Of a DNA stretch of 64,000 bases, positions 1 through 64,000 are shown piece after piece. Position 1 is the first letter of the stretch. Every line of letters starts with the position of its first letter. The DNA lies in the NCBI RefSeq assembly GCF_051062815.1, contig NZ_JBPFDU010000074.1:13828-77827 (forward strand), written 5' to 3'. The notes beneath the pieces are model-generated. The model did no database searches and had not been told where the DNA came from. It saw only the letters and a list, made by a program, of their open reading frames with translations. The translations under genes were made by a program, and so were the position numbers. The DNA is from Methylocystis sp. GTDB lineage: Bacteria; Pseudomonadota; Alphaproteobacteria; Rhizobiales; Beijerinckiaceae.

Positions 1-395
1 AGACCGGCGGATTCATTCTCATCGACCGCATCACCAATGAAACGGTTGCGGTCGGCATGGTCAAAGCCGTCGCCGCATCGAATGGCCGCGTCGCGCCGCC
101 GCTGACGGAGCTCAGCTACGCCTCCATGGAAGGACTGCCGCTGGCGCGGGAGTCGTTTCGACCGACCCCGACGCGCAGCCTGGTGAAGGCGCTCTCCTGG
201 CTCCTGCCGGCGAGCATTTCGACGTTCCTGATCGTTTACGCTTTCATCCAGAGCGCCGCACTCGCCGCCGAAATCACCGGCGTTGAAATGATCGCGATCT
301 TCGCGCTCTATTATTTCCACGAACGGTTCTGGTCGCGACTAAATTTTGGACTTGCGACGGGTGAGGCGCAGGGAAGCGACGATCAGGCGATTTAA
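1..395 (+). CDS. cysN: C-terminal part of sulfate adenylyltransferase subunit 1 (CysN-like) fused to a DUF2061-like membrane domain; 5' end outside window
   Basis: Frame open from position 3: TGGFILIDRITNETVAVGMV matches the CysN C-terminal motif (TGxFILIDRxTNxTVxxGM). It continues into RSLVKALSW...YYFHERFW, the DUF2061 pattern. Confidence 0.7.
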   Translation, partial: TGGFILIDRITNETVAVGMVKAVAASNGRVAPPLTELSYASMEGLPLARESFRPTPTRSLVKALSWLLPASISTFLIVYAFIQSAALAAEITGVEMIAIFALYYFHERFWSRLNFGLATGEAQGSDDQAI

Positions 396-400
396 GAGCG

Positions 401-3394
401 TCAGTGGGCTTCGTCCCAATTGGCGGCGGCGCGCGCATCGACTTTCAGCGGCACGGCGAGATGGATGGCGGGCGCAGGCGCCTGCTCCATGACGCGGCGC
501 GCGAGTTCGATCGTCGCCTCGGCTTCATCGTTCGGCGCTTCGAAGACAAGCTCGTCATGCACCTGCAGAAGCATCTGCGCCGAGAGACCGGCGCGTGCGA
601 GCGCGTCATCCATCCGTATCATGGCGCGTCTGATGATGTCCGCGGCCGCGCCCTGGATCGGCGCATTGATCGCCGCGCGCTCATAGAAGGCGCGGTCTGA
701 CGCATTGGCCGAGGAGATGCCGGGAAAGTGGTAGATTCGGCCGAAAATCGTCGAGACTTCGCCTTTCTCGCGCACCGTCTTGCGCGTTGAATCCATGTAG
801 TCGCGAATGCCGGGAAAGCGTTCGAAATAGCGCTTGATGTAGGCGCTCGCCTCTTCGCGCGGAATGCTCAGCTGATTGGCGAGGCCGAAGGCGGAAATGC
901 CGTAGATGATGCCGAAGTTGATCGCCTTGGCGCGGCGGCGCGTTTCGGCCGGCATGTCCTTGATGGGCACGTTGAACATTTCGCTAGCAGTCATCGCGTG
1001 AATGTCGAGGTTTTCGGCGAAGGCGCGTCTGAGCTGAGGAATGTCGGCGATATGGGCGAGCAGCCGCAACTCGATCTGCGAATAATCCGCCGAGATCAGC
1101 ACATGGCCGGGCGTCGAGACAAAGGCCTTGCGGATTTTGCGGCCCGCCTCATTGCGCACGGGAATGTTCTGCAGATTCGGCTCGGATGAAGAGAGCCGTC
1201 CCGTCGTCGTGGCGGCGAGCGCATAGCTCGTGTGCACGCGACCGGTTTCGGCGTTGATATAGCCGGGCAGGGCGTCGGCGTAGGTGCTCTTGAGCTTGGA
1301 GAGCTGTCGCCAATCGAGAATGCGGCGCGAAAAATCATTGCCGGCGACGGCGAGGTCTTCGAGAACGCTTGCGGAAGTCGACCAGGCGCCGGTCGCCGTT
1401 TTCTTCGCGCCGGGCAACCCCATCTTGCCGAAAAGGATGTCGCCCAACTGCTTGGGCGAGCCAAGGTTGAAACTCTCGCCGGCAAGTTCGAAGATCTCGG
1501 CCTCGAGACGCGCCATGTCCTGCGCAAATTCGCCGGAGAGTCGCGACAAGGTCGCGCGCTCGACCATGACGCCCCTTCGCTCCATGCGCGCGAGCGTCGC
1601 GACCATCGGCCGCTCCAAAGTCTCGTAGACCGTGGTCATGCGCTCGGCCAAGAGCCGCGGCTTCAGCACGCGCCAAAGGCGCAGGGCAATGTCCGCCTGT
1701 TCCGCGGCGTATTCGGTCGCCGCCGTGAGCGCAGCCCGGGCAAAGCCGAGAAAATTGCGGCCCGCGCCGGCGACGGAGGCGAAGGTCAGAGCGTCATGGC
1801 CGCAATAATTGCGCGCCAGCTCTTCTAGACGATGATCGCGACGTCCGGAGTCCAGCGCGTAGGACATGAGCATGGCGTCGTCGATCGGCGCGACGTCGAT
1901 TCCGTAGCGCGAAAGAACCAGCAGATCATGCTTCATATTATGCGCGATCTTGAGGATCGAGGCGTCCTCAAACAACGGCTTTAATCGCGCCAGAGCCGAG
2001 TCGAGCGGGATCTGTCCCTCGACCAAATTGGCGCCGGAAAAAAGATCAGCCGAGTCGCCCGAGCGATGCTGTAGCGGGATATAGCAGGCGCGTCCCGGCG
2101 CGGTCGCCAGGGAGACGCCGATGAGTTCGCAACGCATCGGGTCCGGCAAGGTCGTTTCGACATTGATCGCGACGAGCCCTGCGCCAACGGCTTCCGTGAT
2201 CCAATCATCCAGACGCTCGGCCGAGACGACCGTTTCATAAGTGGAGCGGTCGATCTTGACCGCCTTCGCTTCGACGAGACGCGCGGCGACGAGGCTCGCG
2301 GGCGTGAGCGCGTCGCTTGTCGGCTTTTCGGCGCGGTTCGGCGCTTCAGAAGCGGGCGGCGCGATATCGGACAATTCGCCGTTGCGCCCGCGCCAGCCGG
2401 CGGCGCCCAGAAATTGGGGATCGGGCTCGATATCCTGCGCCTGGACCCCATACATCTCGGCGACGCGGCGGGTGATCGTCGTGAACTCCATCGCCTGGAG
2501 AAAAGCGATAAGCTTCGCCGCGTCCGGCTGATGAAGGCCAAGCTCTTCGAGCGGGGTTTGGAGCGGCGCGTCGCGCACCAGTTCGCAGAGCTTCTTCGAA
2601 AGAAGGATGCGCGCGACCGCATCCGGCTCGGTCAGCGCCTCGCGGCGCTTGGGCTGCTTGATGCCCGACGCCTGGGCGAGCAGCGTTTCGAGATCGCCAT
2701 ATTCGTTGATGAGCTGAGCAGCGGTCTTGACGCCGATGCCTTTGGCGCCCGGCACATTGTCGGTCGAATCGCCTGCGAGCGCCTGCACGTCGACGACCTT
2801 CTCCGGCGTAACGCCGAAATAGTCGACGACCTCGGCTTCGCCGATGAGGCGTTCTTCGCGCGCGCCTTTCGTTCCAGCCGTCCCCGAGGCGGGGTCGTAC
2901 ATTCTGACGCCGGGACCGACGAGCTGCATCAGATCCTTGTCGGCCGAGACGATCAGCACGTCCGCGCCCTTGGCCTGCGCCTGCGTCGCATAGGTGGCGA
3001 TGAGATCGTCGGCCTCGTAGACGTCCTGTTCGATCGGGGTGAGGCCGAAAGCGCGCACGACGGCGCGCATCAGCGGGAATTGCGGAATGAGATCGTCCGG
3101 CGGCTCGGTGCGGTGCGCCTTGTAGTCGGGATAAAGGTCTTTTCGAAAGGAGTGCTCGCTCTTGTCGAAGATGATGGCGAGATGCGTGGGCTTCACGCCG
3201 GCGGCGCCTTCGCGCACGAACTGCAACAGCTTGGTGCAGAACAGCCGCACGGCGCCGGTCGGCAGCCGGTCGGAGCGATAATTATATTTCGCATCCTGTC
3301 GGATCGACTGGAAATAGGCGCGAAAGACGAAGGAGGAGCCGTCAACGAGGAAGATATGGCTCCCGGGGCCGACGGGCTTATGCGTGAGGGTCAT
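401..3394 (-). CDS. polA: DNA polymerase I
   Basis: 997 aa; 5'-3' exo (LVDGSSFVFRAY, EADDLIAT, GDSTDNVPG), polymerase motifs ADYSQIELR, RRAKAINFGIIYG, LQVHDEL. Confidence 0.98.
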   Translation of the reverse strand: MTLTHKPVGPGSHIFLVDGSSFVFRAYFQSIRQDAKYNYRSDRLPTGAVRLFCTKLLQFVREGAAGVKPTHLAIIFDKSEHSFRKDLYPDYKAHRTEPPDDLIPQFPLMRAVVRAFGLTPIEQDVYEADDLIATYATQAQAKGADVLIVSADKDLMQLVGPGVRMYDPASGTAGTKGAREERLIGEAEVVDYFGVTPEKVVDVQALAGDSTDNVPGAKGIGVKTAAQLINEYGDLETLLAQASGIKQPKRREALTEPDAVARILLSKKLCELVRDAPLQTPLEELGLHQPDAAKLIAFLQAMEFTTITRRVAEMYGVQAQDIEPDPQFLGAAGWRGRNGELSDIAPPASEAPNRAEKPTSDALTPASLVAARLVEAKAVKIDRSTYETVVSAERLDDWITEAVGAGLVAINVETTLPDPMRCELIGVSLATAPGRACYIPLQHRSGDSADLFSGANLVEGQIPLDSALARLKPLFEDASILKIAHNMKHDLLVLSRYGIDVAPIDDAMLMSYALDSGRRDHRLEELARNYCGHDALTFASVAGAGRNFLGFARAALTAATEYAAEQADIALRLWRVLKPRLLAERMTTVYETLERPMVATLARMERRGVMVERATLSRLSGEFAQDMARLEAEIFELAGESFNLGSPKQLGDILFGKMGLPGAKKTATGAWSTSASVLEDLAVAGNDFSRRILDWRQLSKLKSTYADALPGYINAETGRVHTSYALAATTTGRLSSSEPNLQNIPVRNEAGRKIRKAFVSTPGHVLISADYSQIELRLLAHIADIPQLRRAFAENLDIHAMTASEMFNVPIKDMPAETRRRAKAINFGIIYGISAFGLANQLSIPREEASAYIKRYFERFPGIRDYMDSTRKTVREKGEVSTIFGRIYHFPGISSANASDRAFYERAAINAPIQGAAADIIRRAMIRMDDALARAGLSAQMLLQVHDELVFEAPNDEAEATIELARRVMEQAPAPAIHLAVPLKVDARAAANWDEAH

Positions 3395-3487
3395 GCGCCT
3401 ATCTTAGCGGCGCGCGCGCGCCGCGTCATGACGCCGGCGCCTGAAACCGCCGTTTGACCGTCGCCGGCGCCAAGCCTAGAAGATCGC

Positions 3488-4570
3488 ATGTCCCACAACA
3501 GTTTCGGCCATCTTTTCCGCGTCACCACCTTCGGCGAGAGCCATGGGCCGGCGCTCGGCGCGATCGTTGACGGATGTCCGCCGAAAATTCCGCTCGAAGC
3601 GCAGGAGATCCAGGGCTTTCTGGACAAGCGCAAGCCCGGACAGTCGCGCTTCACCACGCAGCGGCGGGAGGCCGATGAGGTGAAGATTCTTTCGGGCGTT
3701 TTTGCCGACCGCGACGGCCGAGAGGTGACGACCGGCGCGCCGATCGCGCTCATGATCGAAAATACCGACCAGCGCTCCAAGGATTATGGAGAGATCGCCG
3801 ACAAATACCGGCCCGGCCATGCCGATTACGTCTACGACGCAAAATATGGCGTCCGGGATTATCGCGGCGGCGGGCGCTCCTCGGCGCGGGAAACCGCGGC
3901 GCGAGTCGCCGCCGGGGCTGTCGCGCGCAAGGTCATCGCCGGCGTGACGATTCGCGGCGCGCTGGTGCAGATTGGCCCGCATAAAATTGATCGCGCGAAT
4001 TTCGATTGGGCGGAGGTCGAGCGCAATCCGCTGTTTTGTCCCGACGCGCGCGCGGCGGAATTATGGGCGGACTATCTTGATAATGTGCGCAAGGACGGCT
4101 CCTCCATCGGCGCGGTGATCGAGATTGTCGCCGAGGGCGTTCCGGTCGGCTGGGGCGCGCCGATTTACGGCAAGCTCGACGGCGATCTCGCCGCGGCGAT
4201 GATGTCGATCAATGCGGTGAAGGGCGTCGAGATCGGCGCCGGCTTCGCCGCGGCCGAGCTGACCGGCGAAGACAACGCCGATGAGATGCGCGCCGGACCA
4301 AACGGACCGGAGTTTTTGTCCAACAACGCTGGCGGCGTGCTCGGCGGCATTTCGACTGGCCAGCCCATCGTCGTGCGCTTTGCAGTGAAGCCGACGTCGT
4401 CGATCCTGACGCCGCGCCGCACGATCGATCGCTTCGGCAAAGAGACCGAGATCGTCACCAAGGGCCGTCACGATCCCTGCGTCGGCATTCGCGCCGTTCC
4501 GGTGGGCGAAGCGATGATGGCCTGCGTGCTCGCCGATCATTTCCTGCGCCATCGCGGGCAGGTGGGGTGA
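3488..4570 (+). CDS. aroC: Chorismate synthase
   Basis: [33 protein letters not shown] motifs. Confidence 0.98.
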
Positions 4571-4603
4571 CGGCCGCGTCGTCGCGAGTTGTCGCGAGTC
4601 GAC

Positions 4604-7474
<2,871 letters not shown>

Positions 7475-7773
7475 AACGCGTCACCCGATACAACTATGGT
7501 CGCGCCTGCGACTCGGCGAGTCTGCTCGGCGGAACATCGTGTTCAACCCGGAAGGCTGATCGAAGGTTGCGCGGTCGAGCACAGCTACGGCAAAGCTGGA
7601 GACGATGAAGACTCTTTTCATGTCTCTTATCGCCCGACACATTGCTCCTGATTACGATCAAAGCGAGTGAAGAGCGATTGGAACCAAGCGTGAAGCGGCG
7701 TCGCGTATTCGCTTTGCCTTGCATCAAAAATCGACGCGTCGCTTCGTCGCACAGCGGTTTTTCGTCACCTCGC

Positions 7774-7803
7774 TTGACCGCACGCAAGATTGAAACCTAA
7801 GTT
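7774..7803 (+). promoter_or_regulatory. Putative sigma70-type promoter for the DUF2946-like leader / pmoC unit
   Basis: TTGACC (7774-7779), 18-nt spacer, TAAGTT (7798-7803); fits a GTG start at 7830 preceded by GAGAGG. Confidence 0.45.
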
Positions 7804-7829
7804 CGGTGCTTGGAACCCGAGAGGCGGCG

Positions 7830-8213
7830 GTGGATCCAGTCTTCCAGCGGACAAGTCAGCGCGCGCGCATTTTTGCGGCGCTCGTCGCCTTCCTTATGCT
7901 CGTGCAGACCACGACTGCGGACGCAGGCGCCGTTGCGCTGGGAGAAGGCGTCGCTTTCGGAACAGTCTGCGCGCCGCAGGATGCGGTGAACGGCGAGCTG
8001 CCGCTTTTCCCGAATGAACGCCATCGCCATGGATTCTGTTGCGTTCTTCACAATGGCGCGTTGGACGCGCCTCCTTCCAAGCCAGTTGTTTCGATCGCTC
8101 TGATTTTTCCAGCTGAGGCTCATGCGTCTCCGCTGGAGACGTCCAGTCACGCGCCGCGCATCGAGCCAAAGCGCGCGCCACAATCGCCACGAGCTCCTCC
8201 CCGACAGGGCTGA
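7830..8213 (+). CDS. DUF2946/CruR-like leader protein with Cys/His motifs and C-terminal RAPP motif
   Basis: Hydrophobic N-terminal segment IFAALVAFLMLVQ, GTVC, HRHGFCCVLH, Pro/Ser-rich linker, ending QSPRAPPRQG-stop. This is the DUF2946 architecture as I recall it. ORF track start is 7806; GTG 7830 has the better SD. Confidence 0.7.
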   Translation: MDPVFQRTSQRARIFAALVAFLMLVQTTTADAGAVALGEGVAFGTVCAPQDAVNGELPLFPNERHRHGFCCVLHNGALDAPPSKPVVSIALIFPAEAHASPLETSSHAPRIEPKRAPQSPRAPPRQG

Positions 8214-8404
8214 AGTTTTTCTCGCGCTGAGATTCAACGCAGCCGCCATCATTACGATGGTGATGCGGCGAGAGCGCGTTCGCGAAAAATCTTTCAAACG
8301 GATCCTGCTGCCACCGCTGCGAGAGCAGACGCGGGGCCGCGCGCGCATCAAACCATTCGAAGGGGCGTTCATGCCCCACATAACCAGTATTTTGGAGATG
8401 ACTT

Positions 8405-9178
8405 ATGAGCATGACAAAAGCAGAGGCCCATGCCGCCGCCCGAAGCGCCGAACGAATTGTCGACACCAGACCCGTTCTTATCGGCGTTGCGGTCTTGATG
8501 TTCTTCGTGGCCTGCCTGCGCCTCTACGAACAACTCTTCGCCTGGAGCTTCGGTCTCGATTCCTTCTCGCCCGAGTTTCAGCTCTACTGGATGGGTCTGT
8601 TGCAGTTCGCGATTATGGCGTCGAGCTTTGCCGCGATCGCCCTTGTCGGCTTTCTGTGGCGCACGCGCGATCGCGATCTGGCGAATTTGGGAGCCTCAGC
8701 GGAAACGCGACGGCTCGTTTATCTCGTCCAGTGGCTGCTCGTTTTCTCGCTCGCCCTGTTTTGGGGCTTAAGCTTCTTTTCGGAGCAGACGGCTGTCTGG
8801 CACATGACCGCCGTGCGCGACACGGATTTCACGCCGAGCAATATCATCACCTTTTATATTGCATATCCGCTCTTTGCGATCATCGGGCTCGGCGCGTTCT
8901 TCTATGCGAAGACGCGTCTGCCGACTTTCGCGAAGGGATATTCTCTCGCCTTCGTGGTTCTTGTCGTTGGCGTCTTCATGACGATCCCGAATGTGGGATT
9001 CAATGAATGGGGTCACACGTTCTGGGCGATGGACGAAGGCTTTGCAGGTCCGCTGCACTGGGGCTTCGTCTTTTTCGGCTGGATGTCGCTGGCGACTTTC
9101 GGCGTCGTGCTGCTGATCCTTGGCCGTCTTCGCGAACTCCTCGGCGCGGATGCGCTAGAGCAGCTCTATCGACGTTAA
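8405..9178 (+). CDS. pmoC: Stand-alone particulate methane monooxygenase subunit C paralog (AmoC/PmoC family)
   Basis: LDSFSPEF, WHxTxVRDTDFTPS, PNVGFNEWGHTFW, PLHWGFVFFGW; GGAG SD at about 8394; no pmoA/pmoB adjacent. Confidence 0.95.
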   Translation: MSMTKAEAHAAARSAERIVDTRPVLIGVAVLMFFVACLRLYEQLFAWSFGLDSFSPEFQLYWMGLLQFAIMASSFAAIALVGFLWRTRDRDLANLGASAETRRLVYLVQWLLVFSLALFWGLSFFSEQTAVWHMTAVRDTDFTPSNIITFYIAYPLFAIIGLGAFFYAKTRLPTFAKGYSLAFVVLVVGVFMTIPNVGFNEWGHTFWAMDEGFAGPLHWGFVFFGWMSLATFGVVLLILGRLRELLGADALEQLYRR

Positions 9179-9212
9179 GTTCGCCCGGCCCATCGGCCGC
9201 ATAATTGCGAAG

Positions 9213-9250
9213 CCGGCGCCGACTCCATGGAGCGGCGCCGGTTGCATTCT
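9213..9250 (+). terminator. GC-rich hairpin between convergent pmoC and GNAT genes
   Basis: CCGGCGCCG/CGGCGCCGG stem with inner CTCC/GGAG pairs; only a weak U tract. Confidence 0.4.
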
Positions 9251-9302
9251 CAGGTTCGGCGTATGTGCAGAGGCCGACGCGTCCGTGTGGCTGACATCTG
9301 CC

Positions 9303-9818
9303 TCACGGCAATGCGTGCTGCATCAGAAAAGCCGGGAATGACACCTGCGAGTCGAGAGGGATATTCGCCCCCGCTACAGTTTTGAAGCCTAACGCCTTGT
9401 AAAAATTTTCGGCGGCGAACGTTGAGCAACAATGAAGTTCGCTTACGCCCCGAGCCTTGGCGTCCATGCAGCACCGATTCATAATGGCACGCGCGACGCC
9501 CCTGCGGGTCCAGCCAGGATGGGTGGCGAAATGTCGGATATGCGCTTCCCCTCGGACGATCTTCGCAGTTCCTGGACGCTCGAGCGACCAGCCACCGCAC
9601 CCGATGAGTTCGCCGTGGCCGCTCTGCGCGACGTAAAAGGCGCCAGATGCGAGGAGTGTCGGATTTGCCTTAGTCATGAAAGGCAAGGCTCGATCGAGCA
9701 GCTGCTTTTCGTAACGCGACGCCAACAGAGTTGAGTAGCTCGCCGCCAGAAGGGCGCTCACCGCGTCTGCGTCAGAGGGAGCGGAGAGCCTTACGATGTA
9801 GGTCACTGTCGCGACCAT
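9303..9818 (-). CDS. GNAT-family N-acetyltransferase
   Basis: HIRHFATHPGWTRRGVAR motif A; AENFYKALGF. Confidence 0.85.
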   Translation of the reverse strand: MVATVTYIVRLSAPSDADAVSALLAASYSTLLASRYEKQLLDRALPFMTKANPTLLASGAFYVAQSGHGELIGCGGWSLERPGTAKIVRGEAHIRHFATHPGWTRRGVARAIMNRCCMDAKARGVSELHCCSTFAAENFYKALGFKTVAGANIPLDSQVSFPAFLMQHALP

Positions 9819-9842
9819 TGCGCCAAGAGCGGCGGAGCGCCG

Positions 9843-11012
9843 CTACGCCGCGAGATCGGCGACCACCGCATCAAGCACCGGGAAGCCTTCCGAGCTGACG
9901 CGTAGCCTGTTGTCGCGGGTGAATTCGACCAGCCCGTCGCCGATAAGTTCGCTGATGCGCGATTGCGACAGGCGTTTGCCGGTCAGCAGGAAATAGCGCT
10001 GCGGATCGACGCCTTCGCGCAGCCGCAGCCCCATCAGCAGGAACTCATCGCCCTCCTGCTCGGACGAGAGCAATTCGTCCTCGATGATGCCGTGGCCTTC
10101 GGTCTCGACGCAGGTCAGCCACATCTCGGGATGCCGCTCGGTGGATTGGGCGCGCCGCCCGCGCGGCGTGACCACCCGCCCATGCGCGCCGGGACCGACG
10201 CCGACATATTCGCCATAACGCCAATAAACCAGATTGTGCCGGCACTCGGCGCCGGGCCGCGCATGATTGGAGACTTCGTAAGCCGGCAGGCCGGCGCGGG
10301 CGGTGACTTCCTGCGTGACGTCCCAGAGCGCGCGCTGCGTGTCGGCGTCGGGCAGCGCCATCTTGCCGGTGTTGACCATGCGCTCGAACATCGTGTCCGG
10401 CTCGATCGTCAGCTGATAGAGCGAGACATGCTCGGGCGAACGGGTGAGCGCCAGCTCCAGCTCTTTTCGCCAGGCGGCGGCCGTCTGGCCGGAACGGCCG
10501 TAGATCAGATCGAAGGACGTGCGCTCGAAGACCGAATTAGCGACGTCGAGCGCCATCAGGGCTTCCGCGACCGAATGCTGTCGGCCGAGCGCGCGAAGAT
10601 CAATGTCGTTCAAGGCCTGCACGCCGAGCGAGACGCGGTTGACGCCTGCGGCTTTGAAGCCCTTGAAACGCGAGGCCTCGACGCTTGTCGGATTGGCTTC
10701 GAGCGTGATTTCGCAGTCCTTGGCGAGGGGCCAGTGGCTCGAGATCTGGGAGAGAATGGCTTGAGCGGTCGAAGGCGCCATCAATGACGGCGTGCCGCCG
10801 CCAAAGAAGATCGAGCGGACTTCGCGCCCGGGCGTCAGAGCGGCGCGATGCGCCAGCTCCGCGCTGAAGGCCTCGACGAAGCGGTCCTCGTCGACGTCGC
10901 CGCGCCTCACGTGGCTGTTGAAGTCGCAATAGGGGCATTTCGACAGGCAAAACGGCCAATGGACATAAACGCCAAAGCCTGGGTCGAAAGCATTGCGAAT
11001 CGGTGTCGCCAT
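9843..11012 (-). CDS. hemW: Radical SAM heme chaperone HemW
   Basis: YVHWPFCLSKCPYCDFNSH (CxxxCxxC), FFGGGTPS, EITLEANP, YEVSNHA. Confidence 0.93.
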   Translation of the reverse strand: MATPIRNAFDPGFGVYVHWPFCLSKCPYCDFNSHVRRGDVDEDRFVEAFSAELAHRAALTPGREVRSIFFGGGTPSLMAPSTAQAILSQISSHWPLAKDCEITLEANPTSVEASRFKGFKAAGVNRVSLGVQALNDIDLRALGRQHSVAEALMALDVANSVFERTSFDLIYGRSGQTAAAWRKELELALTRSPEHVSLYQLTIEPDTMFERMVNTGKMALPDADTQRALWDVTQEVTARAGLPAYEVSNHARPGAECRHNLVYWRYGEYVGVGPGAHGRVVTPRGRRAQSTERHPEMWLTCVETEGHGIIEDELLSSEQEGDEFLLMGLRLREGVDPQRYFLLTGKRLSQSRISELIGDGLVEFTRDNRLRVSSEGFPVLDAVVADLAA

Positions 11013-11077
11013 AGTCCTTTATCGCACGGAATGGCGGGAAGGGCACGGCGATCTGGACCCCCCTTTTAGGAGGCTGC

Positions 11078-11566
11078 ATGGCGTTTTGGGAGGTCTTGCG
11101 GTTCTGGCGGAGGAAGCCGGCGGTTCAACGGTCGGACCCAGCGATGCTGGCGATCGCCGAGGCGATCTCCCGCAATCTCGCGGCCCTCGGCCTCTTCGTC
11201 GATTCGCGGCCCTACGGGCGCGGGTTCTTTGAAATCAAAGCCTCGACCTCCTCGAAATTGATCACCACGCCCGACGGGAGGGAGGCGTCTGGGATCGCGC
11301 TCCTGCTCGCCCGCGCGTATGAGCCGCCGTCGCTGGTTTTCGAACAGATCAACTCTTTGCAGCGCGGCTTGGGGCGGGCGATGGTGGAGGCCGCCATCGC
11401 CGGGGTAAAGGAGCGTCCCGGCGCGTTCCGACTGCTGCGGGTCAACGACCTTTCGCCGCGCTTGCAGGACGGCCGGCGATGGTGGGAGCATGTCGCCGCG
11501 GCGCATCCCGAATTCGATTGGGTGATCACGCATGAGGAGCCGTTCGGAAGTGCGCCTAGGACGTGA
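11078..11566 (+). CDS. Hypothetical protein, possible divergent GNAT fold
   Basis: 162 aa ORF with SD (GGAGG); QRGLGRAMVEAAI resembles GNAT motif A. Confidence 0.5.
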   Translation: MAFWEVLRFWRRKPAVQRSDPAMLAIAEAISRNLAALGLFVDSRPYGRGFFEIKASTSSKLITTPDGREASGIALLLARAYEPPSLVFEQINSLQRGLGRAMVEAAIAGVKERPGAFRLLRVNDLSPRLQDGRRWWEHVAAAHPEFDWVITHEEPFGSAPRT

Positions 11567-12233
11567 GCGACGGGGTTTTGAGGCGCTGTCTTTGCTCCGC
11601 TCAAGGCTTGCCGCACGGCGCCTGGCGCACTCCGACCCAGCGCCCGTGCAGACGGTGAGCGAGATCGAAAACGCGCCCGATTTCTTGAGGAAGCGGCAAA
11701 CGCTCGCGGCGCTCGTGGCGCAGTTCGGCGACGACGTCAGCAAAGTGACCCTCAGCCCACAGAAAAAGACGTTCAACTTTCTCGGCCAGAGCTTCACTTC
11801 GGAGGGACAGTCTTTCTCCGACGGCCGCATCGAAATCTTTTACGATCCGCAGATGAGCGACGCGCGCCTCGGCTGCTGCCTCGCGCATGAATTGCAGCAT
11901 GTGCGCTATTTCGCGGTGCGCGACGCCTATCGCGCAGAAATGTCGGATGGACCTCTGCATCGGCGCTTCGCCAAATATGCGCCGGAACTGCTCGCGGCGC
12001 AGCGCGGCGTTTCCAATTATTCAAACGAACATTGGGACGCCTGGAAAGGCGATGCGCCGCCGAAACTCTTCTCTCTCGAGTTGGAGGAGGGGGAAAGCGA
12101 ACCCATCAATGAGACGATCGCGGAAGTCGCCAAGGCGCTCTACAATTGGGGGCCGGACGTGCGCATCAATGCTCTGTGGAAAGAGCTGCACGACGCGATC
12201 AATGCAGAACATGCGGCGCTGCGAAGCACATAG
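11532..12233 (+). CDS. Hypothetical zincin-like metallopeptidase
   Basis: AHELQH (HExxH) plus downstream SNY...NETIAE; true start probably the TTG near 11592. Confidence 0.55.
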   Translation: MRSRSEVRLGRERRGFEALSLLRSRLAARRLAHSDPAPVQTVSEIENAPDFLRKRQTLAALVAQFGDDVSKVTLSPQKKTFNFLGQSFTSEGQSFSDGRIEIFYDPQMSDARLGCCLAHELQHVRYFAVRDAYRAEMSDGPLHRRFAKYAPELLAAQRGVSNYSNEHWDAWKGDAPPKLFSLELEEGESEPINETIAEVAKALYNWGPDVRINALWKELHDAINAEHAALRST

Positions 12234-12242
12234 AGCGCCCGT

Positions 12243-13331
12243 TCACGGTTTGCGTTCACGTTCGAGCAGCTCGCGTTTGCGCTCCACGCCCCAATAGTAG
12301 CCGGAAAGCGCGCCGTCGCTGCGCACGACGCGATGGCAGGGAACCGCGAGCGACACCGGATTGGCCGCGCAGGCGCCCGCGACGGCGCGCGTCGCCTTCG
12401 GCGCGCCGATGCGTTTCGCAATGTCGGCATAGCTCGCCGTCTCTCCCGCGGGAATGTCGCGCAGCGCGGCCCAAACGCGCTGCTGAAAGGCCGTGCCGCG
12501 CATGTCGAGCGGCAGATCGAAAGATGATTGCGGCCGCTCCACCATGCTCACCGCCGCGGTGACATAGCGTTCGAACGACTCATCGCCGCCGATGAGAGTC
12601 GCGCGCGGAAATCGATCCTGCAGATCGCGCAGCAGCTCTTCGGGGTCGTCGCCGAGCGAAATGGCGCAAACGCCCTTCGCGCTCGCCGCGACCAGCACCG
12701 CGCCCAGAGACGATTGGCCGATGGCGAAGCGGATCGTTTCGCACGGCGCCCCGGCGCGATAGGCGCTTGCCGTCATGCCCAATGTGTCCTTCGCCGTCGC
12801 GTAGAACCGCGCGCTCGAATTATAGCCAGAATCATAGATCGCATCGGTCACTGTCTGACCTTCCATGAGTTTGCCGCGCAGGCGTGCGCGCCGATGCGCC
12901 TGAGCATAGGCCTTGGGTGTAACCCCGGCGATGCGCGAAAACAGTCGGTGGAAATAATAGGGGCTCAGTCCGATCGTGTGCGCCAGCTGCGCAAGCGTCG
13001 GCGGCGCTTCCGCCGCCTCTATCATTCTGCAGGCGCGTGCGATCTTCTCCACGTCTTGCTGCTGCTGAGATAGCGCCTCCGGCCGGCAGCGACGGCAGGG
13101 ACGAAAACCTGCCGCCTCCGCTTCGGCGGCTGTGGCGCAAAAGCGCACATTGGCGCGCTTCGCCGGCCGCGAGGGGCAGGAGGGACGGCAATAGACGCCG
13201 GTCGTTTCGACGCAATAGTAGAAGTCGCCGTCGCGGCGCGCATCGCGCGCGACAACCGCCGCCCAGCGCGTCTCGTCGAGGCGGAGCGAATGTGCCTGCG
13301 TCATGTCGTTCGTCTGCATGCCGCGCATCAT
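12243..13331 (-). CDS. ada: Bifunctional Ada regulator / O6-methylguanine-DNA methyltransferase
   Basis: GVYCRPSC and FRPCRRC Zn site, AraC HTH, C-terminal VPCHRV. Confidence 0.95.
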   Translation of the reverse strand: MMRGMQTNDMTQAHSLRLDETRWAAVVARDARRDGDFYYCVETTGVYCRPSCPSRPAKRANVRFCATAAEAEAAGFRPCRRCRPEALSQQQQDVEKIARACRMIEAAEAPPTLAQLAHTIGLSPYYFHRLFSRIAGVTPKAYAQAHRRARLRGKLMEGQTVTDAIYDSGYNSSARFYATAKDTLGMTASAYRAGAPCETIRFAIGQSSLGAVLVAASAKGVCAISLGDDPEELLRDLQDRFPRATLIGGDESFERYVTAAVSMVERPQSSFDLPLDMRGTAFQQRVWAALRDIPAGETASYADIAKRIGAPKATRAVAGACAANPVSLAVPCHRVVRSDGALSGYYWGVERKRELLERERKP

Positions 13332-13440
13332 CCAACTTTTGCGACGACCGCCGCAATGCGTTTCTTGCTGTCAAATCCAAATTGGCTGACAGTCCGTCGG
13401 GCGATCCTATGCTGTAGGTTTGAGCCACGGACCCGAGGAA

Positions 13441-14460
13441 ATGGCCGGAGAACGTCGCGTCGCCTTTACGCGCCGAGAAGCAATCGCCGGCGCTGGCGCA
13501 TGCCTCGCCTTCGGCGCGCGAGCCGCGACGGCCTCGACCCTGCTCGTCACGCACCCGGCGGGGTTGGCGCACGACATGGGGCCGGCGCATGTCGAGCGGC
13601 CGGAGCGGCTTCGCGCCATTCTACGCGCGCTGGACGACGCGCGCTTCGCAGGCCTCATGCGCGCCGAGGCGCCTTTAGCGGCGCAGGAGGCGCTGCTGCG
13701 CGCGCATAGCTCTGAACACCTCGCGCGTCTCGCGAAATCGGCGCCTTCAGAGGGATATGCGCGCATCGGTCCGGACGTCGCCATGAACGCCGCCACGCAT
13801 GAAGCGACGTTGCGCGCCGCGGGCGGCGCGCTGGCGGCTGTCGATGCGGTGATGCGCGGCGACGCCAAGAACGCTTTCGTCGCCATGCGGCCGCCGGGCC
13901 ATCATGCGACGCGCGACTTGCCGATGGGCTTTTGCTTCTTCAACAACGCCGCCGTGGCGGCGCTGCATGCGCGCGCGGCGCATGGCGCCTCGCGCGTCGC
14001 CATCGTCGATTTTGACGTGCATCACGGCAATGGCGTGCAGGAGATTTTCTGGAGCGATCGAAACGTGCTTTACGCTTCGACGCATCAGATGCCGCTCTAT
14101 CCCGGCACGGGGGCGGTGAGCGAAACTGGCGCGCATGACACGATCGTCAACGCGCCACTCGCAAAGGGCGACGGCGGCGCGCAATTCCGCGAGGCGCTGG
14201 CGTCGCGCATTTTGCCGCGTCTCGACGCGTTTTCGCCCGATCTCGTCGTGCTTTGCGCCGGCTTCGACGCCCATCTGCATGATCCGCTCGGCGGATTGCG
14301 TTTCGTCGCAGAGGACTTCCGAGACGTCACGCTGCGCGTGATGGAGATCGCCGCGCGACGTTGCAAGGGACGCATCGTCTCGCTGCTCGAAGGCGGCTAT
14401 CGGCCGGAAGATCTCGCGCGCAGCGCTGCGGCGCATGTCGGCGCGTTGATGGAAGCTTGA
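13441..14460 (+). CDS. Histone deacetylase-family Zn amidohydrolase with Tat-like N-terminus
   Basis: RPPGHHA, GFCFFNN, DFDVHHGNG, GFDAH, LEGGY; N-terminus FTRREAIAGAGACLAFGARAATA (ORF track start 13420). Confidence 0.88.
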   Translation: MAGERRVAFTRREAIAGAGACLAFGARAATASTLLVTHPAGLAHDMGPAHVERPERLRAILRALDDARFAGLMRAEAPLAAQEALLRAHSSEHLARLAKSAPSEGYARIGPDVAMNAATHEATLRAAGGALAAVDAVMRGDAKNAFVAMRPPGHHATRDLPMGFCFFNNAAVAALHARAAHGASRVAIVDFDVHHGNGVQEIFWSDRNVLYASTHQMPLYPGTGAVSETGAHDTIVNAPLAKGDGGAQFREALASRILPRLDAFSPDLVVLCAGFDAHLHDPLGGLRFVAEDFRDVTLRVMEIAARRCKGRIVSLLEGGYRPEDLARSAAAHVGALMEA

Positions 14461-14474
14461 ATGAGCTGCTGCGG

Positions 14475-15449
14475 TCACCCAAGCCGCGCCGCCAGCTTGC
14501 TCCACAAGGCGTTCTCCGCCTGAAAGATGTAATCGAGCCGCGCGCTGGTGACGCTTTTGGCGCCTCGGGCGATCAGCCAATCGGCGAGCGCCGCCACCTT
14601 TTTCGCCGGACAGGAGAAGGTCGCTGACTCATCGTCGATGTTGCGCAATCCGGCGCCGAAGTTCGCTTCCGCTTCTCGCAGGATATGTTCGCTCGGCGTT
14701 GGCAGGCTGGCGCGCACGTCGCGCGTCGTGCGCGCTTCTTCTTCCGCGGCGATGCGCGAGAGAATGACGCGCGCCGCTTCGCGCGCCGCCTTGTCCCACG
14801 GCGCCGTCAGCGAGGCGACGAGATTGGCCTGCGAACGCAGAATGACGCCGTCCTCGATGATCTTCAGCGCGTTCGCCGCGAGCGTCGCGCCTGTCGTCGT
14901 GATGTCGACGATGAGATCGGCGGAGCCGGCGGCGGGCGCGCCTTCGGTGGCGCCGGAACTCTCAACGATCCGATAGTCGGACACGCCGTGCGCGGCGAAG
15001 AAGCGTCGCGTCGTGTTCACATATTTCGTCGCGACGCGCAGTCCGCGGCCGTGGCGCGCGCGAAATCCATCGGCGACGTCGGCAAGATCGCTCATGTAGC
15101 GCACGTCGATCCAGGCTTGCGGAACCGCGACGACGACATTCGCGGCGCCAAACCCAAGCGGGGCGAGAAGCTCCACTTTCTTGTCGGCGTCGGCGATCTC
15201 CTCGCGCACCAGATCCTCGCCGGTGACGCCGAGATGGGCTTCGCCCAAGGCCAGACGACGCGTGATCTCGGAAGCGGAGAGATAGGCGACTTCCGCGCCT
15301 TCGACTCCGGCGACGGCGCCGCGATAGTCCCGCGCGCCGCGGCCTTGCGTCAGCTCCAGGCCAGCGCGCGCGAAGAAGGCGGCGGCGTTCTCCTGCAGCC
15401 GGCCTTTTGACGGGGAGGCGATAATGAGTTTTTGCGCGGGCGCCATCAT
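14475..15449 (-). CDS. hisG: ATP phosphoribosyltransferase catalytic subunit
   Basis: [26 protein letters not shown]...DITTTGATL. Confidence 0.95.
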
Positions 15450-16591
15450 GCTTCTCTCGCGCTCGGGGAAAGACGGTCGATCCAGATCGCGGCGCCGACA
15501 GCCGGTATGTCCGACGCTGCGCCGAGCGTCTTGAGCAGTCGGTCGTAGCGTCCGCCGCCGATCACTGGCGCGCCGTCGCTGGAGTGGCGGGCCTCGAAAA
15601 CGAAGCCGGTGTAATAGTCGAGATGACGCGCAAAACTTGCCGAGAAGCGGATCTCGTGAGCGGCGAGGCCGCGCGCGCTAATGGCCTCAGCGCGCGCGTC
15701 AAAGCCGTCCAGCGCGGCGGAGAGGTCAAGCTGCGCGTCGGCGGCCAGCCGGCGCATGGCTGCGGAAGCTGAGTCGGGCGCGCCTTCGATGGTGAAAAAA
15801 GTCTCCGCCAGCGCGCGCGTCTCGTCGGAAACGCCCGCGCCTTCGGCGAGCGTCGCCTGATCGAGAAAGCGTTCGGCGATTTCAGCCGCGCTGCGGCCGC
15901 CGACGGCGGTGATGCCGGCGATGGACAACAAGTCCTCGACGAGACGGCGCGCATCCGACGGGTCGACTTTCGTCAGCGCCGCCAAGACGCCCGACTGTTC
16001 CGATCCGCCATTGCGTTCGGGCGACGCAAAAATATCGGATATCCTTTGGCCGCGCGCGTGCCCGGCCGCCAGACGCCGGCGCCAGACCGGCGGCATCTCG
16101 AGCCGTTCGAGGAAGGCGGCGACGAGCCCGGCGTCGCCGATCAGAACCTTGAGCGCCGTCGCGCCGGCCGCCCCCGCGGCGTCGAGGGAAGCGGCCAGAA
16201 TTTCGACGTCCGCGGCTTCGCGGTCCTGGCGGCCGAAGCTCTCCAGCCCCGCCTGAAGAAACTCCCCGTCGCCGGTCGCGCCATGTTCAGGCGCGCGAAA
16301 GATCGAGCCGCCGTAAGCGTATGCGGCCGGATCGCCCGCCCGAGCGGAGGCGAGATAATCCAGGCAGACCGGAATCGTATATTCCGGCCGCAGGCAAAAT
16401 TCAGCGCCTGAGCCATCGCTCGTCAGGTAAAGCCGGCCGCGGAAATCCTCTCCGGATCGATCCAGAAAGACATGCGCCGGCTGCAGGAGGCGCGGCTCGC
16501 AGCGTGCGAACCCCTCGCGCGCGAAATGCGCAAGAATGGCCGCAAGGCTGGTGGCTTCGCGTTCTGCTGAAGTGGCGGTGACGGCGTTCAA
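15446..16591 (-). CDS. hisZ: ATP phosphoribosyltransferase regulatory subunit
   Basis: [40 protein letters not shown]; start trimmed to the TTG at 16591 (approximate). Confidence 0.9.
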
Positions 16592-16700
16592 GCGCAAATT
16601 CCTCGAAATTTGCGCTCTCTTTAGCAAGTGCGCCGCGCGGGCGCACCCCTGCTCCGGGCGAAAGGTGAACGCCCCAAAGCAAAGGCCGCGGTCCAAAGCC

Positions 16701-16729
16701 TTGCATCCCTCCCTCTCGTCTGCCAAATA
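16701..16729 (+). promoter_or_regulatory. Putative sigma70 promoter of SRP RNA
   Basis: TTGCAT - 17 nt - CAAATA just upstream of ffs. Confidence 0.4.
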
Positions 16730-16736
16730 AGGGGCC

Positions 16737-16833
16737 GGGAGGTTGGCGGTGGACGCTTCACTCGCCAACCGGGTCAGGTCCGGAAGGAAGCAGCCCTAAC
16801 GAGCTTGGGCGGGTCTTCGTTCAGCCTCCCACC
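16737..16833 (+). ncRNA. ffs: Signal recognition particle RNA (4.5S)
   Basis: Domain IV core GGGTCAGGTCCGGAAGGAAGCAGCCC within a long hairpin closed by GGGAGG/CCTCCC; canonical position upstream of dnaX. Confidence 0.93.
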
Positions 16834-16909
16834 TTCTTCGGCGAGCAGCGAATGGCGTAGCGCAATACACTGCGCTGTTCGTCGCTCGTCTGCCGCCGGA
16901 TGGATGCAG

Positions 16910-18763
16910 ATGGACCACGAGCACGATCCGCCGAGGCCATCGCTGGCGCCCGCCGAGGGCGGACCTTCGCTGTTTGGCGCCGATCAGGCGCCGCCGTCGG
17001 CCTATCGCGTGCTGGCTCGCAAATACCGACCGACCACCTTCGCAGACCTGATCGGCCAAGAGCCGATGGTGCGCACGCTCGAAAACGCATTCGATCTCAA
17101 CCGAATTCATCAGGCCTATCTGCTGACCGGCGTGCGCGGCGTCGGCAAGACGACGACCGCGCGCATTCTCGCGCGCGCGTTCAACTATGAACTGCCGGCG
17201 GGAGACGGGCGGCCCGCGATCAATCAGCCGACGATTCATATGGAGGAGCTCGGCGTCCACTGTCAGGCGATCATCGACTCGCGCCATGTCGACGTGCTCG
17301 AAATGGACGCCGCCTCGCACACCGGCATCGACGACATCCGAGAGATCATCGACAACGCCCGTTACCGCCCGGTCATGGCGCGAACCAAAGTCTACATCAT
17401 CGACGAAGTGCATATGCTCTCGAAGGCCGCGTTCAACGGTCTCTTAAAGACGCTTGAAGAGCCGCCTGAGCATGTGAAGTTCATCTTCGCGACGACGGAA
17501 ATCGACAAGGTGCCGGTGACGGTGCGCTCGCGCTGCCAGCGCTTTGATCTGCGCCGCATCGACGCCGGCCTGCTCGCCAATCATCTGCTGGGCGTCTGCA
17601 AGGCCGAAGGCGTCGCCATCGAGCCGGAAGCGCTCGCCATGATCGCGCGTGCGGCGGAAGGCTCGGCGCGCGATGCTTTGTCCTTGCTCGATCAGGCGAT
17701 CGCCTATGGCGCGGCCCATTCGGCCGGCGGCGCGATCGCCGCGGAGGATTTGCGGCTGATGCTCGGCGTCGCCGACAAGGCGCGAATCATCGACCTTTTC
17801 GAAGCGGCGATGTCGGGCGATATCGCCAAGGCGATCGCCATTCTCGAAGATCAGTACAACGGCGGCGCCGATCCGGCGCAGGTGCTGCTCGAACTCGCCG
17901 AATTCACGCATCTCGCCACGCGCCTGAAGCTTGCGCCGGAGACCGCCCAGTCGGCGGCGCTGACGCCCGAAGAGAAACGTCGCGGCGAAGAGGCCGCAAC
18001 GCGCCTCTCGGTTCCCGCGCTCACGCGCGCCTGGCAGATCCTGATGAAAGGCGTTGAGGAGTTGCGCGGCTCGCAGCGGCCATTGGCGGCGGCCGACATG
18101 GTGCTTGTGCGGCTCGCTTACGCCGCCGACATGCCTTCGCCGTCGGAGGCGCTGCGCCGCCTGGGGTTTGGCGAGAACGCATCGAGCGCCGACTCCGGGG
18201 CGCCCTCAACGCGAAGCGCAGCGCCTGCCGGAGCTGGCGCTGCGCCGCAAGCGCGCGGCGGCGGCCAAGGATTCGCGCTGGCGCCCCGCTCCGCCGCGCC
18301 TCAGCCCTCCGCAGCGCCGGCGCCAGGAATCATCATCGAGAGCTTCGATGCGCTTGTCGCGCTTGCCGCGCAGAAACGTGACATGCGCCTCAAGATCGGG
18401 CTCGAATCCGAAGTGCGGCTGGTGCGGTTCGAACATGGACGGATCGAATTTGAACTCGCGCCGGGCGGCGCGCGGGAACTGGCGTCGACTCTGATGCAGA
18501 GGCTTCAGGCCTGGACCGGCGAGCGCTGGATGGTGTCGGTCGTCGCCTCCGGCGGCGCGCCGACGCTCAAGGAGCAGCGCGACGCGGAGGAGCGCAAGCG
18601 CCGCTCCTCGCTCGAGTCGGATCCGCTCGTCGCGAGCGTGCTCGCGCGTTTTCCCGGCGCGCAGATCGTCGCCGTGCGGGGCAGGGACGAGGGCGCAGCG
18701 TCCGCCGAAACGCTCTATGATGACGCGACGCCAATCGAGGAAGACGACGGAGACGCGCAATGA
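16910..18763 (+). CDS. dnaX: DNA polymerase III subunit gamma/tau
   Basis: LARKYRP, GVRGVGKTT, IIDEVHML, SRCQRF; start trimmed to ATG 16904/16910. Confidence 0.96.
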   Translation: MDHEHDPPRPSLAPAEGGPSLFGADQAPPSAYRVLARKYRPTTFADLIGQEPMVRTLENAFDLNRIHQAYLLTGVRGVGKTTTARILARAFNYELPAGDGRPAINQPTIHMEELGVHCQAIIDSRHVDVLEMDAASHTGIDDIREIIDNARYRPVMARTKVYIIDEVHMLSKAAFNGLLKTLEEPPEHVKFIFATTEIDKVPVTVRSRCQRFDLRRIDAGLLANHLLGVCKAEGVAIEPEALAMIARAAEGSARDALSLLDQAIAYGAAHSAGGAIAAEDLRLMLGVADKARIIDLFEAAMSGDIAKAIAILEDQYNGGADPAQVLLELAEFTHLATRLKLAPETAQSAALTPEEKRRGEEAATRLSVPALTRAWQILMKGVEELRGSQRPLAAADMVLVRLAYAADMPSPSEALRRLGFGENASSADSGAPSTRSAAPAGAGAAPQARGGGQGFALAPRSAAPQPSAAPAPGIIIESFDALVALAAQKRDMRLKIGLESEVRLVRFEHGRIEFELAPGGARELASTLMQRLQAWTGERWMVSVVASGGAPTLKEQRDAEERKRRSSLESDPLVASVLARFPGAQIVAVRGRDEGAASAETLYDDATPIEEDDGDAQ

Positions 18764-19083
18764 TGGACTTCATGGGCCTGATGAAGCAGGCGCAGCAGAT
18801 GCAGGCCAAAATGGCCGAAGCGCAGCTGGAGCTCGAACAGACCGTCGTCGAAGGCGAGGCGGGCGGCGGCATGGTGAGGGTCGCGCTCACCGCCAAAGGC
18901 GGGATGAAAAGCATTTCCATCGACCCGAGTCTGTTGACGCCCGACGAAAAGGAAATTCTTCAAGACCTGATTCTCACGGCCCACATGCAGGCGCGCGCCA
19001 AGGCGGAGGAGGCCATGGCCGAAAAAATGAAAGCGCTCACCGGCGGGCTGCCGTTGCCGCCAGGCTTTAAGTTGCCGTTTTGA
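18760..19083 (+). CDS. ybaB: YbaB/EbfC nucleoid-associated protein
   Basis: MKQAQQMQ, EGEAGGGMV, LQDLI; dnaX-ybaB-recR synteny. Confidence 0.93.
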   Translation: MMDFMGLMKQAQQMQAKMAEAQLELEQTVVEGEAGGGMVRVALTAKGGMKSISIDPSLLTPDEKEILQDLILTAHMQARAKAEEAMAEKMKALTGGLPLPPGFKLPF

Positions 19084-19104
19084 TGCATATTGCTGCAATT
19101 CTCG

Positions 19105-19212
19105 CGTCATGGCCCGGCCTTGAGCCGGCCATCCACGTGATGACGCCGCCCAAAGCTTCCAATTATACGTAGCATTCTGACTTGGATGCCCGCGACAAGC
19201 GCGGGCATGACG
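19105..19212. repeat. Rhizobiales-type REP/RIME-like palindromic intergenic element
   Basis: CGTCATGGCCCGGCCTTGAGCCGGCCATCCAC ... GGATGCCCGCGACAAGCGCGGGCATGACG: two inverted arms, each with its own hairpin. Confidence 0.75.
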
Positions 19213-19240
19213 CGAAACCACATGAGGCGTTGATCCGGCT

Positions 19241-19846
19241 ATGGCGGAAAAGGTGGCCGGTCCCGAGATCGAAAAACTCGTGCAGCTCCTGGCCAAATTG
19301 CCGGGGCTCGGTCCGCGGTCGGCGCGGCGCGCGGCGCTGCATCTCATCCGCAAACGCGAAGAACTGCTGGCGCCGCTCGCCGAAGCGATGCGCGTCGCAC
19401 ATGAGCGCATCGTCGTTTGCTCGGTCTGCGGCAATATCGATACGAGCGATCCGTGCACGATCTGTCGTGACGCGCGCCGCGACGAATCGATCCTGGTCGT
19501 CGTCGAGACGGTCGCCGATCTCTGGGCTCTGGAGCGGGCAGGGCTGCTCAATGCGCGCTATCACGTGCTCGGCGGCGTGCTGTCGCCGCTCGACGGCGTC
19601 GGCCCCGACGATCTCTCTATCGCGAGCCTCGTCACGCGCGTGCGCGCCGGAGAGACCGGCGAAGTCGTTCTCGCGGTCAACGCAACGGTCGACGGCCAGA
19701 CGACCGCGCATTACATCGCCGATGTGCTGGCGCCGTCAGGCGTGAAGGTGACGCGGCTCGCCCATGGCGTGCCGGTCGGCGGCGAACTCGACTATCTCGA
19801 TGAGGGAACGCTTGCGGCGGCGCTGGAGCGCCGGACAGCGTTCTAG
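19241..19846 (+). CDS. recR: Recombination mediator RecR
   Basis: LPGLGPRSA HhH, C4 zinc finger, [21 protein letters not shown]. Confidence 0.97.
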
Positions 19847-19864
19847 AGGGCGTTTTTGAGAGCC

Positions 19865-19891
19865 GTCATGGCTGGCCTGATACAGCCATCC
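19865..19891. repeat. Degenerate single arm of the same REP-like element
   Basis: CGTCATGGCTGGCCTGATACAGCCATCC resembles the left arm at 19105. Confidence 0.5.
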
Positions 19892-19905
19892 AGCGCAGGA
19901 AGCGA

Positions 19906-20556
19906 TCACTTCGCTGCGGTTTTCGATGTGATGATCTTGTCCCAGTCCTCGACGCCGATCTCGCCGGTGTATTTGTCGCCATTGACAAAAAAGGTCGGCG
20001 TAGAGCTGACGCCAAATTTCTCGGCGGCGCGATTACGCACCTTATTGACGTTCTCGTAAAGCGTCTGATCCTTTAGGACGGCCTCGAACTTCTCCTGGCC
20101 GACGCCAGCCTGTTTCAAGACATTGGCCAGACCGTCGAGCGGCTTATCGGAGAAGGCCCAGTTCTTCTGCTGCGAGAACAGAAGATCGACCGTCGCGTCG
20201 CGCTTGTCGCCGAGTTCGCGCGCCAGCATGAAGGCGGCCGTCGCGAGCGGATCGAGCGGGAACTCCCGCAAAATGAATTTCGCCTTGCCCGTGTCGATAT
20301 AGTTCTTCTTCAGCTCCGGGTACACGTCGTGATGGAACGCCGCGCAGTGGCTGCACGTCATCGAAGCATATTCGACGATCGTCACGGGAGCGTTCTCCGC
20401 GCCTTCCACCACATCCGGCAGGGCGTTCGGCGCCATCAGGTCATCGATCGCGACTTTGCCCGAAGGCGACTTGTCGGCAAGGGCGGGCGCTGCGGCGACG
20501 AGCGCGCAGGCGGCGCCGACAAGAAAACCACGACGGGGCATAAAAGCGAAGGGCAT
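19906..20556 (-). CDS. DsbA-family thiol-disulfide oxidoreductase with Tat-like signal
   Basis: EYASMTCSHC (CxxC), REFPLD, STPTFFVNG; PRRGFL N-terminus; start at ATG 20556 or 20541. Confidence 0.88.
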   Translation of the reverse strand: MPFAFMPRRGFLVGAACALVAAAPALADKSPSGKVAIDDLMAPNALPDVVEGAENAPVTIVEYASMTCSHCAAFHHDVYPELKKNYIDTGKAKFILREFPLDPLATAAFMLARELGDKRDATVDLLFSQQKNWAFSDKPLDGLANVLKQAGVGQEKFEAVLKDQTLYENVNKVRNRAAEKFGVSSTPTFFVNGDKYTGEIGVEDWDKIITSKTAAK

Positions 20557-20652
20557 GTGCGTTCCGTAACTGTTGCGAAGCCGAAGACCATAACGTCTTC
20601 GACAATTGTGGCAAATCAAATCTGGCGAGGATGTGGAGCCGCTATGCGGGCG

Positions 20653-20856
20653 CTACAGCCCGTGTTTCGGCCGAATGAACCAGTAAAGCACGCCGATAAA
20701 AGCGAGCACGACGCCGAACCAGAAAACGACGTCGCCGAGCATCAGGTCCCTCATGGTGTAGCTTAGAACGCTGACCAGCAAGCCGCCGATCGCTATCCAG
20801 AGCGGACGCTGACCGCGTTCCTTCTCCGCCGGCCGCTTCTTCGGTAGCCCGGACAC
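20653..20856 (-). CDS. Small two-TM hypothetical membrane protein (67 aa)
   Basis: GTG at 20856 preceded by AAGGAGAGG; basic N-terminus followed by two hydrophobic segments. Confidence 0.6.
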   Translation of the reverse strand: MSGLPKKRPAEKERGQRPLWIAIGGLLVSVLSYTMRDLMLGDVVFWFGVVLAFIGVLYWFIRPKHGL

Positions 20857-20934
20857 GCGCCTCTCCTTCTGCGTTCCCTTGGTGGTTCGGCCGTCTTTCA
20901 GCTTGCTTGCAAGCGATGACGGCGCTTTTGCGCG

Positions 20935-21048
20935 AGAGCAGGTTCTGAAAAAGTTGACGGACTTTTTCGATGGGAACCTGCTCCAACTTTTGATTTTGAG
21001 CGATTCCTTATCGATCACATGAGCCCATGTGATCGGGAAGCGCTCTAG
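20935..21048. repeat. Double-hairpin palindromic intergenic element (MITE/REP-like)
   Basis: Hairpin 1 GAGCAGGTTC...GAACCTGCTC; hairpin 2 GAGCG...GATCACATG/CATGTGATC...CGCTC; TAGAGC terminus. Confidence 0.65.
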
Positions 21049-21085
21049 AGTTTCCGATTGCGGTCCCACAGTCAAGAACGGGCAT

Positions 21086-21114
21086 AAAAAAACAGCCGCT
21101 CGACGCGGCTGTCT
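21086..21114 (-). terminator. Intrinsic terminator of rpsD
   Basis: ACAGCCGC/GCGGCTGT stem followed by 7 T on the minus strand. Confidence 0.85.
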
Positions 21115-21138
21115 TCTTCACATTGCTGCGCGTCGAGG

Positions 21139-21756
21139 TTAGCGCGAATAGAACTCGATGACGAGGTTCGGCTCCATCTGCACGGGGTAGGGCACCTCCG
21201 TCGCATGCGGCACCCGGATGAGCTTCGCGGTCATCTTGGAGTGGTCGACGTCGTAATATTCCGGCGCGTCGCGCTCGGCGAGCTGAACCGCCTCGAGCAC
21301 GGTCACGGCCTGTTTCGAGGCTTCCTTCACCTCGATCACGTCGCCGACCTTCACCTGATAAGATGGAATGTTGACGCGCTTGCCGTTGACGCGGATGTGG
21401 CCGTGATTGACGAATTGGCGCGCGGCGAAAACCGTCGGAACGAATTTCGCGCGATAGACGATCGCGTCAAGGCGCCGCTCCAAAAGGCCGATCAGATTAT
21501 CGCCCGAGTCGCCCTTTAATCGGATCGCTTCCGCATAATATTTGCGAAACTGCTTTTCGGAGATATTGCCGTAGTAGCCCTTGAGCTTCTGCTTGGCTTT
21601 GAGCTGGGTGCCATAGTCGGAGAGCTTGCCCTTGCGCCGCTGTCCGTGCTGTCCGGGGCCATATTCGCGGCGATTGACGGGGCTCTTCGGCCGGCCCCAG
21701 ATGTTCTGGCCCAGGCGGCGGTCGAGCTTATATTTTGATTCTGCGCGCTTCGTCAC
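21139..21756 (-). CDS. rpsD: 30S ribosomal protein S4
   Basis: [37 protein letters not shown]. Confidence 0.98.
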
Positions 21757-22036
21757 TTTGACTCTCGTCCTCTCATGGTCGCGTTTGAGGCGTGCGAGAG
21801 GCGAAAGACGAAATGCGTCCGGAGCGTTGCGCTCGGACGTCGTCCAGATTCGCGTCTCTCGCCGCCCCCGGCCAGCGCCGGGGCTTCAAGAACGCGCCCT
21901 CCTCTGCCGTCAACCGGCCGACAGGCGTTTGCAGCAAACGCCACGGGTGCTGGCCTGGCGCGAACGGGCCGCGTCAGGCTCGTGGGGAGCTAAAGGAAAG
22001 CGCTCCCTAAGTCAAGATTTCTTGAGAAAAGCCGAC

Positions 22037-22375
22037 TTACGGCCACCAGAACGGGAAACCCTCATCGTAGGGCACGATCATGCTCGCGTTATAGGGCGGC
22101 CGCTGCGGAAGCGTCTCCTGCATATACCAGCTGCGCTGGTTGCGCTCGATCGGATCGTGATTGAGGTAGGTCTGCTGCACCATGTAGCGGTTGGTGCTGC
22201 CGACCGGCACCTGGGTGCCGGGATCGAGCCAGCTGCGGCGCTGGATGTCGATCGGACCGCGGGCGCAACAAGCATCGCTCGAGGATACGCGATAGCGGGA
22301 CTTGGCGAGCGCATCGCCCGCCGCGAACAACACCAGACAGGCGAGCCCCGCCGACAGCACTTTATTCCTGCGCAT
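22037..22375 (-). CDS. Small secreted hypothetical protein
   Basis: MRRNKVLSAGLACLVLFAAGDALA signal peptide; start trimmed to ATG 22375. Confidence 0.6.
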   Translation of the reverse strand: MRRNKVLSAGLACLVLFAAGDALAKSRYRVSSSDACCARGPIDIQRRSWLDPGTQVPVGSTNRYMVQQTYLNHDPIERNQRSWYMQETLPQRPPYNASMIVPYDEGFPFWWP

Positions 22376-22490
22376 CACGATCCCCTTTTGGACTGAACGC
22401 CGTAGATCATAATAGCGGATCGTTTCGCAAAAGCGAATTAAAGCGGGCTTATCCCGCCAGCAATCCGTCGTCAGGGTGAATGCGGAGCGC

Positions 22491-23426
22491 CTAGCGCGTG
22501 ATCTGTGCGCCTTGGCGCGATGGCCGCGCATGCGCGCGGCGCGCGCCCTGCGTTGGACGCGCGGCGTTCTTTTGCGCTGGGATGGTCGCGGTCAGGTCGT
22601 CGCGCGAGATGTCGCCGCAGCCAATGGCGCGCGTCGACGCCGCTTGTGCGAAGAAGTCGTTCAGCGCCGGATTATCCGGACTCGCCGTGTAGTTGATGCG
22701 GTCGAGCAGGCAGCCGAGCGCGACCCGGTCGATCGGTTTCGCCGATTCGCCGCAGGCCAGTCCGGCGATTTCGAGGGCGAGCTTCCCATCGATGAAACGC
22801 GCCGCAATGCAGCTTCGTTCGCTCGCCACGACGCCCTCGGATGCGGTTTGCGAGAGCCGTATTTCGGCCGTCTCAAACGCCCCGAATTTGGTGATGAGCG
22901 CGCTCGGCTGGCCGATCTTCGCGACGTTAAGGCCGGCCTGGACGGCGTGTCGGGCCATGTCGAGGAAGAAATCGGACGTCTTTTCCTTGTCGATGATATC
23001 CTGATGAATATCGACGCGCATGAATGGCGCGCCCATTGCGAATTGCCCGATGGCGATCGTGTCGATACGGCCAGAGCCGTTCTCGCTGTCGCGCACGGCG
23101 ATCGTTTTTTTCTCCCGGTCGAATTCCGGCGCGGCGATGTCGAATGCGCTGAAGGGCTTCGCCATCAGCGCCGAAGCCTCGATGGCTTCGACGGAAATTT
23201 TGGTGGAAATCTTGCGCGAGGGTGCGACAGGGACGCGCGGTTGCTCGACGTTCGCCGCGACTTTCGGTTCCGCGATCCTGGGTCCGCGCGGAAGAAGGAC
23301 GAGCGCGGCGAAGAGAATGAGCGTCGCGCCGACGCCCATTCCGATCGCTGCGCGGACGCCCGCCGGGCGGGCGCGCAGCGGCTGCGCATAACGCCTGTAG
23401 TTGGGGTCCAGTTCGGCAACGCTCAT
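22491..23426 (-). CDS. Hypothetical single-TM periplasmic protein
   Basis: One hydrophobic anchor (GVGATLILFAALVLL) then a soluble domain with four Cys; start trimmed to ATG 23426. Confidence 0.6.
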   Translation of the reverse strand: MSVAELDPNYRRYAQPLRARPAGVRAAIGMGVGATLILFAALVLLPRGPRIAEPKVAANVEQPRVPVAPSRKISTKISVEAIEASALMAKPFSAFDIAAPEFDREKKTIAVRDSENGSGRIDTIAIGQFAMGAPFMRVDIHQDIIDKEKTSDFFLDMARHAVQAGLNVAKIGQPSALITKFGAFETAEIRLSQTASEGVVASERSCIAARFIDGKLALEIAGLACGESAKPIDRVALGCLLDRINYTASPDNPALNDFFAQAASTRAIGCGDISRDDLTATIPAQKNAARPTQGARRAHARPSRQGAQITR

Positions 23427-23560
23427 GAGACGCGACTCCGGCGGCCCGCGGCGGCCGCGGGCGGAAAACGCGCCGAGTTTGCGCAGTTGTTTCAAAAGTT
23501 AGCGTTAACGGCCCGGCGCGAATTGAGGCATGGTGAATGAAAGGTTTACGCGACGCGCAG

Positions 23561-23590
23561 AGAAAAGCCCGCGCCTTGAGGGCGCGGGCC
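23561..23590 (-). terminator. Intrinsic terminator of rpsA
   Basis: GCCCGCGCC/GGCGCGGGC stem followed by TTTTCT on the minus strand. Confidence 0.8.
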
Positions 23591-23613
23591 TGAAACTGGT
23601 GGTGAAGGAGATC

Positions 23614-25359
23614 TTACTCCTCTTCGTCCTTCTTGGCTTTCTTGGGCGTCTCTTCGCGGGCCTTGAGCGCCGCGCCAAGAATATCGCCGAGCGACGCGCC
23701 GGAGTCGGCCGAGCCATATTGCGCGATGGCCTCCTTCTCTTCGGCGACTTCGAGCGCCTTGATCGAGACGGAGACCTTGCGGGCCTTGCGGTCGAACAGC
23801 GTCACGCGGGCGTCGACCTTCTCGCCGACGGCGAACCGTTCAGGGCGCTGGTCGGCGCGGTCGCGAGCGAGTTCGCTGCGCTTGATGAAGGTGGAGAGAT
23901 CGGTGCCGGCGATCTTCACGTCGATGCCGGACTCCTTCACCTCGATCACTTCGCAGGTGACGACGAGGCCCTTTCTGAGCTCGCCGCCTTCTTCGGCGCT
24001 GACGGAAGCGAACGGATCGCCCGCAAGCTGCTTGACGCCCAGTGAAATGCGCTCCTTCTCGACGTCGACGTCGAGGACCTGGGCGTTGATCGTGTCGCCC
24101 TTCTTATACTCCTCGATGACCTGCTCGCCGGGACGGTTCCAGTCGAGATCCGACAGATGGACCATGCCGTCCACGTCGCCGTCGAGGCCGATGAAGAGTC
24201 CGAACTCGGTCTTGTTCTTCACTTCGCCAGAGACGGTCGAGCCGACCGGATGCTTCTCGGCGAAGGCCTCCCACGGATTCTGCAGGCACTGCTTGAGGCC
24301 CAGCGAGATTCGGCGTTTGACCGGATCGACTTCGAGCACCTGAACGTCGACTTCCTGGCTCGTCGAGACGATCTTGCCGGGATGGACGTTCTTTTTCGTC
24401 CAGCTCATTTCCGAGACGTGGACGAGGCCTTCGATGCCAGGCTCCAGTTCGACGAAAGCGCCGTAGTCGGTGATGTTTGTCACGCGGCCGTGGAATCTGG
24501 CGCTGATCGGATATTTCGCCTCGATGCCCTGCCAGGGATCCTCGAGCAGCTGCTTCATGCCGAGCGAGATGCGGTGCGTCTCGTGATTGATCTTGATGAT
24601 CTTCACCTTGACGGTCTGACCGATGGTCAGCACCTCGGACGGGTGATTGACGCGCCGCCAGGCGATATCGGTGACATGCAGCAGACCGTCAATGCCGCCG
24701 AGATCCACGAAGGCGCCGTAGTCGGTGATGTTCTTCACGACGCCGTCGATCACCTGTCCCTCTTCGAGGTTGGCGACGATCTCGTGGCGCTGCTCGGCGC
24801 GGCTCTCTTCGAGCACGGTGCGGCGCGAGACGACGATATTGCCGCGCCGGCGGTCCATCTTCAGGATGTGGAACGGCTGCGGGACGTTCATCAGCGGGCC
24901 GACGTCGCGGATCGGTCGGATGTCGACCTGGCTGCGCGGCAGAAAGGCCACGGCGCCGTCGAGGTCGACGGTGAAGCCGCCCTTGACCTGATTGAAGATG
25001 ACGCCCTCGACCTTTTCATTGGTCTCGAAGGCCTTTTCGAGCTTGACCCAGCTCTCTTCGCGCCGCGCCTTGTCGCGCGAAATGACGGCTTCGCCGAGCG
25101 CGTTCTCGACGCGCTCCAGATAGACTTCGACCTCTTCGCCCACTTGGGGAGCGGGGTCGCGGCCATAGCCGGTGAATTCCTTGATGGCGACGCGGCCCTC
25201 GGTCTTGAGGCCGATGTCGATGACGGCGACATCCTTTTCGATGGCGACGACGCGGCCCTTGATGACGGAGCCTTCGAAGGCCTCGTTCTGGCCATAGCTC
25301 TCATCAAGCAGAGCGGCGAAATCTTCGCGCGTAGGCGCGCGATCGGTCGTGGCGGACAT
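23614..25359 (-). CDS. rpsA: 30S ribosomal protein S1
   Basis: Repeated S1 domains (ITDYGAFVDLGG, GLVHVSEMSW, RISLGLKQ). Confidence 0.98.
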   Translation of the reverse strand: MSATTDRAPTREDFAALLDESYGQNEAFEGSVIKGRVVAIEKDVAVIDIGLKTEGRVAIKEFTGYGRDPAPQVGEEVEVYLERVENALGEAVISRDKARREESWVKLEKAFETNEKVEGVIFNQVKGGFTVDLDGAVAFLPRSQVDIRPIRDVGPLMNVPQPFHILKMDRRRGNIVVSRRTVLEESRAEQRHEIVANLEEGQVIDGVVKNITDYGAFVDLGGIDGLLHVTDIAWRRVNHPSEVLTIGQTVKVKIIKINHETHRISLGMKQLLEDPWQGIEAKYPISARFHGRVTNITDYGAFVELEPGIEGLVHVSEMSWTKKNVHPGKIVSTSQEVDVQVLEVDPVKRRISLGLKQCLQNPWEAFAEKHPVGSTVSGEVKNKTEFGLFIGLDGDVDGMVHLSDLDWNRPGEQVIEEYKKGDTINAQVLDVDVEKERISLGVKQLAGDPFASVSAEEGGELRKGLVVTCEVIEVKESGIDVKIAGTDLSTFIKRSELARDRADQRPERFAVGEKVDARVTLFDRKARKVSVSIKALEVAEEKEAIAQYGSADSGASLGDILGAALKAREETPKKAKKDEEE

Positions 25360-25622
25360 TTGTTCTCCCGAGAGCCCAGAGAGGGCGGCGCCGGCAAGGG
25401 TTAGCGTTGCAGATCGGCTTTCGGCGATCGGACGTCCCCCGCGGCTAAAACGCGAGGCTGGACGAAAAGTTCGCTAAGCGAACTGCCGGCGCGGCCCGAT
25501 GTCGAAAACCAAAGCGAATGCCCCGGCTTGGTTACCGAGGCGGGGCCTATCTACCAGCGGCGCGCCGCCGTCGCAAGCGCGCCGAAAAGAAAAGAGTCGA
25601 CGCAGCCTGCGCAAAGCTATGA

Positions 25623-25637
25623 TATTGCACTGCAATA
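25623..25637. promoter_or_regulatory. Perfect 7-1-7 palindrome in an AT-rich island (candidate operator)
   Basis: TATTGCA-C-TGCAATA. Confidence 0.4.
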
Positions 25638-25916
25638 AGTTAACAATATACTGTTTTAATATAATAATCATAATGCAAAAGGGCTCGTTTGTTGGCGAAT
25701 TTCTCGCTAGCGGAATCGCAGCCGCACGCATAGTCTGCGTCCTACTGCCACGCTTCGGCGCGCCGCCAAGCGTCAGCGCCGGCGCGCCCGCCGCCCGGAG
25801 CAACATTGGCGCGCCGGGCCGCTTGGCCGAAGCCCAGTAGAACTTCGCTTTCGCCGTCCAGACGGCGAGAGCGTCGACTTCCCGTCGTTGCGACGGGGAT
25901 ATAAAGAGGAGAAGAG

Positions 25917-26147
25917 ATGAAGACGAATATTATTTCAGGTTCGGCTCTCGCCGCCGCCGCCGTCGCCCTTGCTCTGAGCGGCGCATCGGTTGCGCCCGCC
26001 CACGCGCATTCCGCGAAGTCGACCCACGCGAAGACCCATTGCGGGGCCAAGGGAACATGCCGCGGCATGGCCAAGTGCCACCACAAGGCGCAGTGTCACC
26101 ATCACAAGGGTCGCTGCAACATGAAGAGCCGCTGCCACAGCAAGTAA
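25917..26147 (+). CDS. Secreted Cys/His-rich RiPP precursor (bufferin BufA2-like)
   Basis: SD GAGGAG; Sec signal ending AHA; core with 6 Cys (C42,48,54,60,67,73) and 9 His; directly upstream of the MNIO gene. Confidence 0.8.
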   Translation: MKTNIISGSALAAAAVALALSGASVAPAHAHSAKSTHAKTHCGAKGTCRGMAKCHHKAQCHHHKGRCNMKSRCHSK

Positions 26148-26237
26148 TCGGCTTGCGCGGGGGCGGCGCCTACAGCCGTCCCCGCCACGCTGATGCGGCT
26201 CCGGCATGAGCGGCGATGCCTGAGAGGGGAACACGTC

Positions 26238-27083
26238 ATGGAAAAACCCGCGCCGCTTGGCTACGGCTTGGGTCTGCGGCCAATCTATTATGAAGAGATC
26301 CTGTCGTCGCGCCCGCCGATCGACTGGTTCGAAATCATTTCTGAAAACTACATGCTCGCCGGCGGCCGGCCGCTGGCGATGTTGGAGCGGATACGCGCCG
26401 ATTATCCCGTCGTCATGCATGGCGTCTCGATGTCGCTTGCGTCAACCGACCCGCTCAACTTCGACTATTTGCGGCAGTTGAAGGCGCTTGCTGAACGTGT
26501 CCAGCCGGCATGGGTTTCAGATCACATCGCCTGGACAGGCGTTCATGGCGTGACGCTTCACGATCTGCTGCCGATTCCCTACACGCGCGAGTCGCTCGCG
26601 CATGTCGTCGAGCGCATCCAACGGGTGCAGGACTTTCTCAAGCGCCGGCTGGTCGTTGAGAACGCCTCGACCTACGTGTCCTTTGTCGATTCCGAGATGA
26701 GCGAACACGAGTTCGTTCGCGAAATGGCCGAGCGCGCCGATTGCCTGTTGCTGCTCGACGTCAACAATGTTTTCGTTTCGAGCTTCAACCACGGCTTCGA
26801 TCCCGTCGCCTTCATCGATGGCGTTCCGGCTGAGCGCGTCGTGCAATTTCACATGGCGGGTCATACCAACAATGAGACTCATCGCGTCGACACACACGAC
26901 CAGCCGGTCTGTGACGAGGTCTGGGCGCTGTACGAGCACGCGCGTCGTCGCTGCGGCGACGTCTCCGCCATGATCGAGCGCGATGACAATTATCCGCCGC
27001 TTGCGGAGCTTTTGGACGAACTCCAGAATATGCGTGATATCGACGCCCGTATCTCAAAAGTGCAAGCGCTCAGCGCGGCATGA
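26238..27083 (+). CDS. DUF692 multinuclear non-heme iron oxidative enzyme (MNIO; BufB/MbnB superfamily)
   Basis: GLGLR, FEIISENY, HGVSMSL, VSDHIAW, VENAS, LDVNN, FHMAGH, DTHD, IERDDN; start trimmed to ATG 26238. Confidence 0.92.
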   Translation: MEKPAPLGYGLGLRPIYYEEILSSRPPIDWFEIISENYMLAGGRPLAMLERIRADYPVVMHGVSMSLASTDPLNFDYLRQLKALAERVQPAWVSDHIAWTGVHGVTLHDLLPIPYTRESLAHVVERIQRVQDFLKRRLVVENASTYVSFVDSEMSEHEFVREMAERADCLLLLDVNNVFVSSFNHGFDPVAFIDGVPAERVVQFHMAGHTNNETHRVDTHDQPVCDEVWALYEHARRRCGDVSAMIERDDNYPPLAELLDELQNMRDIDARISKVQALSAA

Positions 27084-27919
27084 AACTCGCCGATTTTCAG
27101 TCTCTGTTTCAGCAGCGCGTGCTGGCCGGCTCTGGAGAGGCGGACAAGCCTCTTCTGAAAAAATTGAGGCCGTCGCCGCGCGGCGCCACGCCAGAGACGC
27201 TGCTGGACGTCTATCAGACCGGCTACCGCATTCGACTGGCGGACTTTGTCTCGCAGGATCACCCGGGGCTGCGCGCGATTCTCGGAGACGAGGCGTTTGA
27301 CGCGCTGGTCCACGACTACATCGACCAATGTCCGTCGCGCGATCCGAACGCCCGCTGGTTTACGACCGGACTGCCGGACTTCATGCGCGAGAATGCGCGC
27401 TGGCGCGACGATGGCGCGGCCGTGTCCATGGCGCTGTTTGAGCGCGCCATGGTCGACGCCTTCGACTCCGCTGACGAAACGCCGGTGACGGTGCAGGCGC
27501 TGGCGGGATTTGCGCCCGACGATTGGGCGCGGCTCGCTTTCGAATTCGACCCGAGCCTCACGCTGCTCGAACTCGTCGCTGGCACGATCGAGGCCTATAG
27601 CGCGGCGATCAGCGAGGAGGCGCCGGCGAAAGTCGATAAGCCCGCGGCGGGCGATCACATCGAATATGCCGCCGTATGGCGCGTCGATCATGAATCCGCC
27701 TATCGCCAGCTCGAGCCCGACGAATATGTCGCGCTGTCCGAAGCGCGCGCCGGCCACGCCTTCGGCGACATTTGTCAGATGACCGCCTTTCAGCAGGCGG
27801 GCGAGATTGCGCCGGAGCGGCTGGCGCAATCGCTGTCGAGCTGGTTTGAGGACGGCATGATTATCGGCGTGCGCGTCCGCGGGGACGATCAGTCTTCGAA
27901 TACGCCTTCAAGCGCGTAG
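27080..27919 (+). CDS. DUF2063-type MNIO partner protein (BufC/HvfC-like)
   Basis: LADFQxLF, LDVYQTGYRIRL, DHPGLRAILGDEAF, MALFERA; ATGA overlap with the MNIO gene. Confidence 0.85.
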   Translation: MKLADFQSLFQQRVLAGSGEADKPLLKKLRPSPRGATPETLLDVYQTGYRIRLADFVSQDHPGLRAILGDEAFDALVHDYIDQCPSRDPNARWFTTGLPDFMRENARWRDDGAAVSMALFERAMVDAFDSADETPVTVQALAGFAPDDWARLAFEFDPSLTLLELVAGTIEAYSAAISEEAPAKVDKPAAGDHIEYAAVWRVDHESAYRQLEPDEYVALSEARAGHAFGDICQMTAFQQAGEIAPERLAQSLSSWFEDGMIIGVRVRGDDQSSNTPSSA

Positions 27920-28431
27920 TGCTGGACGCTCTTGCGGTTGGCGATGAGTTCGTCGGCCGTCGGCTCGCCCTTCATGGCGCGAGAGATCGCGAGCTTCGTC
28001 GCTTGGTAATTGGTGCGATAGAGGTCTTTCTTGTCGAGTTCCGCATGGGTGGCGCAACGCGGATCGAGCCAGACCATGATGATCATGCACAGGTCGTTGA
28101 GCTGATCCTTCGGGAGAATTCCTTCGGCGACGCAGTCGACGATGGCGTCGCCGGTCGCCGCTTGCACCACGCCGCCAAGAAGCTCGACGTAATCTTCCGA
28201 TTTGACCGTCATTTTGGTGGTCATCATCGTCGACGGCCGCACCTGCTGGTTGAGGTCGCGGATGACGAACATGCGCGGATGGCCGGCGACCTGACCCGCC
28301 ATGCTGGCGAAGGCGTGCCCGACCGGTCCCTTGACATTGCCGATCATGACTTCCGGCATGGCGTCGGTATATTGTCCGTCCGCGGCCAGAACCGTCGCTT
28401 CGCCCGTCGCCAGCCAGATATGCTCGGTCAT
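27889..28431 (-). CDS. Formaldehyde-activating enzyme homolog (Fae2/3-type)
   Basis: GEATV, GPVGHAF, QVRPSTMM, QAATGDAIVDCVAEGILP, NYQATKLAISRAM; start trimmed to ATG 28431. Confidence 0.85.
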   Translation of the reverse strand: MTEHIWLATGEATVLAADGQYTDAMPEVMIGNVKGPVGHAFASMAGQVAGHPRMFVIRDLNQQVRPSTMMTTKMTVKSEDYVELLGGVVQAATGDAIVDCVAEGILPKDQLNDLCMIIMVWLDPRCATHAELDKKDLYRTNYQATKLAISRAMKGEPTADELIANRKSVQHYALEGVFED

Positions 28432-28544
28432 TTTCCATCCCCTGCAATGAAGTGGCTGGGAAATAGCATTGAGGCGGGCAGTAGGGAAGGCCAAGTGCGG
28501 CGCGCTCTTGGCGCGGACAGAGCAAAAGTCGATTTGGGAAAGAT

Positions 28545-29378
28545 GTGAATATAGTGGTATTTTTGCGAGACGTCGGATCGTTTGTGCGCTCAGTGGCCAT
28601 CGCCTTGCTGGCTGCGGCCGCGCCAATGTTCGGATTTTATTTTCTTCTGACAAGCCAGCTGGCGCCCGTTCGCGAACCTCTCTGGAGTTTGCCGACGATC
28701 TTCATTCCGGCTGTTTATTGCTGCCTTTGGCTCTTGAGGCGCGAACGCAGTTTCCGCTCGGCGAGCTTTGCTCTAAAACTGACATTGGTTCACGCTGCCG
28801 CGATGCTGGCGCTTCTGGCGCTCGGTTGGTGGCGGAACGTCGCGGTCGCGGCTCTGTTCTTTGACAGCCTGCTCCTTTTTGCGCTGCTTGGCCCTGTCAC
28901 TGAGAAACGAGAATCATCGGAGCGCTACGCTTTCTCGAAAGCCACTATCTTTTGGATCGGAACTATTCTCGCTATTTTTTTGCCGCTCGGCTTTCTCAAT
29001 TCGGTCGTCGTTGTTTTTCGCGCCGAGCAACTGGCTGGAGAGCGACCCTATTGCATCCAATATGCAAACGACGCAGACCGCAGTCCTCGATACGATTCAG
29101 TGCGCAGCGTCTTTGATCTCTCGATTTTCAGGTTGCTAAACAGATCCAGCGGCGGGGGCAATACCGGCGTGACGTTTGAATGGAAGCACCATGGCCTGCT
29201 CGCGCTTGATGATGACGTTCGTCGCTACTACAACTGGTCTTATGCTTATGAGGAATTTCGTGATGAGGTTGTCAATCGCGGGTTGTTCGATAACGACGTT
29301 TTCCGACCCGAAATAGTTTGTCGCGTTGAACCTCATTTCGCGATGAAACTTCCGCTCTGGAGTGGATCGCGCGATTAA
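28545..29378 (+). CDS. Hypothetical membrane protein, AT-richer than flanks
   Basis: 277 aa; about 5 hydrophobic segments then a soluble C-terminal domain. Confidence 0.6.
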   Translation: MNIVVFLRDVGSFVRSVAIALLAAAAPMFGFYFLLTSQLAPVREPLWSLPTIFIPAVYCCLWLLRRERSFRSASFALKLTLVHAAAMLALLALGWWRNVAVAALFFDSLLLFALLGPVTEKRESSERYAFSKATIFWIGTILAIFLPLGFLNSVVVVFRAEQLAGERPYCIQYANDADRSPRYDSVRSVFDLSIFRLLNRSSGGGNTGVTFEWKHHGLLALDDDVRRYYNWSYAYEEFRDEVVNRGLFDNDVFRPEIVCRVEPHFAMKLPLWSGSRD

Positions 29379-29450
29379 TGGACACTTTGTTCCAGCATAG
29401 CTGAGCAGTCCCCACTCAGGGCGCGTGCGCGACGGTTTCGCTGGTTTGTG

Positions 29451-30521
29451 TCACGGTATTGACGCACTCGCGAACGCCACCGCATTTCTGCCCACCATCG
29501 TCGAAAGCACCGGTTTTTCGTTCGCAAGTTGTTCCGCCAACCCGCGCTTGATGCGCGTGACCAGCCCTGGCCCTTCATAAACCAACGCGGAATAAAGCTG
29601 CACGAGCGTCGCGCCCGCTTCGATCTTGGCGAGCGCCGCATCGGCGCTGTCGACGCCGCCGACGCCGATCAGCGGGAACTGTCCTTCAACGCGCAAAAAT
29701 GTTTGCGCGAGCATGCGCGTCGAGAGATCGAACAAAGGCGCGCCGGAGAGGCCGCCGCTCTGCTTCGCAAATGGCGAGCGCAGCGTCGGGGGCCGCGAAA
29801 TCGTCGTGTTCGACACAATCATGCCGTCGATGGGCTGATCGCGTGCGACGCGCACGATGGCGTCGAGCTGTTCGAGCGTGAGATCGGGCGCGATTTTGAG
29901 GAGCAGGGGACGCCGAATGGGCGCCGCGTCGCGCGCCTCGATGACGCGCGCGAGGAGATCGGACAGCGCTTCCGGCTCCTGAAGATCGCGCAGGCCGGGC
30001 GTATTGGGCGAACTTACATTGATCGTGAAATAGCTCGCGACGTCGGCGAAGGCATGCACGCCCGCGACATAGTCGGCGACGCGATCGCCAGCGTCCTTGT
30101 TGGCGCCGATGTTGACGCCGACGATTCCTCGCCGCGCGCGCTTCGACAGGCGCGCCAACGCCGGCGCATGGCCTTCATTGTTGAAGCCGTAGCGATTGAT
30201 GACGGCGCGATCCTCGATGAGTCGAAAGGCGCGGGGACGCGGATTGCCGGGCTGCGCGCGCGGCGTCAGCGTGCCGACTTCGACGAAGCCGAACCCCAAA
30301 CCGAGCATCGCGTCTGGGACTTCGGCATTTTTGTCGAAGCCTGCCGCGAGGCCGATCGGATTGGGAAAGTCGAGCCCGAAGGCGTGGACCGCGAGACGCG
30401 GATCATTCGTCGGCGGCGCGCGACGGGGCAGCAGTTTCAGCGCCGCAATCGTCGCATGATGCGCCGTTTCAGCGTCGAGCAGACGCAAAAGCGGCGATGC
30501 GATCGCGAAGGCGTCCGTCAT
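29451..30521 (-). CDS. pyrD: Dihydroorotate dehydrogenase (quinone)
   Basis: [37 protein letters not shown]; ATG 30521 overlaps the DUF952 stop. Confidence 0.96.
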
Positions 30522-30862
30522 TCCAGGACGGCCGAAAAATCGTGCCGGCCGTTCGCGCCTAAGGGCAGCGGATGGACGCGCGCAACCGACTCGAGAGGAA
30601 GCGGCGCATAAAGATGCGGGAAGGGCGCGCCGCCGCGCGAAACCTCCCATCTGAGCGCCTCGCCGAGCGCGGCGGCGTTCACCGCGACGAGCAGCAGATC
30701 AGTTTGGCCGGCGAAATATTTCGCCGCTGTTTCCTCGACCTGATCCGCGGCCGAAAAATGAATGAAGCCGTCGGCGAGGTCGACCGCCGCGCCGCTAAAG
30801 ACGCCCGCCGCCTCCGCCGCGCGCCACTCGGATTGCGAAACGATTTTGTAGATATGAGTCAC
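30518..30862 (-). CDS. DUF952 family protein
   Basis: [23 protein letters not shown]; usual upstream partner of pyrD. Confidence 0.88.
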
Positions 30863-30893
30863 CGGCCCACCAGCCTTTGCTCCACGCGCCGAG

Positions 30894-33122
30894 TCACTCC
30901 GCGGCGTGCGGGGTTCTCTGCGCAGCGGCCGCCAGCGCGGCGCGGCGCGGCAGACGCGCGATCATGCCGATGAGCGCGCGGTCGGAGAGCGCCACCAGCC
31001 GCTCGCCGCGGTTCAGCCAATTGACCGCGTCCTCGATCGTCTCGGCGTCGGCGATTTTCGTTTCGGCCAAGGCGCGGTCCGCGGTGATCTGACCGCGCTG
31101 CCTCGGGCGTCGTGTCGGCAGCCAGCTTTCGTGCAGCGCGCGCAACTCCGGATCGGCGTGGATGGCCAACAGACCATTGACGTCATCTTCCCCGGCGCGC
31201 GCCAGCGCTTTCGAGAGCGCCTTGCCGCGCTTGGCGATCGGCGGCGTCGTGGTTTCTTCGGGTGTCGTCAGCACGCCGGCGCGACGAAACATCAGGCCCA
31301 GCCAACGTTGACTCGTCGCCCAGGAAATCAGGATCGCAAGCACGAGGCCGGCGATCGTCGGCGACATCCAGGCGACGAGCGAGGGCGAAATCATGAAGCC
31401 TGCGATGAGGCTTAAGAGGCCCAGCGCCACGTGCCACATGTGGCGGCGAACGATATCGCCAAACGGCACCGAGCCGTCGTCGCGTCGCTGGGGATCCCAA
31501 CCGGTATCGAAGCCGAAAACGATGTGCAGCACATGGCCGGTCTGAATCAGCATCATGATCGGCGCCAGCAGGGCGGACAGCACGACTTCGAAAAGGGTCG
31601 AGATCAGCAGCATGATCACGCCGCCGGAGCCTTTGCGCGTTTCCGGCTCATAAATGGCGACGATCAGGCCCAACATCTTGGGGGCGAGCAGAATGCCCAT
31701 CGTCAGTCCGAAGAGTTCGAGCGACCGTTCGGCGTCGAAGCGCGGGAAGGTCGGAAAGAGCGCAAATTCGCCGGTAAAATATTCGGGTCGGAAATAGCTC
31801 GCCTGGAAGACGATGACGATGCCGATGAGAAGTTGCAGCAGCCAGAGCGGCGATGTCAGATAGCCGAAAATGCCCGTGAGAAAATGCTGCCGCGACGCCC
31901 AGTGAAAGCCTTTGCCGAGCAGTACCCGCGAATGCTGCAAGTTGCCCTGACACCAGCGGCGGTCGCGAATCGACAGGTCGATCAGGGAAGGCGGGCTTTC
32001 CTCATAGGAACCGCCGAGCGTCGGCGTCATGTAGACCGCGTATCCGGCGCGGCGGATAAGCGCGGCTTCGACGAAGTCATGGCTCAGGATATGGCCGCCC
32101 CAAGGCGGCCGGCCGTGCAAGTCGGGCAGGCCGCAGTATCGGGCGAAGGCCTCCGTGCGGATGATCGCGTTATGCCCCCAATAATTGCCGTCGCGGCCCA
32201 TCCAGGCCGTCAGGCCCATCGCGATGACGGGGCCATAGATGCGCGCGGCGAATTGCTGGACCCGGGCGAAGAGCGTGTTCCGATTGATGATCAGCGGAAG
32301 GGTCTGGATGATGCCGCTGTCGGGGTCGGCCTCCATTGCGGCGGCGAGCTGCACGATGGTCGGCCCGCTCATCAGGCTGTCGGCGTCGAGCACCACCATG
32401 TGCTGATAGGCGCCACCCCAGCGCGAGACGAAATCTTCAATATTGCCCGCCTTGCGTCCGGTGTTCTTTTCACGCCGGCGGTAGAAGATTCGCGCCTGTG
32501 GGCCCAGCCGGCGGCGAATGCCGATGAAGGCGCGCTCTTCGGCGACCCAGATGTCGGGATTGGTGGTGTCGGAGAGGAAGAACCAATCGAAATGCGCGCC
32601 AAGGCCGGTCGCTTGCACGTCTTCGTAGATCGTCTGCAGGGCGGCGAACACTCGGCTCGGCGCCTCATTGTAGATCGGCATCACGACGGCGGTGGTTTCG
32701 GCGAGCGCCGTCGGCAGAGCCGGGCGCCGGCGCCGGCGCATCAGCAGGGCGAAGCCAACGACGCAGCTCGTGAAGGACAGCGCGATCCAGGAGAAGTTCA
32801 GCACGAACAACCCCAGCAGCGCCCACTTCAATGTCGTCACCCCGCCGACGTCGACGACCTTATACATCTCGTGAGCGCCATAGGCGGTCAGCGCCAAGCC
32901 GCCGCCAAAGGTGACAATCCTCGCAAGCCATGGCGTGCGCCACAGCCAAGGCGCCTCGGTTTTGCGCCGCTGCCGCTTGTCGAATTTGAAAAGGCTTTGC
33001 GCCGGCATCGACAGCCGGCTCTCGATCGGGGTCGGCGGGGCGGCGGCGGGATCGGAGCTGGCGGTCCGCCATGCCATTGCCCGCGGCGGATCGTCTGAAG
33101 GAGCGAGGGTCACGACGTCCAT
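30894..33122 (-). CDS. opgH: Glucans biosynthesis glucosyltransferase OpgH/MdoH
   Basis: MPIYNE, KAGNI, VLDADS, NYWGHNAII, LSHDFVEA, RDRRWCQGN; start trimmed to ATG 33122. Confidence 0.94.
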   Translation of the reverse strand: MDVVTLAPSDDPPRAMAWRTASSDPAAAPPTPIESRLSMPAQSLFKFDKRQRRKTEAPWLWRTPWLARIVTFGGGLALTAYGAHEMYKVVDVGGVTTLKWALLGLFVLNFSWIALSFTSCVVGFALLMRRRRRPALPTALAETTAVVMPIYNEAPSRVFAALQTIYEDVQATGLGAHFDWFFLSDTTNPDIWVAEERAFIGIRRRLGPQARIFYRRREKNTGRKAGNIEDFVSRWGGAYQHMVVLDADSLMSGPTIVQLAAAMEADPDSGIIQTLPLIINRNTLFARVQQFAARIYGPVIAMGLTAWMGRDGNYWGHNAIIRTEAFARYCGLPDLHGRPPWGGHILSHDFVEAALIRRAGYAVYMTPTLGGSYEESPPSLIDLSIRDRRWCQGNLQHSRVLLGKGFHWASRQHFLTGIFGYLTSPLWLLQLLIGIVIVFQASYFRPEYFTGEFALFPTFPRFDAERSLELFGLTMGILLAPKMLGLIVAIYEPETRKGSGGVIMLLISTLFEVVLSALLAPIMMLIQTGHVLHIVFGFDTGWDPQRRDDGSVPFGDIVRRHMWHVALGLLSLIAGFMISPSLVAWMSPTIAGLVLAILISWATSQRWLGLMFRRAGVLTTPEETTTPPIAKRGKALSKALARAGEDDVNGLLAIHADPELRALHESWLPTRRPRQRGQITADRALAETKIADAETIEDAVNWLNRGERLVALSDRALIGMIARLPRRAALAAAAQRTPHAAE

Positions 33123-34654
33123 CGATAAAGCCAGGTCTCGCTGATCGGTCGCTCGTCGGACTGCAAAACGAGCCGAAGCTCGCAGTAGTTCTCGCCGGCA
33201 GGGTCTACGTCGAAGACGACGCGGCAGGACTTTGCCGACGGATTTAAATAGGTGCGAATATTCGTCGCCAATCCCGGAGAGGTCGTCAACGCTGCTTTCA
33301 GCTGCGTTGTGCGTTGAGGGTCCGCCAACACGTCGCCGGAAAACACGACAATAAAACGGCGGAGCTTGCCGTCCGGCGCACGGCCCGAGCGCGCACTCAT
33401 GGCGATCGCCAGCGGCGGCCGCGTCGGCGGCTCCCAGCACCAGAACTGCCGATAGGCGAAGGACGTCTCCTTGCCGGCGACGAGAGCGGTTTTGGGCCGC
33501 CAATAGGCGACGATATTGGCGTTGATTTCGGACTCCGAGGGAATTTCGACGAGCTGCAGGCCGCCTTCACCCCACTCGCCGAGCGGTTCAATCCATAGCG
33601 ACGGCCGGCGCTCCCAGTGCTGCTGGTCGTCCTCATAGTCGTCGATGTCGCGCTGTCGGATCAGCGAACCAAAGCCCTGCGGACTGTCGTCGACAAAGGA
33701 GGAGAATTGCAGGATCTCACGGTTCGACACGGGTCGCCAGAGCCATTCGCCCTGGCCGCTGAGCATCTGAATGCCGTTGATGTCGGCGACCATCGGCCGC
33801 CAATCGTCGAGCCTGGGGCGGTCGAGCGGCGTAAAGAGCGAAGCCCCGGCAAAGCCGGCGATTCCCAAATGATCGACCGCCGTGCGCGGATAGAGCGTCA
33901 ACTCCGTGTCGATGAGCGTCGCTTCGCCGGGCCGCAGCGTGAAGCGATAGACGCCGGCGACGCTGGGCGAATCGAGCAGAGCATGGATGACGAGCGCGTT
34001 GTCGCCGAGCGCGGGCTTCTCGATCCAGAAACTGCGGAAGGCGGGGAATTCCTCGCCGCGCGGATCGGCTGTTCGGATGGAGAGGCCGCGCGCCGTGACG
34101 CCCAGATTCTGCCCGCGCGCGACGGCCCGATAGAAACTCGCCCCCTGGAATATGGCGAGTTCCGCTTCGGCGCCGCCATTTTGGGCGTGAAGCACCCGAA
34201 AGCCCGAAAAGCTGAGGTCTGGAAGCGTCTCCGGGACATTGAGCGCGCCATAGTCGAAGCGGCTCGCCTCATAAGGCAGTCGCGCGGCGGCGGCGTTCTC
34301 CACGACGTAGATATCCACAGCAGCCGCAAAAATATGGCCGCGGTGAAGCGGCTCGATGCTGAAACCCGTGTTGTCGTAACGCCAAATCGCCGCGTCGGGC
34401 CTCGTCTTGATCCCGACGAATTGTTCGTAGGAGAGATTAGCGAAGGGTTCGGGCAGGTCGGTTCGCGGCGGCGTATATGGCTTTGCGGCCAGCGCGCGGG
34501 CAAGTTCGACCACCATGTCGCGCGAGAATGGCGCAGACTTTTGAACAGTCGGGGGAGCAGCCTGACCGGCGGTCCCCGCGCTTGCCGGCGGCGGAACGAT
34601 CCCCGCCGCGATTACGCCCAAGCCCGCTTTCAAAACATCTCGACGTTCAAACAT
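33110..34654 (-). CDS. opgG: Glucans biosynthesis protein OpgG/OpgD (Tat-type signal)
   Basis: FQGASFYRA, ARGLSI, EEFPAF, WRPVSN, ETWLYRW; ERRDVLK twin-arginine. Confidence 0.92.
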   Translation of the reverse strand: MFERRDVLKAGLGVIAAGIVPPPASAGTAGQAAPPTVQKSAPFSRDMVVELARALAAKPYTPPRTDLPEPFANLSYEQFVGIKTRPDAAIWRYDNTGFSIEPLHRGHIFAAAVDIYVVENAAAARLPYEASRFDYGALNVPETLPDLSFSGFRVLHAQNGGAEAELAIFQGASFYRAVARGQNLGVTARGLSIRTADPRGEEFPAFRSFWIEKPALGDNALVIHALLDSPSVAGVYRFTLRPGEATLIDTELTLYPRTAVDHLGIAGFAGASLFTPLDRPRLDDWRPMVADINGIQMLSGQGEWLWRPVSNREILQFSSFVDDSPQGFGSLIRQRDIDDYEDDQQHWERRPSLWIEPLGEWGEGGLQLVEIPSESEINANIVAYWRPKTALVAGKETSFAYRQFWCWEPPTRPPLAIAMSARSGRAPDGKLRRFIVVFSGDVLADPQRTTQLKAALTTSPGLATNIRTYLNPSAKSCRVVFDVDPAGENYCELRLVLQSDERPISETWLYRWTS

Positions 34655-34900
34655 GAGCTACCGAAGGAGGCCGATCCGCAGTCCATGAACGGGTGATTGA
34701 GCCTTTTTGCGGCGCTCGGCAGGCGACAGCCCCTCTATACAAGAAAGCTAAGGAGACAAAATGGTTTTCTTGGCGGTTTTTGAGGGCTGCGCGCGAAAGC
34801 CGCGGCGGCTTGCGCTCCGCCGCTCGAATCTGCCAGAACCTCGGCCTGAGCGGCGTCGCGACGCCGGCTCCTTACGCCAACGTCTAGCCTTGGGCGCCAG

Positions 34901-36262
34901 ATGCCGAAATCCAGAAGCGCGCTCGCGATCGTCCTCGCCGCCGGCGAAGGCACGCGGATGAAATCCGACCGGCCGAAGGCGCTGCACGAGGTCGCCGGCC
35001 GCTCCATGCTCGCCAATGTGCTGTCGAGCGCCGCGACGGCGGGCGTCGGCCGCGTCGCCGTGATCGTCGGCCCGGGACGCGATGACGTCGGCGCTGAAGC
35101 GCGCCGCTCGATCGCTGACGCAGAGATCTTTGTGCAAAGCGAAAGGCTCGGCACGGCGCACGCCGTTCTCGCCGCGCGCGCCGCCATCGCGGAAGGATGC
35201 GACGACCTGCTGGTGCTTTTCGCCGACACGCCGCTGGTGACGGCGCCGACGATCGGCGCCTTGCGCGCCGCCCTTGCCGGGGGTGCCGCCGTCGCCGTTC
35301 TTGGCTTTTGGGCTGCGAACCCCTTCGGCTACGGACGGCTGCTGCGCGACGACTCGGGACGTCTCGTCGCCATCCGCGAGGAAAAAGACGCCACCGATGA
35401 AGAACGCGCGGTCACGCTTTGCAACGGCGGTCTGATGGCGATCGACGGCGGAGAGGCGGTGCGCCTGCTCGAAAAGATCGACAACAAAAACGCCAAGGGC
35501 GAGTTCTATCTTACCGACGTGGTCGAGTTCGCGCGCGCCGACGGACGCGAAACGAGAGTCGTCATCGCCGACGAAACCGAAGTTCTCGGCGTCAACGACC
35601 GTATCCAGCTCGCGCAGGCTGAGGCCCTCGCGCAGACGCGTCTTCGCCGCGCCGCAATGGCCGCGGGCGCGACGATGACCGCGCCGGAGACGGTTTTTCT
35701 CTCCGCCGACACCGTGATCGGCCGCGACGTGACGATCGAGCCGCATGTCGTCATCGGACCGGGCGTTGAAATCGCCGACGGCGCGGTGATCCACGCCTTC
35801 TCGCATCTTGAAGGCGCGCGCGTCGGCGAACGCGCGAGCGTTGGTCCCTTCGCGCGACTGCGTCCGGGCGCGGCGCTCGCCGAGAAAGCCAAGGTCGGGA
35901 ATTTCGTCGAGATCAAGAACGCCAATGTCGCGCCAGGCGCCAAGGTCAATCACCTGTCCTACATCGGCGACGCCGACATCGGCGCCAACGCCAATATCGG
36001 CGCAGGAACCATTACCTGCAATTACGACGGCTTCCTCAAATATCGCACGACGATCAGCGAAAACGCCTTTATCGGCTCAAACTCGTCGCTTGTCGCGCCG
36101 GTGACGATCGGGCAGGGCGCCTATGTCGGGTCCGGCTCCGTCATCACCAAGGATGTTGCGCCAGACGCGCTCGCGGTGGCGCGCGGCCGGCAGATGGAAA
36201 AGGCGGGCTGGGCGGTCTCGTTTCGTATGGCGCAGGCGGCGAAAAAAGCGAAGGTGGAATAG
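34901..36262 (+). CDS. glmU: Bifunctional UDP-GlcNAc pyrophosphorylase / glucosamine-1-P acetyltransferase
   Basis: [25 protein letters not shown], hexapeptide repeats, ITCNYDG. Confidence 0.97.
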
Positions 36263-36300
36263 GCCGGACTTTCTTTCACGCTCATGCTAAATTGCGCGCG

Positions 36301-36573
36301 ATGATTGCGCTTTCCCGTAAGACCGAGGTCCTGGCTGAGCGCCTCGCGGCCGCCCGGCGGGTCTCGGTCGATGAGGCCGTCCGTCAGGCGCTGGAAGCGT
36401 CCGCGCGGGCGGTGGGCGTGTCGCCGGCGCAGCGATCCGCGCGCGCGCCGAGCGACGCCGAAATCGCCGCGAAAAAAGCGCGCATCGACCAACTCGTCGC
36501 GGAAATTGCCGCCTTGCCGATCCTCGATCCGCGTTCTCCGCAGGAAATCATGGACGACATCAACGAGCTATGA
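36301..36573 (+). CDS. vapB: VapB-type antitoxin
   Basis: RHH-like N-terminus (AERLAAARRVSVDEAVRQAL); ATGA overlap with the PIN toxin gene. Confidence 0.75.
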   Translation: MIALSRKTEVLAERLAAARRVSVDEAVRQALEASARAVGVSPAQRSARAPSDAEIAAKKARIDQLVAEIAALPILDPRSPQEIMDDINEL

Positions 36574-36962
36574 TCGTCGTCGATAGCTCGGCATTGATCG
36601 CCATCGTCCTGAACGAGCCGGAAAGGGAGGCGTTCGAGGCCATCGTCATCTTCGAGCGGCGTGATGTCGGCCGTCAATGTGCATGGTCCGCATGCGTTTT
36701 GCGCGCGCGCCTCGGTGAGGACGGCGTTGCGCTCATGTGGCGGCTTATGGCGGAATTCGAGATTGAGATCGCGCCCTTCGACGCGGCGCAGGCGCGCGCG
36801 GCGATCGCCGCCTATGGGCGCTACGGCAAAGGCGTCGATCCCAAGGCGCGCCTCAATCTCGCCGATTGCGCCTTCTATGCGCTCGCCAAGACCCTCGATT
36901 GGCCGCTGCTTTTCAAAGGCGCCGACTTTTCGGCGACCAACGTGCGCGCCTGTCGTTTATGA
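36570..36962 (+). CDS. vapC: VapC PIN-domain toxin, locally frame-scrambled at about 36660-36687
   Basis: VVDSSALIAI...LNLADC..YALAK...LLFKGADF; the expected MSAVNVH(E) segment lies in another frame. Confidence 0.8.
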   Translation: MIVVDSSALIAIVLNEPEREAFEAIVIFERRDVGRQCAWSACVLRARLGEDGVALMWRLMAEFEIEIAPFDAAQARAAIAAYGRYGKGVDPKARLNLADCAFYALAKTLDWPLLFKGADFSATNVRACRL

Positions 36963-37073
36963 AGCTTGCGGTGAGGCCGAGCGAGCGGGAGCCTCCCTCA
37001 ACCCTGATTCGCGTCTTTACTCGCGCCCATTCGCTTTGGCGGCGCTCTTGCTATTATGCTTTTGGAGGTTGTC

Positions 37074-38903
37074 ATGTGCGGCATTGTGGGAATCATCGGA
37101 ACGGCTCCGGTCGCCGGGAAAATCGTCGAGTCGCTCAAGCGTCTCGAATATCGGGGCTATGATTCCGCCGGGATCGCCACTCTGGAGAACGGGCGGCTCA
37201 CCCGTGTGCGGGCGAGCGGAAAGCTCAAGAATCTCGAAGAAAAGCTCGCGACCGCGCCGCTCTCCGGCGCCATCGGCATCGGCCACACGCGCTGGGCGAC
37301 ACATGGCCGCCCCACCGAGAACAACGCCCATCCGCACGCCAATGACCGCGTCGCGGTGGTTCATAATGGCATCATCGAAAATTTCCGCGAGCTGCGCGCC
37401 GAACTGACGGCGAAGGGCCATGTCTTTTCGAGCGAGACCGACTCCGAGGCCGTCGCCCATCTTGTCGCCGACGCGCTGCGCAATGGCGCGACGCCGGAAA
37501 AAGCCGTCGCTGCGGCGTTGAAGCGGCTCAAGGGCGCCTTTGCCCTCGCCTTTCTTTTTGAGGGCGAAAACGATCTGCTGATCGGCGCGCGGCGCGGTTC
37601 GCCGCTTGCCGTGGGTCGGAGCGACGAGGGCGTCTATCTCGGCTCCGACGCCTTGGCGCTCGCGCCATTCGCGACCTCCATCGCCTATCTCGAGGAGGGC
37701 GACTGGGTGACGCTGACGCGCGACGGCGCGCGCTTCCATGACGCCAGCGACGCTTTGGTCGAGCGGCGCTTTCAGCCGCTGACGGCCGGATCCTTCCTGG
37801 TCGACAAGGGCAACTATCGCCATTTCATGGCCAAGGAGATCCACGAGCAGCCGGAGGTCGTCGGCCGCACGCTCGCGCATTATCTCGATCTCGCCGAGGG
37901 CGTCGTGCGCCTGCCGTTCGAACTCACATTCGATCCGCGGACGCTCTCGCGCGTGACCATTTCGGCCTGCGGCACGGCCTATTACGCCGGTCTCGTGGCG
38001 CGCTACTGGCTTGAGCGCTTTGCCCGCCTTTCGGTCGAAATCGATATCGCGTCGGAATTTCGCTACCGCGAAGCGCCGCTGCCCGAGAATGGATTGACGA
38101 TTCTGGTCTCGCAGTCCGGCGAAACCGCCGATACGCTCGCCGCGCTGCGCTACGCCCGCGAGCAGGGCCAGCACATTCTCTCGATCGTCAATGTCGAAAC
38201 TTCGACGATCGCGCGCGAGAGCGACACGGTGGCGCAGACATTGGCGGGACCCGAGATCGGGGTCGCCTCGACCAAGGCCTTCACCTGTCAGCTCGCGGTT
38301 TTCGCTTGTCTAGCATTGGCGCTGGGCCGCGCGCGCGGCGTGCTGAGCAAGGAGCGCGAACGCGAACTGGTCGCCGAGCTCGTCGCGGCGCCGGGGCAGA
38401 TGGCGCAGGCGCTCGCGCGCGAGGAGCAGATCGAACCCGTGGCGCGCGACGTGGCGCGGGCCTCAAGCGTGCTCTATCTCGGTCGTGGACCGGCCTTTCC
38501 TCTGGCGCTGGAAGGCGCGCTGAAGCTCAAGGAGCTCTCCTATATCCACGCGGAGGGCTATGCGGCGGGAGAACTGAAACATGGGCCGATCGCGCTCATC
38601 GACTTCGCCATGCCGGTGATCGTGCTGGCGCCCCCGGACGCCAGCCTCGAGAAGACCGTATCGAACCTGCAAGAAGTCGCCGCGCGCGGCGGCCATCTGA
38701 TTCTGATCGGCTCGCCACATGCGCGGGACGCCGCGGCCGCCGAGCTCGCCGGTTTCATCGAAATGCCGGAAAGCGTCGCGGGCCCGTTCGCGGTCATCGT
38801 CTACGCCGTTCCGGCGCAGCTCCTCGCCTATCACGTCGCGACCTTCATGGGCAAAGACGTGGATCAGCCGCGCAATCTCGCCAAGAGCGTCACGGTGGAG
38901 TAG
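37074..38903 (+). CDS. glmS: Glutamine--fructose-6-phosphate aminotransferase
   Basis: MCGIVG, EYRGYDSAG, GHTRWATHG, SQSGETADT, ELKHGPIAL, RNLAKSVTVE. Confidence 0.98.
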   Translation: MCGIVGIIGTAPVAGKIVESLKRLEYRGYDSAGIATLENGRLTRVRASGKLKNLEEKLATAPLSGAIGIGHTRWATHGRPTENNAHPHANDRVAVVHNGIIENFRELRAELTAKGHVFSSETDSEAVAHLVADALRNGATPEKAVAAALKRLKGAFALAFLFEGENDLLIGARRGSPLAVGRSDEGVYLGSDALALAPFATSIAYLEEGDWVTLTRDGARFHDASDALVERRFQPLTAGSFLVDKGNYRHFMAKEIHEQPEVVGRTLAHYLDLAEGVVRLPFELTFDPRTLSRVTISACGTAYYAGLVARYWLERFARLSVEIDIASEFRYREAPLPENGLTILVSQSGETADTLAALRYAREQGQHILSIVNVETSTIARESDTVAQTLAGPEIGVASTKAFTCQLAVFACLALALGRARGVLSKERERELVAELVAAPGQMAQALAREEQIEPVARDVARASSVLYLGRGPAFPLALEGALKLKELSYIHAEGYAAGELKHGPIALIDFAMPVIVLAPPDASLEKTVSNLQEVAARGGHLILIGSPHARDAAAAELAGFIEMPESVAGPFAVIVYAVPAQLLAYHVATFMGKDVDQPRNLAKSVTVE

Positions 38904-38908
38904 GGCGC

Positions 38909-40408
38909 TCAGCCCCTCGTGATGATCTCGACGGCGTTCTGCGCCTCGACGAGGGCGCTCTCGACCGCCGGCATGCCCTGACCGTCCGAATGGGCCAGCA
39001 GGACGTTGCCGAAGCGTTTTGGCAAGGCGCGCATCGTGGCGACGATCCCCGGCGCGGCGATGAGGTGATGGTGGCCCCAGCGCGTCAGCCGCACCTCGGC
39101 GAGCCGCGCCTTGCCGAACGCCTCCGGCAGGAAACGTCGCAGCTCTTCGACGATCGGCGCGGCGAAGGCGGCGCGTTCGCCCGCGAGCAGGCGGGCGCGA
39201 CCCGCGCGAGGGTCTCGAAACGGCGCATAGACGGTCAGGACGCTGTGATCCTTGGGCCGCTCGGCGGCCGGCAGGACCGCAGTCGCGCTGATCGCGTCGC
39301 TGAAGCTCTGGGCGCCCAGGGCCCAGCTGTCATAGGGCAGCTCCGCCGGCGGTCCCTCGAAACAGCAGTTGGCGACGAGATAGCTGCCCTGCCGCAACCG
39401 GGTCATTTGCGCCGTTGCGGCGGGATCGACGCCGCGCAGAATGCGGCCCGCGAAAAAGTAGGGCGCGGCGACCACCGCCCAGCGCGCCTCGAGGCAGCGC
39501 GGCGCTTCTGGATGTCGCGCATCGAACCAGCCCACGCGGGCGTAGCCGCCTTCCGCCGGCTCGATCGCGTAAACCGCGGCGCCCGTGACGACGCGTCCCT
39601 CGCCGGCGCGTGATATGCGCGCCGCCAAGGCGCGGGCGATCGCCGCGTTGCCTCCTGGGAAGGCGTAGATCGGCGCGTTGATCTCCGAAAGAAAATTGAC
39701 GCCCGCATAGGCGGATATTTCGGCCGTGGGCGCGCCGAGCGCCGAGAGGCTGTAGGCGTCAAGCAGGCCGAAGAGTTCGGCGTCGATATGCTCGCGCCGC
39801 AAGAATTCGTGCAGGGAGAGCTGGTCCAGCGCAAGCGCCGACTCCGACGCCTCCCCGATCGGAATCTTGGGAAAGTCCGGGCTCTCGCCGAGACGGCGCA
39901 AAAGCGCCTTTAGCCGCTCATAGCCGCCGCGCCATTCCCGCTCCCGGGGATCCCCCGCGCCGGCCGCCCCTGACAGCGCTCTGTCGACCGGTTCGCTGAC
40001 AGGGCGCGGCGCGAGGCCCAGCGTCTCGTAAAGCGCCATGAAACGATGTGATATGTCAACGATATAGGCTGATCCGAGCGCATAATCGACATCGCGCCAA
40101 CGCTCGGATTTGGCGACGCCGCCAGGATCCGACTCGCGCTCAAGGACGAGCACGTCGCGATCCCGTAGCAGCGCCGCGACGGCGAGGCCGGCCAGACCGC
40201 CGCCAATAACGACGACGTCGACGCGCCGCTCGGGGGCCGAAAGCGGAGCGCGCCAAAGCCCGTCGCGGATCGCGTGCATTGGCGCGAAACTGTCGCCCGT
40301 CCATTCGCCCAGCTGATAGGGCGGCTCTGGCGCCGCTTCGGCGCTCGGCAGGATCAACTGAGTCGCCAGAGCGCCCAGTCCGGCGATCGTCGCGCGACGC
40401 GTCACCAT
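38909..40408 (-). CDS. FAD-dependent oxidoreductase (amine oxidase-like) with Tat-like signal
   Basis: MVTRRATIAGLG signal; VVIGGGLAGL...LERESDPGG Rossmann motif; RWGH; start trimmed to ATG 40408. Confidence 0.8.
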   Translation of the reverse strand: MVTRRATIAGLGALATQLILPSAEAAPEPPYQLGEWTGDSFAPMHAIRDGLWRAPLSAPERRVDVVVIGGGLAGLAVAALLRDRDVLVLERESDPGGVAKSERWRDVDYALGSAYIVDISHRFMALYETLGLAPRPVSEPVDRALSGAAGAGDPREREWRGGYERLKALLRRLGESPDFPKIPIGEASESALALDQLSLHEFLRREHIDAELFGLLDAYSLSALGAPTAEISAYAGVNFLSEINAPIYAFPGGNAAIARALAARISRAGEGRVVTGAAVYAIEPAEGGYARVGWFDARHPEAPRCLEARWAVVAAPYFFAGRILRGVDPAATAQMTRLRQGSYLVANCCFEGPPAELPYDSWALGAQSFSDAISATAVLPAAERPKDHSVLTVYAPFRDPRAGRARLLAGERAAFAAPIVEELRRFLPEAFGKARLAEVRLTRWGHHHLIAAPGIVATMRALPKRFGNVLLAHSDGQGMPAVESALVEAQNAVEIITRG

Positions 40409-40611
40409 GGCCGCTTCCCAAGACAATAAACTCGATACTGCATGCCGTTCCACTAAGGGTGAGCGTCGCCATTGACAGGGGGCGGGCTGAACTGGTCTAT
40501 GCGGGCGACGCCGCGCCAGGCGCGATAGCTTCGATCGGCGCACGATCCTGTCCGAGGGACGCCTCGCGCTTTTCGAGACCAAGTTCTGAACCTGAAAGGA
40601 CGCGCCGACAC

Positions 40612-41436
40612 TTGCTCGCCTCGATCCCTCCTGTCTATGTCGCGCCCTTCGAACGGGCCTGGCGCAACCGGGAGCTTATCCGCGCCGTCGTGCGGCGCGA
40701 GTTCATTTCCCGATTTCGCGGCTCGGCGCTTGGACCGCTCTGGGCGGTGCTCTCGCCGCTCATCATGCTGCTCACCTATACCGCGCTGTTCTCGATCACG
40801 GTTCCGCAGCTTTCCGCCGGCATGAGCGTCACCGACTATGCAAGCTCGATTTTCATCGGGCTTATTGTCTTCAATCTGTTTAGCGAACTCGCCTATCGAG
40901 CGCCAATGCTCTTGCACGAGCATGTCAACTTCGTGAAGAAGTCGATTTTCCCCAGCGAAACCATCGCCTGGACTGCGACGATCCGGGCGTTCACCTACGG
41001 TGGAGTGGGCTTCGCCGTCTACATCGTCTTTCGGTTGCTGACAGCAGGAACGATTCCCTTGACGATCGTGCTGACGCCATTCCTGATCGCGCCCTTTTTT
41101 CTCTTTACCATTGGCATAGTGTGGTTTCTGATGGCGCTCGGGGCGTTCACGCGCGACGTCGCCCATATCATGGCCTCCGTCGTGCCGGTGCTCATGTTCG
41201 CGACGCCGATCTTCTATCGCCTGGACCAGATCGCCGCCATGTCCGGATCGGTCGCATTGTGGCTGCGTCTCAACATCGTCGGCGATTACATCGAGATGCT
41301 GCGCGGCCTTGCGCTCGATGGAACAATTCCAAACGTCTTCGGCTATTTCGCGCTTGTCGCGATCTCCTACGCGGTGTTCCTTGGCGGCTATCAGTTTTTC
41401 ATGCGCTACAAATCGGTCATCGTCGATGTCATCTGA
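40612..41436 (+). CDS. ABC-2 polysaccharide export permease (Wzm-like)
   Basis: RFRGSALGPLW, RDVAHI, FATPIFY; TTG start after AAAGGA. Confidence 0.88.
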   Translation: MLASIPPVYVAPFERAWRNRELIRAVVRREFISRFRGSALGPLWAVLSPLIMLLTYTALFSITVPQLSAGMSVTDYASSIFIGLIVFNLFSELAYRAPMLLHEHVNFVKKSIFPSETIAWTATIRAFTYGGVGFAVYIVFRLLTAGTIPLTIVLTPFLIAPFFLFTIGIVWFLMALGAFTRDVAHIMASVVPVLMFATPIFYRLDQIAAMSGSVALWLRLNIVGDYIEMLRGLALDGTIPNVFGYFALVAISYAVFLGGYQFFMRYKSVIVDVI

Positions 41437-42187
41437 GCCCACTATCCGCTGCGCGGGCGTCGGCAAGGCTTTCCAGCTCTATGCGCATCAGAACGATCAG
41501 CTCAAGCAGATCCTGTTTGGCCTATGGAAGAAGTTCTATAAGGACAAATGGGTTCTGCATGACGTCAATTTCACGGTTGAGAGAGGCGAGCGCGTCGGCA
41601 TCGTGGGACGCAACGGCGCCGGCAAAACAACGCTGCTGCAGATTCTGTGCGGCATTACCCAGCCAACGAAGGGCGATTTCAGGGTCGGCGGTCGTATCGC
41701 GCCAATTTTGGCGCTCGGCTCGGGCTTCGACGGCCTGTTGACGGGGCGCGAAAACGCCCGCATCGGCGCGGCGATCCTGGGGCTGTCGCGCAAGGAGGTC
41801 GACGCGTGCATCGAGGACATCGCCGCCTTCGCGGACATCGGGCCATTTTTTGAGCAGCCGATGCGCACCTATTCGATGGGCATGATCGCGCGAGTGGCTT
41901 TCGCGATCTGCGCCTACGCCAAGGCCGACGTGCTCATCGTCGATGAAGCGCTTTCGGTCGGCGACGAAATATTTCAGCGCAAGTGCGAGAAATACATCGC
42001 CGAATTCGCCAAAACCGGCACCATTCTGATGGTGTCGCACGATCTCAACTTTCTCGCCTCTCTGTGCAACCGCGTGCTCTGGCTGGAGGACGGCGTCGTG
42101 CGCGAGATCGGCGACCCGGCGAAGGTGGTCGCCGACTACCGTAAGGCGATGCGCGCCGAAGAAACTCAGGCGAGCGGCGTCGCGTAG
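41426..42187 (+). CDS. ABC polysaccharide export ATPase (Wzt-like, no C-terminal carbohydrate-binding domain)
   Basis: GRNGAGKTT, YSMGM, LIVDEALSVGD, VSHD. Confidence 0.9.
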   Translation: MSSEPTIRCAGVGKAFQLYAHQNDQLKQILFGLWKKFYKDKWVLHDVNFTVERGERVGIVGRNGAGKTTLLQILCGITQPTKGDFRVGGRIAPILALGSGFDGLLTGRENARIGAAILGLSRKEVDACIEDIAAFADIGPFFEQPMRTYSMGMIARVAFAICAYAKADVLIVDEALSVGDEIFQRKCEKYIAEFAKTGTILMVSHDLNFLASLCNRVLWLEDGVVREIGDPAKVVADYRKAMRAEETQASGVA

Positions 42188-43332
42188 GCGTCCCGCGCGG
42201 ATGAAGCGCGTTGGCCGCGAAGGCGCTTGGGCTTTGGGCTGCGGTTGAGCCGGGCAAGCAGCCAAACTGAAACGCCGACTTCGGCGAGGGCGAGCGCGGC
42301 AAGCAGCAAGACGAACAGCCCATTGATGCGCAGGAGCGATTCGAGCGCGACGAGAAAGCCGATGTGCACGGCTGGAACCGCAATCGTGGCGAGGCCTCCC
42401 GCCGCGCCACGCCGGCCGGTGATGTTCCCGAATGTCAGGACGAGCGCCATCGCGAGGAGCGTATGGGCAAAGGCGAGCGCCGGCACGCCGAAGCGCTTCG
42501 CCGCCTCGGCCGTCCACTCTCCAAGCTGGCGCGGATCGCCCCGCGCCGCAGCATAATTGGCGAGAAAGGCCCCGGCCGACAATTCATAGACGCCGCGCCA
42601 GCCCCGGTCGGGCAGCGATGCGCTGCCCTGCATCGGCAACGCCATGGCGTATTCATCGAAATTGGCGATGCGCACGTCGCCCGTCGTCAATGAGCGCGTC
42701 TGGATGCTGCCGTTGGAGAGCGCGACGATCACCCCTGATTCATTGCGGCGAAATTCCGCGCGCGCCGCCGTCACCGTCTCTTCCTGCATCTTTTCGATCG
42801 ACAGCTGACGCACGAACAGATTGACCGCAAGGTCAGGCGTCTCCCAACGCTCGATGTAGAGCGTCTTCACGCCATTGTCGAAGGTGTAGAAATGCGCCGC
42901 GTCGAGCATGCGATGGTTGAGCGAATTGCGCACGACATTGAGCACATCCTGCATGCCGCTCGAATAGTAGGGCGCCGCGAAATTGGCGAGCAGATAGCCG
43001 AGGACGACGACGCCGGCCGCCAAGACCAGCGCGGGGCGGCAGATGGCCCAGACGGAAAGGCGCAGCGCGTAGAGAACGGCGACCATGCCTTCGCTCGCCA
43101 TGCGGCCGAATTCGAGCGCGGTGGCGACGCCGACCGCCATCGGCAGCGTCACATAGGCCACGGTCGGCGTCACCCCGATCAAAGCGGGAATGACAAGGCC
43201 GCCGCGCACGGCGGCCGGCGGCAGTTGGTAAAGCAGATATGACAAGACGACCGGAATGGAGAGCGCGAACTGCACGATGAGCACGCCGAACCCGATGCGC
43301 TTGAACAGATAGCGGAACAACAGGCGCGGCAT
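42166..43332 (-). CDS. LptF/LptG-family permease
   Basis: N-terminal TM trio, beta-jellyroll-like periplasmic region, C-terminal TMs; SEGMVAVLYALRLS is similar to the LptF/G xE..A..A.G.S motif. Confidence 0.75.
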   Translation of the reverse strand: MPRLLFRYLFKRIGFGVLIVQFALSIPVVLSYLLYQLPPAAVRGGLVIPALIGVTPTVAYVTLPMAVGVATALEFGRMASEGMVAVLYALRLSVWAICRPALVLAAGVVVLGYLLANFAAPYYSSGMQDVLNVVRNSLNHRMLDAAHFYTFDNGVKTLYIERWETPDLAVNLFVRQLSIEKMQEETVTAARAEFRRNESGVIVALSNGSIQTRSLTTGDVRIANFDEYAMALPMQGSASLPDRGWRGVYELSAGAFLANYAAARGDPRQLGEWTAEAAKRFGVPALAFAHTLLAMALVLTFGNITGRRGAAGGLATIAVPAVHIGFLVALESLLRINGLFVLLLAALALAEVGVSVWLLARLNRSPKPKRLRGQRASSARDAYATPLA

Positions 43333-43454
43333 GGCGGGGGCTCCGCGCTATCGCTCGGCGTCGCGCCGAGCGGCAAAGAAAGCTCGCGTCGCGACGCCCA
43401 AGCGGAAGAGCGGCGCGCTGGAGTCAAGCCGCGCACGATGCGAGACGCCGCGCG

Positions 43455-44348
43455 TCATTGCTTGAACCTCGCCCAGGCGGCCTGCGAATAATGCGTCCAC
43501 GCCTCATCGAACACGCCATTCTTCGGCAGCGCTGTCGCGCCGGCCCAATGCGCGAAATAGATCTCCTTGCCTTCGTAGTCGACGGGCTTGCCGTTCTTAA
43601 ATTCTACGCCTGGCGCCTTGTAGAAGCTTTCGTGGGAGGCGCCCGCGATGACATTCGGCAAAAGCTCGATTTTCAGGCCCCGGCGGTGCGTGACGAAATT
43701 GACGAGCGGCTGAGCGAAGAGCTGACCGCGCTTGCGCACGTCATGGAAAATTACGGCGTCGTCGCGGATCGTATTGATGAAATCGGACAGCTTCAGATAT
43801 TGGTTCGATGTGACCCAGAAGCCGTCATTGAAGAGGAGCGCGTCCTTGAGAAACGGATAGTGGTCGCGCCTGTCGTTGTAGACATATTCGAAGCTCGGCG
43901 AGGCGACGATGAACTCCGTCTTGCCCTTGTCCAGACGGCCGAACAGCGGCGTGAAGTCGCGAAACAGAATGACGTCCACGTCGACATAGGCGACTTCATC
44001 AAGCGGCAGCGCGAGCGCTTGCAGCTTTCGCAGCCGACGGCGGTTGGCGTTGAAGATGCCGGGATATAGTTCGTGCGAGAGCTTGTCGATTTCGGTCGGC
44101 TCTTCGCCGACGTAATGCGCCCCGTAAATTTCCGCGGCGCGGCGCGTCATGCCAACATTGTCGTCATAGGGAATGAGATAAAGCGGCAGCGCGGAATTTG
44201 TGTCTTGGTAGCTTTCGAGAAAAGGGAGCAGCCAGTCGATGATTTTGTCATTGCCGACAATGGCGACGCCGTATCGCTTGGCGGGGGCGGGGCTGGCCCC
44301 CGCGGCGCCCTCGGGCGATAAGACTGGATTTGGAACGTGAAGCCTCAT
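43455..44348 (-). CDS. Putative GT-A fold glycosyltransferase (GT8-like)
   Basis: AYVDVDVILF DxD motif, FNDGFW, AQPLVN, FAHWAG; start trimmed to ATG 44348. Confidence 0.6.
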   Translation of the reverse strand: MRLHVPNPVLSPEGAAGASPAPAKRYGVAIVGNDKIIDWLLPFLESYQDTNSALPLYLIPYDDNVGMTRRAAEIYGAHYVGEEPTEIDKLSHELYPGIFNANRRRLRKLQALALPLDEVAYVDVDVILFRDFTPLFGRLDKGKTEFIVASPSFEYVYNDRRDHYPFLKDALLFNDGFWVTSNQYLKLSDFINTIRDDAVIFHDVRKRGQLFAQPLVNFVTHRRGLKIELLPNVIAGASHESFYKAPGVEFKNGKPVDYEGKEIYFAHWAGATALPKNGVFDEAWTHYSQAAWARFKQ

Positions 44349-44530
44349 ATAGGGGATGTATTTGAAAATGGCGGGCAAAAGCAAGGGGCGGCTCGGCATT
44401 GAGGGAAGATGCGGGTCGGGACGCCTCAATCTGAAACAGCAGCGAGTCGGCGCGCCTGAGAGGCCGAGCGCGCGATTTTCGTAAGGCATTTGAGAACGAT
44501 CGACCATGTTGCAGCACGATGTCTGATACG

Positions 44531-45796
44531 ATGGGCCACATTTCGTCATTCGCGGCGCGCCGGGCGGAGACCGCCGGCCCGCCGGCGCGGCCTTTTGCTG
44601 GCAAAACCGTCGCCGTGGTTCATGCCGCTTGGCACAGTTGCGGCAGTTATCAGGTGAACATCAGTCAGATCGCCGCCTATAAGGCGCTTGGCGCGCGCGT
44701 CGTGTCTGTCGCGATGATGGACGATCTCGCGCCCCGTCCACCGCGCGGCGGGCGCTGGACAACCTATTTTGAGGCGTCGCGCGACATCGGCGCCGATCGC
44801 CGCTTCTATTCGGGCGCGCCGTTCTCCGCCTTGGCGTCCCGGTTGCTCGTCGATGGCTGGTGGCGACTGATCCACGGCGATCAGGCGTCATGGCTCATCG
44901 AACTCGCAAAGCGCGCGCCCTTGCCCGAAGGATTCGAGAGCGAGTCGATCGACTTCATTCACGCCAATCATTACTTCACGCTGCCCTTCGCGGAAACGCT
45001 GATGCGCGGCCGTAAAGTTCCAGTCGTTCTGGAGACGCAGGACATTCAGGCGCGCCAATATGTGTTGCGCAACAAGGGCGGGTTCTTCGTCACGCCCCAT
45101 GCGACTTACGACGACATGCTCGAGGTCGAACTCTCATGGATGCGCCACGCCGATCTTTGCGCGCATCTCAACGAGGAAGAGCATCGCGATTTTCAGAAGC
45201 TCCTTCCGGAGTTGCGACATGCGCTCATCTATCCGGCGGTGGCGTCGGCGCCCTTGGCGCGCGGACGCGACATCATCATCGTGGCCAGCGACAATTATGC
45301 CAATTACATGAGCCTTCGCTGGTTCTTGCAGGAGGTCATGCCCTTTGCGGGCGGCGCCCGCGTCGCGATCTACGGCAATATCGACGGCGGCGTGAAGAGA
45401 CGCGACGCGGCGCTCTATGAGTCGCATCGCGCCTTGTTCAAAGGCCGCGTTGACGACATCGGCGCGGTTTACGCCAATGCCGGCTGCGTGCTGCTCCCGA
45501 CTGTTGAAGGCCACGGCCTGTCGATCAAGGCGGTCGAGGCGCTCTCCAGTGGCGCGCCCCTGATCGCGGCCCCGCTGGCGTTCCGCGGCATGCAGGTCAA
45601 TCCCGCCAAATTGGGAAATGTCGCTCTCGCCGAAAACGCCAGGCAATTTGCGGCGTTATGGCGTGACGCTCAGGCGCGGGCCGAAAGCGGAGAACCTGCA
45701 GAGCCGGAGCGAAGCGATACGCGCCGCCTGTACGAAGACGCGTTCAGCCCCGAAGCCTATGCGCGCGCTTTGGCGATGGCCGCCGCAACGCTCTGA
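44531..45796 (+). CDS. Putative GT-B glycosyltransferase (GT4-like), paralog 1
   Basis: HAAWHSCGSY N-terminus; LLPTVEGHGLSIKAVEALSSG. Confidence 0.7.
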   Translation: MGHISSFAARRAETAGPPARPFAGKTVAVVHAAWHSCGSYQVNISQIAAYKALGARVVSVAMMDDLAPRPPRGGRWTTYFEASRDIGADRRFYSGAPFSALASRLLVDGWWRLIHGDQASWLIELAKRAPLPEGFESESIDFIHANHYFTLPFAETLMRGRKVPVVLETQDIQARQYVLRNKGGFFVTPHATYDDMLEVELSWMRHADLCAHLNEEEHRDFQKLLPELRHALIYPAVASAPLARGRDIIIVASDNYANYMSLRWFLQEVMPFAGGARVAIYGNIDGGVKRRDAALYESHRALFKGRVDDIGAVYANAGCVLLPTVEGHGLSIKAVEALSSGAPLIAAPLAFRGMQVNPAKLGNVALAENARQFAALWRDAQARAESGEPAEPERSDTRRLYEDAFSPEAYARALAMAAATL

Positions 45797-45880
45797 ATCA
45801 GGCCCCGTAAAGCTACGCGGTAATTGTCGGAACAGTTGAACTCTGCTTAGGCTGCGGCTCGCGGAAGCTGGAGGAACGGG

Positions 45881-47146
45881 TTGAGAGCATCAAGTGATTG
45901 CTTGGCCTGCGCGCAGCGTCCGCTTCTTGGCCGGCGCGTCGCGCTGATCCACCCGGCTTGGCACTCCTGCGGCACCTATCGCGTCGTCCTTGGCCAGATC
46001 GCCGCCTATCGCGCGCTGGGGGCCGAAGTTTTTCCGATCGCGGTCAGTTCCGATCCAGGCTTCGTTCCGGGCCGGAACTGGCTTTGGAAATCTTTCAACC
46101 AGGCGACTCCGGAACTTGATGGCGGCGCGCGCTATTACGGCGGCGCGCCGGTCCACGCGATGCTCTCGCCCCTTTTTTTGCGTCACGTGCTGTGGCCCTA
46201 TCTCCATGGCGATCAGGCGGTGGTGCGTCTCGCCATGGCGGAGCGCGCGCGGCTGTCGCGCGCGATCGAGGGCGCGACTTTCGATCTCGTTCACTGCAAT
46301 CACTTTTTTCTGATGCCGATTGCGCGCCGTCTCGCGCGCGGCGCCGCGCCGATCCTGCTCGACACGCATGATCTGCAGGCGCGGCAATTCGCGCTGATCA
46401 ACGAAACAAAGTTCTGGCTTTCCCCACGCGCCTCCTATGAATCGATGTTGGCGCAGGAACTTGAGGCGATGCGCGGCGCCGATCTGCTGCTGCATCTCAA
46501 TGCGCAGGAGGCCGAAGACTTTCGCGCGTTGGTTCCAGAGAAGGCGCATGCGCTGCTCTATCCCGCAACGCCTGAGGCGCCGACCGGTCCCGGCGGGCCG
46601 GACATCATTCTTGTCGCGAGCAACAACACCGCCAATGTCGAAAGCGTCGTCTGGTTTTTGCGCGAAGTCGCGCCGAAAGCGCCGGGCGTCACGGTGAAGA
46701 TCGTCGGCAACGTCGACGCCGGGGTGCGTTCAAAGGCGCCGGAGCAATACGCCGCTTATAAGGACTGGTTTCTGGGCCGGGTGGAAGATCCCGGCGCCGT
46801 CTACGCGAACGCCCGCCTCGCGCTGCTTCCGACGATCAGCGGAACTGGACTTTCGATCAAAACGGTCGAAGCGCTGTCGAGCGGCCTGCCGCTGATCGCC
46901 ACCAGGCAGGCGATGCGCGGGATGGATGAGGAAGCGTTGAGCCTTCCTGGCGTCGTCATTGTCGATTCGGCTCAAGAATTCGCCGACGCGCTGAGCCGGG
47001 CGGTCGCCAGCGCGCCTTTGGACGAAGCGGGGCGGCGCGGCAGCCCGGCGCGCCGCTATTACGAGTCGCGGCTTTCGCTCGCGGCCTATAAGGCGAGCCT
47101 CGGCGTCCTCGCAGCGGCGCTGATCAGCGCCGGATCAGGGGAGTAG
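45881..47146 (+). CDS. Putative GT-B glycosyltransferase (GT4-like), paralog 2
   Basis: HPAWHSCGTY; LLPTISGTGLSIKTVEALSSG; start uncertain. Confidence 0.7.
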   Translation: MRASSDCLACAQRPLLGRRVALIHPAWHSCGTYRVVLGQIAAYRALGAEVFPIAVSSDPGFVPGRNWLWKSFNQATPELDGGARYYGGAPVHAMLSPLFLRHVLWPYLHGDQAVVRLAMAERARLSRAIEGATFDLVHCNHFFLMPIARRLARGAAPILLDTHDLQARQFALINETKFWLSPRASYESMLAQELEAMRGADLLLHLNAQEAEDFRALVPEKAHALLYPATPEAPTGPGGPDIILVASNNTANVESVVWFLREVAPKAPGVTVKIVGNVDAGVRSKAPEQYAAYKDWFLGRVEDPGAVYANARLALLPTISGTGLSIKTVEALSSGLPLIATRQAMRGMDEEALSLPGVVIVDSAQEFADALSRAVASAPLDEAGRRGSPARRYYESRLSLAAYKASLGVLAAALISAGSGE

Positions 47147-47314
47147 ATTCCGGGAAAATCAGCATGTTGCGCGAAAGTGTGTCCCATCGGCAACGGCGCC
47201 CGAAAAACGCCGTTGCATGCCTTTGCGGTAATTACGTCTTAGGTTTGATGGTGATACTTTGCATTCGAAACTGCCGTTCGTCCCAAGCGGACGAGCTTAT
47301 TGGAGGCGCCTCGG

Positions 47315-48085
47315 ATGACTTTCAGAACTTATATTGTTGGCGCCTTTGCGTCGGTGCTGGCGGTGAGCGCCGTTTCGGCGGCTGACCTCCCGATTTACAA
47401 GGCTCCGCCGCCTCCGCCGCCGCCGCCGGTCTTCAGCTGGGAAGGCTTCCACATCGGCATCAGCGGCTCTTACGCCGGCGGCGTTTCCAGCCAATATTCG
47501 CAAACCTACTTGCTGACGCCCGGATCCCTCCTGGCGATTCCGACAGCGACTTCGTTCGGCACGAGCGGATATTTGGTCGGTTACCAGAACGGCTATAACT
47601 GGGTGTTCGCCAACGGTCTCGTCGCTGGTTACGAAAGCGAATTCAACTACGCCGACGTTCGTGCGACGAATGCGGGCTCCTCTTTCGGAGGCGGCGCCAG
47701 CAGCCGCCTGCAATGGTTTGGCATGGAGCGCCTGCGCTTCGGCTACGCCTTCGGCCGGTTTCTGCCTTACATCACTGGCGGCCTGGCCTATGGCAAGGTG
47801 CGTCCCTATGGCCAGCAGGGTGTGTTCCCCGTCAGCCAGTCCGTGTGGCAGGGCGGTTTCGCCATCGGCGCCGGCATCGAATACGCCATCCTCGACAATT
47901 GGACCGTCAAGGCGGAGTACATCTTCACCCGCATGAAGGGGGCCAGCAGCGCGAACCTCGCCTTCCCGATCGGTTACCGCACCGGCACCGGCAACTACCT
48001 GGATACGAACATCGCCCGCATCGGCGTGAATTATCAGGTCAAGAGCTTCGGCGCGCTGATCGGCATGCCTGAACTCGGCCTCTGA
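47315..48085 (+). CDS. Omp25/RopB-like outer-membrane beta-barrel protein
   Basis: Signal peptide, ADLPIYKAPPPP, FSWEGFHIG, RFGYAFGRFLPY, GAGIEYA, IGVNY. Confidence 0.88.
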   Translation: MTFRTYIVGAFASVLAVSAVSAADLPIYKAPPPPPPPPVFSWEGFHIGISGSYAGGVSSQYSQTYLLTPGSLLAIPTATSFGTSGYLVGYQNGYNWVFANGLVAGYESEFNYADVRATNAGSSFGGGASSRLQWFGMERLRFGYAFGRFLPYITGGLAYGKVRPYGQQGVFPVSQSVWQGGFAIGAGIEYAILDNWTVKAEYIFTRMKGASSANLAFPIGYRTGTGNYLDTNIARIGVNYQVKSFGALIGMPELGL

Positions 48086-48109
48086 TCGACCGTCCTCCCC
48101 GACGTCGAC

Positions 48110-48139
48110 AAAGCCCGGCCGCGCAGCCGGGCTTTTTTT
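48110..48139 (+). terminator. Intrinsic terminator after the omp gene
   Basis: AAAGCCCGGC/GCCGGGCTTT stem plus T7. Confidence 0.85.
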
Positions 48140-48169
48140 GTTGGCGCTCCGATGCGATATTCTCGTGGA

Positions 48170-49255
48170 ATGATCCGCAACGCCCCGCTTGCCCACCCTT
48201 CGGCTCTGAGCCTCGCGCAGCTCAGCGAGCGCTCCCGCGAAATCTTCAGGCATATCGTCGACAGCTATCTCGCCTCAGGCGATCCGGTCGGCTCGCGCAA
48301 TCTCGCCCGGCTCCTGCCGATGACGCTGTCGCCCGCCTCGGTGCGCAATGTCATGCAGGATCTGGAGGAGCTCGGCCTCATCTATGCGCCGCATACGAGC
48401 GCCGGACGTCTTCCAACCGAGCTTGGCCTGCGCTTTTTCGTCGATTCCATGCTGCAGATCGGCGACGTTGAGGAGAATGAGCGCGCGCGCATCGCCGCCG
48501 AAGTTGAAGCGGCTTCCAAAGACCATGATTTTCCCGGCGTCCTCGCGGAAGCGACCAGTCTGCTGTCGGGCCTGACGCGCGTCGCCGGCGTCGTCGTCGC
48601 CTCCAAGGACAATGTGCGCTTAAAGCAGATCGATTTCGTTCGGCTCGAGCCCGAGCGGGCTCTGGTCATTCTGGTCGCCGACGACGGATCGGTCGAAAAC
48701 CGCGTGATTCCCGTCGCACGCGATCTCCCGGCCTCAGCGCTTACGGAAGCAGCGAACTATCTGAATGCGCGCGTCTGCGGACGGACCATCGCTGAAGCGC
48801 GCGAGAACATTGAAGGCTCGCGCCGGGCCGCGCAAATGGAGCTTGACGAACTCGCGGCGCGGATTGTCGAAGCCGGGCTGGCGACCTGGGCGGGCGCCAT
48901 GGGCGAATCGCGGCAGCTGATCGTCCGGGGGCAGGCGCATCTTCTTGAGGACCTGACCGCCGCCGTCGACCTCGAACGCGTTCGGCTCCTGTTCGCGGAT
49001 TTGGAAACGAAGACGGAGGTCATCGACCTGCTGGAACGCGCCGAGCTAGGCGAAGGGGTCCGCATCTTCATCGGCTCGGAGAACAAGCTGTTCTCGCTCT
49101 CTGGCTCATCGATGATTGCTGCGCCGCTGCGCGACAGCGAACGCCGGATCATCGGCGCGCTCGGCGTCATCGGCCCGACCCGGATCAACTACGCTCGGAT
49201 CGTGCCCATGGTCGACTATACGGCCAGGGTCGTGGCGCGAGTCATCGGAGGGTAA
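48170..49255 (+). CDS. hrcA: Heat-inducible transcription repressor HrcA
   Basis: [40 protein letters not shown]. Confidence 0.95.
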
Positions 49256-49292
49256 AGCGGCTGCTCAGGCGGAGCGGGCGACAGGCGACGGG

Positions 49293-51536
49293 TCACGAAA
49301 AATTCTGCGGGTCGACGTCCACCTGAACGCGCACGCCGCCGCGCTCCTTCGGTCCGCCCGCGAGCATGTCGCGCAGAAACGCCTGCATGTCGGCGCCGCG
49401 TGGTCCTTTGGCCAGCAAGCGGAATCGATAGCGGCCGCGGATGAGCGCGATGGGCGCCTCCGCCGGACCGAGCAGCGCGATCTCATTTTCTTCCGGCCAG
49501 GCGCCGGGCGCGGCGACTCTATAGCGCGGCGATGGCGGCAGTTCATGCGCGGCGCGCGCGAGGGCGCGCGCATGCGCTTCCGCCGTGGCGGCGTCCTTGG
49601 CGGAAACGATCAGCGCGGCGAGACGGCCGAAGGGCGGCAGTCCAGCGCGTTCACGTATGGCGATCTCCTGTTCGTAGAACTTTTCCGCGTCTCCCGAGAG
49701 AAGCGCCGTGATCACCGGATGCGACGGGTGAAACGTCTGGATCAGCGCCTGGCCGGGCTTGTCGCCGCGCCCGGCGCGCCCTGTGACCTGATTGAGCAGC
49801 TGAAATGTGCGCTCAGCGGCGCGCGGATCGCCGCTGCCCAAGCCCAGATCCGCGTCGACCACGCCGACAAGCGTCAGATGCGGAAAATTGTGGCCTTTGG
49901 CGACGAGTTGCGTCCCGATGACGATGTCGAAGGTCCCCTTTGCAATCTCCTCCAGTTCGCGCCGCAGCCGATCGGCGCCGCCGGGAAAATCCGACGAGAG
50001 GACGAGTATGCGCGCATCCGGAAACAGCGTCGCCGCTTCCTCGGCAAGTCGCTCGACCCCCGGTCCGCAAGCGGCGAGCGAGTCCTCGCTGCCGCACTCC
50101 GGGCACCGGTCTGGACGGCGCTCGATATGGCCGCAGTGATGGCACATCAGCGCGCGGCGGAAGCGATGCTCGACGAGCCAGGCGTCGCAGTTTTCGCAGC
50201 GGAAGCGATGGCCGCATGTGCGGCAAACCGTTAGCGGCGCATAGCCCCGCCGATTGAGGAAAAGCAGCGCCTGCTCGCCGCGCGCGATGGTTTCGCCGAC
50301 GGCCAACGCCAGCCGCGGCGCGATCCATCGGCCGCGCGGCGGGCCTTCCTTGCGCATGTCGATCGCTTCGAGCGTCGGCATGAGGCGCGCCCGCGCCCGC
50401 GAATCGAGTCTCAGATAACCGTAGCGGCCGCGCATGGCGTTGACGCGGGTTTCGATGGAGGGCGTCGCCGAGGCGAGAACGATCGTGGCCTCCTCCATCC
50501 GCGCGCGCACGACCGCCATGTCGCGCGCGTGATAGCTCGCGCCGTCATCTTGTTTGTAGGCGCCTTCATGCTCCTCATCGACGACGATCAGCCGCAAATC
50601 CGAAAAGGGCAGGAACAGCGCCGAGCGCGCGCCGACGACCACGCGAACGTCGCCCGTCGCGCAGCCGCGCCAGATGCGCGCGCGTTTGCGCGCCCCGACG
50701 CCGGAATGCCACTCGGCGGGCTTTTCGCCGAAACGGTCCGCGAAACGCTCAAGAAATTGAGTCGTGAGCGCGATTTCCGGCATCATGACGAGCGCCTGTC
50801 CGCCGGCCTCCAGCGCCTGGGCGATCGCCTCGAAATAGACCTCGGTTTTGCCCGAACCGGTGACGCCTTCGAGCAGAAAAGGCTTGAACGCCCGCGGCGA
50901 AAGCGACGCCTTCAGCGCGTCGGCGGCGTCCTGTTGCGCGGGCTCCAGCACCGGCGCGGCGAACAGAGGATCGAGCGGCGGCGAAATCGGCGCCGGCGGC
51001 GCCGCGATCGCCTCCAGCGCGCCCTCGTCGACAAGCGCGTCGATGACGCCTGTCGAGCAGGCGGCGGCTTCGGCAAGCGCTTTCTTGGCGAAAGCAACGC
51101 CGCCTGCCGCGGCTTTGAGGACGCGGGCGCGCGTGGGCGTAAAACGTTCCGGGACATTGCCCGTCGCGCGATAGAGAATGCGCGGCGCCTCGGGTCCGGC
51201 CTCTTCCGCCGCGCGCGTGGCGAGCCGTAGCGCCATGCCGCGGGCGGTGAGCGTGTAGCGCGCAAGCCAGTCGATGAAGCCGCGCAGCTTTTGCGGAAGC
51301 GGCGGCCGGTCGAGACGGGCGCTGATCGTCTTGAGATTCCCGCCCGGGCCGGAGTCGCCATCGATGCTCCAGACGACGCCATATGCCTCCCGGCGTCCCA
51401 AGGGCGCGGTGACGCTGTCGCCGGGCGAAAGCCGCATCGCCGCCGGGGCGAGGTAGGAATAGGTCGAATCGACGGCGACGGGCGCCAAGATCTCGACGAC
51501 TCGCGCTCTTTCTTCCTCGTCCTGCGCCGCGCTCAT
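49293..51536 (-). CDS. priA: Primosomal protein N'
   Basis: GVTGSGKT, VDEEH, SATPS, two CxxC pairs, GTQLVAKG, VDVDPQNF. Confidence 0.97.
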   Translation of the reverse strand: MSAAQDEEERARVVEILAPVAVDSTYSYLAPAAMRLSPGDSVTAPLGRREAYGVVWSIDGDSGPGGNLKTISARLDRPPLPQKLRGFIDWLARYTLTARGMALRLATRAAEEAGPEAPRILYRATGNVPERFTPTRARVLKAAAGGVAFAKKALAEAAACSTGVIDALVDEGALEAIAAPPAPISPPLDPLFAAPVLEPAQQDAADALKASLSPRAFKPFLLEGVTGSGKTEVYFEAIAQALEAGGQALVMMPEIALTTQFLERFADRFGEKPAEWHSGVGARKRARIWRGCATGDVRVVVGARSALFLPFSDLRLIVVDEEHEGAYKQDDGASYHARDMAVVRARMEEATIVLASATPSIETRVNAMRGRYGYLRLDSRARARLMPTLEAIDMRKEGPPRGRWIAPRLALAVGETIARGEQALLFLNRRGYAPLTVCRTCGHRFRCENCDAWLVEHRFRRALMCHHCGHIERRPDRCPECGSEDSLAACGPGVERLAEEAATLFPDARILVLSSDFPGGADRLRRELEEIAKGTFDIVIGTQLVAKGHNFPHLTLVGVVDADLGLGSGDPRAAERTFQLLNQVTGRAGRGDKPGQALIQTFHPSHPVITALLSGDAEKFYEQEIAIRERAGLPPFGRLAALIVSAKDAATAEAHARALARAAHELPPSPRYRVAAPGAWPEENEIALLGPAEAPIALIRGRYRFRLLAKGPRGADMQAFLRDMLAGGPKERGGVRVQVDVDPQNFS

Positions 51537-51636
51537 GCCGAGGGCTTAATCCATTTCCGGTGCTCAGCGAAAATTTTCTGGAACGAAGCGGCGCGCGACC
51601 GGGTTCGAGTATCTCAACGTCTCCACGGAGCCTTCG

Positions 51637-52128
51637 ATGGAAAAATTGTCGCGCATCGGTCTGTCAGCGCTTGTGACCGGAAGCGTCGCAAGCGTCATCT
51701 CTACGGCCGCACTGGCGGCGCTGGCGAAGCTTGAAGGCAGGGGCGCGCTCGAGCCGACCAACGCCACCAGCCATTGGCTTTGGGGGCGCAAATCGCGCGG
51801 CCGGCGCGACATCGACGCCGCACACACCGCGGTGGGCTACGCGACGCATCACGCATCGGCCGTCTTCTGGGCCTTGCCCTTCGAGGCTTGGCTCGCGATG
51901 CAGCCGCCCCGCTCAACGTTCGAACTGATCGGCGATGCGGCGATGATGTCGGGAATCGCCGCCACCGTCGATTATGGCGTCGCGCCAAAGCGCATCACGC
52001 CAGGCTGGGAGCTCGCCTTGTCGGATCGCTCGATGGTTGCGGCCTTTGCCGCCTTGGCGGTCGGTCTGGCCTGCGGCGCGGCGGCGTCTCGCGCGCTTCT
52101 GGGGGAAGCGGAGCTAGAGCCAAGGTAG
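51637..52128 (+). CDS. Hypothetical membrane protein
   Basis: 163 aa with several hydrophobic segments; NATSHWLWG, DY...PKRITPGWE. Confidence 0.7.
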   Translation: MEKLSRIGLSALVTGSVASVISTAALAALAKLEGRGALEPTNATSHWLWGRKSRGRRDIDAAHTAVGYATHHASAVFWALPFEAWLAMQPPRSTFELIGDAAMMSGIAATVDYGVAPKRITPGWELALSDRSMVAAFAALAVGLACGAAASRALLGEAELEPR

Positions 52129-52158
52129 CGACTCCGGCCATATGTCGGCGCAATTGAA

Positions 52159-53418
52159 TTAGCGTGTAATCAATCGCGAGCCTCGATTGCCTGTCAGATA
52201 GGTCGCGATCCAGCTGATCGCGACGAAGATGCGGCTGCGCAAATTCACTAGAAAATAGATGTGCACGACGCTCCAGAAGAGCCAACCCGGAAAGCCGGTC
52301 AGTTCCAGTCGGCCGAGTTTGACGATCGCCGAGTTGCGGCCGATCGTCGCCAAATTGCCGTAGTCTCGATAGCGGAAGGGTTTGCGCGGAAAGCGCCCTT
52401 TCAGACGGAGCCGGATGGCGCGTCCGGCGTATTTGCCCATTTGCTTGGCGGAAGCCGCGAGCGCCGGAACCGGCGAGCCGTCAGGACCGGTCAGGAGAGC
52501 GAGATCTCCAATCACATAGACGTCGGGAAGGGCGGGAACCGTCAGGTCTTCGCTCACCGGAATACGTCCGGCGCCGTCGCTTTCAACGCCCAGCCAGTTC
52601 GCCGCGGGCGACGCTCGCACGCCAGCCGCCCAGAGGATGACGCCGGCGGGAATCTCCTTTTCTCCAGCGACGAGTCGGTCCTCGAAGATCTGGTCGACGG
52701 GCGTATCCGTCCGCACTTCCACGCCCTTTGCTTCGAGCGAATCGCGCGCATAGTCCGAAAGCCGTTCGGGAAAGCTTGCAAGAATGCGCGGCCCCGCCTC
52801 GAGCAGAATGATGCGCGCGTTCCGGGGATCGGCGCGGCGAAACTCCGGTGGGAGCGTTCGCCGGGCGAGTTCGGAAATCGCGCCGGCGAGTTCGACTCCC
52901 GTCGGACCGCCCCCGACAATGATGATGGTGAGCAGTCTCTCGCGCTCGCCGGGATCGACGCTGACCTCGGCGCGTTCGAACGCGAGAAGCAGCCGGCGGC
53001 GGATAAGCGTCGCGTCGGAAATGGATTTCAACCCCGGAGCCAAACTCGCCCAATTGTGACCGAAGTAGGAGTGGGTGGCCCCTGTCGCGACGACAAGGAA
53101 ATCATAGCCGATCTCGCATTTGTCGGTCTTCACGACTTTGCGGGCGGCGTCGACGCTCTCAACCGTGAGCATCAGGACGGTCACATCCTTCTGGCGCCGC
53201 ACGATGTGGCGTATCGGCCAGGCGACGTCAGGCGAAGCGAGGGCCGCCGTCGCGACCTGATAGAGCAGGGGCTGGAAGCAATGATGATTGTTGCTGTCGA
53301 GGATGAAGATGCGCGCTCCGGCGCCAGCAAGCGCCTGCGCAGCCGCAATCCCGGCGAAACCGCCGCCGATGATGACGACGCAAGGTTTGCACTCGGCGGC
53401 GCTGCTGTGCTGCTGCAT
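52159..53418 (-). CDS. ndh: Type II NADH dehydrogenase (NAD(P)/FAD oxidoreductase)
   Basis: GGGFAG, FQPLLYQVAT, GGGPTGVELAG, YVIGD, GNLATIGR. Confidence 0.9.
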   Translation of the reverse strand: MQQHSSAAECKPCVVIIGGGFAGIAAAQALAGAGARIFILDSNNHHCFQPLLYQVATAALASPDVAWPIRHIVRRQKDVTVLMLTVESVDAARKVVKTDKCEIGYDFLVVATGATHSYFGHNWASLAPGLKSISDATLIRRRLLLAFERAEVSVDPGERERLLTIIIVGGGPTGVELAGAISELARRTLPPEFRRADPRNARIILLEAGPRILASFPERLSDYARDSLEAKGVEVRTDTPVDQIFEDRLVAGEKEIPAGVILWAAGVRASPAANWLGVESDGAGRIPVSEDLTVPALPDVYVIGDLALLTGPDGSPVPALAASAKQMGKYAGRAIRLRLKGRFPRKPFRYRDYGNLATIGRNSAIVKLGRLELTGFPGWLFWSVVHIYFLVNLRSRIFVAISWIATYLTGNRGSRLITR

Positions 53419-53686
53419 AATGAACCATCCATGCGCAGGCGAGTCGTCGATTGGCTAAGCCGCCGATCGCGACTCAAGATTTAAGCCGTCAAAGGCGCCA
53501 AGGTTCCAGTCTCGCGCGACGCCTTCTCGCCGACATCCGAGGCAAAGCAACAAACTCAGACAGTGCAGGGCGCGACGCAGCGTGGGTCCCGCGGAAATTG
53601 AAAAATGATGAGCGGTATGATCGAGGAATGTGCGCTACGACATCGGAGAGCCGCGACGCGCAGCATGCGCATCGCGGCTCATCGCT

Positions 53687-54049
53687 TTACTGATTTGCCG
53701 CCTTCAAATGGACGAGCGCGGACTGGGCATGACGAACGCCTTTGTCAATGCGGCTGGCGTGGTGGGTGCGCTTGGCCGTCTTGAGCGCCCGACTGAGATG
53801 CTTCATCGCCGTCTTGATGTGGCCCTTGGGGTCTTCCCCGCTGGCCGCCTTGGCGTGATCCCAGGCGTTATGCGCATGCTCGGCGAAGGAGGAGGCATTA
53901 TGCCGCTTGCCTTCCTTGATCGCCTCATTCGTCTCCTCGATCGCCTGAGTCAGATGCTCGCTATGGCTTTGCGCCAACGCCATATGCGGCGTCACGAGAA
54001 AAGCGGCCGCGACGGCCAAAGCGGCGAAAATCGAACGACGTGCCAACAT
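53687..54049 (-). CDS. SmbP-like small His-rich periplasmic metal-binding protein
   Basis: Signal peptide, then helical repeats with 12 His (EHLTQAIEE, EHAHNAWDHAKAA, HIKTAMKHL, RHAQSALVHL). Confidence 0.75.
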   Translation of the reverse strand: MLARRSIFAALAVAAAFLVTPHMALAQSHSEHLTQAIEETNEAIKEGKRHNASSFAEHAHNAWDHAKAASGEDPKGHIKTAMKHLSRALKTAKRTHHASRIDKGVRHAQSALVHLKAANQ

Positions 54050-54180
54050 TAATATTACTCCCTTATCGCATTTCTCTTTGGTCTCGGCTCGGCGCCCGTC
54101 AGTATTAACCAAGGCGAAGAACCAATTTAAGAAATGGCGACTATTGCTTAGCTATCCAAGGCGACGTTTTGACGCCGTTC

Positions 54181-54209
54181 TTGCATTCCGTCGCGAGGGC
54201 GCCTATCCC
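54181..54209 (+). promoter_or_regulatory. Putative sigma70 promoter of rnpB
   Basis: TTGCAT - 17 nt - TATCCC. Confidence 0.5.
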
Positions 54210-54216
54210 TCAAAAA

Positions 54217-54595
<379 letters not shown>

Positions 54596-54597
54596 GA

Positions 54598-54854
54598 TTA
54601 AATTAGCGGTATTTCGTAGAGGAGATAAGGCGCTTCAGCGAACCAGGCCGGCGCGCATTGACGCAGGAGCACGCCGCCATTGGCTTTGATGACGCGGCGG
54701 AAACGACATTGTCGACGTCGCAGCTTAACCGGCGATTCCGATCCCCATGCAGCGACAGATGTCCAGTGCGAGCGCGAGCTGGCGCTTGCCATAGTGCGTC
54801 GAGATAGCTTTCGCGAAAAAGCGGCGTCGGCCGGACCAGAAAGCTTTGCGTCAT
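54598..54854 (-). pseudogene. Remnant of a COG3981-like GNAT acetyltransferase
   Basis: N-terminal LVRPTPLFRESYLDAL and C-terminal LSCDVDNVVS / (frameshift) RRVIKANGGVL match the family ends; the central domain is missing. Confidence 0.55.
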
Positions 54855-54895
54855 TCTGCTTGCGCCGCCTTGAGCCCGCCAAATTCGCGCCACCG

Positions 54896-54911
54896 TAAAC
54901 GCTCCCTTAAC
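54896..54911. promoter_or_regulatory. Candidate CtrA box upstream of the dcw cluster
   Basis: TAAA-N7-TTAAC, one mismatch to TTAA-N7-TTAAC. Confidence 0.35.
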
Positions 54912-55102
54912 GATAACAAAGCCTAATGAAGACGGTTGCCGAATTCGGCGCGTGGCGACCAGCCTGCTTCCGACGCCTCGCGGGTTTCATGTCGATCCAG
55001 ACCGCCCAGCCGCAATTGAGTCGTCTCGACGAGCCACAACTCGCCGGACGCACAGCGTCGCGCCGCCGACCCTCTCGCGCCGCGCGCCGCCTGGTGAGGA
55101 GC

Positions 55103-56110
55103 ATGAGAATGACGTCGGCGCCGCATATTCCGGTGCTGCGCGAGGAGGCGATCGCCGCCCTCGGCGTCCATCGTGGCGGCCGCTATATCGACGCCACCTT
55201 CGGCGCCGGCGGCTATACGCGCGCTATAATGGCGCAGCCGGAAACGCGCGTGCTCGCCTTCGACCGCGATCAGACCGCCGTGAAAGCCGGTCAGGCGCTT
55301 GTCGACGAGATGCGCGGACGGTTGACGCTCATTGAAGCGCGCTTTTCTCAACTCGAGGACGTTGCGCGCGCGCAAGGCTTCACGCCGCTTGACGGCGTCA
55401 TCTTCGACATCGGCGTCTCGTCGATGCAGTTCGACCAAGCCGCGCGCGGCTTTTCCTTCCGCGCCGAAGGACCACTCGACATGCGCATGGAGGGGCGTGG
55501 GCGCAGCGCCGCCGACATCGTCAATGAAGCGGATGTAGAGACGCTCGCCGATATCCTGTATTTCTACGGCGAGGAGCGCGCCGCGCGGCGTATCGCCCGC
55601 GCCATCGTCCACGACCGTGAGATTGCGCCTTTCACAACGACAAGAGCGCTGGCCGAAATGATCGCTCGCGTCGCTCCCAACCGCGCCAGCGACATTCATC
55701 CGGCGACCAAAAGCTTTCAGGCGTTGCGCATCGCCGTCAACGACGAGCTTCAGGAATTGCTGAAGGGGCTGCTTGGAGCGGAACGGCTTCTCGCCGAAGG
55801 CGGTCGTCTCGTCGTCGTGACGTTCCACTCGCTTGAGGATCGCATCGTCAAACAGTTTCTCGCCGAACGCTGCGGTCGCGGCGAAACCGGTTCCCGCCGT
55901 CTGCCGGGCGAAGCCGCGCCGCCGCAGCCAAGTTTCGTTTGCGAAGGCCGCCAACCGGTGACGCCCACGCCCGGTGAAACGGCCGCCAATCCGCGCGCGC
56001 GTTCGGCCAAATTGCGTTACGCGACCCGCACGGCCGCGGCGCCTCACCCGCTCGACCCAAAGCTCGCGCGCCTCGTTCATCTCCCCGATCGCGACAAGGG
56101 AAAAGCCTGA
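55103..56110 (+). CDS. rsmH: 16S rRNA m4C1402 methyltransferase
   Basis: HIPVL, DATFGAGGY, DIGVSSMQ, PLDMRM, FQALRIAVNDEL, FHSLEDR, NPRARSAKLR; start trimmed to ATG 55103. Confidence 0.96.
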   Translation: MRMTSAPHIPVLREEAIAALGVHRGGRYIDATFGAGGYTRAIMAQPETRVLAFDRDQTAVKAGQALVDEMRGRLTLIEARFSQLEDVARAQGFTPLDGVIFDIGVSSMQFDQAARGFSFRAEGPLDMRMEGRGRSAADIVNEADVETLADILYFYGEERAARRIARAIVHDREIAPFTTTRALAEMIARVAPNRASDIHPATKSFQALRIAVNDELQELLKGLLGAERLLAEGGRLVVVTFHSLEDRIVKQFLAERCGRGETGSRRLPGEAAPPQPSFVCEGRQPVTPTPGETAANPRARSAKLRYATRTAAAPHPLDPKLARLVHLPDRDKGKA

Positions 56111-56523
56111 TGCTGCGGCTCCTCAATATCGTTGCGGTTCTCGCGCTCGTCGGTTCGGCGGTTTACGCCTATTCGATCAAGTATCAGACGAGCTATCGCG
56201 CCGAGCAGATCGCAAAGACCAAGATCGAGATCAGGCAGGAGCGCGATGCGATTGCGGTGCTGCGCGCCGAATGGGCTTATATGACACGGCCTGAGCGCAT
56301 TCAGCAGCTCGCTGACGCTTATCTGCCCGGCATGAAACAGATTGAAGCGACGCAGATCGTCGCCGCGCAATCGCTTCCCGAGAGATCGCCGCGCGTCGAC
56401 TCCATCGGCAATAAGCTTGACGCGCTCGGATTGAGCATGCCGGCGACGCCGCCCGTCCCCGGCAGCGCGCCGACGACCACGCCCAAAGCGCAGGGACAAA
56501 GCCAAGAGCGACGCAAGCCATGA
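56110..56523 (+). CDS. ftsL: Cell division protein FtsL-like
   Basis: TM + coiled coil, LRAEWAYMTRPERIQ; between rsmH and ftsI. Confidence 0.8.
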   Translation: MLRLLNIVAVLALVGSAVYAYSIKYQTSYRAEQIAKTKIEIRQERDAIAVLRAEWAYMTRPERIQQLADAYLPGMKQIEATQIVAAQSLPERSPRVDSIGNKLDALGLSMPATPPVPGSAPTTTPKAQGQSQERRKP

Positions 56524-58295
56524 CGCAGATGATGCGCGACACGCAACCTTCGCCGCCGCCGAGCGGTAAAATTCGCGCGTTTCTGCGCGCCCTGTTTTCG
56601 ACGAGTCTCGCGCTGAGCGCATCGCGCATGCGGCTCGCGGCGATGGGCTTTCTCGTGCTCTACGCGGTGATTTCGATCAAGCTCGTCTATCTCGGCTTTA
56701 AGCCGGAGGCGGCGACGTCGCGGCGCGCCGCGGCGGAGGCGGTCGCGGCGTCCCGCCCGGACATCATCGATCGCAACGGCGAGGCGCTCGCAAGCGACGT
56801 CAAGGTGATGTCGGTGTTCGCCGAGCCGCGCCGCATCATTGACAAGGACGAAGCGACCGAGCTGTTGACCGCGGTTTTGCCTGGCCTCGACGCCCGCGAA
56901 TTGCGAGAGCGGCTCGGCTCCAAGAAGGGCTTCGTTTGGGTGAAGCGCGAGGTGACGTCGCATCAGCGCGACGAAGTTTTCCATCTCGGACTGCCGGGCG
57001 TCGGATTGATCCCCGAGAACAAGCGCGTTTATCCCAACGGACCGATCGGCGCGCATGTGCTCGGCTTCGCCAATGTGGACAATCAGGGCATCGCCGGCAT
57101 CGAGAAATACATCGACGGGCAGGGTCTCGCCGATTTGCACGGCGCCGGCTTCGGCGTAACGCCCGAGGAACTCAAGCCCGTGTCGCTTTCGCTCGACATT
57201 CGGGCCACGCATGCGTTGCGCGACGAACTCGAAAAGGGCGTCGTTCATTTCAAAGCGAAGGCAGGCGCCGCGGCGATCTTGGACGTCAACACCGGAGAGG
57301 TCATCGCGCTCGCATCGCTTCCCGACTACGATCCGAACAAGCCGACGGAAGCGCTCGATCCGATCCACATCAACCGCATGAGCGTCGGCGTCTATGAGAT
57401 GGGCTCGACCTTCAAGGCGCTGACCATCGCGATGGCGCTCGACTCCGGCAAGGTCAATTTGAATTCACGGCTCGACGCGCGCGGCGTGCTCTCTTTCGGG
57501 CGCTTCAAGATCCATGACTATCACGCGCAAAACCGCGCGCTCACATTGCCGGAAGTTTTCACCTATTCCTCCAATGTCGGCACCGCGCGTATGGCGATGG
57601 GACAGGGCGTGGAGCGGCACAAGGCGTTTTTGCGCAAGATGGGCCAGCTCACGCGCATGCGCACCGAACTGCCCGAAAGCGCCGAACCCATCGTGCCGAA
57701 AAATTGGGGCGAGTTGAACACCATGACCATCGCCTTCGGCCATGGCCTCGCGGTGGCGCCGCTCCAGGCGATGATGGCCGTCGGCGCGCTGATGAATGGC
57801 GGCTATCTGATCACGCCGACCTTCATCAAGCGCAGTGAGGAGGAAGCGAAGGCCGGCGCCGAACGCGTCGTGAAGCCGGAGACGAGCGAGGCGATGCGCT
57901 ATCTCATGCGCCTCAACGCCGAAATCGGCACGGCGCGGAAGGTGAATGTCCCTGGCTATTACGTCGGCGGCAAAACCGGCACCGCGGAAAAGGTCGTTAA
58001 CGGCCATTATTCGAAGAACCGGCTGTTTAACACCTTCATGGCCGTCGCGCCGTCGGACAAGCCGAAATATCTGTTCCTGACCATCATGGACGAACCGCAG
58101 GGCCTGCCGGAAACCGGCGGCTACGCCACTGCGGCCTATAACGCGGGGTATGTTACGGGCGAGATCATCGAGCGCGTCGGTCCGATTCTCGGCCTCGCGC
58201 CGCGTTTCGAGCCGCCGCACCAGCCTTTCCCTCTCCTCGCCAAATTGGGGTATGGCTATGCCAATGTTCCGGCCCGCGGCGGCGGAGGACATTGA
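56520..58295 (+). CDS. ftsI: Penicillin-binding protein 3
   Basis: RPDIIDRNG, GSTFK (SxxK), SSN, KTGTA. Confidence 0.95.
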   Translation: MTQMMRDTQPSPPPSGKIRAFLRALFSTSLALSASRMRLAAMGFLVLYAVISIKLVYLGFKPEAATSRRAAAEAVAASRPDIIDRNGEALASDVKVMSVFAEPRRIIDKDEATELLTAVLPGLDARELRERLGSKKGFVWVKREVTSHQRDEVFHLGLPGVGLIPENKRVYPNGPIGAHVLGFANVDNQGIAGIEKYIDGQGLADLHGAGFGVTPEELKPVSLSLDIRATHALRDELEKGVVHFKAKAGAAAILDVNTGEVIALASLPDYDPNKPTEALDPIHINRMSVGVYEMGSTFKALTIAMALDSGKVNLNSRLDARGVLSFGRFKIHDYHAQNRALTLPEVFTYSSNVGTARMAMGQGVERHKAFLRKMGQLTRMRTELPESAEPIVPKNWGELNTMTIAFGHGLAVAPLQAMMAVGALMNGGYLITPTFIKRSEEEAKAGAERVVKPETSEAMRYLMRLNAEIGTARKVNVPGYYVGGKTGTAEKVVNGHYSKNRLFNTFMAVAPSDKPKYLFLTIMDEPQGLPETGGYATAAYNAGYVTGEIIERVGPILGLAPRFEPPHQPFPLLAKLGYGYANVPARGGGGH

Positions 58296-59746
58296 TGCTG
58301 CTTTCGGAACTGCTTGCGACGCCAGACCTTGAGCCCGCCTTGCGCGGGCTTGCCGTCTCCGGCCTGACGGCCGATAGTCGAATGGCGCGCGGCGGTTTTG
58401 CCTTTTTCGCCATCCCGGGCCACGCCGGGGACGGCATGTCCTATGTCGCCGACGCGAAGTCGCGCGGCGCCTGCGTCGTCGTCGCTCAACAGCGAGCGGA
58501 CAGCCCGCTGCCGGTCGTCGTCGTCGATGACGTTCGGCGCGCCCTGGCCCTCGCCGCGGCGCGCTTCTTTTCTCGTCAGCCGTCGACGATCGCGGCTGTT
58601 ACGGGAACGAGCGGCAAGACCTCGGTCGTGGCCTTCTTGCGCCAGATCTGGGCCGCGCTTGGACATGAGGCGGCGTCGCTCGGCACCGTCGGAATCGTCG
58701 ATTCTCGCGGCGCGCATTATGGAGCGCTGACGACGCCTGGACCCGTCGAACTGCACCGAACGCTGGACGAACTTGCTGGACGTGGCGTGACGCATCTCGC
58801 CATGGAGGCGTCGTCGCTCGGGATCAATCAGCGGCGGCTTGACGGCATGCGCGTCGACGTCGCGGGCTTCACCAATTTCTCGCGCGACCATCTCGACCAT
58901 CACGCCGACATGGAGGAGTATTTCGCGGCGAAGATGCGGCTCTTCGACACGCTGCTGCACCCTGGCCAGACAGCGGTGATCGACGCGGACAGCGACGTTG
59001 CGTCCCGCGTCATCGACATTTGCCGGGCCAGGGACCTCACAATTTTGAGCGTCGGTTTGAAGGGAGAGGCGATAAGGCTCCTATCGGCGACGCCGTCCGC
59101 CTTAGCAACGTCGCTGCGGCTCGCCCATGAGGGCGTCGAATATGAGGTCGATCTGCCGCTTGCCGGCGCCTTTCAGGTCTCGAACGCCCTCGTCGCCGCG
59201 GGGCTGGCTATCGCAAGCGGCGATGATCCGGGGCAGGTCTTTGCGGCGCTCGAAGCGCTTAAAGGCGCGCCGGGGCGGCTCGAACTCGTCGGTCAGCGTA
59301 ATGGCGCGCCGATTTTCGTAGATTACGCGCATAAGCCCGACGCGCTGGAGAAAGTGCTCGCCACTTTACGGCCGCTGACAAAAAAACGCCTGATTGTCGT
59401 CTTCGGGTGCGGCGGCGATCGCGACCGTGGCAAGCGCCCGCTGATGGGGGACATCGTCGCCCGGGCGGCGGATATCGCCATCGTCACGGACGACAATCCG
59501 CGCAGCGAGGACGCCGCCGCCATTCGCGCAGAAATTCTCGAAGGAACCCGCGGCGGCGCGGCGCACATCATCGAGATCGGAGACCGGCGCGCGGCGATCG
59601 CCAACGCCGTCGCGGGGCTTGAACCGGGCGATGCGCTCGTCGTGGCTGGAAAGGGCCATGAAACCGGGCAGATCGTCGGCGACCGCGTTTTGCCTTTCTC
59701 CGATCATGAGGCGATCGCGCAGGCGCTCAAGGAGAATCATCCATGA
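58295..59746 (+). CDS. murE: UDP-MurNAc-tripeptide synthetase
   Basis: VTGTSGKT, DYAHKPD, GCGGDRD, DNPR, GKGHE. Confidence 0.97.
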   Translation: MLLSELLATPDLEPALRGLAVSGLTADSRMARGGFAFFAIPGHAGDGMSYVADAKSRGACVVVAQQRADSPLPVVVVDDVRRALALAAARFFSRQPSTIAAVTGTSGKTSVVAFLRQIWAALGHEAASLGTVGIVDSRGAHYGALTTPGPVELHRTLDELAGRGVTHLAMEASSLGINQRRLDGMRVDVAGFTNFSRDHLDHHADMEEYFAAKMRLFDTLLHPGQTAVIDADSDVASRVIDICRARDLTILSVGLKGEAIRLLSATPSALATSLRLAHEGVEYEVDLPLAGAFQVSNALVAAGLAIASGDDPGQVFAALEALKGAPGRLELVGQRNGAPIFVDYAHKPDALEKVLATLRPLTKKRLIVVFGCGGDRDRGKRPLMGDIVARAADIAIVTDDNPRSEDAAAIRAEILEGTRGGAAHIIEIGDRRAAIANAVAGLEPGDALVVAGKGHETGQIVGDRVLPFSDHEAIAQALKENHP

Positions 59747-61161
59747 CCAAGAGGCCGTTATGGTCGGGATTGGCGCTGGTCGGCGCGCTGCGGGCGCGCG
59801 CGAGCGGCGGCCTTGCGCGCGAAGCCGCCGGCGTTTCCATCGACACCCGCACCCTTCAGCCCGGCGATCTGTTTATCGCCATTAAGGGCGAGACGCGCGA
59901 TGGTCACGACTTCGTGCGGATGGCGTTCGAGAAAGGCGCGGCGGCGGCGGTCGTCGACGAAGCGCATGCGCCTGAGCTTTCCGGCGCCGGGCCGCTTTTC
60001 GTCGTCAGAGACGTGCAACAATCGCTGGAGTCGCTGGGCGCGCGGTCGCGCGAGCGAAGCGCCGCCTTCATCGCCGCCATCACCGGCTCCGTCGGCAAGA
60101 CCTCGACGAAGGACATGATCCGGCTGATGCTGTCGCGTTTCGGCGAAACGCATGCCTCGGCGGCGTCTTACAACAATCACTGGGGCGTGCCGTTGACGCT
60201 TGCGCGCATGCCGGCGGAGTCGCGCTTCGGCGTATTCGAACTTGGCATGAATCACGCGGGCGAGATCGCCGCGCTCGTCGCTCAGGTGCGCCCCCACGTC
60301 GCCGTCGTGACCCGCATTGCGCCGGTTCATCTCGAATATTTCGGATCAATCGAAAAGATCGCGGACGCCAAGGCCGAAATTTTTTCCGCGCTCGACGGCG
60401 GCGTCGCGATCATTAACCGCGACGACGGATTTTACGAGCGCCTCGCCGCGGCGGCCGCGCCAACCGCCAGCCATGTCTTTGGTTTCGGCGAGGCGGAAGG
60501 CGCGCATGCGCGGCTCCTGTCTTACGAGGCCGCCGGCGAAGGCGCGCTGGTCGAGGCGGAAATTCTCGAGCGGCGACTACGCTTTCGCATCGGCGCCCCA
60601 GGCAAGCATATCGCCATGAACGCGCTGGCGGCGCTGCTCGTGGGCGTCGTTTTCGACGTGGATTTGGAGGAAGCTGCCGCGGCCTTCGCCGAATTCACGC
60701 CGCCGTCCGGACGCGGCCGGCGCGAGAAAATAGCGACGCCAGATGGCGAGTTTACGCTCATCGACGAAAGCTACAACGCCAACCCGACCTCCATGCGGGC
60801 GGCGCTGCAGCTGCTCGGCGGCGCGGCGACCGGCCCCGGAGGCCGGCGCATCGCCGTGCTCGGCGACATGCTGGAGCTCGGGCCTCAGGCGGCCGAACTT
60901 CACGCCGAGCTCGCTCAGGATCTTATCGACGCCAACGTCGATCTGCTATTCACCTCGGGGCCGTTGATGTCGCGCTTGAGTTACGCTGTGCCTGATTCGA
61001 TGCGCGCGGCGCATCGGGCGACGCCGCTGGAGCTGGAAGAGGCCGTTCTCGCAGCGGTTCGTCCCGGCGATGTGGTGATGGTGAAAGGCTCTAATGGTTC
61101 GCGGATGGCGCGGATCGTCTCGGCCTTGAAAAGCGCATTCGCTCGCGAGATGGCGAGCTGA
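59743..61161 (+). CDS. murF: UDP-MurNAc-pentapeptide synthetase
   Basis: ITGSVGKT, NNHWGVP, DESYNANP, GDMLELG, VKGS. Confidence 0.97.
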   Translation: MTKRPLWSGLALVGALRARASGGLAREAAGVSIDTRTLQPGDLFIAIKGETRDGHDFVRMAFEKGAAAAVVDEAHAPELSGAGPLFVVRDVQQSLESLGARSRERSAAFIAAITGSVGKTSTKDMIRLMLSRFGETHASAASYNNHWGVPLTLARMPAESRFGVFELGMNHAGEIAALVAQVRPHVAVVTRIAPVHLEYFGSIEKIADAKAEIFSALDGGVAIINRDDGFYERLAAAAAPTASHVFGFGEAEGAHARLLSYEAAGEGALVEAEILERRLRFRIGAPGKHIAMNALAALLVGVVFDVDLEEAAAAFAEFTPPSGRGRREKIATPDGEFTLIDESYNANPTSMRAALQLLGGAATGPGGRRIAVLGDMLELGPQAAELHAELAQDLIDANVDLLFTSGPLMSRLSYAVPDSMRAAHRATPLELEEAVLAAVRPGDVVMVKGSNGSRMARIVSALKSAFAREMAS

Positions 61162-61170
61162 GGAGAGACG

Positions 61171-62253
61171 ATGCTGACGCTGCTTGCGGACTTCTCTTAT
61201 TTATACAGTCCGCTAAACATCTTCCGCTACATCACTTTTCGCGCCGCTATGGGGGCGGCGACGGCGCTGTTCTTCGTGTTTTTCTTCGGACCGGGCGTCA
61301 TCGCCGCGTTGCGCATCAAACAGGGCAAGGGCCAGCCGATCCGCGAGGACGGACCGGCTTCGCATCTTGTGACCAAAAAAGGCACGCCGACGATGGGCGG
61401 CCTGATGATCCTCTCGGGACTGGTCGCGGCGACGCTGCTCTGGGCGAATTTGCGCAACGCCTATGTGTGGATCGTGCTCTTCGTCACCGTCAGCTTCGGC
61501 CTCATCGGCTTTTATGACGACTATCTCAAGGTGACCAAGCAGTCGCACGCCGGCTTCTCGGGCAAGATGCGATTGGCGCTCGAGTTTTTGATTGCCGGCC
61601 TGGCCTGCTACGCGTTGATGGAAACCGGCGGCGAGAATATGACGAAGCTCGCCATCCCCATGGTGCGGGGCTATGTCGCGACGCTGGGTCCGCTCTTCAT
61701 CCTGTTTGGCGCCTTCGTCATCGTCGCCGCGGGCAACTGCGTCAATCTCACGGATGGACTCGACGGCCTCGCCATCGTGCCGTCGATGATCGCCGCCGGC
61801 GCCTTTGCGATCTTCGCCTATCTCGTCGGCAATTCGATCTTTTCGAATTATCTCGGCGTCAATTACGTCGCGGGCGTCGGCGAACTGACCATCGTTTGCT
61901 CGGCCTTTATCGGCGCGGGACTCGGCTTTCTCTGGTTCAACGCGCCGCCGGCGCAAATCTTCATGGGCGACACCGGCTCGCTGGCGCTCGGCGGGCTCGT
62001 GGGCGCCGTCGCCGTCGCGGTGAAGCAGGAATTCGTGCTCGTCATCGTCGGCGGGCTCTTCGTGATCGAAGGCGCCTCGGTCATCATCCAGGTCGCCTAT
62101 TTCAAGCTGACCGGCAAGCGCATCTTCCTGATGGCGCCGATTCATCACCATTTTGAACAGAAGGGCTGGAAGGAGCCGCAGATCGTTATCCGCTTCTGGA
62201 TCATCGCCTTCGTCCTGGCCCTGATGGGCCTCTCGACCTTGAAGCTGAGGTGA
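61171..62253 (+). CDS. mraY: Phospho-MurNAc-pentapeptide transferase
   Basis: [39 protein letters not shown]. Confidence 0.98.
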
Positions 62254-63683
62254 CGATGACGCCGATCGAGACCTTCAAGGGCAAGCGCGTCGCGCTTTTT
62301 GGCCTCGGCGGTTCGGGCCTTGCCACGGCGCGCGCGCTGATCGCCGGCGGCGCGCAGGTCGCCGCCTGGGATGACGGCGAGGCTGGCCGACTCAAGGCTG
62401 TCGCGCAAGGCGTAGCGCTCGAGGATCTCGTGGCGGCGGATTGGAGCGGCTTCGATGCGCTCGTCCTTTCCCCCGGCGTGCCGCTGACCCATCCCGAGCC
62501 GCATTGGATGGTGCTGGCGGCGAAGGCCGCCGGAGTCGAGATTATCGGCGATGTCGAACTGTTCTGCCGTGAACGCGAAGCGCGCGCCGGGGGATCGCCC
62601 TTCATCGCCATCACCGGCACAAACGGCAAATCGACGACCACGGCGCTGATCGCGCACATCTTGCGCGAAGCCGGCCGCGACGTTCAGCTCGGCGGCAACA
62701 TCGGCGTGCCGATTCTCGACCTCGAGCCGCCGTCCGATGAGCGCATTCATGTTATCGAATGCTCGTCGTTCCAGATCGATCTCGCGCCCTCGCTGGCGCC
62801 GACCATCGGCGTGCTGATCAACATCACGCCGGATCATATCGACCGTCACGGGACAATCGAAAATTACGCCGCCATCAAGGAGCGGCTCGTCGCTGCGGCG
62901 GAAGTGGCTCTGGTCGGCGTCGACGACGCCTATTGCCATGCGATCGGCGCGCGCCTCGTTGAAGCCGAGACCCCCGAGCGGCGCGTCGTGCCGGTCTCCG
63001 GGAAGCGCGCGCTCGACTGGGGATTTTATGTCGAGGATCGAAGCGTCTATTTCCGCGAGCAGGGACATCCGCCCGAGGAAGCCGAGCTGATCGGTTCGCT
63101 CGAAGGCGCGCGCGCGCTTCGCGGCGCGCATAATGCGCAGAACGCCGCCTTCGCCGCCGCCGCCGCGTGGGAGTGCGGATTGGACGACGACGAGATCTTG
63201 CGCGGATTGTTGAGCTTCCCCGGCCTGCCGCATCGGATGGAGGAAATCCGGCGCATCGAGCGCGCGCTGTTCGTCAACGACTCGAAGGCGACCAACGCCG
63301 ACGCGGCCGAAAAGGCCTTGGTGAGCTTTACCGATATTTACTGGATTCTCGGCGGCCGATCGAAAGAGGGCGGCGTCGAACCGCTGCGACCGCATTTCTC
63401 GCGCATACGCAAAGCCTATCTGATCGGCGAGGCCGCCGACGATTTTGCGCGCACGTTGGAAGGCGCGCTGCCATTCGAGCGCTGCGGAACGCTAGAGGCT
63501 GCAACGACGCGCGCGGCGCTCGACGCGCTTGCCGAAGGCGCCCCCGAGCCCGTTGTGCTGCTGTCGCCGGCCTGCGCCTCCTATGACCAGTTCGCCAATT
63601 TCGAGGTGCGGGGCGATGCGTTTCGCGGCCTCGTCGAAGGGCTTCCCGCCGTGATCGCGGCGCGAAAAGGAGGGCTGACATGA
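62250..63683 (+). CDS. murD: UDP-MurNAc-L-Ala--D-Glu ligase
   Basis: [39 protein letters not shown]. Confidence 0.97.
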
Positions 63684-64000
63684 TCTCGCGCGCGGAACGA
63701 ACGCTATTCTCCGACTGGGCGTGGACGGTGGATCGCTGGCTGCTCGCGAGCCTCGCCCTGCTGATCGTCGCCGGTCTCGTCTTCGCCATGGCCGGCAGCC
63801 CGCCCGTCGCGGAGCGGCTGCATCTGCCGACCTTCCACTTCGTCAACCGGCAGGTGCTCTATCTTCTGCCGGCGCTGGTCCTGATGATTGCGACGTCCTT
63901 TCTTTCGCCGCGTCACGTGCGCCGACTGGCGCTGGTGATTTTCATCGTCTCTCTCGCGCTCGTCTTCGCCACCATCTTCTACGGTCAGGAAGTGAAGGGC
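63680..64000 (+). CDS. ftsW: Peptidoglycan glycosyltransferase FtsW (5' part, runs out of window)
   Basis: ATG 63680: [22 protein letters not shown]...GSPPVAERL...EVKG; follows murD. Confidence 0.9.

What the first reader, a model, noticed from the sequence alone, without database searches (positions are those of the whole stretch)
7774..9178. Candidate copper-sensing ribosome-stalling leader (DUF2946/CruR-like, RAPP) controlling an orphan pmoC
Seen: a sigma70-like promoter and an approximately 127-aa ORF with an N-terminal hydrophobic segment, VC (Cys 7968), HRHGFCCVLH (Cys 8037/8040, His 8049) and C-terminal RAPP (8190-8201) three codons before the stop. A 191-nt spacer and a co-oriented stand-alone pmoC follow. 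Established: in Bordetella the DUF2946 protein CruR, with Cys motifs and a RAPP motif, is an upstream ORF that regulates a downstream copper-import gene post-transcriptionally in response to copper; RAPP is a ribosome-arrest motif (ApdA/ApdP type). Such leaders are, to my knowledge, typically linked to transporters and Cu chaperones. Inference: here the module is coupled directly to a pMMO subunit gene, so this PmoC would be made under copper limitation and shut off by copper. That would be a translational copper switch for methane oxidation that I have not seen described. The usual CxxC appears as CC-x-x-H.
Basis: partly seen in the sequence, partly recalled or inferred. Interest (0 to 1): 0.9.

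Follow-up and report, generated by a model that had tools for sequence, protein, structure and literature searches.

The report
Copper-type stalling leader before variant pmoC
A small gene ending in the ribosome-stalling motif RAPP, related to known copper-sensing leader peptides, always sits in front of a distinct methane monooxygenase subunit C that lacks two ligands of one copper site, which suggests an untested copper-dependent control of this enzyme subunit in Methylocystis.

Summary
GTG 7830-8213 encodes a 127-aa protein with a signal-like N-terminus, Cys47, an H-x-H-x-x-CC-x-x-H cluster and RAPP three codons before the stop. A 191-nt spacer and an orphan pmoC (8405-9178) follow.

The ORF is a divergent DUF2946 member. 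Its own score is below Pfam's cut-off, but 9 of 13 relatives match, the best at 3e-7. QSPRAPP is invariant among the 13 aligned relatives while its codons change synonymously.

This pmoC belongs to a monophyletic clade (support 100/96) in which two of the three CuC-site ligands are replaced (Asp129Thr, His146Asn). All 27 loci of that clade examined carry the leader 145-391 nt upstream. None of 44 other pmoC upstream regions does.

Paralogous leaders in the same genome precede TonB receptors, MbnP/MbnH and ExbB.

The most likely reading is a CruR-type metal-sensing arrest leader that gates this PmoC isoform. The direction of the copper response is not established, because the family also contains CutF, which has the opposite polarity. 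CxxC is replaced by CC-x-x-H. A pairing between the arrest codons and the pmoC ribosome-binding site fits five relatives but not this window. No RNA data could be obtained. The two searches made found no report of this pairing.

The parts
7719..7752 (+). Conserved upstream box: TTGCATCAA, the palindrome CGACGCGTCG and a repeated GTCGC. Possible regulator-binding site just upstream of the -35 hexamer.
   Evidence: Conserved in 17 species in the upstream alignment. Function not tested.
7774..7802 (+). Promoter-like TTGACC - 17 nt - CTAAGT
   Evidence: GCTTGACC is invariant and GAAACCTAA nearly invariant in 17 species. The consensus scan did not call it because the -10 is weak.
7819..7824 (+). 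Shine-Dalgarno GAGAGG of the leader ORF
   Evidence: Invariant in 17 species together with the GTG start 5 nt downstream.
7830..8213 (+). Leader ORF, 127 aa, divergent DUF2946 (CruR/CutF family). It has a basic and hydrophobic N-terminus, Cys47, a His/Cys cluster and C-terminal RAPP plus 3 residues.
   Evidence: PF11162: 19.7 bits, E = 0.0015, covering 5-117 of 117 positions. 9 of 13 relatives match, best 3e-7. Alignment A1.
7968..7970 (+). Invariant Cys47
   Evidence: Invariant in A1. It corresponds to the 'semiconserved' extra Cys of the family logo (PMC9426467).
8022..8051 (+). Putative metal-binding cluster H65-R-H67-G-F-C70-C71-V-L-H74, replacing CxxC
   Evidence: C70 and C71 invariant, H74 at least 90% conserved. 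C70 lies 50 residues before the Arg of RAPP, the same as the first Cys of CxxC in three paralogues.
8141..8210 (+). Most C-rich, G-poor stretch of the transcript (C/G 1.6-1.8). Candidate Rho-loading region that a ribosome stalled at RAPP would cover.
   Evidence: Composition profile. Analogy with the rut region mapped inside cruR (PMC9426467). Inference only.
8181..8201 (+). Codons for the invariant Q-S-P-R-A-P-P. Expected arrest has Pro123 (8196-8198) in the P site and Pro124 (8199-8201) in the A site.
   Evidence: Invariant peptide despite 62 synonymous against 23 non-synonymous codon differences in the last 17 codons across 16 orthologues, with none of the non-synonymous ones inside QSPRAPP. 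Arrest geometry taken from PMC10951233.
8214..8404 (+). 191-nt spacer with conserved elements: a T-run at 8216-8220 just after the stop, internal hairpins and the block GCGCGCATCAAACC
   Evidence: Alignments and RNAalifold. No + strand sigma-70-like site was found in it.
8362..8377 (+). Conserved hairpin GGGGC-N6-GCCCC, 17 nt upstream of the pmoC SD
   Evidence: Kept in 14 sequences, with one compensatory change. Role unknown.
8394..8397 (+). Shine-Dalgarno GGAG of pmoC
   Evidence: TGGAGA is invariant in the alignment.
8405..9178 (+). Orphan pmoC of the 'T/N' clade: Thr129 (8789-8791) and Asn146 (8840-8842) replace the Asp and His ligands of the CuC site. His133 and the CuD motifs NEWGH and PLHWG are kept.
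   Evidence: PF04896 E = 9e-91. Alignment to PDB 3RFR chain C. The same substitutions occur in all 18 orthologues and in 22 further database relatives. Monophyletic, support 100/96.

Best explanation
The two genes form one conserved regulatory module.

Inferred chain of events:
1. A conserved promoter (7774-7802) drives a transcript whose first cistron is a 127-codon DUF2946-family leader.
2. [quoted passage not shown] This is inferred from ApdA/ApdP structures and CruR genetics.
3. At that moment the invariant Cys/His cluster, 46-50 residues behind the arrest point, has just left the exit tunnel and can bind metal, most likely Cu(I).
4. The length of the arrest decides whether the downstream orphan pmoC is expressed.

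The favoured version follows CruR. A stalled ribosome covers the C-rich 3' end of the leader and keeps Rho off the RNA, so RNA polymerase crosses the 191-nt spacer and pmoC is made. Copper binding releases the arrest, the ribosome terminates and leaves, and Rho stops transcription before pmoC.

The cargo is a distinct PmoC isoform lacking two of the three CuC-site ligands. On this reading it would be made when copper is scarce.

What is shown and what is inferred:
- Shown here: the anatomy, the family relationship, peptide-level conservation, and the strict, exclusive co-occurrence with the T/N PmoC clade.
- Inferred: the arrest, metal sensing, Rho involvement and the polarity. Given that regulation exists, I put about 0.6-0.65 on the polarity 'off with copper'.

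The confidence given (0.65) is for a metal-responsive arrest leader gating this pmoC, whatever its polarity.
For: Family: full-length match to PF11162.

CruR hallmarks:
- RAPP three residues before the end.
- Long intergenic region: 191 nt here against 162 nt in B. pertussis.
- First position in the unit.
- First Cys 50 residues before the Arg, as in three paralogues.

Peptide-level selection: QSPRAPP is invariant among 13 aligned relatives, while 6-9 of the last 17 codons differ synonymously in the more distant orthologues.

Coupling:
- 18 of 19 genome loci with this leader have pmoC about 145-250 nt downstream.
- 8 of 8 deeper-branching T/N PmoC loci also carry a CC-x-x-H / RAPP leader; one carries RGPP.
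- The T/N clade is monophyletic, 100/96.
- No such ORF lies upstream of 4 other pmoC copies in this genome or 40 in 16 other genomes; the same scan found 18 of 18 in the positive control.

Copper context:
- Paralogous RAPP leaders in this genome precede TonB receptors, MbnP plus an MbnH-like CCP_MauG protein, and ExbB.
- The same leader subtype precedes PepSY_TM in L019.
- PCuAC or PepSY_TM genes adjoin the module in L082, L077 and L083.

Compatibility with Rho: a rho gene is present, and the C/G maximum lies at 8141-8210.

The arrest motif is RAPP as in CruR, not the EF-P-dependent GPPP of CutF.
Against:
- The window's own ORF scores below Pfam's gathering cut-off, 19.7 against 23.7 bits.
- The canonical CxxC is absent.
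- The C-rich stretch is also what Pro, Ala and Arg codons give by themselves, so it is not independent evidence for a rut site.
- The whole 3' leader plus spacer folds no better than shuffles, z = -0.8.
- DUF2946 includes CutF with the opposite copper response, so polarity is an argument by analogy.
- A separate pmoC promoter in the spacer cannot be excluded from sequence.
Confidence: 0.65

Rival explanations
1. Same leader, opposite polarity (CutF-like). Copper binding to the nascent or exported leader prolongs the stall. This opens RNA structure or blocks termination, so this PmoC is made when copper is available.
For: CutF is a DUF2946 member in which Cu induces stalling and switches on the downstream gene. 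The leader has a Sec-type N-terminus, which CutF requires. pMMO expression is generally raised by copper (own knowledge). In five relatives (L011, L012, L014, L015, L077) the codons just 5' of RAPP are strongly complementary to the pmoC SD, at or below the 5th percentile against other windows and synonymous recodings. That is a CutF/SecM-like layout.
Against: The arrest motif is RAPP plus 3 residues, as in CruR, not CutF's GPPP. The spacer is 191 nt, whereas stem-loop melting by a stalled ribosome is expected with short spacers. In the window and its nine closest relatives, the pairing of arrest codons with the SD is no better than chance, percentiles 0.39-0.81. All paralogues, and the nearest relative that is not linked to pmoC, head uptake-type genes rather than detoxification genes. 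The cargo lacks CuC-site ligands.
Confidence: 0.2
2. The ORF encodes a genuine exported copper-binding accessory protein, a chaperone or maturation factor for this PmoC. It is co-expressed with pmoC, and the RAPP tail has no regulatory role.
For: It has a signal-like N-terminus, an invariant Cys/His cluster and strict co-occurrence with one PmoC clade.
Against: The strongest conservation is in the last 17 residues and in the position of RAPP 3-4 residues before the stop in 25 of the 27 leaders. That is what an arrest peptide needs and a periplasmic chaperone does not. Characterised family members act in cis and are not detected as stable proteins. The middle of the protein is Pro/Ala-rich and variable.
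Confidence: 0.07
3. It is a secretion- or insertion-monitoring arrest peptide of the SecM/ApdA/ApdP type. The arrest is released by Sec pulling force rather than by metal, which tunes synthesis of a polytopic membrane protein.
For: RAPP arrest peptides with signal sequences upstream of membrane-biogenesis genes are known. PmoC is a polytopic membrane protein.
Against: The ORF matches DUF2946 and carries the family's Cys/His cluster at the family's spacing. Its paralogues head metal-uptake genes. pmoC is not a component of the localisation machinery.
Confidence: 0.05
4. The two genes are neighbours only. pmoC is transcribed from its own promoter, and the leader is a relic of a former uptake operon.
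For: No direct evidence of co-transcription. The spacer is long and contains conserved blocks of unknown role.
Against: The pairing holds in 27 of 27 loci across a clade whose PmoC proteins have diverged to about 57% identity, in varied flanking contexts, with the leader under peptide-level selection. No + strand sigma-70-like site was found in the spacer.
Confidence: 0.05

Closest known systems
CruR (Bp2923) of Bordetella pertussis, leader of cruR-crtA(bfrG)-bp2921 (PMC9426467; PMC12914433)
   Same: It is a DUF2946 protein with an export-type N-terminus and a semiconserved upstream Cys. [quoted passage not shown] It occupies the first position of the unit and is followed by a long intergenic region (162 nt against 191 nt here). 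The C-rich 3' end of the ORF is a candidate rut site.
   Different: The target is a subunit gene of a copper enzyme (pmoC), not a TonB-dependent copper importer or PepSY_TM protein. CxxC is replaced by vicinal CC plus His (C-C-x-x-H). The window's own sequence scores below Pfam's gathering cut-off. Nothing has been tested experimentally.
CutF of Rhodobacter capsulatus, leader of cutFOG (PMC9973294; 10.1101/2025.02.05.636593)
   Same: It belongs to the same Pfam family, with a Sec signal, a Cys motif and a C-terminal proline stall site. It controls the next gene in cis. In five relatives of this locus the stall-site codons pair with the next gene's SD, as CutF's stem-loop does.
   Different: CutF stalls at GPPP (EF-P-dependent), has CxxxC and a short spacer with a local stem-loop, and switches a detoxification gene on with copper. 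Here the motif is RAPP and the spacer is 191 nt. SD pairing is not supported in this window.
ApdA/ApdP and SecM RAPP/RAGP arrest peptides (PMC7897499; PMC10951233)
   Same: The arrest motif is identical (RAPP near the C-terminus), and the structural mechanism at the peptidyl-transferase centre is known.
   Different: Those peptides monitor protein export and control Sec/YidC components. They have no Cys/His metal cluster and are not DUF2946 members.
Orphan (monocistronic) pmoC/amoC paralogues of methanotrophs and ammonia oxidisers
   Same: It is a stand-alone pmoC outside pmoCAB, as described for Methylocystis sp. SC2, MJC1 and 'M. sumavensis'.
   Different: This copy belongs to a separate clade with Asp129Thr and His146Asn at the CuC site, and it alone carries the leader. 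The papers read here call the function of orphan pmoC genes unclear and do not mention an upstream leader.

Membership tests
DUF2946 (PF11162) / CruR-CutF leader family | Significant match to the family profile | tested here: inconclusive
   The window ORF scores 19.3-19.7 bits, E = 0.0015-0.002, below the gathering cut-off of 23.7, but the match covers profile positions 5-117 of 117. 9 of 13 close relatives match at E <= 0.01, best 3e-7. P0011 and P0013 carry a precomputed PF11162 hit, and the L082 leader carries a weak one.
DUF2946 (PF11162) / CruR-CutF leader family | N-terminal export signal (signal peptide or N-in TM segment) | tested here: inconclusive
   The sequence shows R7, R11, R13, then the hydrophobic stretch IFAALVAFLMLV, then TTTADA-G. 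No signal-peptide predictor was available.
CruR type | CxxC copper-binding motif | tested here: not met
   The motif is H-R-H-G-F-C-C-V-L-H. CC is invariant and H74 at least 90% conserved. Some relatives have CC-x-x-H-C or C-x-x-x-CC. Other DUF2946 clusters have mixed Cys/His sites.
CruR type | [quoted passage not shown] | tested here: met
   RAPP is at residues 121-124 of 127. It is invariant in A1. The 27 leaders break down as follows: 26 carry RAPP and one (L075) carries RGPP; 25 leave 3-4 residues before the stop, L018 leaves 8 and L075 leaves 4.
CruR type | Conserved spacing between the metal motif and RAPP (45 intervening residues after the second Cys in Bp2923, within 1-2 residues across the family) | tested here: inconclusive
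   C70 and C71 lie 50 and 49 residues, and H74 46 residues, before the Arg. Three paralogous CxxC leaders of this genome have Cys at 50 and 47. The first Cys is in register, but the position of the second Cys is occupied by Leu.
CruR type | First gene of a unit, with a long intergenic region before a copper-related gene | tested here: met
   The upstream neighbour is on the opposite strand. The spacer is 191 nt here and 145-391 nt in relatives. The cargo is a subunit of the copper enzyme pMMO.
CruR type | Copper-dependent relief of arrest and Rho-dependent termination | not testable with these tools
   Only compatibility can be shown: a rho gene is present and the 3' end of the ORF is C-rich. 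No RNA or ribosome data were available.
CutF type | PPP stall site and a local stem-loop masking the next gene's SD across a short spacer | tested here: not met
   The motif is RAPP rather than GPPP and the spacer is 191 nt. The pairing of arrest codons with the SD ranks at the 0.54 percentile among other windows and 0.42 among synonymous recodings for the window. It is significant only in 5 of 23 loci.
PmoC/AmoC (PF04896) | Full-length match and metal ligands of the CuC and CuD sites | tested here: inconclusive
   Full-length match, E = 9e-91. The CuD motifs NEWGH and PLHWG are kept. The CuC ligands Asp129 and His146 (numbering of 3RFR chain C) are replaced by Thr and Asn, while His133 is kept. 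The ligand assignment is from my own knowledge of the pMMO structures.

The most novel reading that the evidence does not exclude
Methylocystis has a copper-sensing, ribosome-arrest switch that swaps PmoC isoforms. When copper is scarce, the leader stays stalled and a PmoC without the CuC site is made. It assembles with PmoA and PmoB into a copper-sparing or higher-affinity pMMO. This would be a post-transcriptional branch of the methanotroph copper response, and a natural test of which PmoC copper site catalyses methane oxidation.
Probability: 0.25. Interest if true: 0.85.

Novelty: new variant of a known kind. Interest (0 to 1): 0.7.

Why it matters
Three open questions in methanotroph biology meet at this locus:
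- what orphan pmoC copies are for; a 2026 preprint still calls this unclear;
- how copper governs methane oxidation in species without soluble MMO;
- which copper site in PmoC is needed for catalysis.

The locus links a leader of a family with two experimentally characterised copper-sensing members directly to a monophyletic PmoC isoform. That isoform has lost two CuC ligands and keeps the CuD ligands. The link gives concrete experiments in cultivable strains such as M. parvus, M. rosea and M. hirsuta.

It also extends the known cargo of DUF2946 leaders from transporters, chaperones and oxidases to a subunit of a copper enzyme. And it shows a CC-x-x-H variant of the sensing motif that is conserved across the clade.

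Tried and rejected
1. SD sequestration by the arrest codons. RNAalifold proposed a helix between the Q-S-P codons (8183-8189) and the pmoC SD region (8393-8399), with an A-U to G-C switch between two clades. It also appears in the MFE folds of L017, L075 and L077. A duplex scan found the 3' end of the leader as best SD partner in only about 10 of 19 loci, and not in the window. A test against other windows and against synonymous recodings gave medians of 0.41 and 0.31. It was significant only for L011, L012, L014, L015 and L077. I reject it as the general mechanism and for this window. It stays open as a lineage-specific layer.

2. Intrinsic terminator at the leader stop. The weak hairpin of the RAPP codons with GGGCTGAAG, followed by TTTTT (8216-8220), is conserved in the two closer clades. 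The terminator scan did not call it, and it is not visible in distant loci. This is unresolved.

3. Overall structure. The 263-nt stretch of 3' leader plus spacer does not fold better than shuffles, z = -0.82.

4. A pmoC promoter in the spacer. No + strand sigma-70-like site was found. This is not conclusive.

5. RNA-seq evidence.

6. Link to published proteomics. I looked for the Methylocystis sp. SC2 orthologue (PmoC2Gs, J7QLZ6, low abundance in PMC9600857) among the database relatives. It was not in the clusters read, so no expression data could be tied to this clade.

7. Literature. No paper holds DUF2946 together with pmoC. There was nothing relevant for pmoC with 'upstream open reading frame'. 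The two DUF2946 context surveys do not mention AmoC or pmoC in the text or in the supplements that are held.
Full report
**The observation**

A GTG at 7830, preceded by GAGAGG at 7819-7824, opens a 127-codon frame that ends at TGA 8211-8213. The ORF listing also lists an earlier GTG at 7806. However, the SD and the GTG at 7830 are invariant in 17 species, and all homologues begin at the corresponding Met-Asp-Pro.

The product has these features:
- a basic then hydrophobic N-terminus (R7, R11, R13, IFAALVAFLMLV, then TTTADA-G);
- Cys47 at 7968-7970;
- the cluster H65-R-H-G-F-C70-C71-V-L-H74 at 8022-8051;
- a Pro/Ala-rich variable segment;
- the tail R-I-E-P-K-R-A-P-Q-S-P-R-A-P-P-R-Q-G, with RAPP at 8190-8201, three codons before the stop.

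After 191 nt (8214-8404), a GGAG at 8394-8397 and an ATG at 8405 open a 257-codon pmoC, PF04896 E = 9e-91. Opposite-strand genes flank the pair on both sides and no pmoA or pmoB is near.

It fails the consensus scan because its -10 hexamer is weak. GCTTGACC and GAAACCTAA are nevertheless conserved across 17 species. So is an upstream box at 7719-7752 with the palindrome CGACGCGTCG.

**What the small ORF is**

Against Pfam it matches only DUF2946 (PF11162), end to end (positions 5-117 of 117). The score of 19.3-19.7 bits lies below the gathering cut-off of 23.7. The database search returned thirteen homologues. In A1, the window ORF aligned with twelve of them, nine of the thirteen members match PF11162 at E <= 0.01, the best at 3e-7. 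It is therefore a divergent subfamily of DUF2946.

In the alignment, C47, C70, C71 and Q-S-P-R-A-P-P are invariant and H74 nearly so. The conservation acts on the peptide. Across 16 orthologues, the last 17 codons show 62 synonymous and 23 non-synonymous codon differences. None of the non-synonymous ones falls in QSPRAPP. In the more distant clade, 6-9 of the 17 codons differ silently.

DUF2946 has two studied prototypes:
- **CruR of Bordetella pertussis.** It has CxxC, 45 intervening residues, and RAPP three residues before the end, followed by a 162-nt intergenic region. Copper sensed by the nascent chain relieves the RAPP arrest, and Rho then terminates before the TonB-dependent copper importer gene (PMC9426467).
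- **CutF of Rhodobacter capsulatus.** It has CxxxC and an EF-P-dependent GPPP tail. Periplasmic copper prolongs the stall, which melts a stem-loop over the cutO ribosome-binding site (PMC9973294; 10.1101/2025.02.05.636593).

The window's ORF has the CruR tail and the long spacer. Its first Cys lies 50 residues before the Arg of RAPP, exactly as in three CxxC-bearing paralogues of the same genome, which have Cys at 50 and 47. The second Cys of CxxC is missing, however. The site reads C-C-x-x-H. Some relatives have C-C-x-x-H-C or C-x-x-x-C-C.

**The link to pmoC**

A pattern search of species-representative genomes found 19 loci with this leader, all in Methylocystis or unnamed relatives. Eighteen have pmoC downstream, after a spacer of 145-205 nt in seventeen and about 200-250 nt in L018. 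The nineteenth (L019) has the same leader subtype (HGLCCVLH ... APQSPRAPPAA), followed about 680 nt further on by a PepSY_TM gene. PepSY_TM is the kind of gene that follows CruR in Bordetella.

The downstream PmoC is not an ordinary copy. Aligned to the Methylocystis sp. M structure (3RFR chain C), it has Thr for Asp129 and Asn for His146. It keeps His133 and the NEWGH and PLHWG motifs. By my knowledge of the pMMO structures, Asp129/His133/His146 are the CuC (variable-metal) site, and the Asn and two His in the retained motifs are the CuD site.

All 18 orthologues share the two substitutions, and so do 22 further database relatives down to about 57% identity. The other copies in this genome and three canonical database sequences have Asp and His. 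In a maximum-likelihood tree, the 41 'T/N' sequences form one clade with 100/96 support.

I then fetched eight loci from deep branches of that clade. All eight carry an upstream ORF with HG[LA]CC[IV][LV]H. Seven end in RAPP plus 3-4 residues and one in RGPP. The ORF lies 183-391 nt before pmoC.

Conversely, no such ORF lies upstream of the four other pmoC-like copies of this genome, or of 40 other pmoC copies in 16 genomes of four genera. The same scan found it in 18 of 18 positive controls.

The count is therefore 27 of 27 for the T/N clade against 0 of 44 for the rest. The pairing dates from the origin of the clade and has been kept while the flanking genes changed.

**Copper context**

The genome carries about nine further RAPP-tailed DUF2946 ORFs. 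They precede three or four TonB-dependent receptors, an MbnP gene followed by an MbnH-like CCP_MauG gene, and ExbB. In relatives, the pmoC module itself adjoins a PCuAC-type chaperone gene (L082) or PepSY_TM genes (L077, L083).

**Mechanism**

What the data allow is a cis-acting arrest leader whose stalled or released state decides pmoC expression. How it does so is inferred.

For a CruR-like Rho mechanism:
- the RAPP tail;
- the long spacer;
- a rho gene in the genome;
- the C/G maximum (1.6-1.8) at 8141-8210, a stretch whose 3' part a ribosome stalled at RAPP would cover.

The C-richness is also an automatic result of Pro, Ala and Arg codons, so it counts only as compatibility.

I tested the alternative that the arrest codons mask the pmoC ribosome-binding site. 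RNAalifold proposed such a helix, with one A-U to G-C switch between clades. It also appears in the minimum-energy folds of three distant loci. A test on 23 loci against other windows and against synonymous recodings shows it is strong in only five. It is at chance level in the window and its nine closest relatives. It is therefore not the general mechanism.

Several spacer elements are conserved but unexplained:
- a T-run right after the stop;
- a GGGGC-N6-GCCCC hairpin 17 nt before the SD;
- the block GCGCGCATCAAACC.

**Polarity**

Four indirect arguments favour the CruR direction:
- the motif is RAPP, not GPPP;
- the spacer is long;
- every paralogue, and the closest relative not linked to pmoC, heads uptake-type genes;
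- the cargo has lost CuC ligands, which fits a low-copper isoform.

I put this at about 0.6-0.65, given that regulation exists.

**Novelty**

No paper in the library mentions DUF2946 together with pmoC. The two surveys of DUF2946 gene neighbourhoods list transporters, efflux systems, chaperones, MbnPH and oxidases, but no AmoC or PmoC. Recent Methylocystis papers call the function of orphan pmoC genes unclear.

The device is a member of a known family. It carries a variant sensing motif and a cargo class not described for that family. I therefore rate it a new variant of a known kind.

**Limits**

There are no transcript, ribosome or protein data. I could not tie published proteomics of orphan PmoC in strain SC2 to this clade. 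The taxonomic range was sampled, not surveyed.

Noticed in passing
window 8405-9178 (Thr129 at 8789-8791, Asn146 at 8840-8842): This PmoC belongs to a monophyletic clade of 41 sampled sequences (support 100/96). Asp129 and His146 of the CuC site are replaced by Thr and Asn, while His133 and the CuD motifs are kept. Two members (P0067, P0103) also have Asn for His133.
   Followed up: yes
window 7719-7752: A conserved box upstream of the -35 hexamer holds TTGCATCAA, the perfect palindrome CGACGCGTCG and a repeated GTCGC. It is kept in 17 species. It may be a transcription-factor site, which would add a transcriptional layer to the control.
   Followed up: partly
own genome G000: C70:127034-131479, C70:35947-36465, C75:29959-30321, C78:88591-88998, C93:22589-23008, C93:53730-54646: There are about nine more RAPP-tailed DUF2946 leaders in this genome. 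They include three in tandem on C70 and a divergent pair on C93. They precede TonB receptors, MbnP followed by an MbnH-like gene, and ExbB. The one on C78 has the closest motif (VCCVAHC) and precedes a 149-aa protein with no Pfam match.
   Followed up: partly
L011, L012, L014, L015 (about 4350-4370 and 4550-4580), L077 (about 2075-2100 and 2480-2500): In these five relatives the Ser-Pro codons just before RAPP read GTCTCCA and are perfectly complementary to the pmoC SD TGGAGAC. The pairing ranks in the top 0-5% against synonymous recodings. The window's clade uses TCG for Ser and lacks this pairing.
   Followed up: yes
L075:1851-2243 (Methylocystis bryophila-type locus): This leader ends in P-R-G-P-P-S-L-E-I (RGPP rather than RAPP) and has a second, internal ARAPP nine residues upstream.
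   Followed up: no
L082:916-3680; L077:2501-5819; L083:1-2277: In some relatives the leader-pmoC pair lies on the same strand as a PCuAC-type chaperone gene (PF04314) or a PepSY_TM gene. This suggests a larger copper-related unit.
   Followed up: partly
own genome G000: C4:55589-56272 and C49:11053-11590: C4 holds a divergent pmoC-like gene (42% identity) preceded by a pmoB-like gene, which is the gene order of a pxmABC operon. C49 holds a pmoC fragment that starts mid-protein and is fused into a 432-codon frame. The pmoC copies on C58 and C9 also have no pmoA/pmoB after them in this 100-contig assembly.
   Followed up: no
window 8362-8377: The hairpin GGGGC-N6-GCCCC, 17 nt upstream of the pmoC SD, is conserved in 14 sequences. 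No U-run follows it and its role is unknown.
   Followed up: partly

Follow-up and report, generated by a model that had tools for sequence, protein, structure and literature searches.

The window analysed, a stretch of 64,000 nucleotides from Methylocystis sp., carries a variant pmoC gene preceded by an intergenic spacer and a small leader open reading frame (Table 1). The genes flanking this locus are an Aas-like fusion gene, a GNAT gene and a HemW-like gene. Neither pmoA nor pmoB was found near the variant pmoC, which lies outside any xmoCAB or ABC operon; a partnership with a neighbouring A or B subunit gene was accordingly rejected, and the assembly has only a pxmA-type gene.

Table 1. 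Features of the leader–pmoC locus, in positions of the window.
Feature	Position	Strand	Description and basis
Leader ORF, putative DUF2946/CruR/CutF-like copper-sensing arrest peptide	7830..8213	+	127 aa from GTG 7830
Predicted hydrophobic export signal or N-terminal membrane segment of the leader	7869..7904	+	IFAALVAFLMLV, basic residues before it; translation
Putative metal-sensing motif	8022..8051	+	H-R-H-G-F-C-C-V-L-H; ortholog alignment
Putative RAPP arrest motif	8190..8201	+	Three codons ahead of stop 8211-8213; sequence
Leader–pmoC intergenic region	8214..8404	+	191 nt; sequence
GC hairpin in the spacer	8362-8377	+	Sequence
Shine-Dalgarno sequence ahead of variant pmoC	8394-8398	+	GGAGA; sequence
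Variant pmoC	8405..9178	+	Open frame, 257 aa, full length
Codons T129, H133, N146, T149	8789, 8801, 8840, 8849		CuC region
Codons N200, H204, H218	9002, 9014, 9056		CuD ligands

The product of the variant gene matched the Pfam family AmoC (PF04896) with an E-value of 9e-91 (304 bits, cut-off 26.7), barely exceeded the cut-off of TIGR03078 (281.8 versus 280.6 bits) and stayed under that of NF041641 (AmoC_BACT, 303.1 versus 319 bits). Residues 1-251 aligned with residues 1-251 of PmoC from Methylocystis sp. M (3RFR_C) with zero gaps, and the alignments with the chains from Rockwell and OB3b were gapless as well. T129, H133, N146 and T149 of the variant face D129, H133, H146 and E149 of the solved Methylocystis PmoC, and N200, H204 and H218 are identical in both. 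Bath numbering equals variant numbering plus 27 (query 11-235 = 1YEW_C 38-262); thus, T129/H133/N146 correspond to Asp156/His160/His173 of CuC and N200/H204/H218 to Asn227/His231/His245 of CuD, with the ligand sets as given in PMC12576850. The Asp/His/His set of CuC is incomplete in the variant, two of its three ligands being replaced and only H133 kept, and the Asn/His/His set of CuD is complete. The original prediction had described a full-length PmoC frame free of decay, with Asp-to-Thr and His-to-Asn exchanges at CuC, a Thr in place of the Glu of IIEFY and an intact CuD site; all of this was borne out, and the codon positions it quoted for the six ligand-site residues are arithmetically correct.

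Neither chance nor sequencing error could plausibly produce the T/H/N/T pattern, because 100 independent representatives of 90%-identity clusters show the same residues, as do, located by pattern, 46 of 49 loci. In the tree, all 100 signature-bearing representatives fell on one side of a single branch (SH-aLRT 99), and the clade that they form is the sister of canonical alphaproteobacterial PmoC; outside it, most DHH-type sequences of the 169-sequence alignment keep D/H/H. Conservation within the clade amounts to 96% for T129, 98% for H133 and 100% for N146 and T149 in the CuC region, and to 95% for N200, 99% for H204 and 100% for H218 at CuD, a few members showing further changes at H133, N200 or H204. 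Judged by identity and adjacency, members of the clade occur in 46 of 78 Methylocystis species genomes, and the carriers include the culturable strains SC2, M. rosea and M. parvus. Outside the genus, the best matches in six loci (five genomes, two other Beijerinckiaceae genera) were canonical D/H/E. A plasmid origin was discarded, Methylocystis plasmid pmoC copies being at most 53% identical and not of the variant clade. The idea that sMMO and the variant PmoC replace each other was also dropped, given that eight of ten sMMO-bearing genomes have the variant too. A separate orphan PmoC-like lineage (P0123), which is without both copper sites, lies among copper-uptake genes (TonB receptor, CopC, PepSY_TM).

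The reading frame is intact in 49 of 49 loci, and a dN/dS of 0.175 indicates that the variant pmoC is under purifying selection; in the same genome pairs, canonical pmoC gave 0.094, and the dN of the variant was 6.7-fold above the canonical one. Residues 123-236, the C-terminal half that builds the active-site pocket, are almost as conserved as in canonical PmoC and include the conserved R138, F150, E201 and the whole CuD loop. Helix 67-74 (WTEIPLEL), invariant in canonical PmoC, is variable in the variant clade. The leader and the variant pmoC are the only genes syntenic across the clade. Thus, two doubts raised with the original prediction, that the substitutions might be private to one strain and that the gene might be under relaxed selection, are answered by the single clade and by the dN/dS value, respectively. 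A third, that the protein might never be expressed, is answered by proteomic detection of an ortholog in Methylocystis sp. SC2.

This ortholog, PmoC2Gs (BN69_0727), is encoded by a chromosome copy (G162:C1:787720-788490) that falls in the 92%-identity cluster, with a leader of the same type upstream. In ordinary laboratory medium (copper regime unchecked), the protein was seen at approximately 0.2-1% of the PmoC1 level; it was up 5-fold at high ammonium, a rise paralleled by plasmid multicopper oxidases. Tryptic peptides that would be specific to the variant cover FFSEQTAVWHMTAVR and DTDFTPSNIITFY. 'Monocistronic' or 'singleton' pmoC genes of Methylocystis genomes have been published as being of unknown function, and the 'singleton pmoC' of the literature mixes the variant type with canonical-type orphans (pmoC1Gs, plasmid copies) that keep D/H/H. 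In M. bryophila, a monocistronic pmoC (B1812_06380) responds to O2. In the open literature on singleton pmoC, no mention of the loss of CuC ligands, of the clade or of the leader was found, nor did a search of open publications return one that treats DUF2946, CruR or CutF together with pmoC. The pairing with the leader is new.

No other part of the locus tells as much as the leader, which the original prediction did not mention. The longest frame begins at GTG 7806 (7806-8213, 135 aa); the start at GTG 7830 is favoured because several orthologs begin with MDP and because GAGAGG precedes this codon. A hydrophobic core rich in Leu, Ala and Val is common to all leader orthologs in the alignment consensus, the export signal itself being predicted from the translation. 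C78, C79 and H82 of the putative metal-sensing motif are invariant in the ortholog alignment and H75 is nearly so, and the 48 leaders located by pattern all read CC[IV][LMFV]H. R[AGP]PP occurs in all leader orthologs, 1-8 residues from the stop, and lies 45-47 residues past the motif His in 19 leaders. The window leader matched the Pfam family DUF2946 (PF11162) over profile positions 5-117 of 117 with an E-value of 0.002 and 19.3 bits, under the gathering score of 23.7. Of 14 orthologs, 13 matched at E ≤ 0.1 (best value 3.5e-7), and one leader ortholog has a precomputed weak DUF2946 match.

The association between leader and variant gene is tight. A leader ortholog stands immediately upstream and on the same strand in 19 of 19 loci, a leader with R[AGP]PP was found by pattern search in 48 of 49 loci, and in the species genomes 47 of 48 variant copies are directly preceded by a leader, the lone exception lying at a contig break. 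The leader also precedes the variant pmoC in deep-branching metagenome members, and none of about 50 canonical pmoC copies from 17 near-complete genomes has one. A CruR-like leader ahead of the variant copies strongly indicates, at the level of sequence, a link between the variant pmoC and copper. Among the roles originally proposed for the protein, those related to copper (a copper-sparing subunit, or a copper-binding or assembly factor) gain weight from this leader, but nothing supports an altered substrate. A paralogous leader was observed elsewhere in Methylocystis, where it heads a run of genes that ends immediately ahead of mmoX and encodes a DUF1097 protein, a sigma-54 activator and a GroEL paralog. 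We take the last two to be mmoR and mmoG, which regulate sMMO, an enzyme made at low copper only.

Spacer length ranges from 189 to 277 nt in 43 loci. No intrinsic terminator was found on the + strand of the spacer (8214-8404), and no obvious rut site was found in it. RNAalifold analysis of 20 close ortholog spacers gave -10.8 kcal/mol with a covariation term of about 0 and no well-supported consensus fold, and global alignment of divergent spacers yielded no consensus structure. In single-sequence minimum-energy folds, the Shine-Dalgarno sequence paired with the beginning of the spacer in a subset of orthologs only (L053, L038, L049, L050). With neither a conserved RNA structure nor an obvious rut site, Rho termination and unmasking of the ribosome-binding site are both candidate coupling mechanisms.

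The AlphaFold2 model of the variant PmoC (pLDDT 75.8) superimposed on pMMO PmoC chains with TM scores of 0.81-0.86 (0.81/0.86 for 7S4M_C); by this model, the variant has the PmoC fold, with normal subunit length and predicted helix layout. Structure prediction, suggested as a check in the original prediction, thus matched the fold but was uninformative at the metal sites, pLDDT being below 50 at residues 128-140 and 195-219, where the geometry is unreadable. In CuD-loaded pMMO, a water beside CuD is hydrogen-bonded by Asp156 and His173 (PMC12576850), so that Thr and Asn at these positions could preserve the network. In native membranes CuD is filled and CuC empty (PMC11725843), and recent cryoEM and spectroscopy favour CuD as the catalytic site (PMC11725843, PMC12576850). 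According to the alignment, almost every working CuMMO keeps the CuC ligands, and their loss may therefore abolish activity.

We tentatively favour, at a little less than an even chance, that the variant serves as an alternative gamma subunit under copper control, produced chiefly at low copper, which pairs with PmoA and PmoB and confines the copper of PmoC to CuD. The locus would then be a two-gene module whose first gene encodes an exported leader of the DUF2946/CruR/CutF type. The nascent leader would detect copper through its His/Cys motif, this would alter ribosome arrest at the C-terminal RAPP, and the state of arrest would set whether transcription or translation crosses the spacer of about 190 nt into pmoC. 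Thr and Asn in place of the CuC Asp and second His could still form hydrogen bonds but would not bind copper. Made mainly under copper scarcity, the variant protein would join PmoA and PmoB from the pmoCAB operons to give a pMMO with PmoC copper at CuD only. Copper sensing by the leader, the low-copper-on direction, assembly into pMMO and activity are what we infer from these data. The direction is suggested by analogy, RAPP and a long spacer being the layout of CruR, in which copper represses the downstream genes, and unmasking of a stem-loop, as in CutF, is believed to work only across short spacers. The paralogous leader ahead of mmoR and mmoG points the same way. Several points count against the proposal: the leader motif is CC-x-x-H and not the CXXC that defines CruR, the window leader is under the Pfam gathering threshold, and CutF-type leaders activate their genes with copper, so that the direction could be the opposite. 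Moreover, the variable helix 67-74 and the 6.7-fold dN could mean a lost partner contact, which would speak against assembly into pMMO, and the lineage without copper sites is a precedent for orphan C subunits that have departed from catalysis.

The variant PmoC might instead act outside pMMO and serve copper homeostasis as a membrane protein of its own, for instance as a sensor, a store, a loading factor or part of an importer. Its retained Asn/His/His would bind copper, and the leader would couple its production to copper status. We consider this possible, although rather doubtful. A monocistronic gene with the leader as its sole conserved neighbour would suit such a protein, and so would the company kept by leaders of the same type, which head TonB-dependent transporters, PepSY_TM, PCuAC and CopC (PMC9426467) and, within Methylocystis, PepSY_TM. 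Deep-branching members adjoin PepSY_TM or a multicopper oxidase, and the genomic setting of the orphan lineage described above is similar. PmoC paralogs have been suggested to act in sensing or regulation (PMC10171618, PMC7716213), and the variability of a helix that is invariant in canonical PmoC, together with the elevated dN, would fit a protein released from the complex. Yet the conservation of the pocket (residues 123-236, R138, F150, E201 and the CuD loop) exceeds what simple copper binding seems to need, and in length and predicted helix arrangement the protein equals a normal subunit. In addition, we know of no stability or function of PmoC by itself.

Control might also run in the opposite direction, by the logic of CutF: copper would induce the variant, which would tune or protect pMMO or buffer excess copper. 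In Rhodobacter, CutF-type DUF2946 leaders switch on the downstream gene upon copper binding, the pairing of the Shine-Dalgarno sequence with the first bases past the leader stop in the four orthologs named resembles a site unmasked by stalling, and the SC2 protein rose at high ammonium with the plasmid multicopper oxidases. However, this pairing is not conserved, the motif is RAPP and not PPP, and the spacer is long for a stem-loop mechanism. The paralogous leader heads regulators of sMMO, which is repressed by copper, and the protein is scarce in ordinary laboratory medium; copper induction thus appears improbable. That the gene is a redundant duplicate drifting to loss, with functionless substitutions, is extremely unlikely and already contradicted by the conservation data. 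Amino-acid change is indeed faster than in canonical pmoC, the gene is missing from about 40% of Methylocystis species, and extra changes at H133, N200 or H204 occur in a few members. Against this stand the open frames in all 49 loci and the dN/dS of 0.175, a deep clade in which N146 and T149 never vary and the CuD ligands are 95-100% conserved, the co-conserved dedicated leader and the detection of the protein.

The copper-gated gamma subunit may be part of a wider scheme, which we regard as speculative and on balance unlikely: one type of arrest leader would run the whole low-copper methane-oxidation programme, comprising a CuD-only pMMO and the mmoR/mmoG copper switch for sMMO. The CuD-only PmoC would rebuild pMMO such that less copper is needed and none is misplaced in CuC, and the paralogous leader gating mmoR and mmoG would be the long-sought 'copper switch' of sMMO. 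The leader before mmoR/mmoG bears in any case on the unresolved mechanism of the copper switch in methanotrophs. The catalytic copper site of pMMO has been disputed for two decades, and the role of the conserved CuC ligands is unexplained. A long-kept natural PmoC in which CuC is removed by substitutions that may preserve hydrogen bonding, with CuD intact, offers a test of CuC versus CuD; if a CuD-only pMMO were active, this would show in vivo that catalysis can do without CuC. The question is now experimentally tractable, and the leader suggests induction by a copper shift. With this leader, regulation of the CruR/CutF type would reach an enzyme central to methane cycling.

Compared with canonical PmoC (3RFR_C, 7S4M_C), the variant belongs to the same PF04896 family and has the same length, aligning without gaps at approximately 55% identity. 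It retains the CuD ligands and most pocket residues (R138, F150, E201, W202, G203) but differs, beyond the CuC exchanges, in eleven more clade-fixed switches around both sites (K86R, I118L, A122L, T131V, V136A, Y157F, A161G, L199F, E210D, L212G and V214A). Unlike canonical pmoC, the gene lies outside a pmoCAB operon, is preceded by a leader and evolves faster. Lone C-subunit genes outside a CAB operon are known from amoC3 of Nitrosomonas europaea, pmoC3 of Methylococcus capsulatus Bath and phage-encoded pmoC, which are believed to tune the enzyme in certain situations. To our knowledge, these keep their metal ligands and have no DUF2946 leader.

Like CruR (Bp2923) of Bordetella pertussis and CutF of Rhodobacter capsulatus, the leader is a small peptide with predicted export and a Cys/His motif, encoded at the head of its unit. 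As in CruR, RAPP lies a few residues from the stop, at a spacing from the motif of 45-47 residues here and 45 in CruR, and a long spacer follows (189-277 nt here, 162 nt in B. pertussis). The motif, in contrast, is H-x-H-G-x-C-C-x-x-H and neither CXXC as in CruR nor CXXXC as in CutF; the DUF2946 leader family has been described with Cys and/or His motifs. AmoC/PmoC is not named among the cargo families in two publications on DUF2946 leaders, one of them PMC9426467, and the cargo of the leader described here is a monooxygenase subunit, whereas that of CruR and CutF is a transporter, chaperone or oxidase.

The product of variant pmoC matched the Pfam AmoC/PmoC profile with an E value of 9e-91, barely passed the generic NCBIfam CH4/NH3 monooxygenase subunit C model (281.8 versus a cut-off of 280.6 bits) and scored below the cut-off of the NCBIfam bacterial AmoC equivalog model. 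Its residue-by-residue alignment to the PmoC chains in 3RFR (Methylocystis sp. M), 4PHZ and 7S4M (Methylocystis sp. Rockwell) and 3CHX (Methylosinus trichosporium OB3b) contains no gaps. The CuC region reads FFSEQTAVWHMTAVRDTDFTPSNIITFY in the window versus FFTEQDGxWHMTVIRDTDFTPSHIIEFY in the solved chains, while the CuD region is retained (NVGFNEWGHTFW...PLHWG and NVGLNEWGHTFW...PLHWG, respectively). As the numbering offset to M. capsulatus Bath is +27, the CuC changes fall at Asp156 and His173, His160 being unchanged, and the CuD triad that remains corresponds to Asn227/His231/His245 (ligand sets as in PMC12576850). The gap-free alignment and the open frame thus bore out the original prediction of replaced CuC ligands next to an intact CuD, including its codon positions. 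Of 49 loci fetched, 46 contained a single pattern that spans the altered CuC positions together with an intact CuD triad.

Coordinates of the variant pmoC, its leader and related features (C, contig of the source genome unless preceded by G, a Methylocystis genome; L, fetched locus)
Feature	Location	Strand	Remark
Variant pmoC	window 8405-9178	+	open frame, 257 codons
H133 codon	window 8801-8803		sole CuC ligand left
Leader ORF	window 7806/7830-8213	+	synteny across clade
Upstream gene	window 4604-7474	-	956-aa fusion of carrier-protein, AMP-binding acyl-activating and PlsC-type acyltransferase domains
Canonical-type orphan pmoC	C58:4031-4855	-	source genome
Canonical-type orphan pmoC	C9:15152-15928	+	source genome
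Frameshifted pmoC fragment	C49:11041-11605	-	source genome
pxmABC-ordered cluster	C4:55571-58420	-	source genome
Second DUF2946-like leader (CCVAH...RAPP)	C78:88594-88998	-	source genome, outside window
SC2 ortholog (protein P0270)	G162:C1:787720-788490		3.77-Mb chromosome
Leader ORF, M. echinoides-like (L044 region)	G153:C1:736290-736661		one in-frame TGA; variant pmoC downstream intact
Paralogous-leader loci	L063 (G171:C1:1475195-1482560), L061, L068		sMMO-bearing genomes
Orphan PmoC-family lineage (protein P0123)	L101 = GCA_900114285.1, FOSN01000015.1:63260-70075

A search of 5.8 billion proteins gave 377 relatives at E ≤ 1e-20. Among the best 120 cluster representatives together with the paralogs of the source genome, T(S/A)-H-N-T at positions 129, 133, 146 and 149 was found in every protein with more than ~57% identity to the query, and D-H-H-E in most of those below this value. 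The variant pattern occurred in 100 of the 169 full-length CuMMO C subunits aligned, D-H-H plus N-H-H being the rule elsewhere, and in a maximum-likelihood tree a single branch (SH-aLRT 99) separated all 100 from the rest; their sister was the canonical PmoC1/PmoC2 group of Alphaproteobacteria, in which the source genome's canonical copies fall. Within the clade, T129, N146 and T149 were conserved to 96, 100 and 100%, and the CuD ligands N200, H204 and H218 to 95, 99 and 100%; one subclade has Ser at both 129 and 200. H133 was 98% conserved despite the loss of its two partner ligands. Eleven further positions, mostly near the two copper sites, are fixed otherwise than in canonical PmoC (K86R, I118L, A122L, T131V, V136A, Y157F, A161G, L199F, E210D, L212G, V214A), and W67-L74, a stretch without variation in canonical PmoC, varies within the clade.

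In 15 genomes with both gene types, pairwise dN/dS was 0.175 for the variant versus 0.094 for canonical pmoC, with a 6.7-fold higher dN; the median dN/dS across 43 variant genes was 0.166. These values indicate that the variant gene is constrained, overall less than the main subunit and very tightly at the site residues. The substitutions define a conserved clade rather than a strain-private change, and the dN/dS values speak against the relaxed selection named as a possible objection to the original prediction.

The source assembly, a Methylocystis close to M. rosea, comprises 4.24 Mb in 100 contigs, in which neither pmoA nor pmoB was found for the main pMMO; the repeated main pmoCAB operons were probably lost through assembly or binning. 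Across the genus, 48 variant-type matches were found in 46 of 78 species-level genomes, including M. rosea, M. hirsuta, M. suflitae, M. silviterrae, M. parvus, M. echinoides, M. bryophila and strains SC2, H62, MJC1 and Sn-Cys. None of the Methylocystis plasmid pmoC copies was of variant type, and the best matches from two further genera of the family, in the genomes sampled, were canonical.

Methylocystis sp. SC2 has just two chromosomal monocistronic pmoC genes; because pmoC1Gs (BN69_0852) is identical to pmoC1, its variant gene is pmoC2Gs (BN69_0727). In global proteomics, PmoC2Gs was quantified at 4.5e5-2.2e6 LFQ units versus ~2e8 for PmoC1 and was upregulated by log2 2.3 at 75 mM ammonium (PMC9600857), which counters the objection that the protein is never expressed. 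Its low level in ordinary laboratory medium would be compatible with repression by copper. Induction of orphan pmoC genes has also been reported in M. sumavensis at pH 5 and in M. bryophila at ambient O2; neither gene could be linked to the variant clade.

Judged from its residues, variant PmoC is predicted to be unable to form a three-coordinate CuC, since Thr and Asn are no substitute for carboxylate and imidazole as copper ligands. In CuD-loaded pMMO, a water next to CuD is held by Asp156, Arg165 and His173, and Phe177 limits the space (PMC12576850). Arg138 and Phe150 are 100 and 97% conserved in the variant clade. As Thr and Asn are still able to donate and accept hydrogen bonds, the substitutions appear to abolish a metal site while sparing the CuD second sphere. 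In native membranes, CuD is filled and CuC vacant in both M. capsulatus and Methylocystis sp. Rockwell, and simultaneous occupancy has not been observed in pMMO; a PmoC without CuC would send scarce copper solely to CuD. An AlphaFold2 model had the PmoC fold (TM 0.81-0.86 to 7S4M_C) but gives nothing on site geometry because it is unreliable precisely at residues 128-140 and 195-219.

When 8 kb on each side of variant pmoC were compared in 18 genomes spanning the clade, the sole other ORF common to all 18 was the leader, directly upstream on the same strand. In the genus scan it preceded 47 of 48 variant copies, the remaining copy being split by a contig end, and it was likewise present in three deep-branching metagenome members. 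None of ~50 canonical pmoC copies in 17 near-complete genomes had such an ORF within several kilobases. The leader has a basic, then hydrophobic N terminus, a semi-conserved Cys (GVxCAxQ), H-x-H followed by an invariant C-C-x-x-H, and (S)PR(A/G/P)PP 1-8 residues ahead of the stop, with 45-47 residues from His to Arg in every ortholog. Pfam DUF2946 was matched by 13 of 14 orthologs (best E 3.5e-7), the window leader giving a full-length match below threshold. The spacer to pmoC measured 189-277 nt (43 loci), and no well-supported conserved RNA fold was found in it. The gene further upstream has the domain set of Aas-like lysophospholipid acylation enzymes, and its synteny is limited to close relatives. 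In the deep-branching loci L076 (JGI 3300064369) and L077/L078 (ENA ERZ27250187/211), the variant genes adjoin a divergent multicopper oxidase gene or directly follow a PepSY_TM gene, which hints at copper-handling neighbourhoods.

By sequence, the variant represents a conserved PmoC lineage that has lost CuC, retains CuD and is tied to a putative copper-sensing leader. The gene was already annotated as 'singleton pmoC'; its defining residues, the clade and the leader were not found described in the literature searched. We tentatively prefer, at somewhat less than even odds, a role as a copper-gated alternative pMMO subunit. A function in copper homeostasis outside the enzyme appears less likely, although the gene stands alone, evolves faster and tolerates variation at residues 67-74. 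The P0123 lineage, a further orphan, also speaks for this function: it has lost both sites (G-I-N ... Y-I-H), has no leader and lies among genes for a TonB-dependent receptor, two CopC proteins and a PepSY_TM protein.

The alternative subunit would be gated by a leader that carries a Cys/His motif and whose N terminus, RAPP-type end and spacing are published hallmarks of CruR and also of CutF. CruR of Bordetella pertussis, the exported product of the first gene of its operon, has CXXC, whereas the leader has C-C-x-x-H preceded by H-x-H; the RAPP of CruR lies three residues from the end, with 45 residues between the motifs and a spacer of 162 nt, and copper sensing by the nascent chain relieves ribosome arrest and leads to Rho-dependent termination before the cargo (PMC9426467). 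In Rhodobacter capsulatus CutF, copper-induced arrest exposes the cargo's ribosome-binding site. The main texts of the CruR (PMC9426467) and CutF papers do not name AmoC/PmoC as a cargo family, and no combination of DUF2946/CruR/CutF with pmoC was found in the literature searched. Leaders of like kind occur elsewhere in the genus, one heading a PepSY_TM gene; the C78 leader has orthologs at ~44 bits in many Methylocystis genomes and no obvious copper gene directly downstream. In 8 of 10 sMMO-bearing genomes, a paralogous leader (CCVLH...RAPP) heads genes for a DUF1097 membrane protein, an MmoR-like sigma-54 activator and an MmoG-like GroEL paralog, directly before mmoX or converging on it. The latter two we take to be the mmoR-mmoG pair on which transcription of sMMO depends, and cells produce sMMO at low copper only; this leader is a candidate mechanism of the copper switch. 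Activation of variant pmoC by copper retains some probability. By analogy we favour that it is on at low copper, because the paralogous leader heads these sMMO-linked genes, because stem-loop unmasking is thought to be confined to short spacers, and because the leader's layout, with RAPP, conserved spacing and a long spacer, is that of CruR, unlike that of CutF.

What the first reader, a model, noticed from the sequence alone, without database searches (positions are those of the whole stretch)
25917..27919. Minimal MNIO RiPP cluster with a His-rich six-Cys secreted precursor (bufferin-like) in a methanotroph
Seen: precursor with a Sec signal and core HSAKSTHAKTHCGAKGTCRGMAKCHHKAQCHHHKGRCNMKSRCHSK (Cys spacing x5,x5,x5,x6,x5; 9 His; very basic), followed by DUF692 with intact metal-ligand motifs and a DUF2063 partner. 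The operon ends against a convergent gene, with no DoxX gene and no ECF sigma/anti-sigma nearby. Established: DUF692 enzymes modify Cys in methanobactin (MbnB), bufferins and oxazolins to give Cu-binding heterocycles. Inference: a distinct metallophore/metal-buffer peptide combining modified Cys with poly-His, giving this methanotroph a non-methanobactin route for Cu (or Ni/Zn) handling.
Basis: partly seen in the sequence, partly recalled or inferred. Interest (0 to 1): 0.7.

Follow-up and report, generated by a model that had tools for sequence, protein, structure and literature searches.

The report
His-rich bufferin-type peptide cluster, Methylocystis
A methane-oxidising Methylocystis carries a real three-gene cluster that should make an exported, histidine- and cysteine-rich peptide with enzyme-modified cysteines; it is an unnamed, almost genus-restricted offshoot of the known copper-binding "bufferin" peptides, and what metal it handles is untested.

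Summary
Window 25917-27919 encodes three genes. The first is a 76-aa precursor: a Sec-type signal ending AHA|H, then a 46-aa core with 6 Cys (spacing 5,5,5,6,5), 9 His and pI 10.1. The second is a BufB-type MNIO (NCBIfam MNIO_BufB 377 bits, cut-off 310) with all Fe ligands and the catalytic Asp. The third is a translationally coupled DUF2063/PME1 partner.

The precursor fits no curated family (BufA2 HMM 18 bits, cut-off 60; no DUF2282 hit). It is nevertheless a derived BufA2:
- It has the same signal peptide and Cys period.
- Its BufB is nested among BufA2-linked BufBs and keeps the Cys-Lys-type ERDDN motif.
- In related contigs one BufBC pair follows three tandem precursors: a poly-His 2-Cys type, a His-rich type and a true BufA2.

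The family occurs in 51 of 78 Methylocystis species genomes and in Methylosinus. It is very rare elsewhere and is annotated "hypothetical protein". It is under purifying selection (dN/dS 0.12).

Lacking DoxX and a nearby ECF pair is normal for Buf2 clusters. The genome also encodes methanobactin and a canonical σF-type BufA2 cluster, whereas this cluster has a different conserved promoter and palindrome.

Most likely product: a disordered periplasmic thiooxazole-plus-His metal binder, probably for copper. This is a new variant of a known kind. Chemistry, metal and expression are untested.

The parts
25622..25638 (.). Conserved palindrome ATATTGC-ACT-GCAATAA, a candidate regulator-binding site in the rpsA/precursor intergenic region.
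   Evidence: ATATTGC-N3-GCAATAT is kept in 8 of 9 close orthologous loci, and a TATTGC...GCAA(T) element is kept in the more distant Methylocystis loci. Only one other near-identical copy exists in the 4.24-Mb genome (C80:26836). The regulator is unknown.
25706..25736 (+). Conserved promoter-like block GCTAGCGGAATC-N13-TAGTCT, about 180 nt upstream of the ATG. It is not sigma-F type.
   Evidence: GGAATC-N16-TCT (or close variants) was found in 8 of 9 close loci, and GCTAGCGAAAGC...TAATCT in the distant loci. No GTAACC-N16-CGAA motif occurs anywhere in the 557-nt intergenic region. The transcription start has not been mapped.
25852..25898 (+). Two conserved leader hairpins (25852-25867 and 25880-25898) just upstream of the Shine-Dalgarno sequence.
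   Evidence: RNAalifold on 10 loci gives 19 pairs, 3 of them with compensatory changes. No Rfam family matches. Function is unknown.
25917..26147 (+). Precursor peptide gene (76 aa). The Sec-type signal peptide is encoded by 25917-26006 and the His/Lys-rich 6-Cys core by 26007-26144.
   Evidence: Sequence; composition. BufA2 HMM scores only 18.3 bits against a cut-off of 60, and there is no Pfam hit. dN/dS is 0.12. The AF2 core is disordered, pLDDT 51. The family comprises about 60 clusters at 90% identity.
26157..26185 (+). GC-rich 11-bp stem-loop directly after the precursor stop codon, with no T-tract. Probably a transcript-stabilising or attenuating element between precursor and enzyme genes.
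   Evidence: Fold of 26140-26245 gives -51.5 kcal/mol, z = -2.5. The hairpin is kept in 9 close loci, and a non-homologous GC hairpin occupies the same position in distant loci. The function is inferred.
26238..27083 (+). bufB: BufB-type multinuclear non-haem iron oxidase (MNIO, 281 aa).
   Evidence: PF05114 370 bits; NF050167 MNIO_BufB 377 bits, above the cut-off of 310. All Fe ligands and the catalytic Asp249 are present. The ERDDN motif is the Cys-Lys type (PMC13097082). Orthologues start at MEKPAPLGYGLG.
27080..27919 (+). bufC: DUF2063/PME1 partner protein (279 aa), translationally coupled to bufB through an ATGA overlap.
   Evidence: PF09836 63.8 bits. The AF2 model has pLDDT 88. Foldseek top hits are TglI (8HCI_A, 8HI7_A) and NGO1945 (3DEE), TM 0.52-0.69. 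NCBI names orthologues 'HvfC/BufC family peptide modification chaperone'.

Best explanation
This is a lineage-specific (Methylocystis/Methylosinus) offshoot of the BufA2-type bufferin system, also called the 'Cys-Lys' captophorin system.

Proposed mechanism:
1. The 76-aa precursor is made in the cytoplasm.
2. The BufB (tri-iron MNIO) and BufC (PME1) complex oxidises several of its six Cys to 5-thiooxazoles. By analogy with Buf2 these are the four central ones, which here are followed by Arg, His, His and Asn. Each modification costs 4.03 Da.
3. The Sec system exports the peptide and signal peptidase cuts after AHA.
4. A roughly 46-residue, very basic and intrinsically disordered peptide remains in the periplasm. 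Thiooxazole N/S donors alternate with His imidazoles every six residues and bind metal ions, most probably copper.

How it arose: by tandem duplication of bufA2. Gly, Asn and Gln were replaced by His and Lys, the folded C-terminal part was lost, and the enzyme barely changed. The cluster has acquired its own regulation, which is not sigma-F.

Shown here: gene content, family membership of enzyme and partner, intact catalytic residues, descent from BufA2, distribution, purifying selection, and a different promoter. Inferred: the modification itself, which Cys are modified, the metal, and the physiological role.
For: Enzyme and partner:
- BufB equivalog score is above the cut-off and DUF2063 is present.
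- Fe ligands and the catalytic Asp are conserved.
- The Asp after the catalytic Asp (ERDDN) is found in Cys-Lys-type MNIOs, where it is modelled to contact the basic residue after the target Cys (PMC13097082 section 14).
- The BufC fold matches TglI and 3DEE.

Descent from BufA2:
- The signal peptide is nearly identical to that of the genome's own bona fide BufA2, which scores 89.6 bits. The full-length profile-profile probability is 99%.
- Cys spacing is 5,5,5,6,5 here against 5,5,6,5,13 in that BufA2.
- On the BufB tree, His-rich-linked enzymes sit inside the BufA2-linked ones, with only two clade-specific substitutions.
- The operons L055 and L057, read in full, place a poly-His 2-Cys precursor, a His-rich precursor and a third BufA2-type precursor (88.4 bits, scored in L055) before one BufB-BufC pair. 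L056 has the same gene layout.

Reality of the gene:
- dN/dS is 0.12.
- The rpsA|A-B-C|fae|pyrD arrangement is syntenic in 9 Methylocystis genomes (8 with pyrD; in L042 the contig ends first), and rpsA|A-B-C is kept in 5 more.
- 51 of 78 genus genomes carry a family member.

Copper link:
- Characterised bufferins and captophorins carry 5-thiooxazoles and bind Cu (PMC11626156; PMC13097082).
- PCuAC lies divergently next to the related mixed operons.
- CopC and DUF2946 lie beside orphan relatives.
Against: - No chemical, expression or metal-binding data exist for any member of this family.
- The core alone has only weak profile similarity to BufA2 cores (hhalign probability 14%, E = 0.002), so homology of the cores rests largely on context and Cys spacing.
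- The residues after the Cys here are G, R, H, H, N and H, not the Lys of BufA2. Whether BufB accepts Cys-His or Cys-Asn is untested.
- A sigma-F promoter is absent, so the cluster need not respond to copper excess as Caulobacter buf2 does.
- His-rich tracts and neighbouring HupE/UreJ and NicO genes in orphan relatives would fit Ni/Co or Zn equally well.
Confidence: 0.72

Rival explanations
1. Same biosynthesis, different metal. The thiooxazole/His peptide would be a periplasmic Ni, Co or Zn buffer or chaperone rather than a copper binder, for example serving hydrogenase or urease nickel supply or zinc stress.
For: The core has 9 His in 46 residues, and related precursors carry poly-His tracts. 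Orphan relatives P0044 and P0048 lie among two HupE_UreJ genes and a NicO gene. The cluster is not under the copper-responsive sigma-F motif that the canonical BufA2 cluster of the same genome has.
Against: The same orphan neighbourhoods also hold CopC, DUF2946, PepSY_TM and a TonB-receptor plug. The mixed operons sit next to PCuAC. Every characterised MNIO-PME1 product binds Cu (PMC13097082). His is also a good Cu(II) ligand.
Confidence: 0.15
2. A copper supply or storage role rather than detoxification. The peptide would hold periplasmic copper for pMMO and other cuproenzymes, and would be regulated by a dedicated transcription factor acting at the conserved palindrome instead of by the sigma-F stress regulon.
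For: The host is a pMMO methanotroph. The family is almost confined to Methylocystis and Methylosinus. It has a distinct conserved promoter and palindrome and no sigma-F motif. PCuAC, a Cu(I) delivery chaperone, is adjacent in relatives.
Against: There are no expression data. 27 of 78 Methylocystis genomes lack the family, so it is not essential for pMMO. The neighbours in this window are housekeeping genes.
Confidence: 0.25
3. The peptide is exported unmodified, or only disulfide-bonded, as a simple Cys/His metal-binding or cationic peptide. The adjacent BufBC would then act on another substrate, such as the orphan BufA2-like gene elsewhere in the genome.
For: The residue after the Cys differs from the Lys preferred in BufA2. 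Precursors without adjacent MNIOs exist. Weak defensin-like Pfam hits occur in 4 of 15 members.
Against: The A-B-C order is strict, with a hairpin after A and coupled B-C genes, in all loci. The BufB clade co-diverges with these precursors. No other candidate substrate gene lies at the locus in this genome. Export by Sec alone gives a periplasmic location, so an antimicrobial role is unlikely.
Confidence: 0.07

Closest known systems
Bufferin 2 system of Caulobacter vibrioides (BufA2-BufB2-BufC2; BUF_6/12Cys, the 'Cys-Lys' captophorins; PMC11626156, PMC12452194, PMC13097082)
   Same: - Three-gene A-B-C layout without DoxX or a linked sigma/anti-sigma pair.
- Sec signal peptide on the precursor, and six Cys with a ~6-residue period.
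- BufB equivalog with the ERDDN motif, and a DUF2063/PME1 partner.
- The His-rich type is co-encoded with a true BufA2 before one enzyme pair in relatives.
   Different: - The core fails the BufA2 HMM (18 bits against 60).
- It lacks the C-terminal CKGQGW...C segment and is predicted disordered instead of a small folded protein.
- It has 9 His against 1, and the residues after the Cys are mostly His, Arg or Asn rather than Lys.
- It has no sigma-F promoter.
- It is restricted to Methylocystaceae methanotrophs.
EGKCG-repeat captophorins (oxazolin/HvfA, fontiphorin, gonophorin)
   Same: These are also repetitive, probably unstructured, exported Cys-repeat peptides modified by an MNIO-PME1 pair into multi-thiooxazole copper binders.
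   Different: - Their repeat is Lys-Cys-Gly (EGKCG), not Cys-His or Cys-Lys.
- Their MNIO has Phe, not Asp, after the catalytic Asp (3BWW reads ERDFN).
- The HvfB HMM scores 276 here, below its cut-off of 360.
- They often include DoxX.
Bufferin 1 (DUF2282/BufA1 with BufD DoxX and SigF-NrsF)
   Same: It uses the same enzyme-partner chemistry and a periplasmic copper-buffering logic.
   Different: There is no DUF2282 hit here, no DoxX, and a different Cys pattern: BufA1 has 4 conserved Cys within a folded domain.
Methanobactin (MbnA/MbnB/MbnC)
   Same: It is also made by an MNIO acting on Cys of a ribosomal peptide in a methanotroph, and it is copper-related.
   Different: - The MbnB HMM scores 82 against a cut-off of 325.
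- The partner here is DUF2063, not MbnC.
- The precursor carries a Sec signal rather than a leader with secretion by MbnM and uptake by MbnT.
- The expected product is a thiooxazole, not an oxazolone-thioamide.
- The genome has a separate mbn operon.

Membership tests
MNIO-PME1 thiooxazole RiPP clusters (bufferins / captophorins) | MNIO enzyme of the BufB/HvfB mega-cluster | tested here: met
   NF050167 MNIO_BufB scores 377.2 bits against a cut-off of 310; PF05114 scores 370 bits.
MNIO-PME1 thiooxazole RiPP clusters (bufferins / captophorins) | Intact iron ligands and catalytic Asp | tested here: met
   H61, H96, E141, D174, N177, H205, D218, H220, E247 and D249 align to the VcMbnB ligands and base.
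MNIO-PME1 thiooxazole RiPP clusters (bufferins / captophorins) | DUF2063 + RRE-type partner (PME1) encoded directly after the MNIO | tested here: met
   PF09836 scores 63.8 bits. The genes are coupled by an ATGA overlap. The AF2 model (pLDDT 88) matches TglI and 3DEE.
MNIO-PME1 thiooxazole RiPP clusters (bufferins / captophorins) | Cys-containing precursor with an N-terminal Sec signal, encoded directly before the MNIO | tested here: met
   The sequence has MK, a hydrophobic helix and AHA|H. The signal is nearly identical to that of the genome's BufA2. No dedicated signal-peptide predictor was run.
MNIO-PME1 thiooxazole RiPP clusters (bufferins / captophorins) | Cys converted to 5-thiooxazole; product binds copper | not testable with these tools
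   This needs LC-MS, UV, NMR and metal titration.
BufA2 (BUF_6/12Cys; NCBIfam NF050166) | Precursor scores above the family cut-off | tested here: not met
   The score is 18.3 bits against 60. The best of 15 family members reaches E = 6e-5. The genome's C30 precursor scores 89.6 bits.
BufA2 (BUF_6/12Cys; NCBIfam NF050166) | Six conserved Cys in a small folded domain with a C-terminal GW...C segment | tested here: not met
   Six Cys are present with similar spacing for the first five, but the C-terminal segment is absent and the core is predicted disordered. Core-only hhalign probability is 14%.
BufA2 (BUF_6/12Cys; NCBIfam NF050166) | Sigma-F (GTAACC-N16-CGAA) control, as in Caulobacter buf2 | tested here: not met
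   There is no such motif in the 557-nt upstream region. The C30 BufA2 cluster has GTAACT-N16-CGAA (consensus from PMC3511200).
BufA1 (DUF2282) | PF10048 domain | tested here: not met
   No hit was found even at E <= 10 for any of 15 family members.
Oxazolin / HvfA-type (EGKCG, Lys-Cys) | EGKCG repeats, and an HvfB-type MNIO with Phe after the catalytic Asp | tested here: not met
   The core has no EGKCG repeats. HvfB scores 276.5 against a cut-off of 360, and HvfC scores 20.9 against 142. The motif is ERDDN, not ERDFN.
Methanobactin | MbnA leader-core peptide, MbnB equivalog and an MbnC partner | tested here: not met
   MbnB scores 81.6 bits against a cut-off of 325. The partner is DUF2063. 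The true mbnA-mbnB genes lie on contig C75.

The most novel reading that the evidence does not exclude
The His-rich peptides form a functionally new branch of thiooxazole metallopeptides. Alternating thiooxazole and imidazole donors on a disordered chain would give a metal selectivity or role that canonical bufferins lack, for example periplasmic copper supply or storage for pMMO, or Ni/Zn buffering. The branch would be controlled by a so far unknown regulator acting at the conserved ATATTGC-N3-GCAATAT palindrome rather than by the sigma-F copper-stress regulon. One BufBC pair would process three chemically different precursor types.
Probability: 0.25. Interest if true: 0.7.

Novelty: new variant of a known kind. 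Interest (0 to 1): 0.5.

Why it matters
Copper handling is central to methanotroph physiology. Known players are methanobactin, Csp, CopCD and PCuAC.

This work identifies a conserved, purifying-selected periplasmic peptide family that is still annotated 'hypothetical'. It is present in about two thirds of Methylocystis species.

The family is a natural experiment on the bufferin/captophorin scaffold:
- The enzyme is the same as for BufA2, but the substrate has been rewritten from Gly/Asn/Gln-rich and folded to His/Lys-rich and disordered.
- In some operons the original BufA2 is encoded alongside it.

It offers a direct test of MNIO substrate tolerance (Cys-His and Cys-Arg versus Cys-Lys) and of how second-shell His residues tune thiooxazole metal binding. 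It also gives a handle on a non-sigma-F regulatory input.

It does not open a new category of system.

Tried and rejected
- Rfam on the leader and intergenic region returned nothing meaningful.
- The sigma-70 scan flagged an AT-rich TTAACA-17-AATAAT at 25640-25668. Comparative alignment favours the conserved GGAATC...TAGTCT block instead. Neither has been mapped experimentally.
- No DNA-level tandem repeat lies in the core, so the hexapeptide periodicity is not a recent slippage product.
- Regulon search with the palindrome found one other close copy, upstream of a 128-aa secreted protein with no Pfam hit. This was uninformative.
- The supplements of the two survey papers that are held as text did not contain CHHK-type precursors. 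The files are truncated, so absence is weak evidence.
- The BufC sequence search against PDB found nothing; the relation appeared only by fold comparison.
- An antimicrobial-peptide reading was considered and rejected: export is by Sec only, and there are no immunity or exporter genes.
- The longer MNIO start at 26193 was rejected in favour of 26238, based on orthologue N-termini and the RBS.
- Monophyly of the His-rich-linked BufBs is not strictly shown. A long-branched BufA2-linked pair (L012 and L021) falls inside the clade with weak support.
Full report
**1. What is there**

Window 25917-27919 holds three co-directional genes.

Precursor gene, 25917-26147:
- It has a strong Shine-Dalgarno sequence and encodes 76 residues.
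- The N-terminus (MK, then the hydrophobic stretch IISGSALAAAAVALALSGASVAPAHA) looks like a Sec signal with an AXA site.
- The remaining 46 residues are HSAKSTHAKTHCGAKGTCRGMAKCHHKAQCHHHKGRCNMKSRCHSK.
- The core has six Cys spaced 5,5,5,6,5, nine His, eleven Lys+Arg, no acidic residue, and pI 10.1.

Second gene (bufB), 26238-27083:
- It is a DUF692/MNIO enzyme (PF05114, 370 bits).
- It passes NCBI's equivalog model for the bufferin maturase BufB (377 bits, cut-off 310).
- It fails the HvfB, ApyH, MbnB and ChrH models.
- Aligned to VcMbnB (7DZ9), every published iron ligand and the general base are present: H61, H96, E141, D174, N177, H205, D218, H220, E247 and D249 (ligand list from PMC8888699).

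Third gene (bufC), 27080-27919:
- Its ATG overlaps the bufB stop codon.
- It carries DUF2063 (63.8 bits).
- Its AlphaFold model (pLDDT 88) finds TglI (8HCI, 8HI7) and the Neisseria PME1 protein 3DEE as best structural matches.

A GC-rich 11-bp hairpin (26157-26185) follows the precursor stop codon. It is kept in close relatives. In distant relatives a different hairpin sits in the same place.

The operon ends against a convergent Fae paralogue.

**2. The gene is real and conserved**

- Ten close orthologues give dN/dS = 0.12 at dS = 0.6 (signal peptide 0.08, core 0.16).
- Fifteen GTDB genomes, ten labelled Methylocystis (M. parvus, M. borbori, sp. B8, sp. JAN1 and MAGs) and five labelled only as alphaproteobacterial MAGs, carry a relative.
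- Nine of these loci are syntenic as rpsA(-) | A-B-C(+) | fae(-), eight continuing to pyrD(-) (in L042 the contig ends first). Five more keep rpsA | A-B-C without fae or pyrD. In the fifteenth (L049) none of the flanking or enzyme genes was found next to the precursor.
- A genus-wide six-frame search finds a family member in 51 of 78 species genomes, and in 38 of 52 good-quality ones.
- A sister form occurs in Methylosinus.
- Outside these genera, an order-level sample of 401 genomes gave only BufA2-level scores.
- An exhaustive HMM search of 1.84 billion representatives gave 5 hits at E <= 1e-10 and 54 at E <= 1e-3.
- The word-indexed search of 5.8 billion proteins found about 60 clusters at 90% identity. 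Those that carry a source name are called 'hypothetical protein', with a few automatic labels such as 'uncharacterized membrane protein', 'type IV secretory pathway TrbL component' and a UniRef 'DUF2282 domain-containing protein'.
- Across the family the core has a median of 6 Cys, 9 His, 11.5 Lys+Arg and no acidic residues. The residue after Cys is mostly Lys, His, Gly or Met.

**3. What it is related to**

The precursor fits no curated family:
- There is no Pfam hit (DUF2282 is absent even at E = 10).
- It scores 18.3 bits on the BufA2 equivalog, whose cut-off is 60.

Several lines nevertheless show that it derives from BufA2.

(a) The same genome has a canonical BufA2-BufB-BufC cluster on contig C30 (precursor 89.6 bits).
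- Its signal peptide is almost the same (MKVSIVSGSTLAAAAIALALSGAASTPAAA).
- Its Cys spacing is 5,5,6,5,13.
- Full-length profile comparison gives 99% probability. With the signal peptide removed this drops to 14% (E = 0.002). Core homology is therefore supported mainly by spacing and context.

(b) BufBs next to His-rich precursors are 76-94% identical to the window's enzyme, while BufA2-linked ones are 61-70% identical.
- On an ML tree the His-rich-linked enzymes group together inside the BufA2-linked ones. They are sister to the Methylosinus BufA2-linked pair (100/96).
- One long-branched BufA2 pair is placed among them without good support.

(c) The enzyme itself hardly changed.
- Only two positions (M206, R216) are fixed differently.
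- Both groups keep ERDDN.
- Gadgil et al. (PMC13097082, section 14) report that Cys-Lys-type MNIOs have Asp at this position where Lys-Cys (EGKCG) enzymes have Phe. They model it against the Lys after the target Cys. 3BWW indeed reads ERDFN.

(d) The most direct evidence comes from metagenomic contigs L055-L057, where a single BufB-BufC pair (BufB 77% identical to the window's in L055 and L057) is preceded by three tandem precursors (read in L055 and L057; L056 has the same gene layout):
- a 2-Cys peptide with a poly-His tract;
- a His-rich C-x5 repeat peptide (HCSMKHHCKMKHHCKMKHHC...; BufA2 model 25.9 bits);
- a true BufA2 (88.4 bits).
Tandem sets of two or three precursors also occur in M. 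parvus-type loci.

The His-rich type therefore arose by duplication of bufA2 and is presented to the same enzyme.

**4. How it most likely works**

In Buf2 of Caulobacter the four central Cys become 5-thiooxazoles and the outer two form a disulfide. The peptide is Sec-exported, accumulates in the periplasm and protects against copper (PMC11626156). The thiooxazole assignment has been extended to oxazolin and related peptides, which bind several Cu ions, and the class has been named captophorins (PMC13097082).

By homology of enzyme, partner and gene order, I infer the following:
- BufBC oxidises some or all of the six Cys of this core before export.
- The mature ~46-residue peptide is periplasmic.

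Unlike BufA1 and BufA2, which are predicted to fold as small proteins, this core is predicted disordered (pLDDT 51; only the signal helix is modelled). In that respect it resembles the EGKCG peptides.

Thiooxazoles alternating with His every six residues would give a dense, flexible set of soft and borderline donors.

**5. Which metal, and what role**

Copper is the best guess:
- all characterised relatives bind it;
- PCuAC (60.6 bits) lies divergently next to the mixed operons;
- CopC, DUF2946, PepSY_TM and a TonB plug flank the orphan relatives.

Those same orphan loci also hold two HupE/UreJ genes and a NicO gene, and poly-His suits Ni and Zn. Metal specificity is therefore open.

**6. Regulation differs from the canonical system**

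- The C30 BufA2 cluster has GTAACT-N16-CGAA about 70 nt upstream of its ATG. This matches the sigma-F site GTAACC-N16-CGAA (PMC3511200).
- A sigF-nrsF pair lies 10 kb away from it.
- The window's 557-nt intergenic region has no such motif, even loosely.
- Instead, all Methylocystis loci share three elements: a palindrome ATATTGC-N3-GCAATAT (window 25622-25638), a GCTRGCGRAA...TARTCT block (25706-25736), and a leader with two hairpins.
- The regulator is unknown.

This is the main hint that the role may differ from copper-excess defence.

**7.

- The 'minimal' layout (no DoxX, no ECF pair) is the normal Buf2 layout (PMC11626156; PMC12452194).
- The host is not short of other copper peptides. 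It has mbnA-mbnB, the canonical BufA2 cluster, an orphan BufA2-like gene and a TIGR04222-type MNIO cluster.
- Antoine et al. (PMC12452194) already note hundreds of unclassified small signal-peptide ORFs with 1-18 Cys in front of mega-cluster MNIOs. This family would fall into that unclassified remainder.

**8. Verdict**

This is a genuine, conserved, unnamed subfamily: a new variant of a known kind. Its interest lies in three points:
- the rewritten substrate;
- the mixed-precursor operons;
- the non-sigma-F control in methanotrophs.

Chemistry, metal and expression remain to be shown.

Noticed in passing
L055:6001-8719 (also L056, L057): In L055 and L057, read in full, one BufB-BufC pair is preceded by three tandem precursors of different types: a poly-His 2-Cys peptide, a His-rich C-x5 repeat peptide and a third, BufA2-type precursor (88.4 bits in L055). 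L056 shows the same gene layout. A PCuAC copper chaperone gene lies divergently upstream and a Fae paralogue lies convergent downstream.
   Followed up: partly
L050:1-11149 and L054:1-14308: Orphan His-rich relatives (P0044, P0048) have no adjacent MNIO. They sit in a metal-gene island with two HupE_UreJ genes, NicO, CopC, DUF2946, PepSY_TM and a TonB-receptor plug.
   Followed up: partly
L027:1501-1668 (G000 contig C30:38314-38481) and C30:25992-27454: The same genome has a canonical BufA2-BufB-BufC cluster. The precursor scores 89.6 bits on NF050166, and a sigma-F-type promoter GTAACT-N16-CGAA lies upstream. A sigF-nrsF pair lies about 10 kb away on the same contig.
   Followed up: yes
G000 contig C78:7976-8164 (outside the window): An orphan BufA2-like precursor gene (…VHCLGVNSCKGKADCHSPKNACKGMNSCKGQGWVF…) has no MNIO nearby.
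   Followed up: no
L003 (G000 contig C99:63659-67438) and L004 (C75:30712-34446): The genome holds two further MNIO loci. One follows a TIGR04222-like membrane protein and lies near a radical-SAM gene. The other is the methanobactin operon, with mbnA at C75:31999-32085 and mbnB at 32170-32997.
   Followed up: partly
window 27889-28432 (-): A Fae (formaldehyde-activating enzyme) paralogue converges on bufC with a 31-bp overlap of the 3' ends. This adjacency is kept even in loci whose upstream synteny differs (L055-L057), but it is absent from the M. parvus-type loci.
   Followed up: partly
window 25622-25638; G000 contig C80:26836-26852: The conserved palindrome upstream of the cluster has only one other near-identical copy in the genome. 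That copy lies about 105 nt upstream of a 128-aa secreted protein with no family hit.
   Followed up: partly
window 28545-29378 (+): A 277-aa multi-pass membrane ORF with no Pfam or NCBIfam hit lies between the Fae paralogue and pyrD. It has no counterpart in the syntenic loci of other Methylocystis genomes; sp. B8 has an acetyltransferase there.
   Followed up: no
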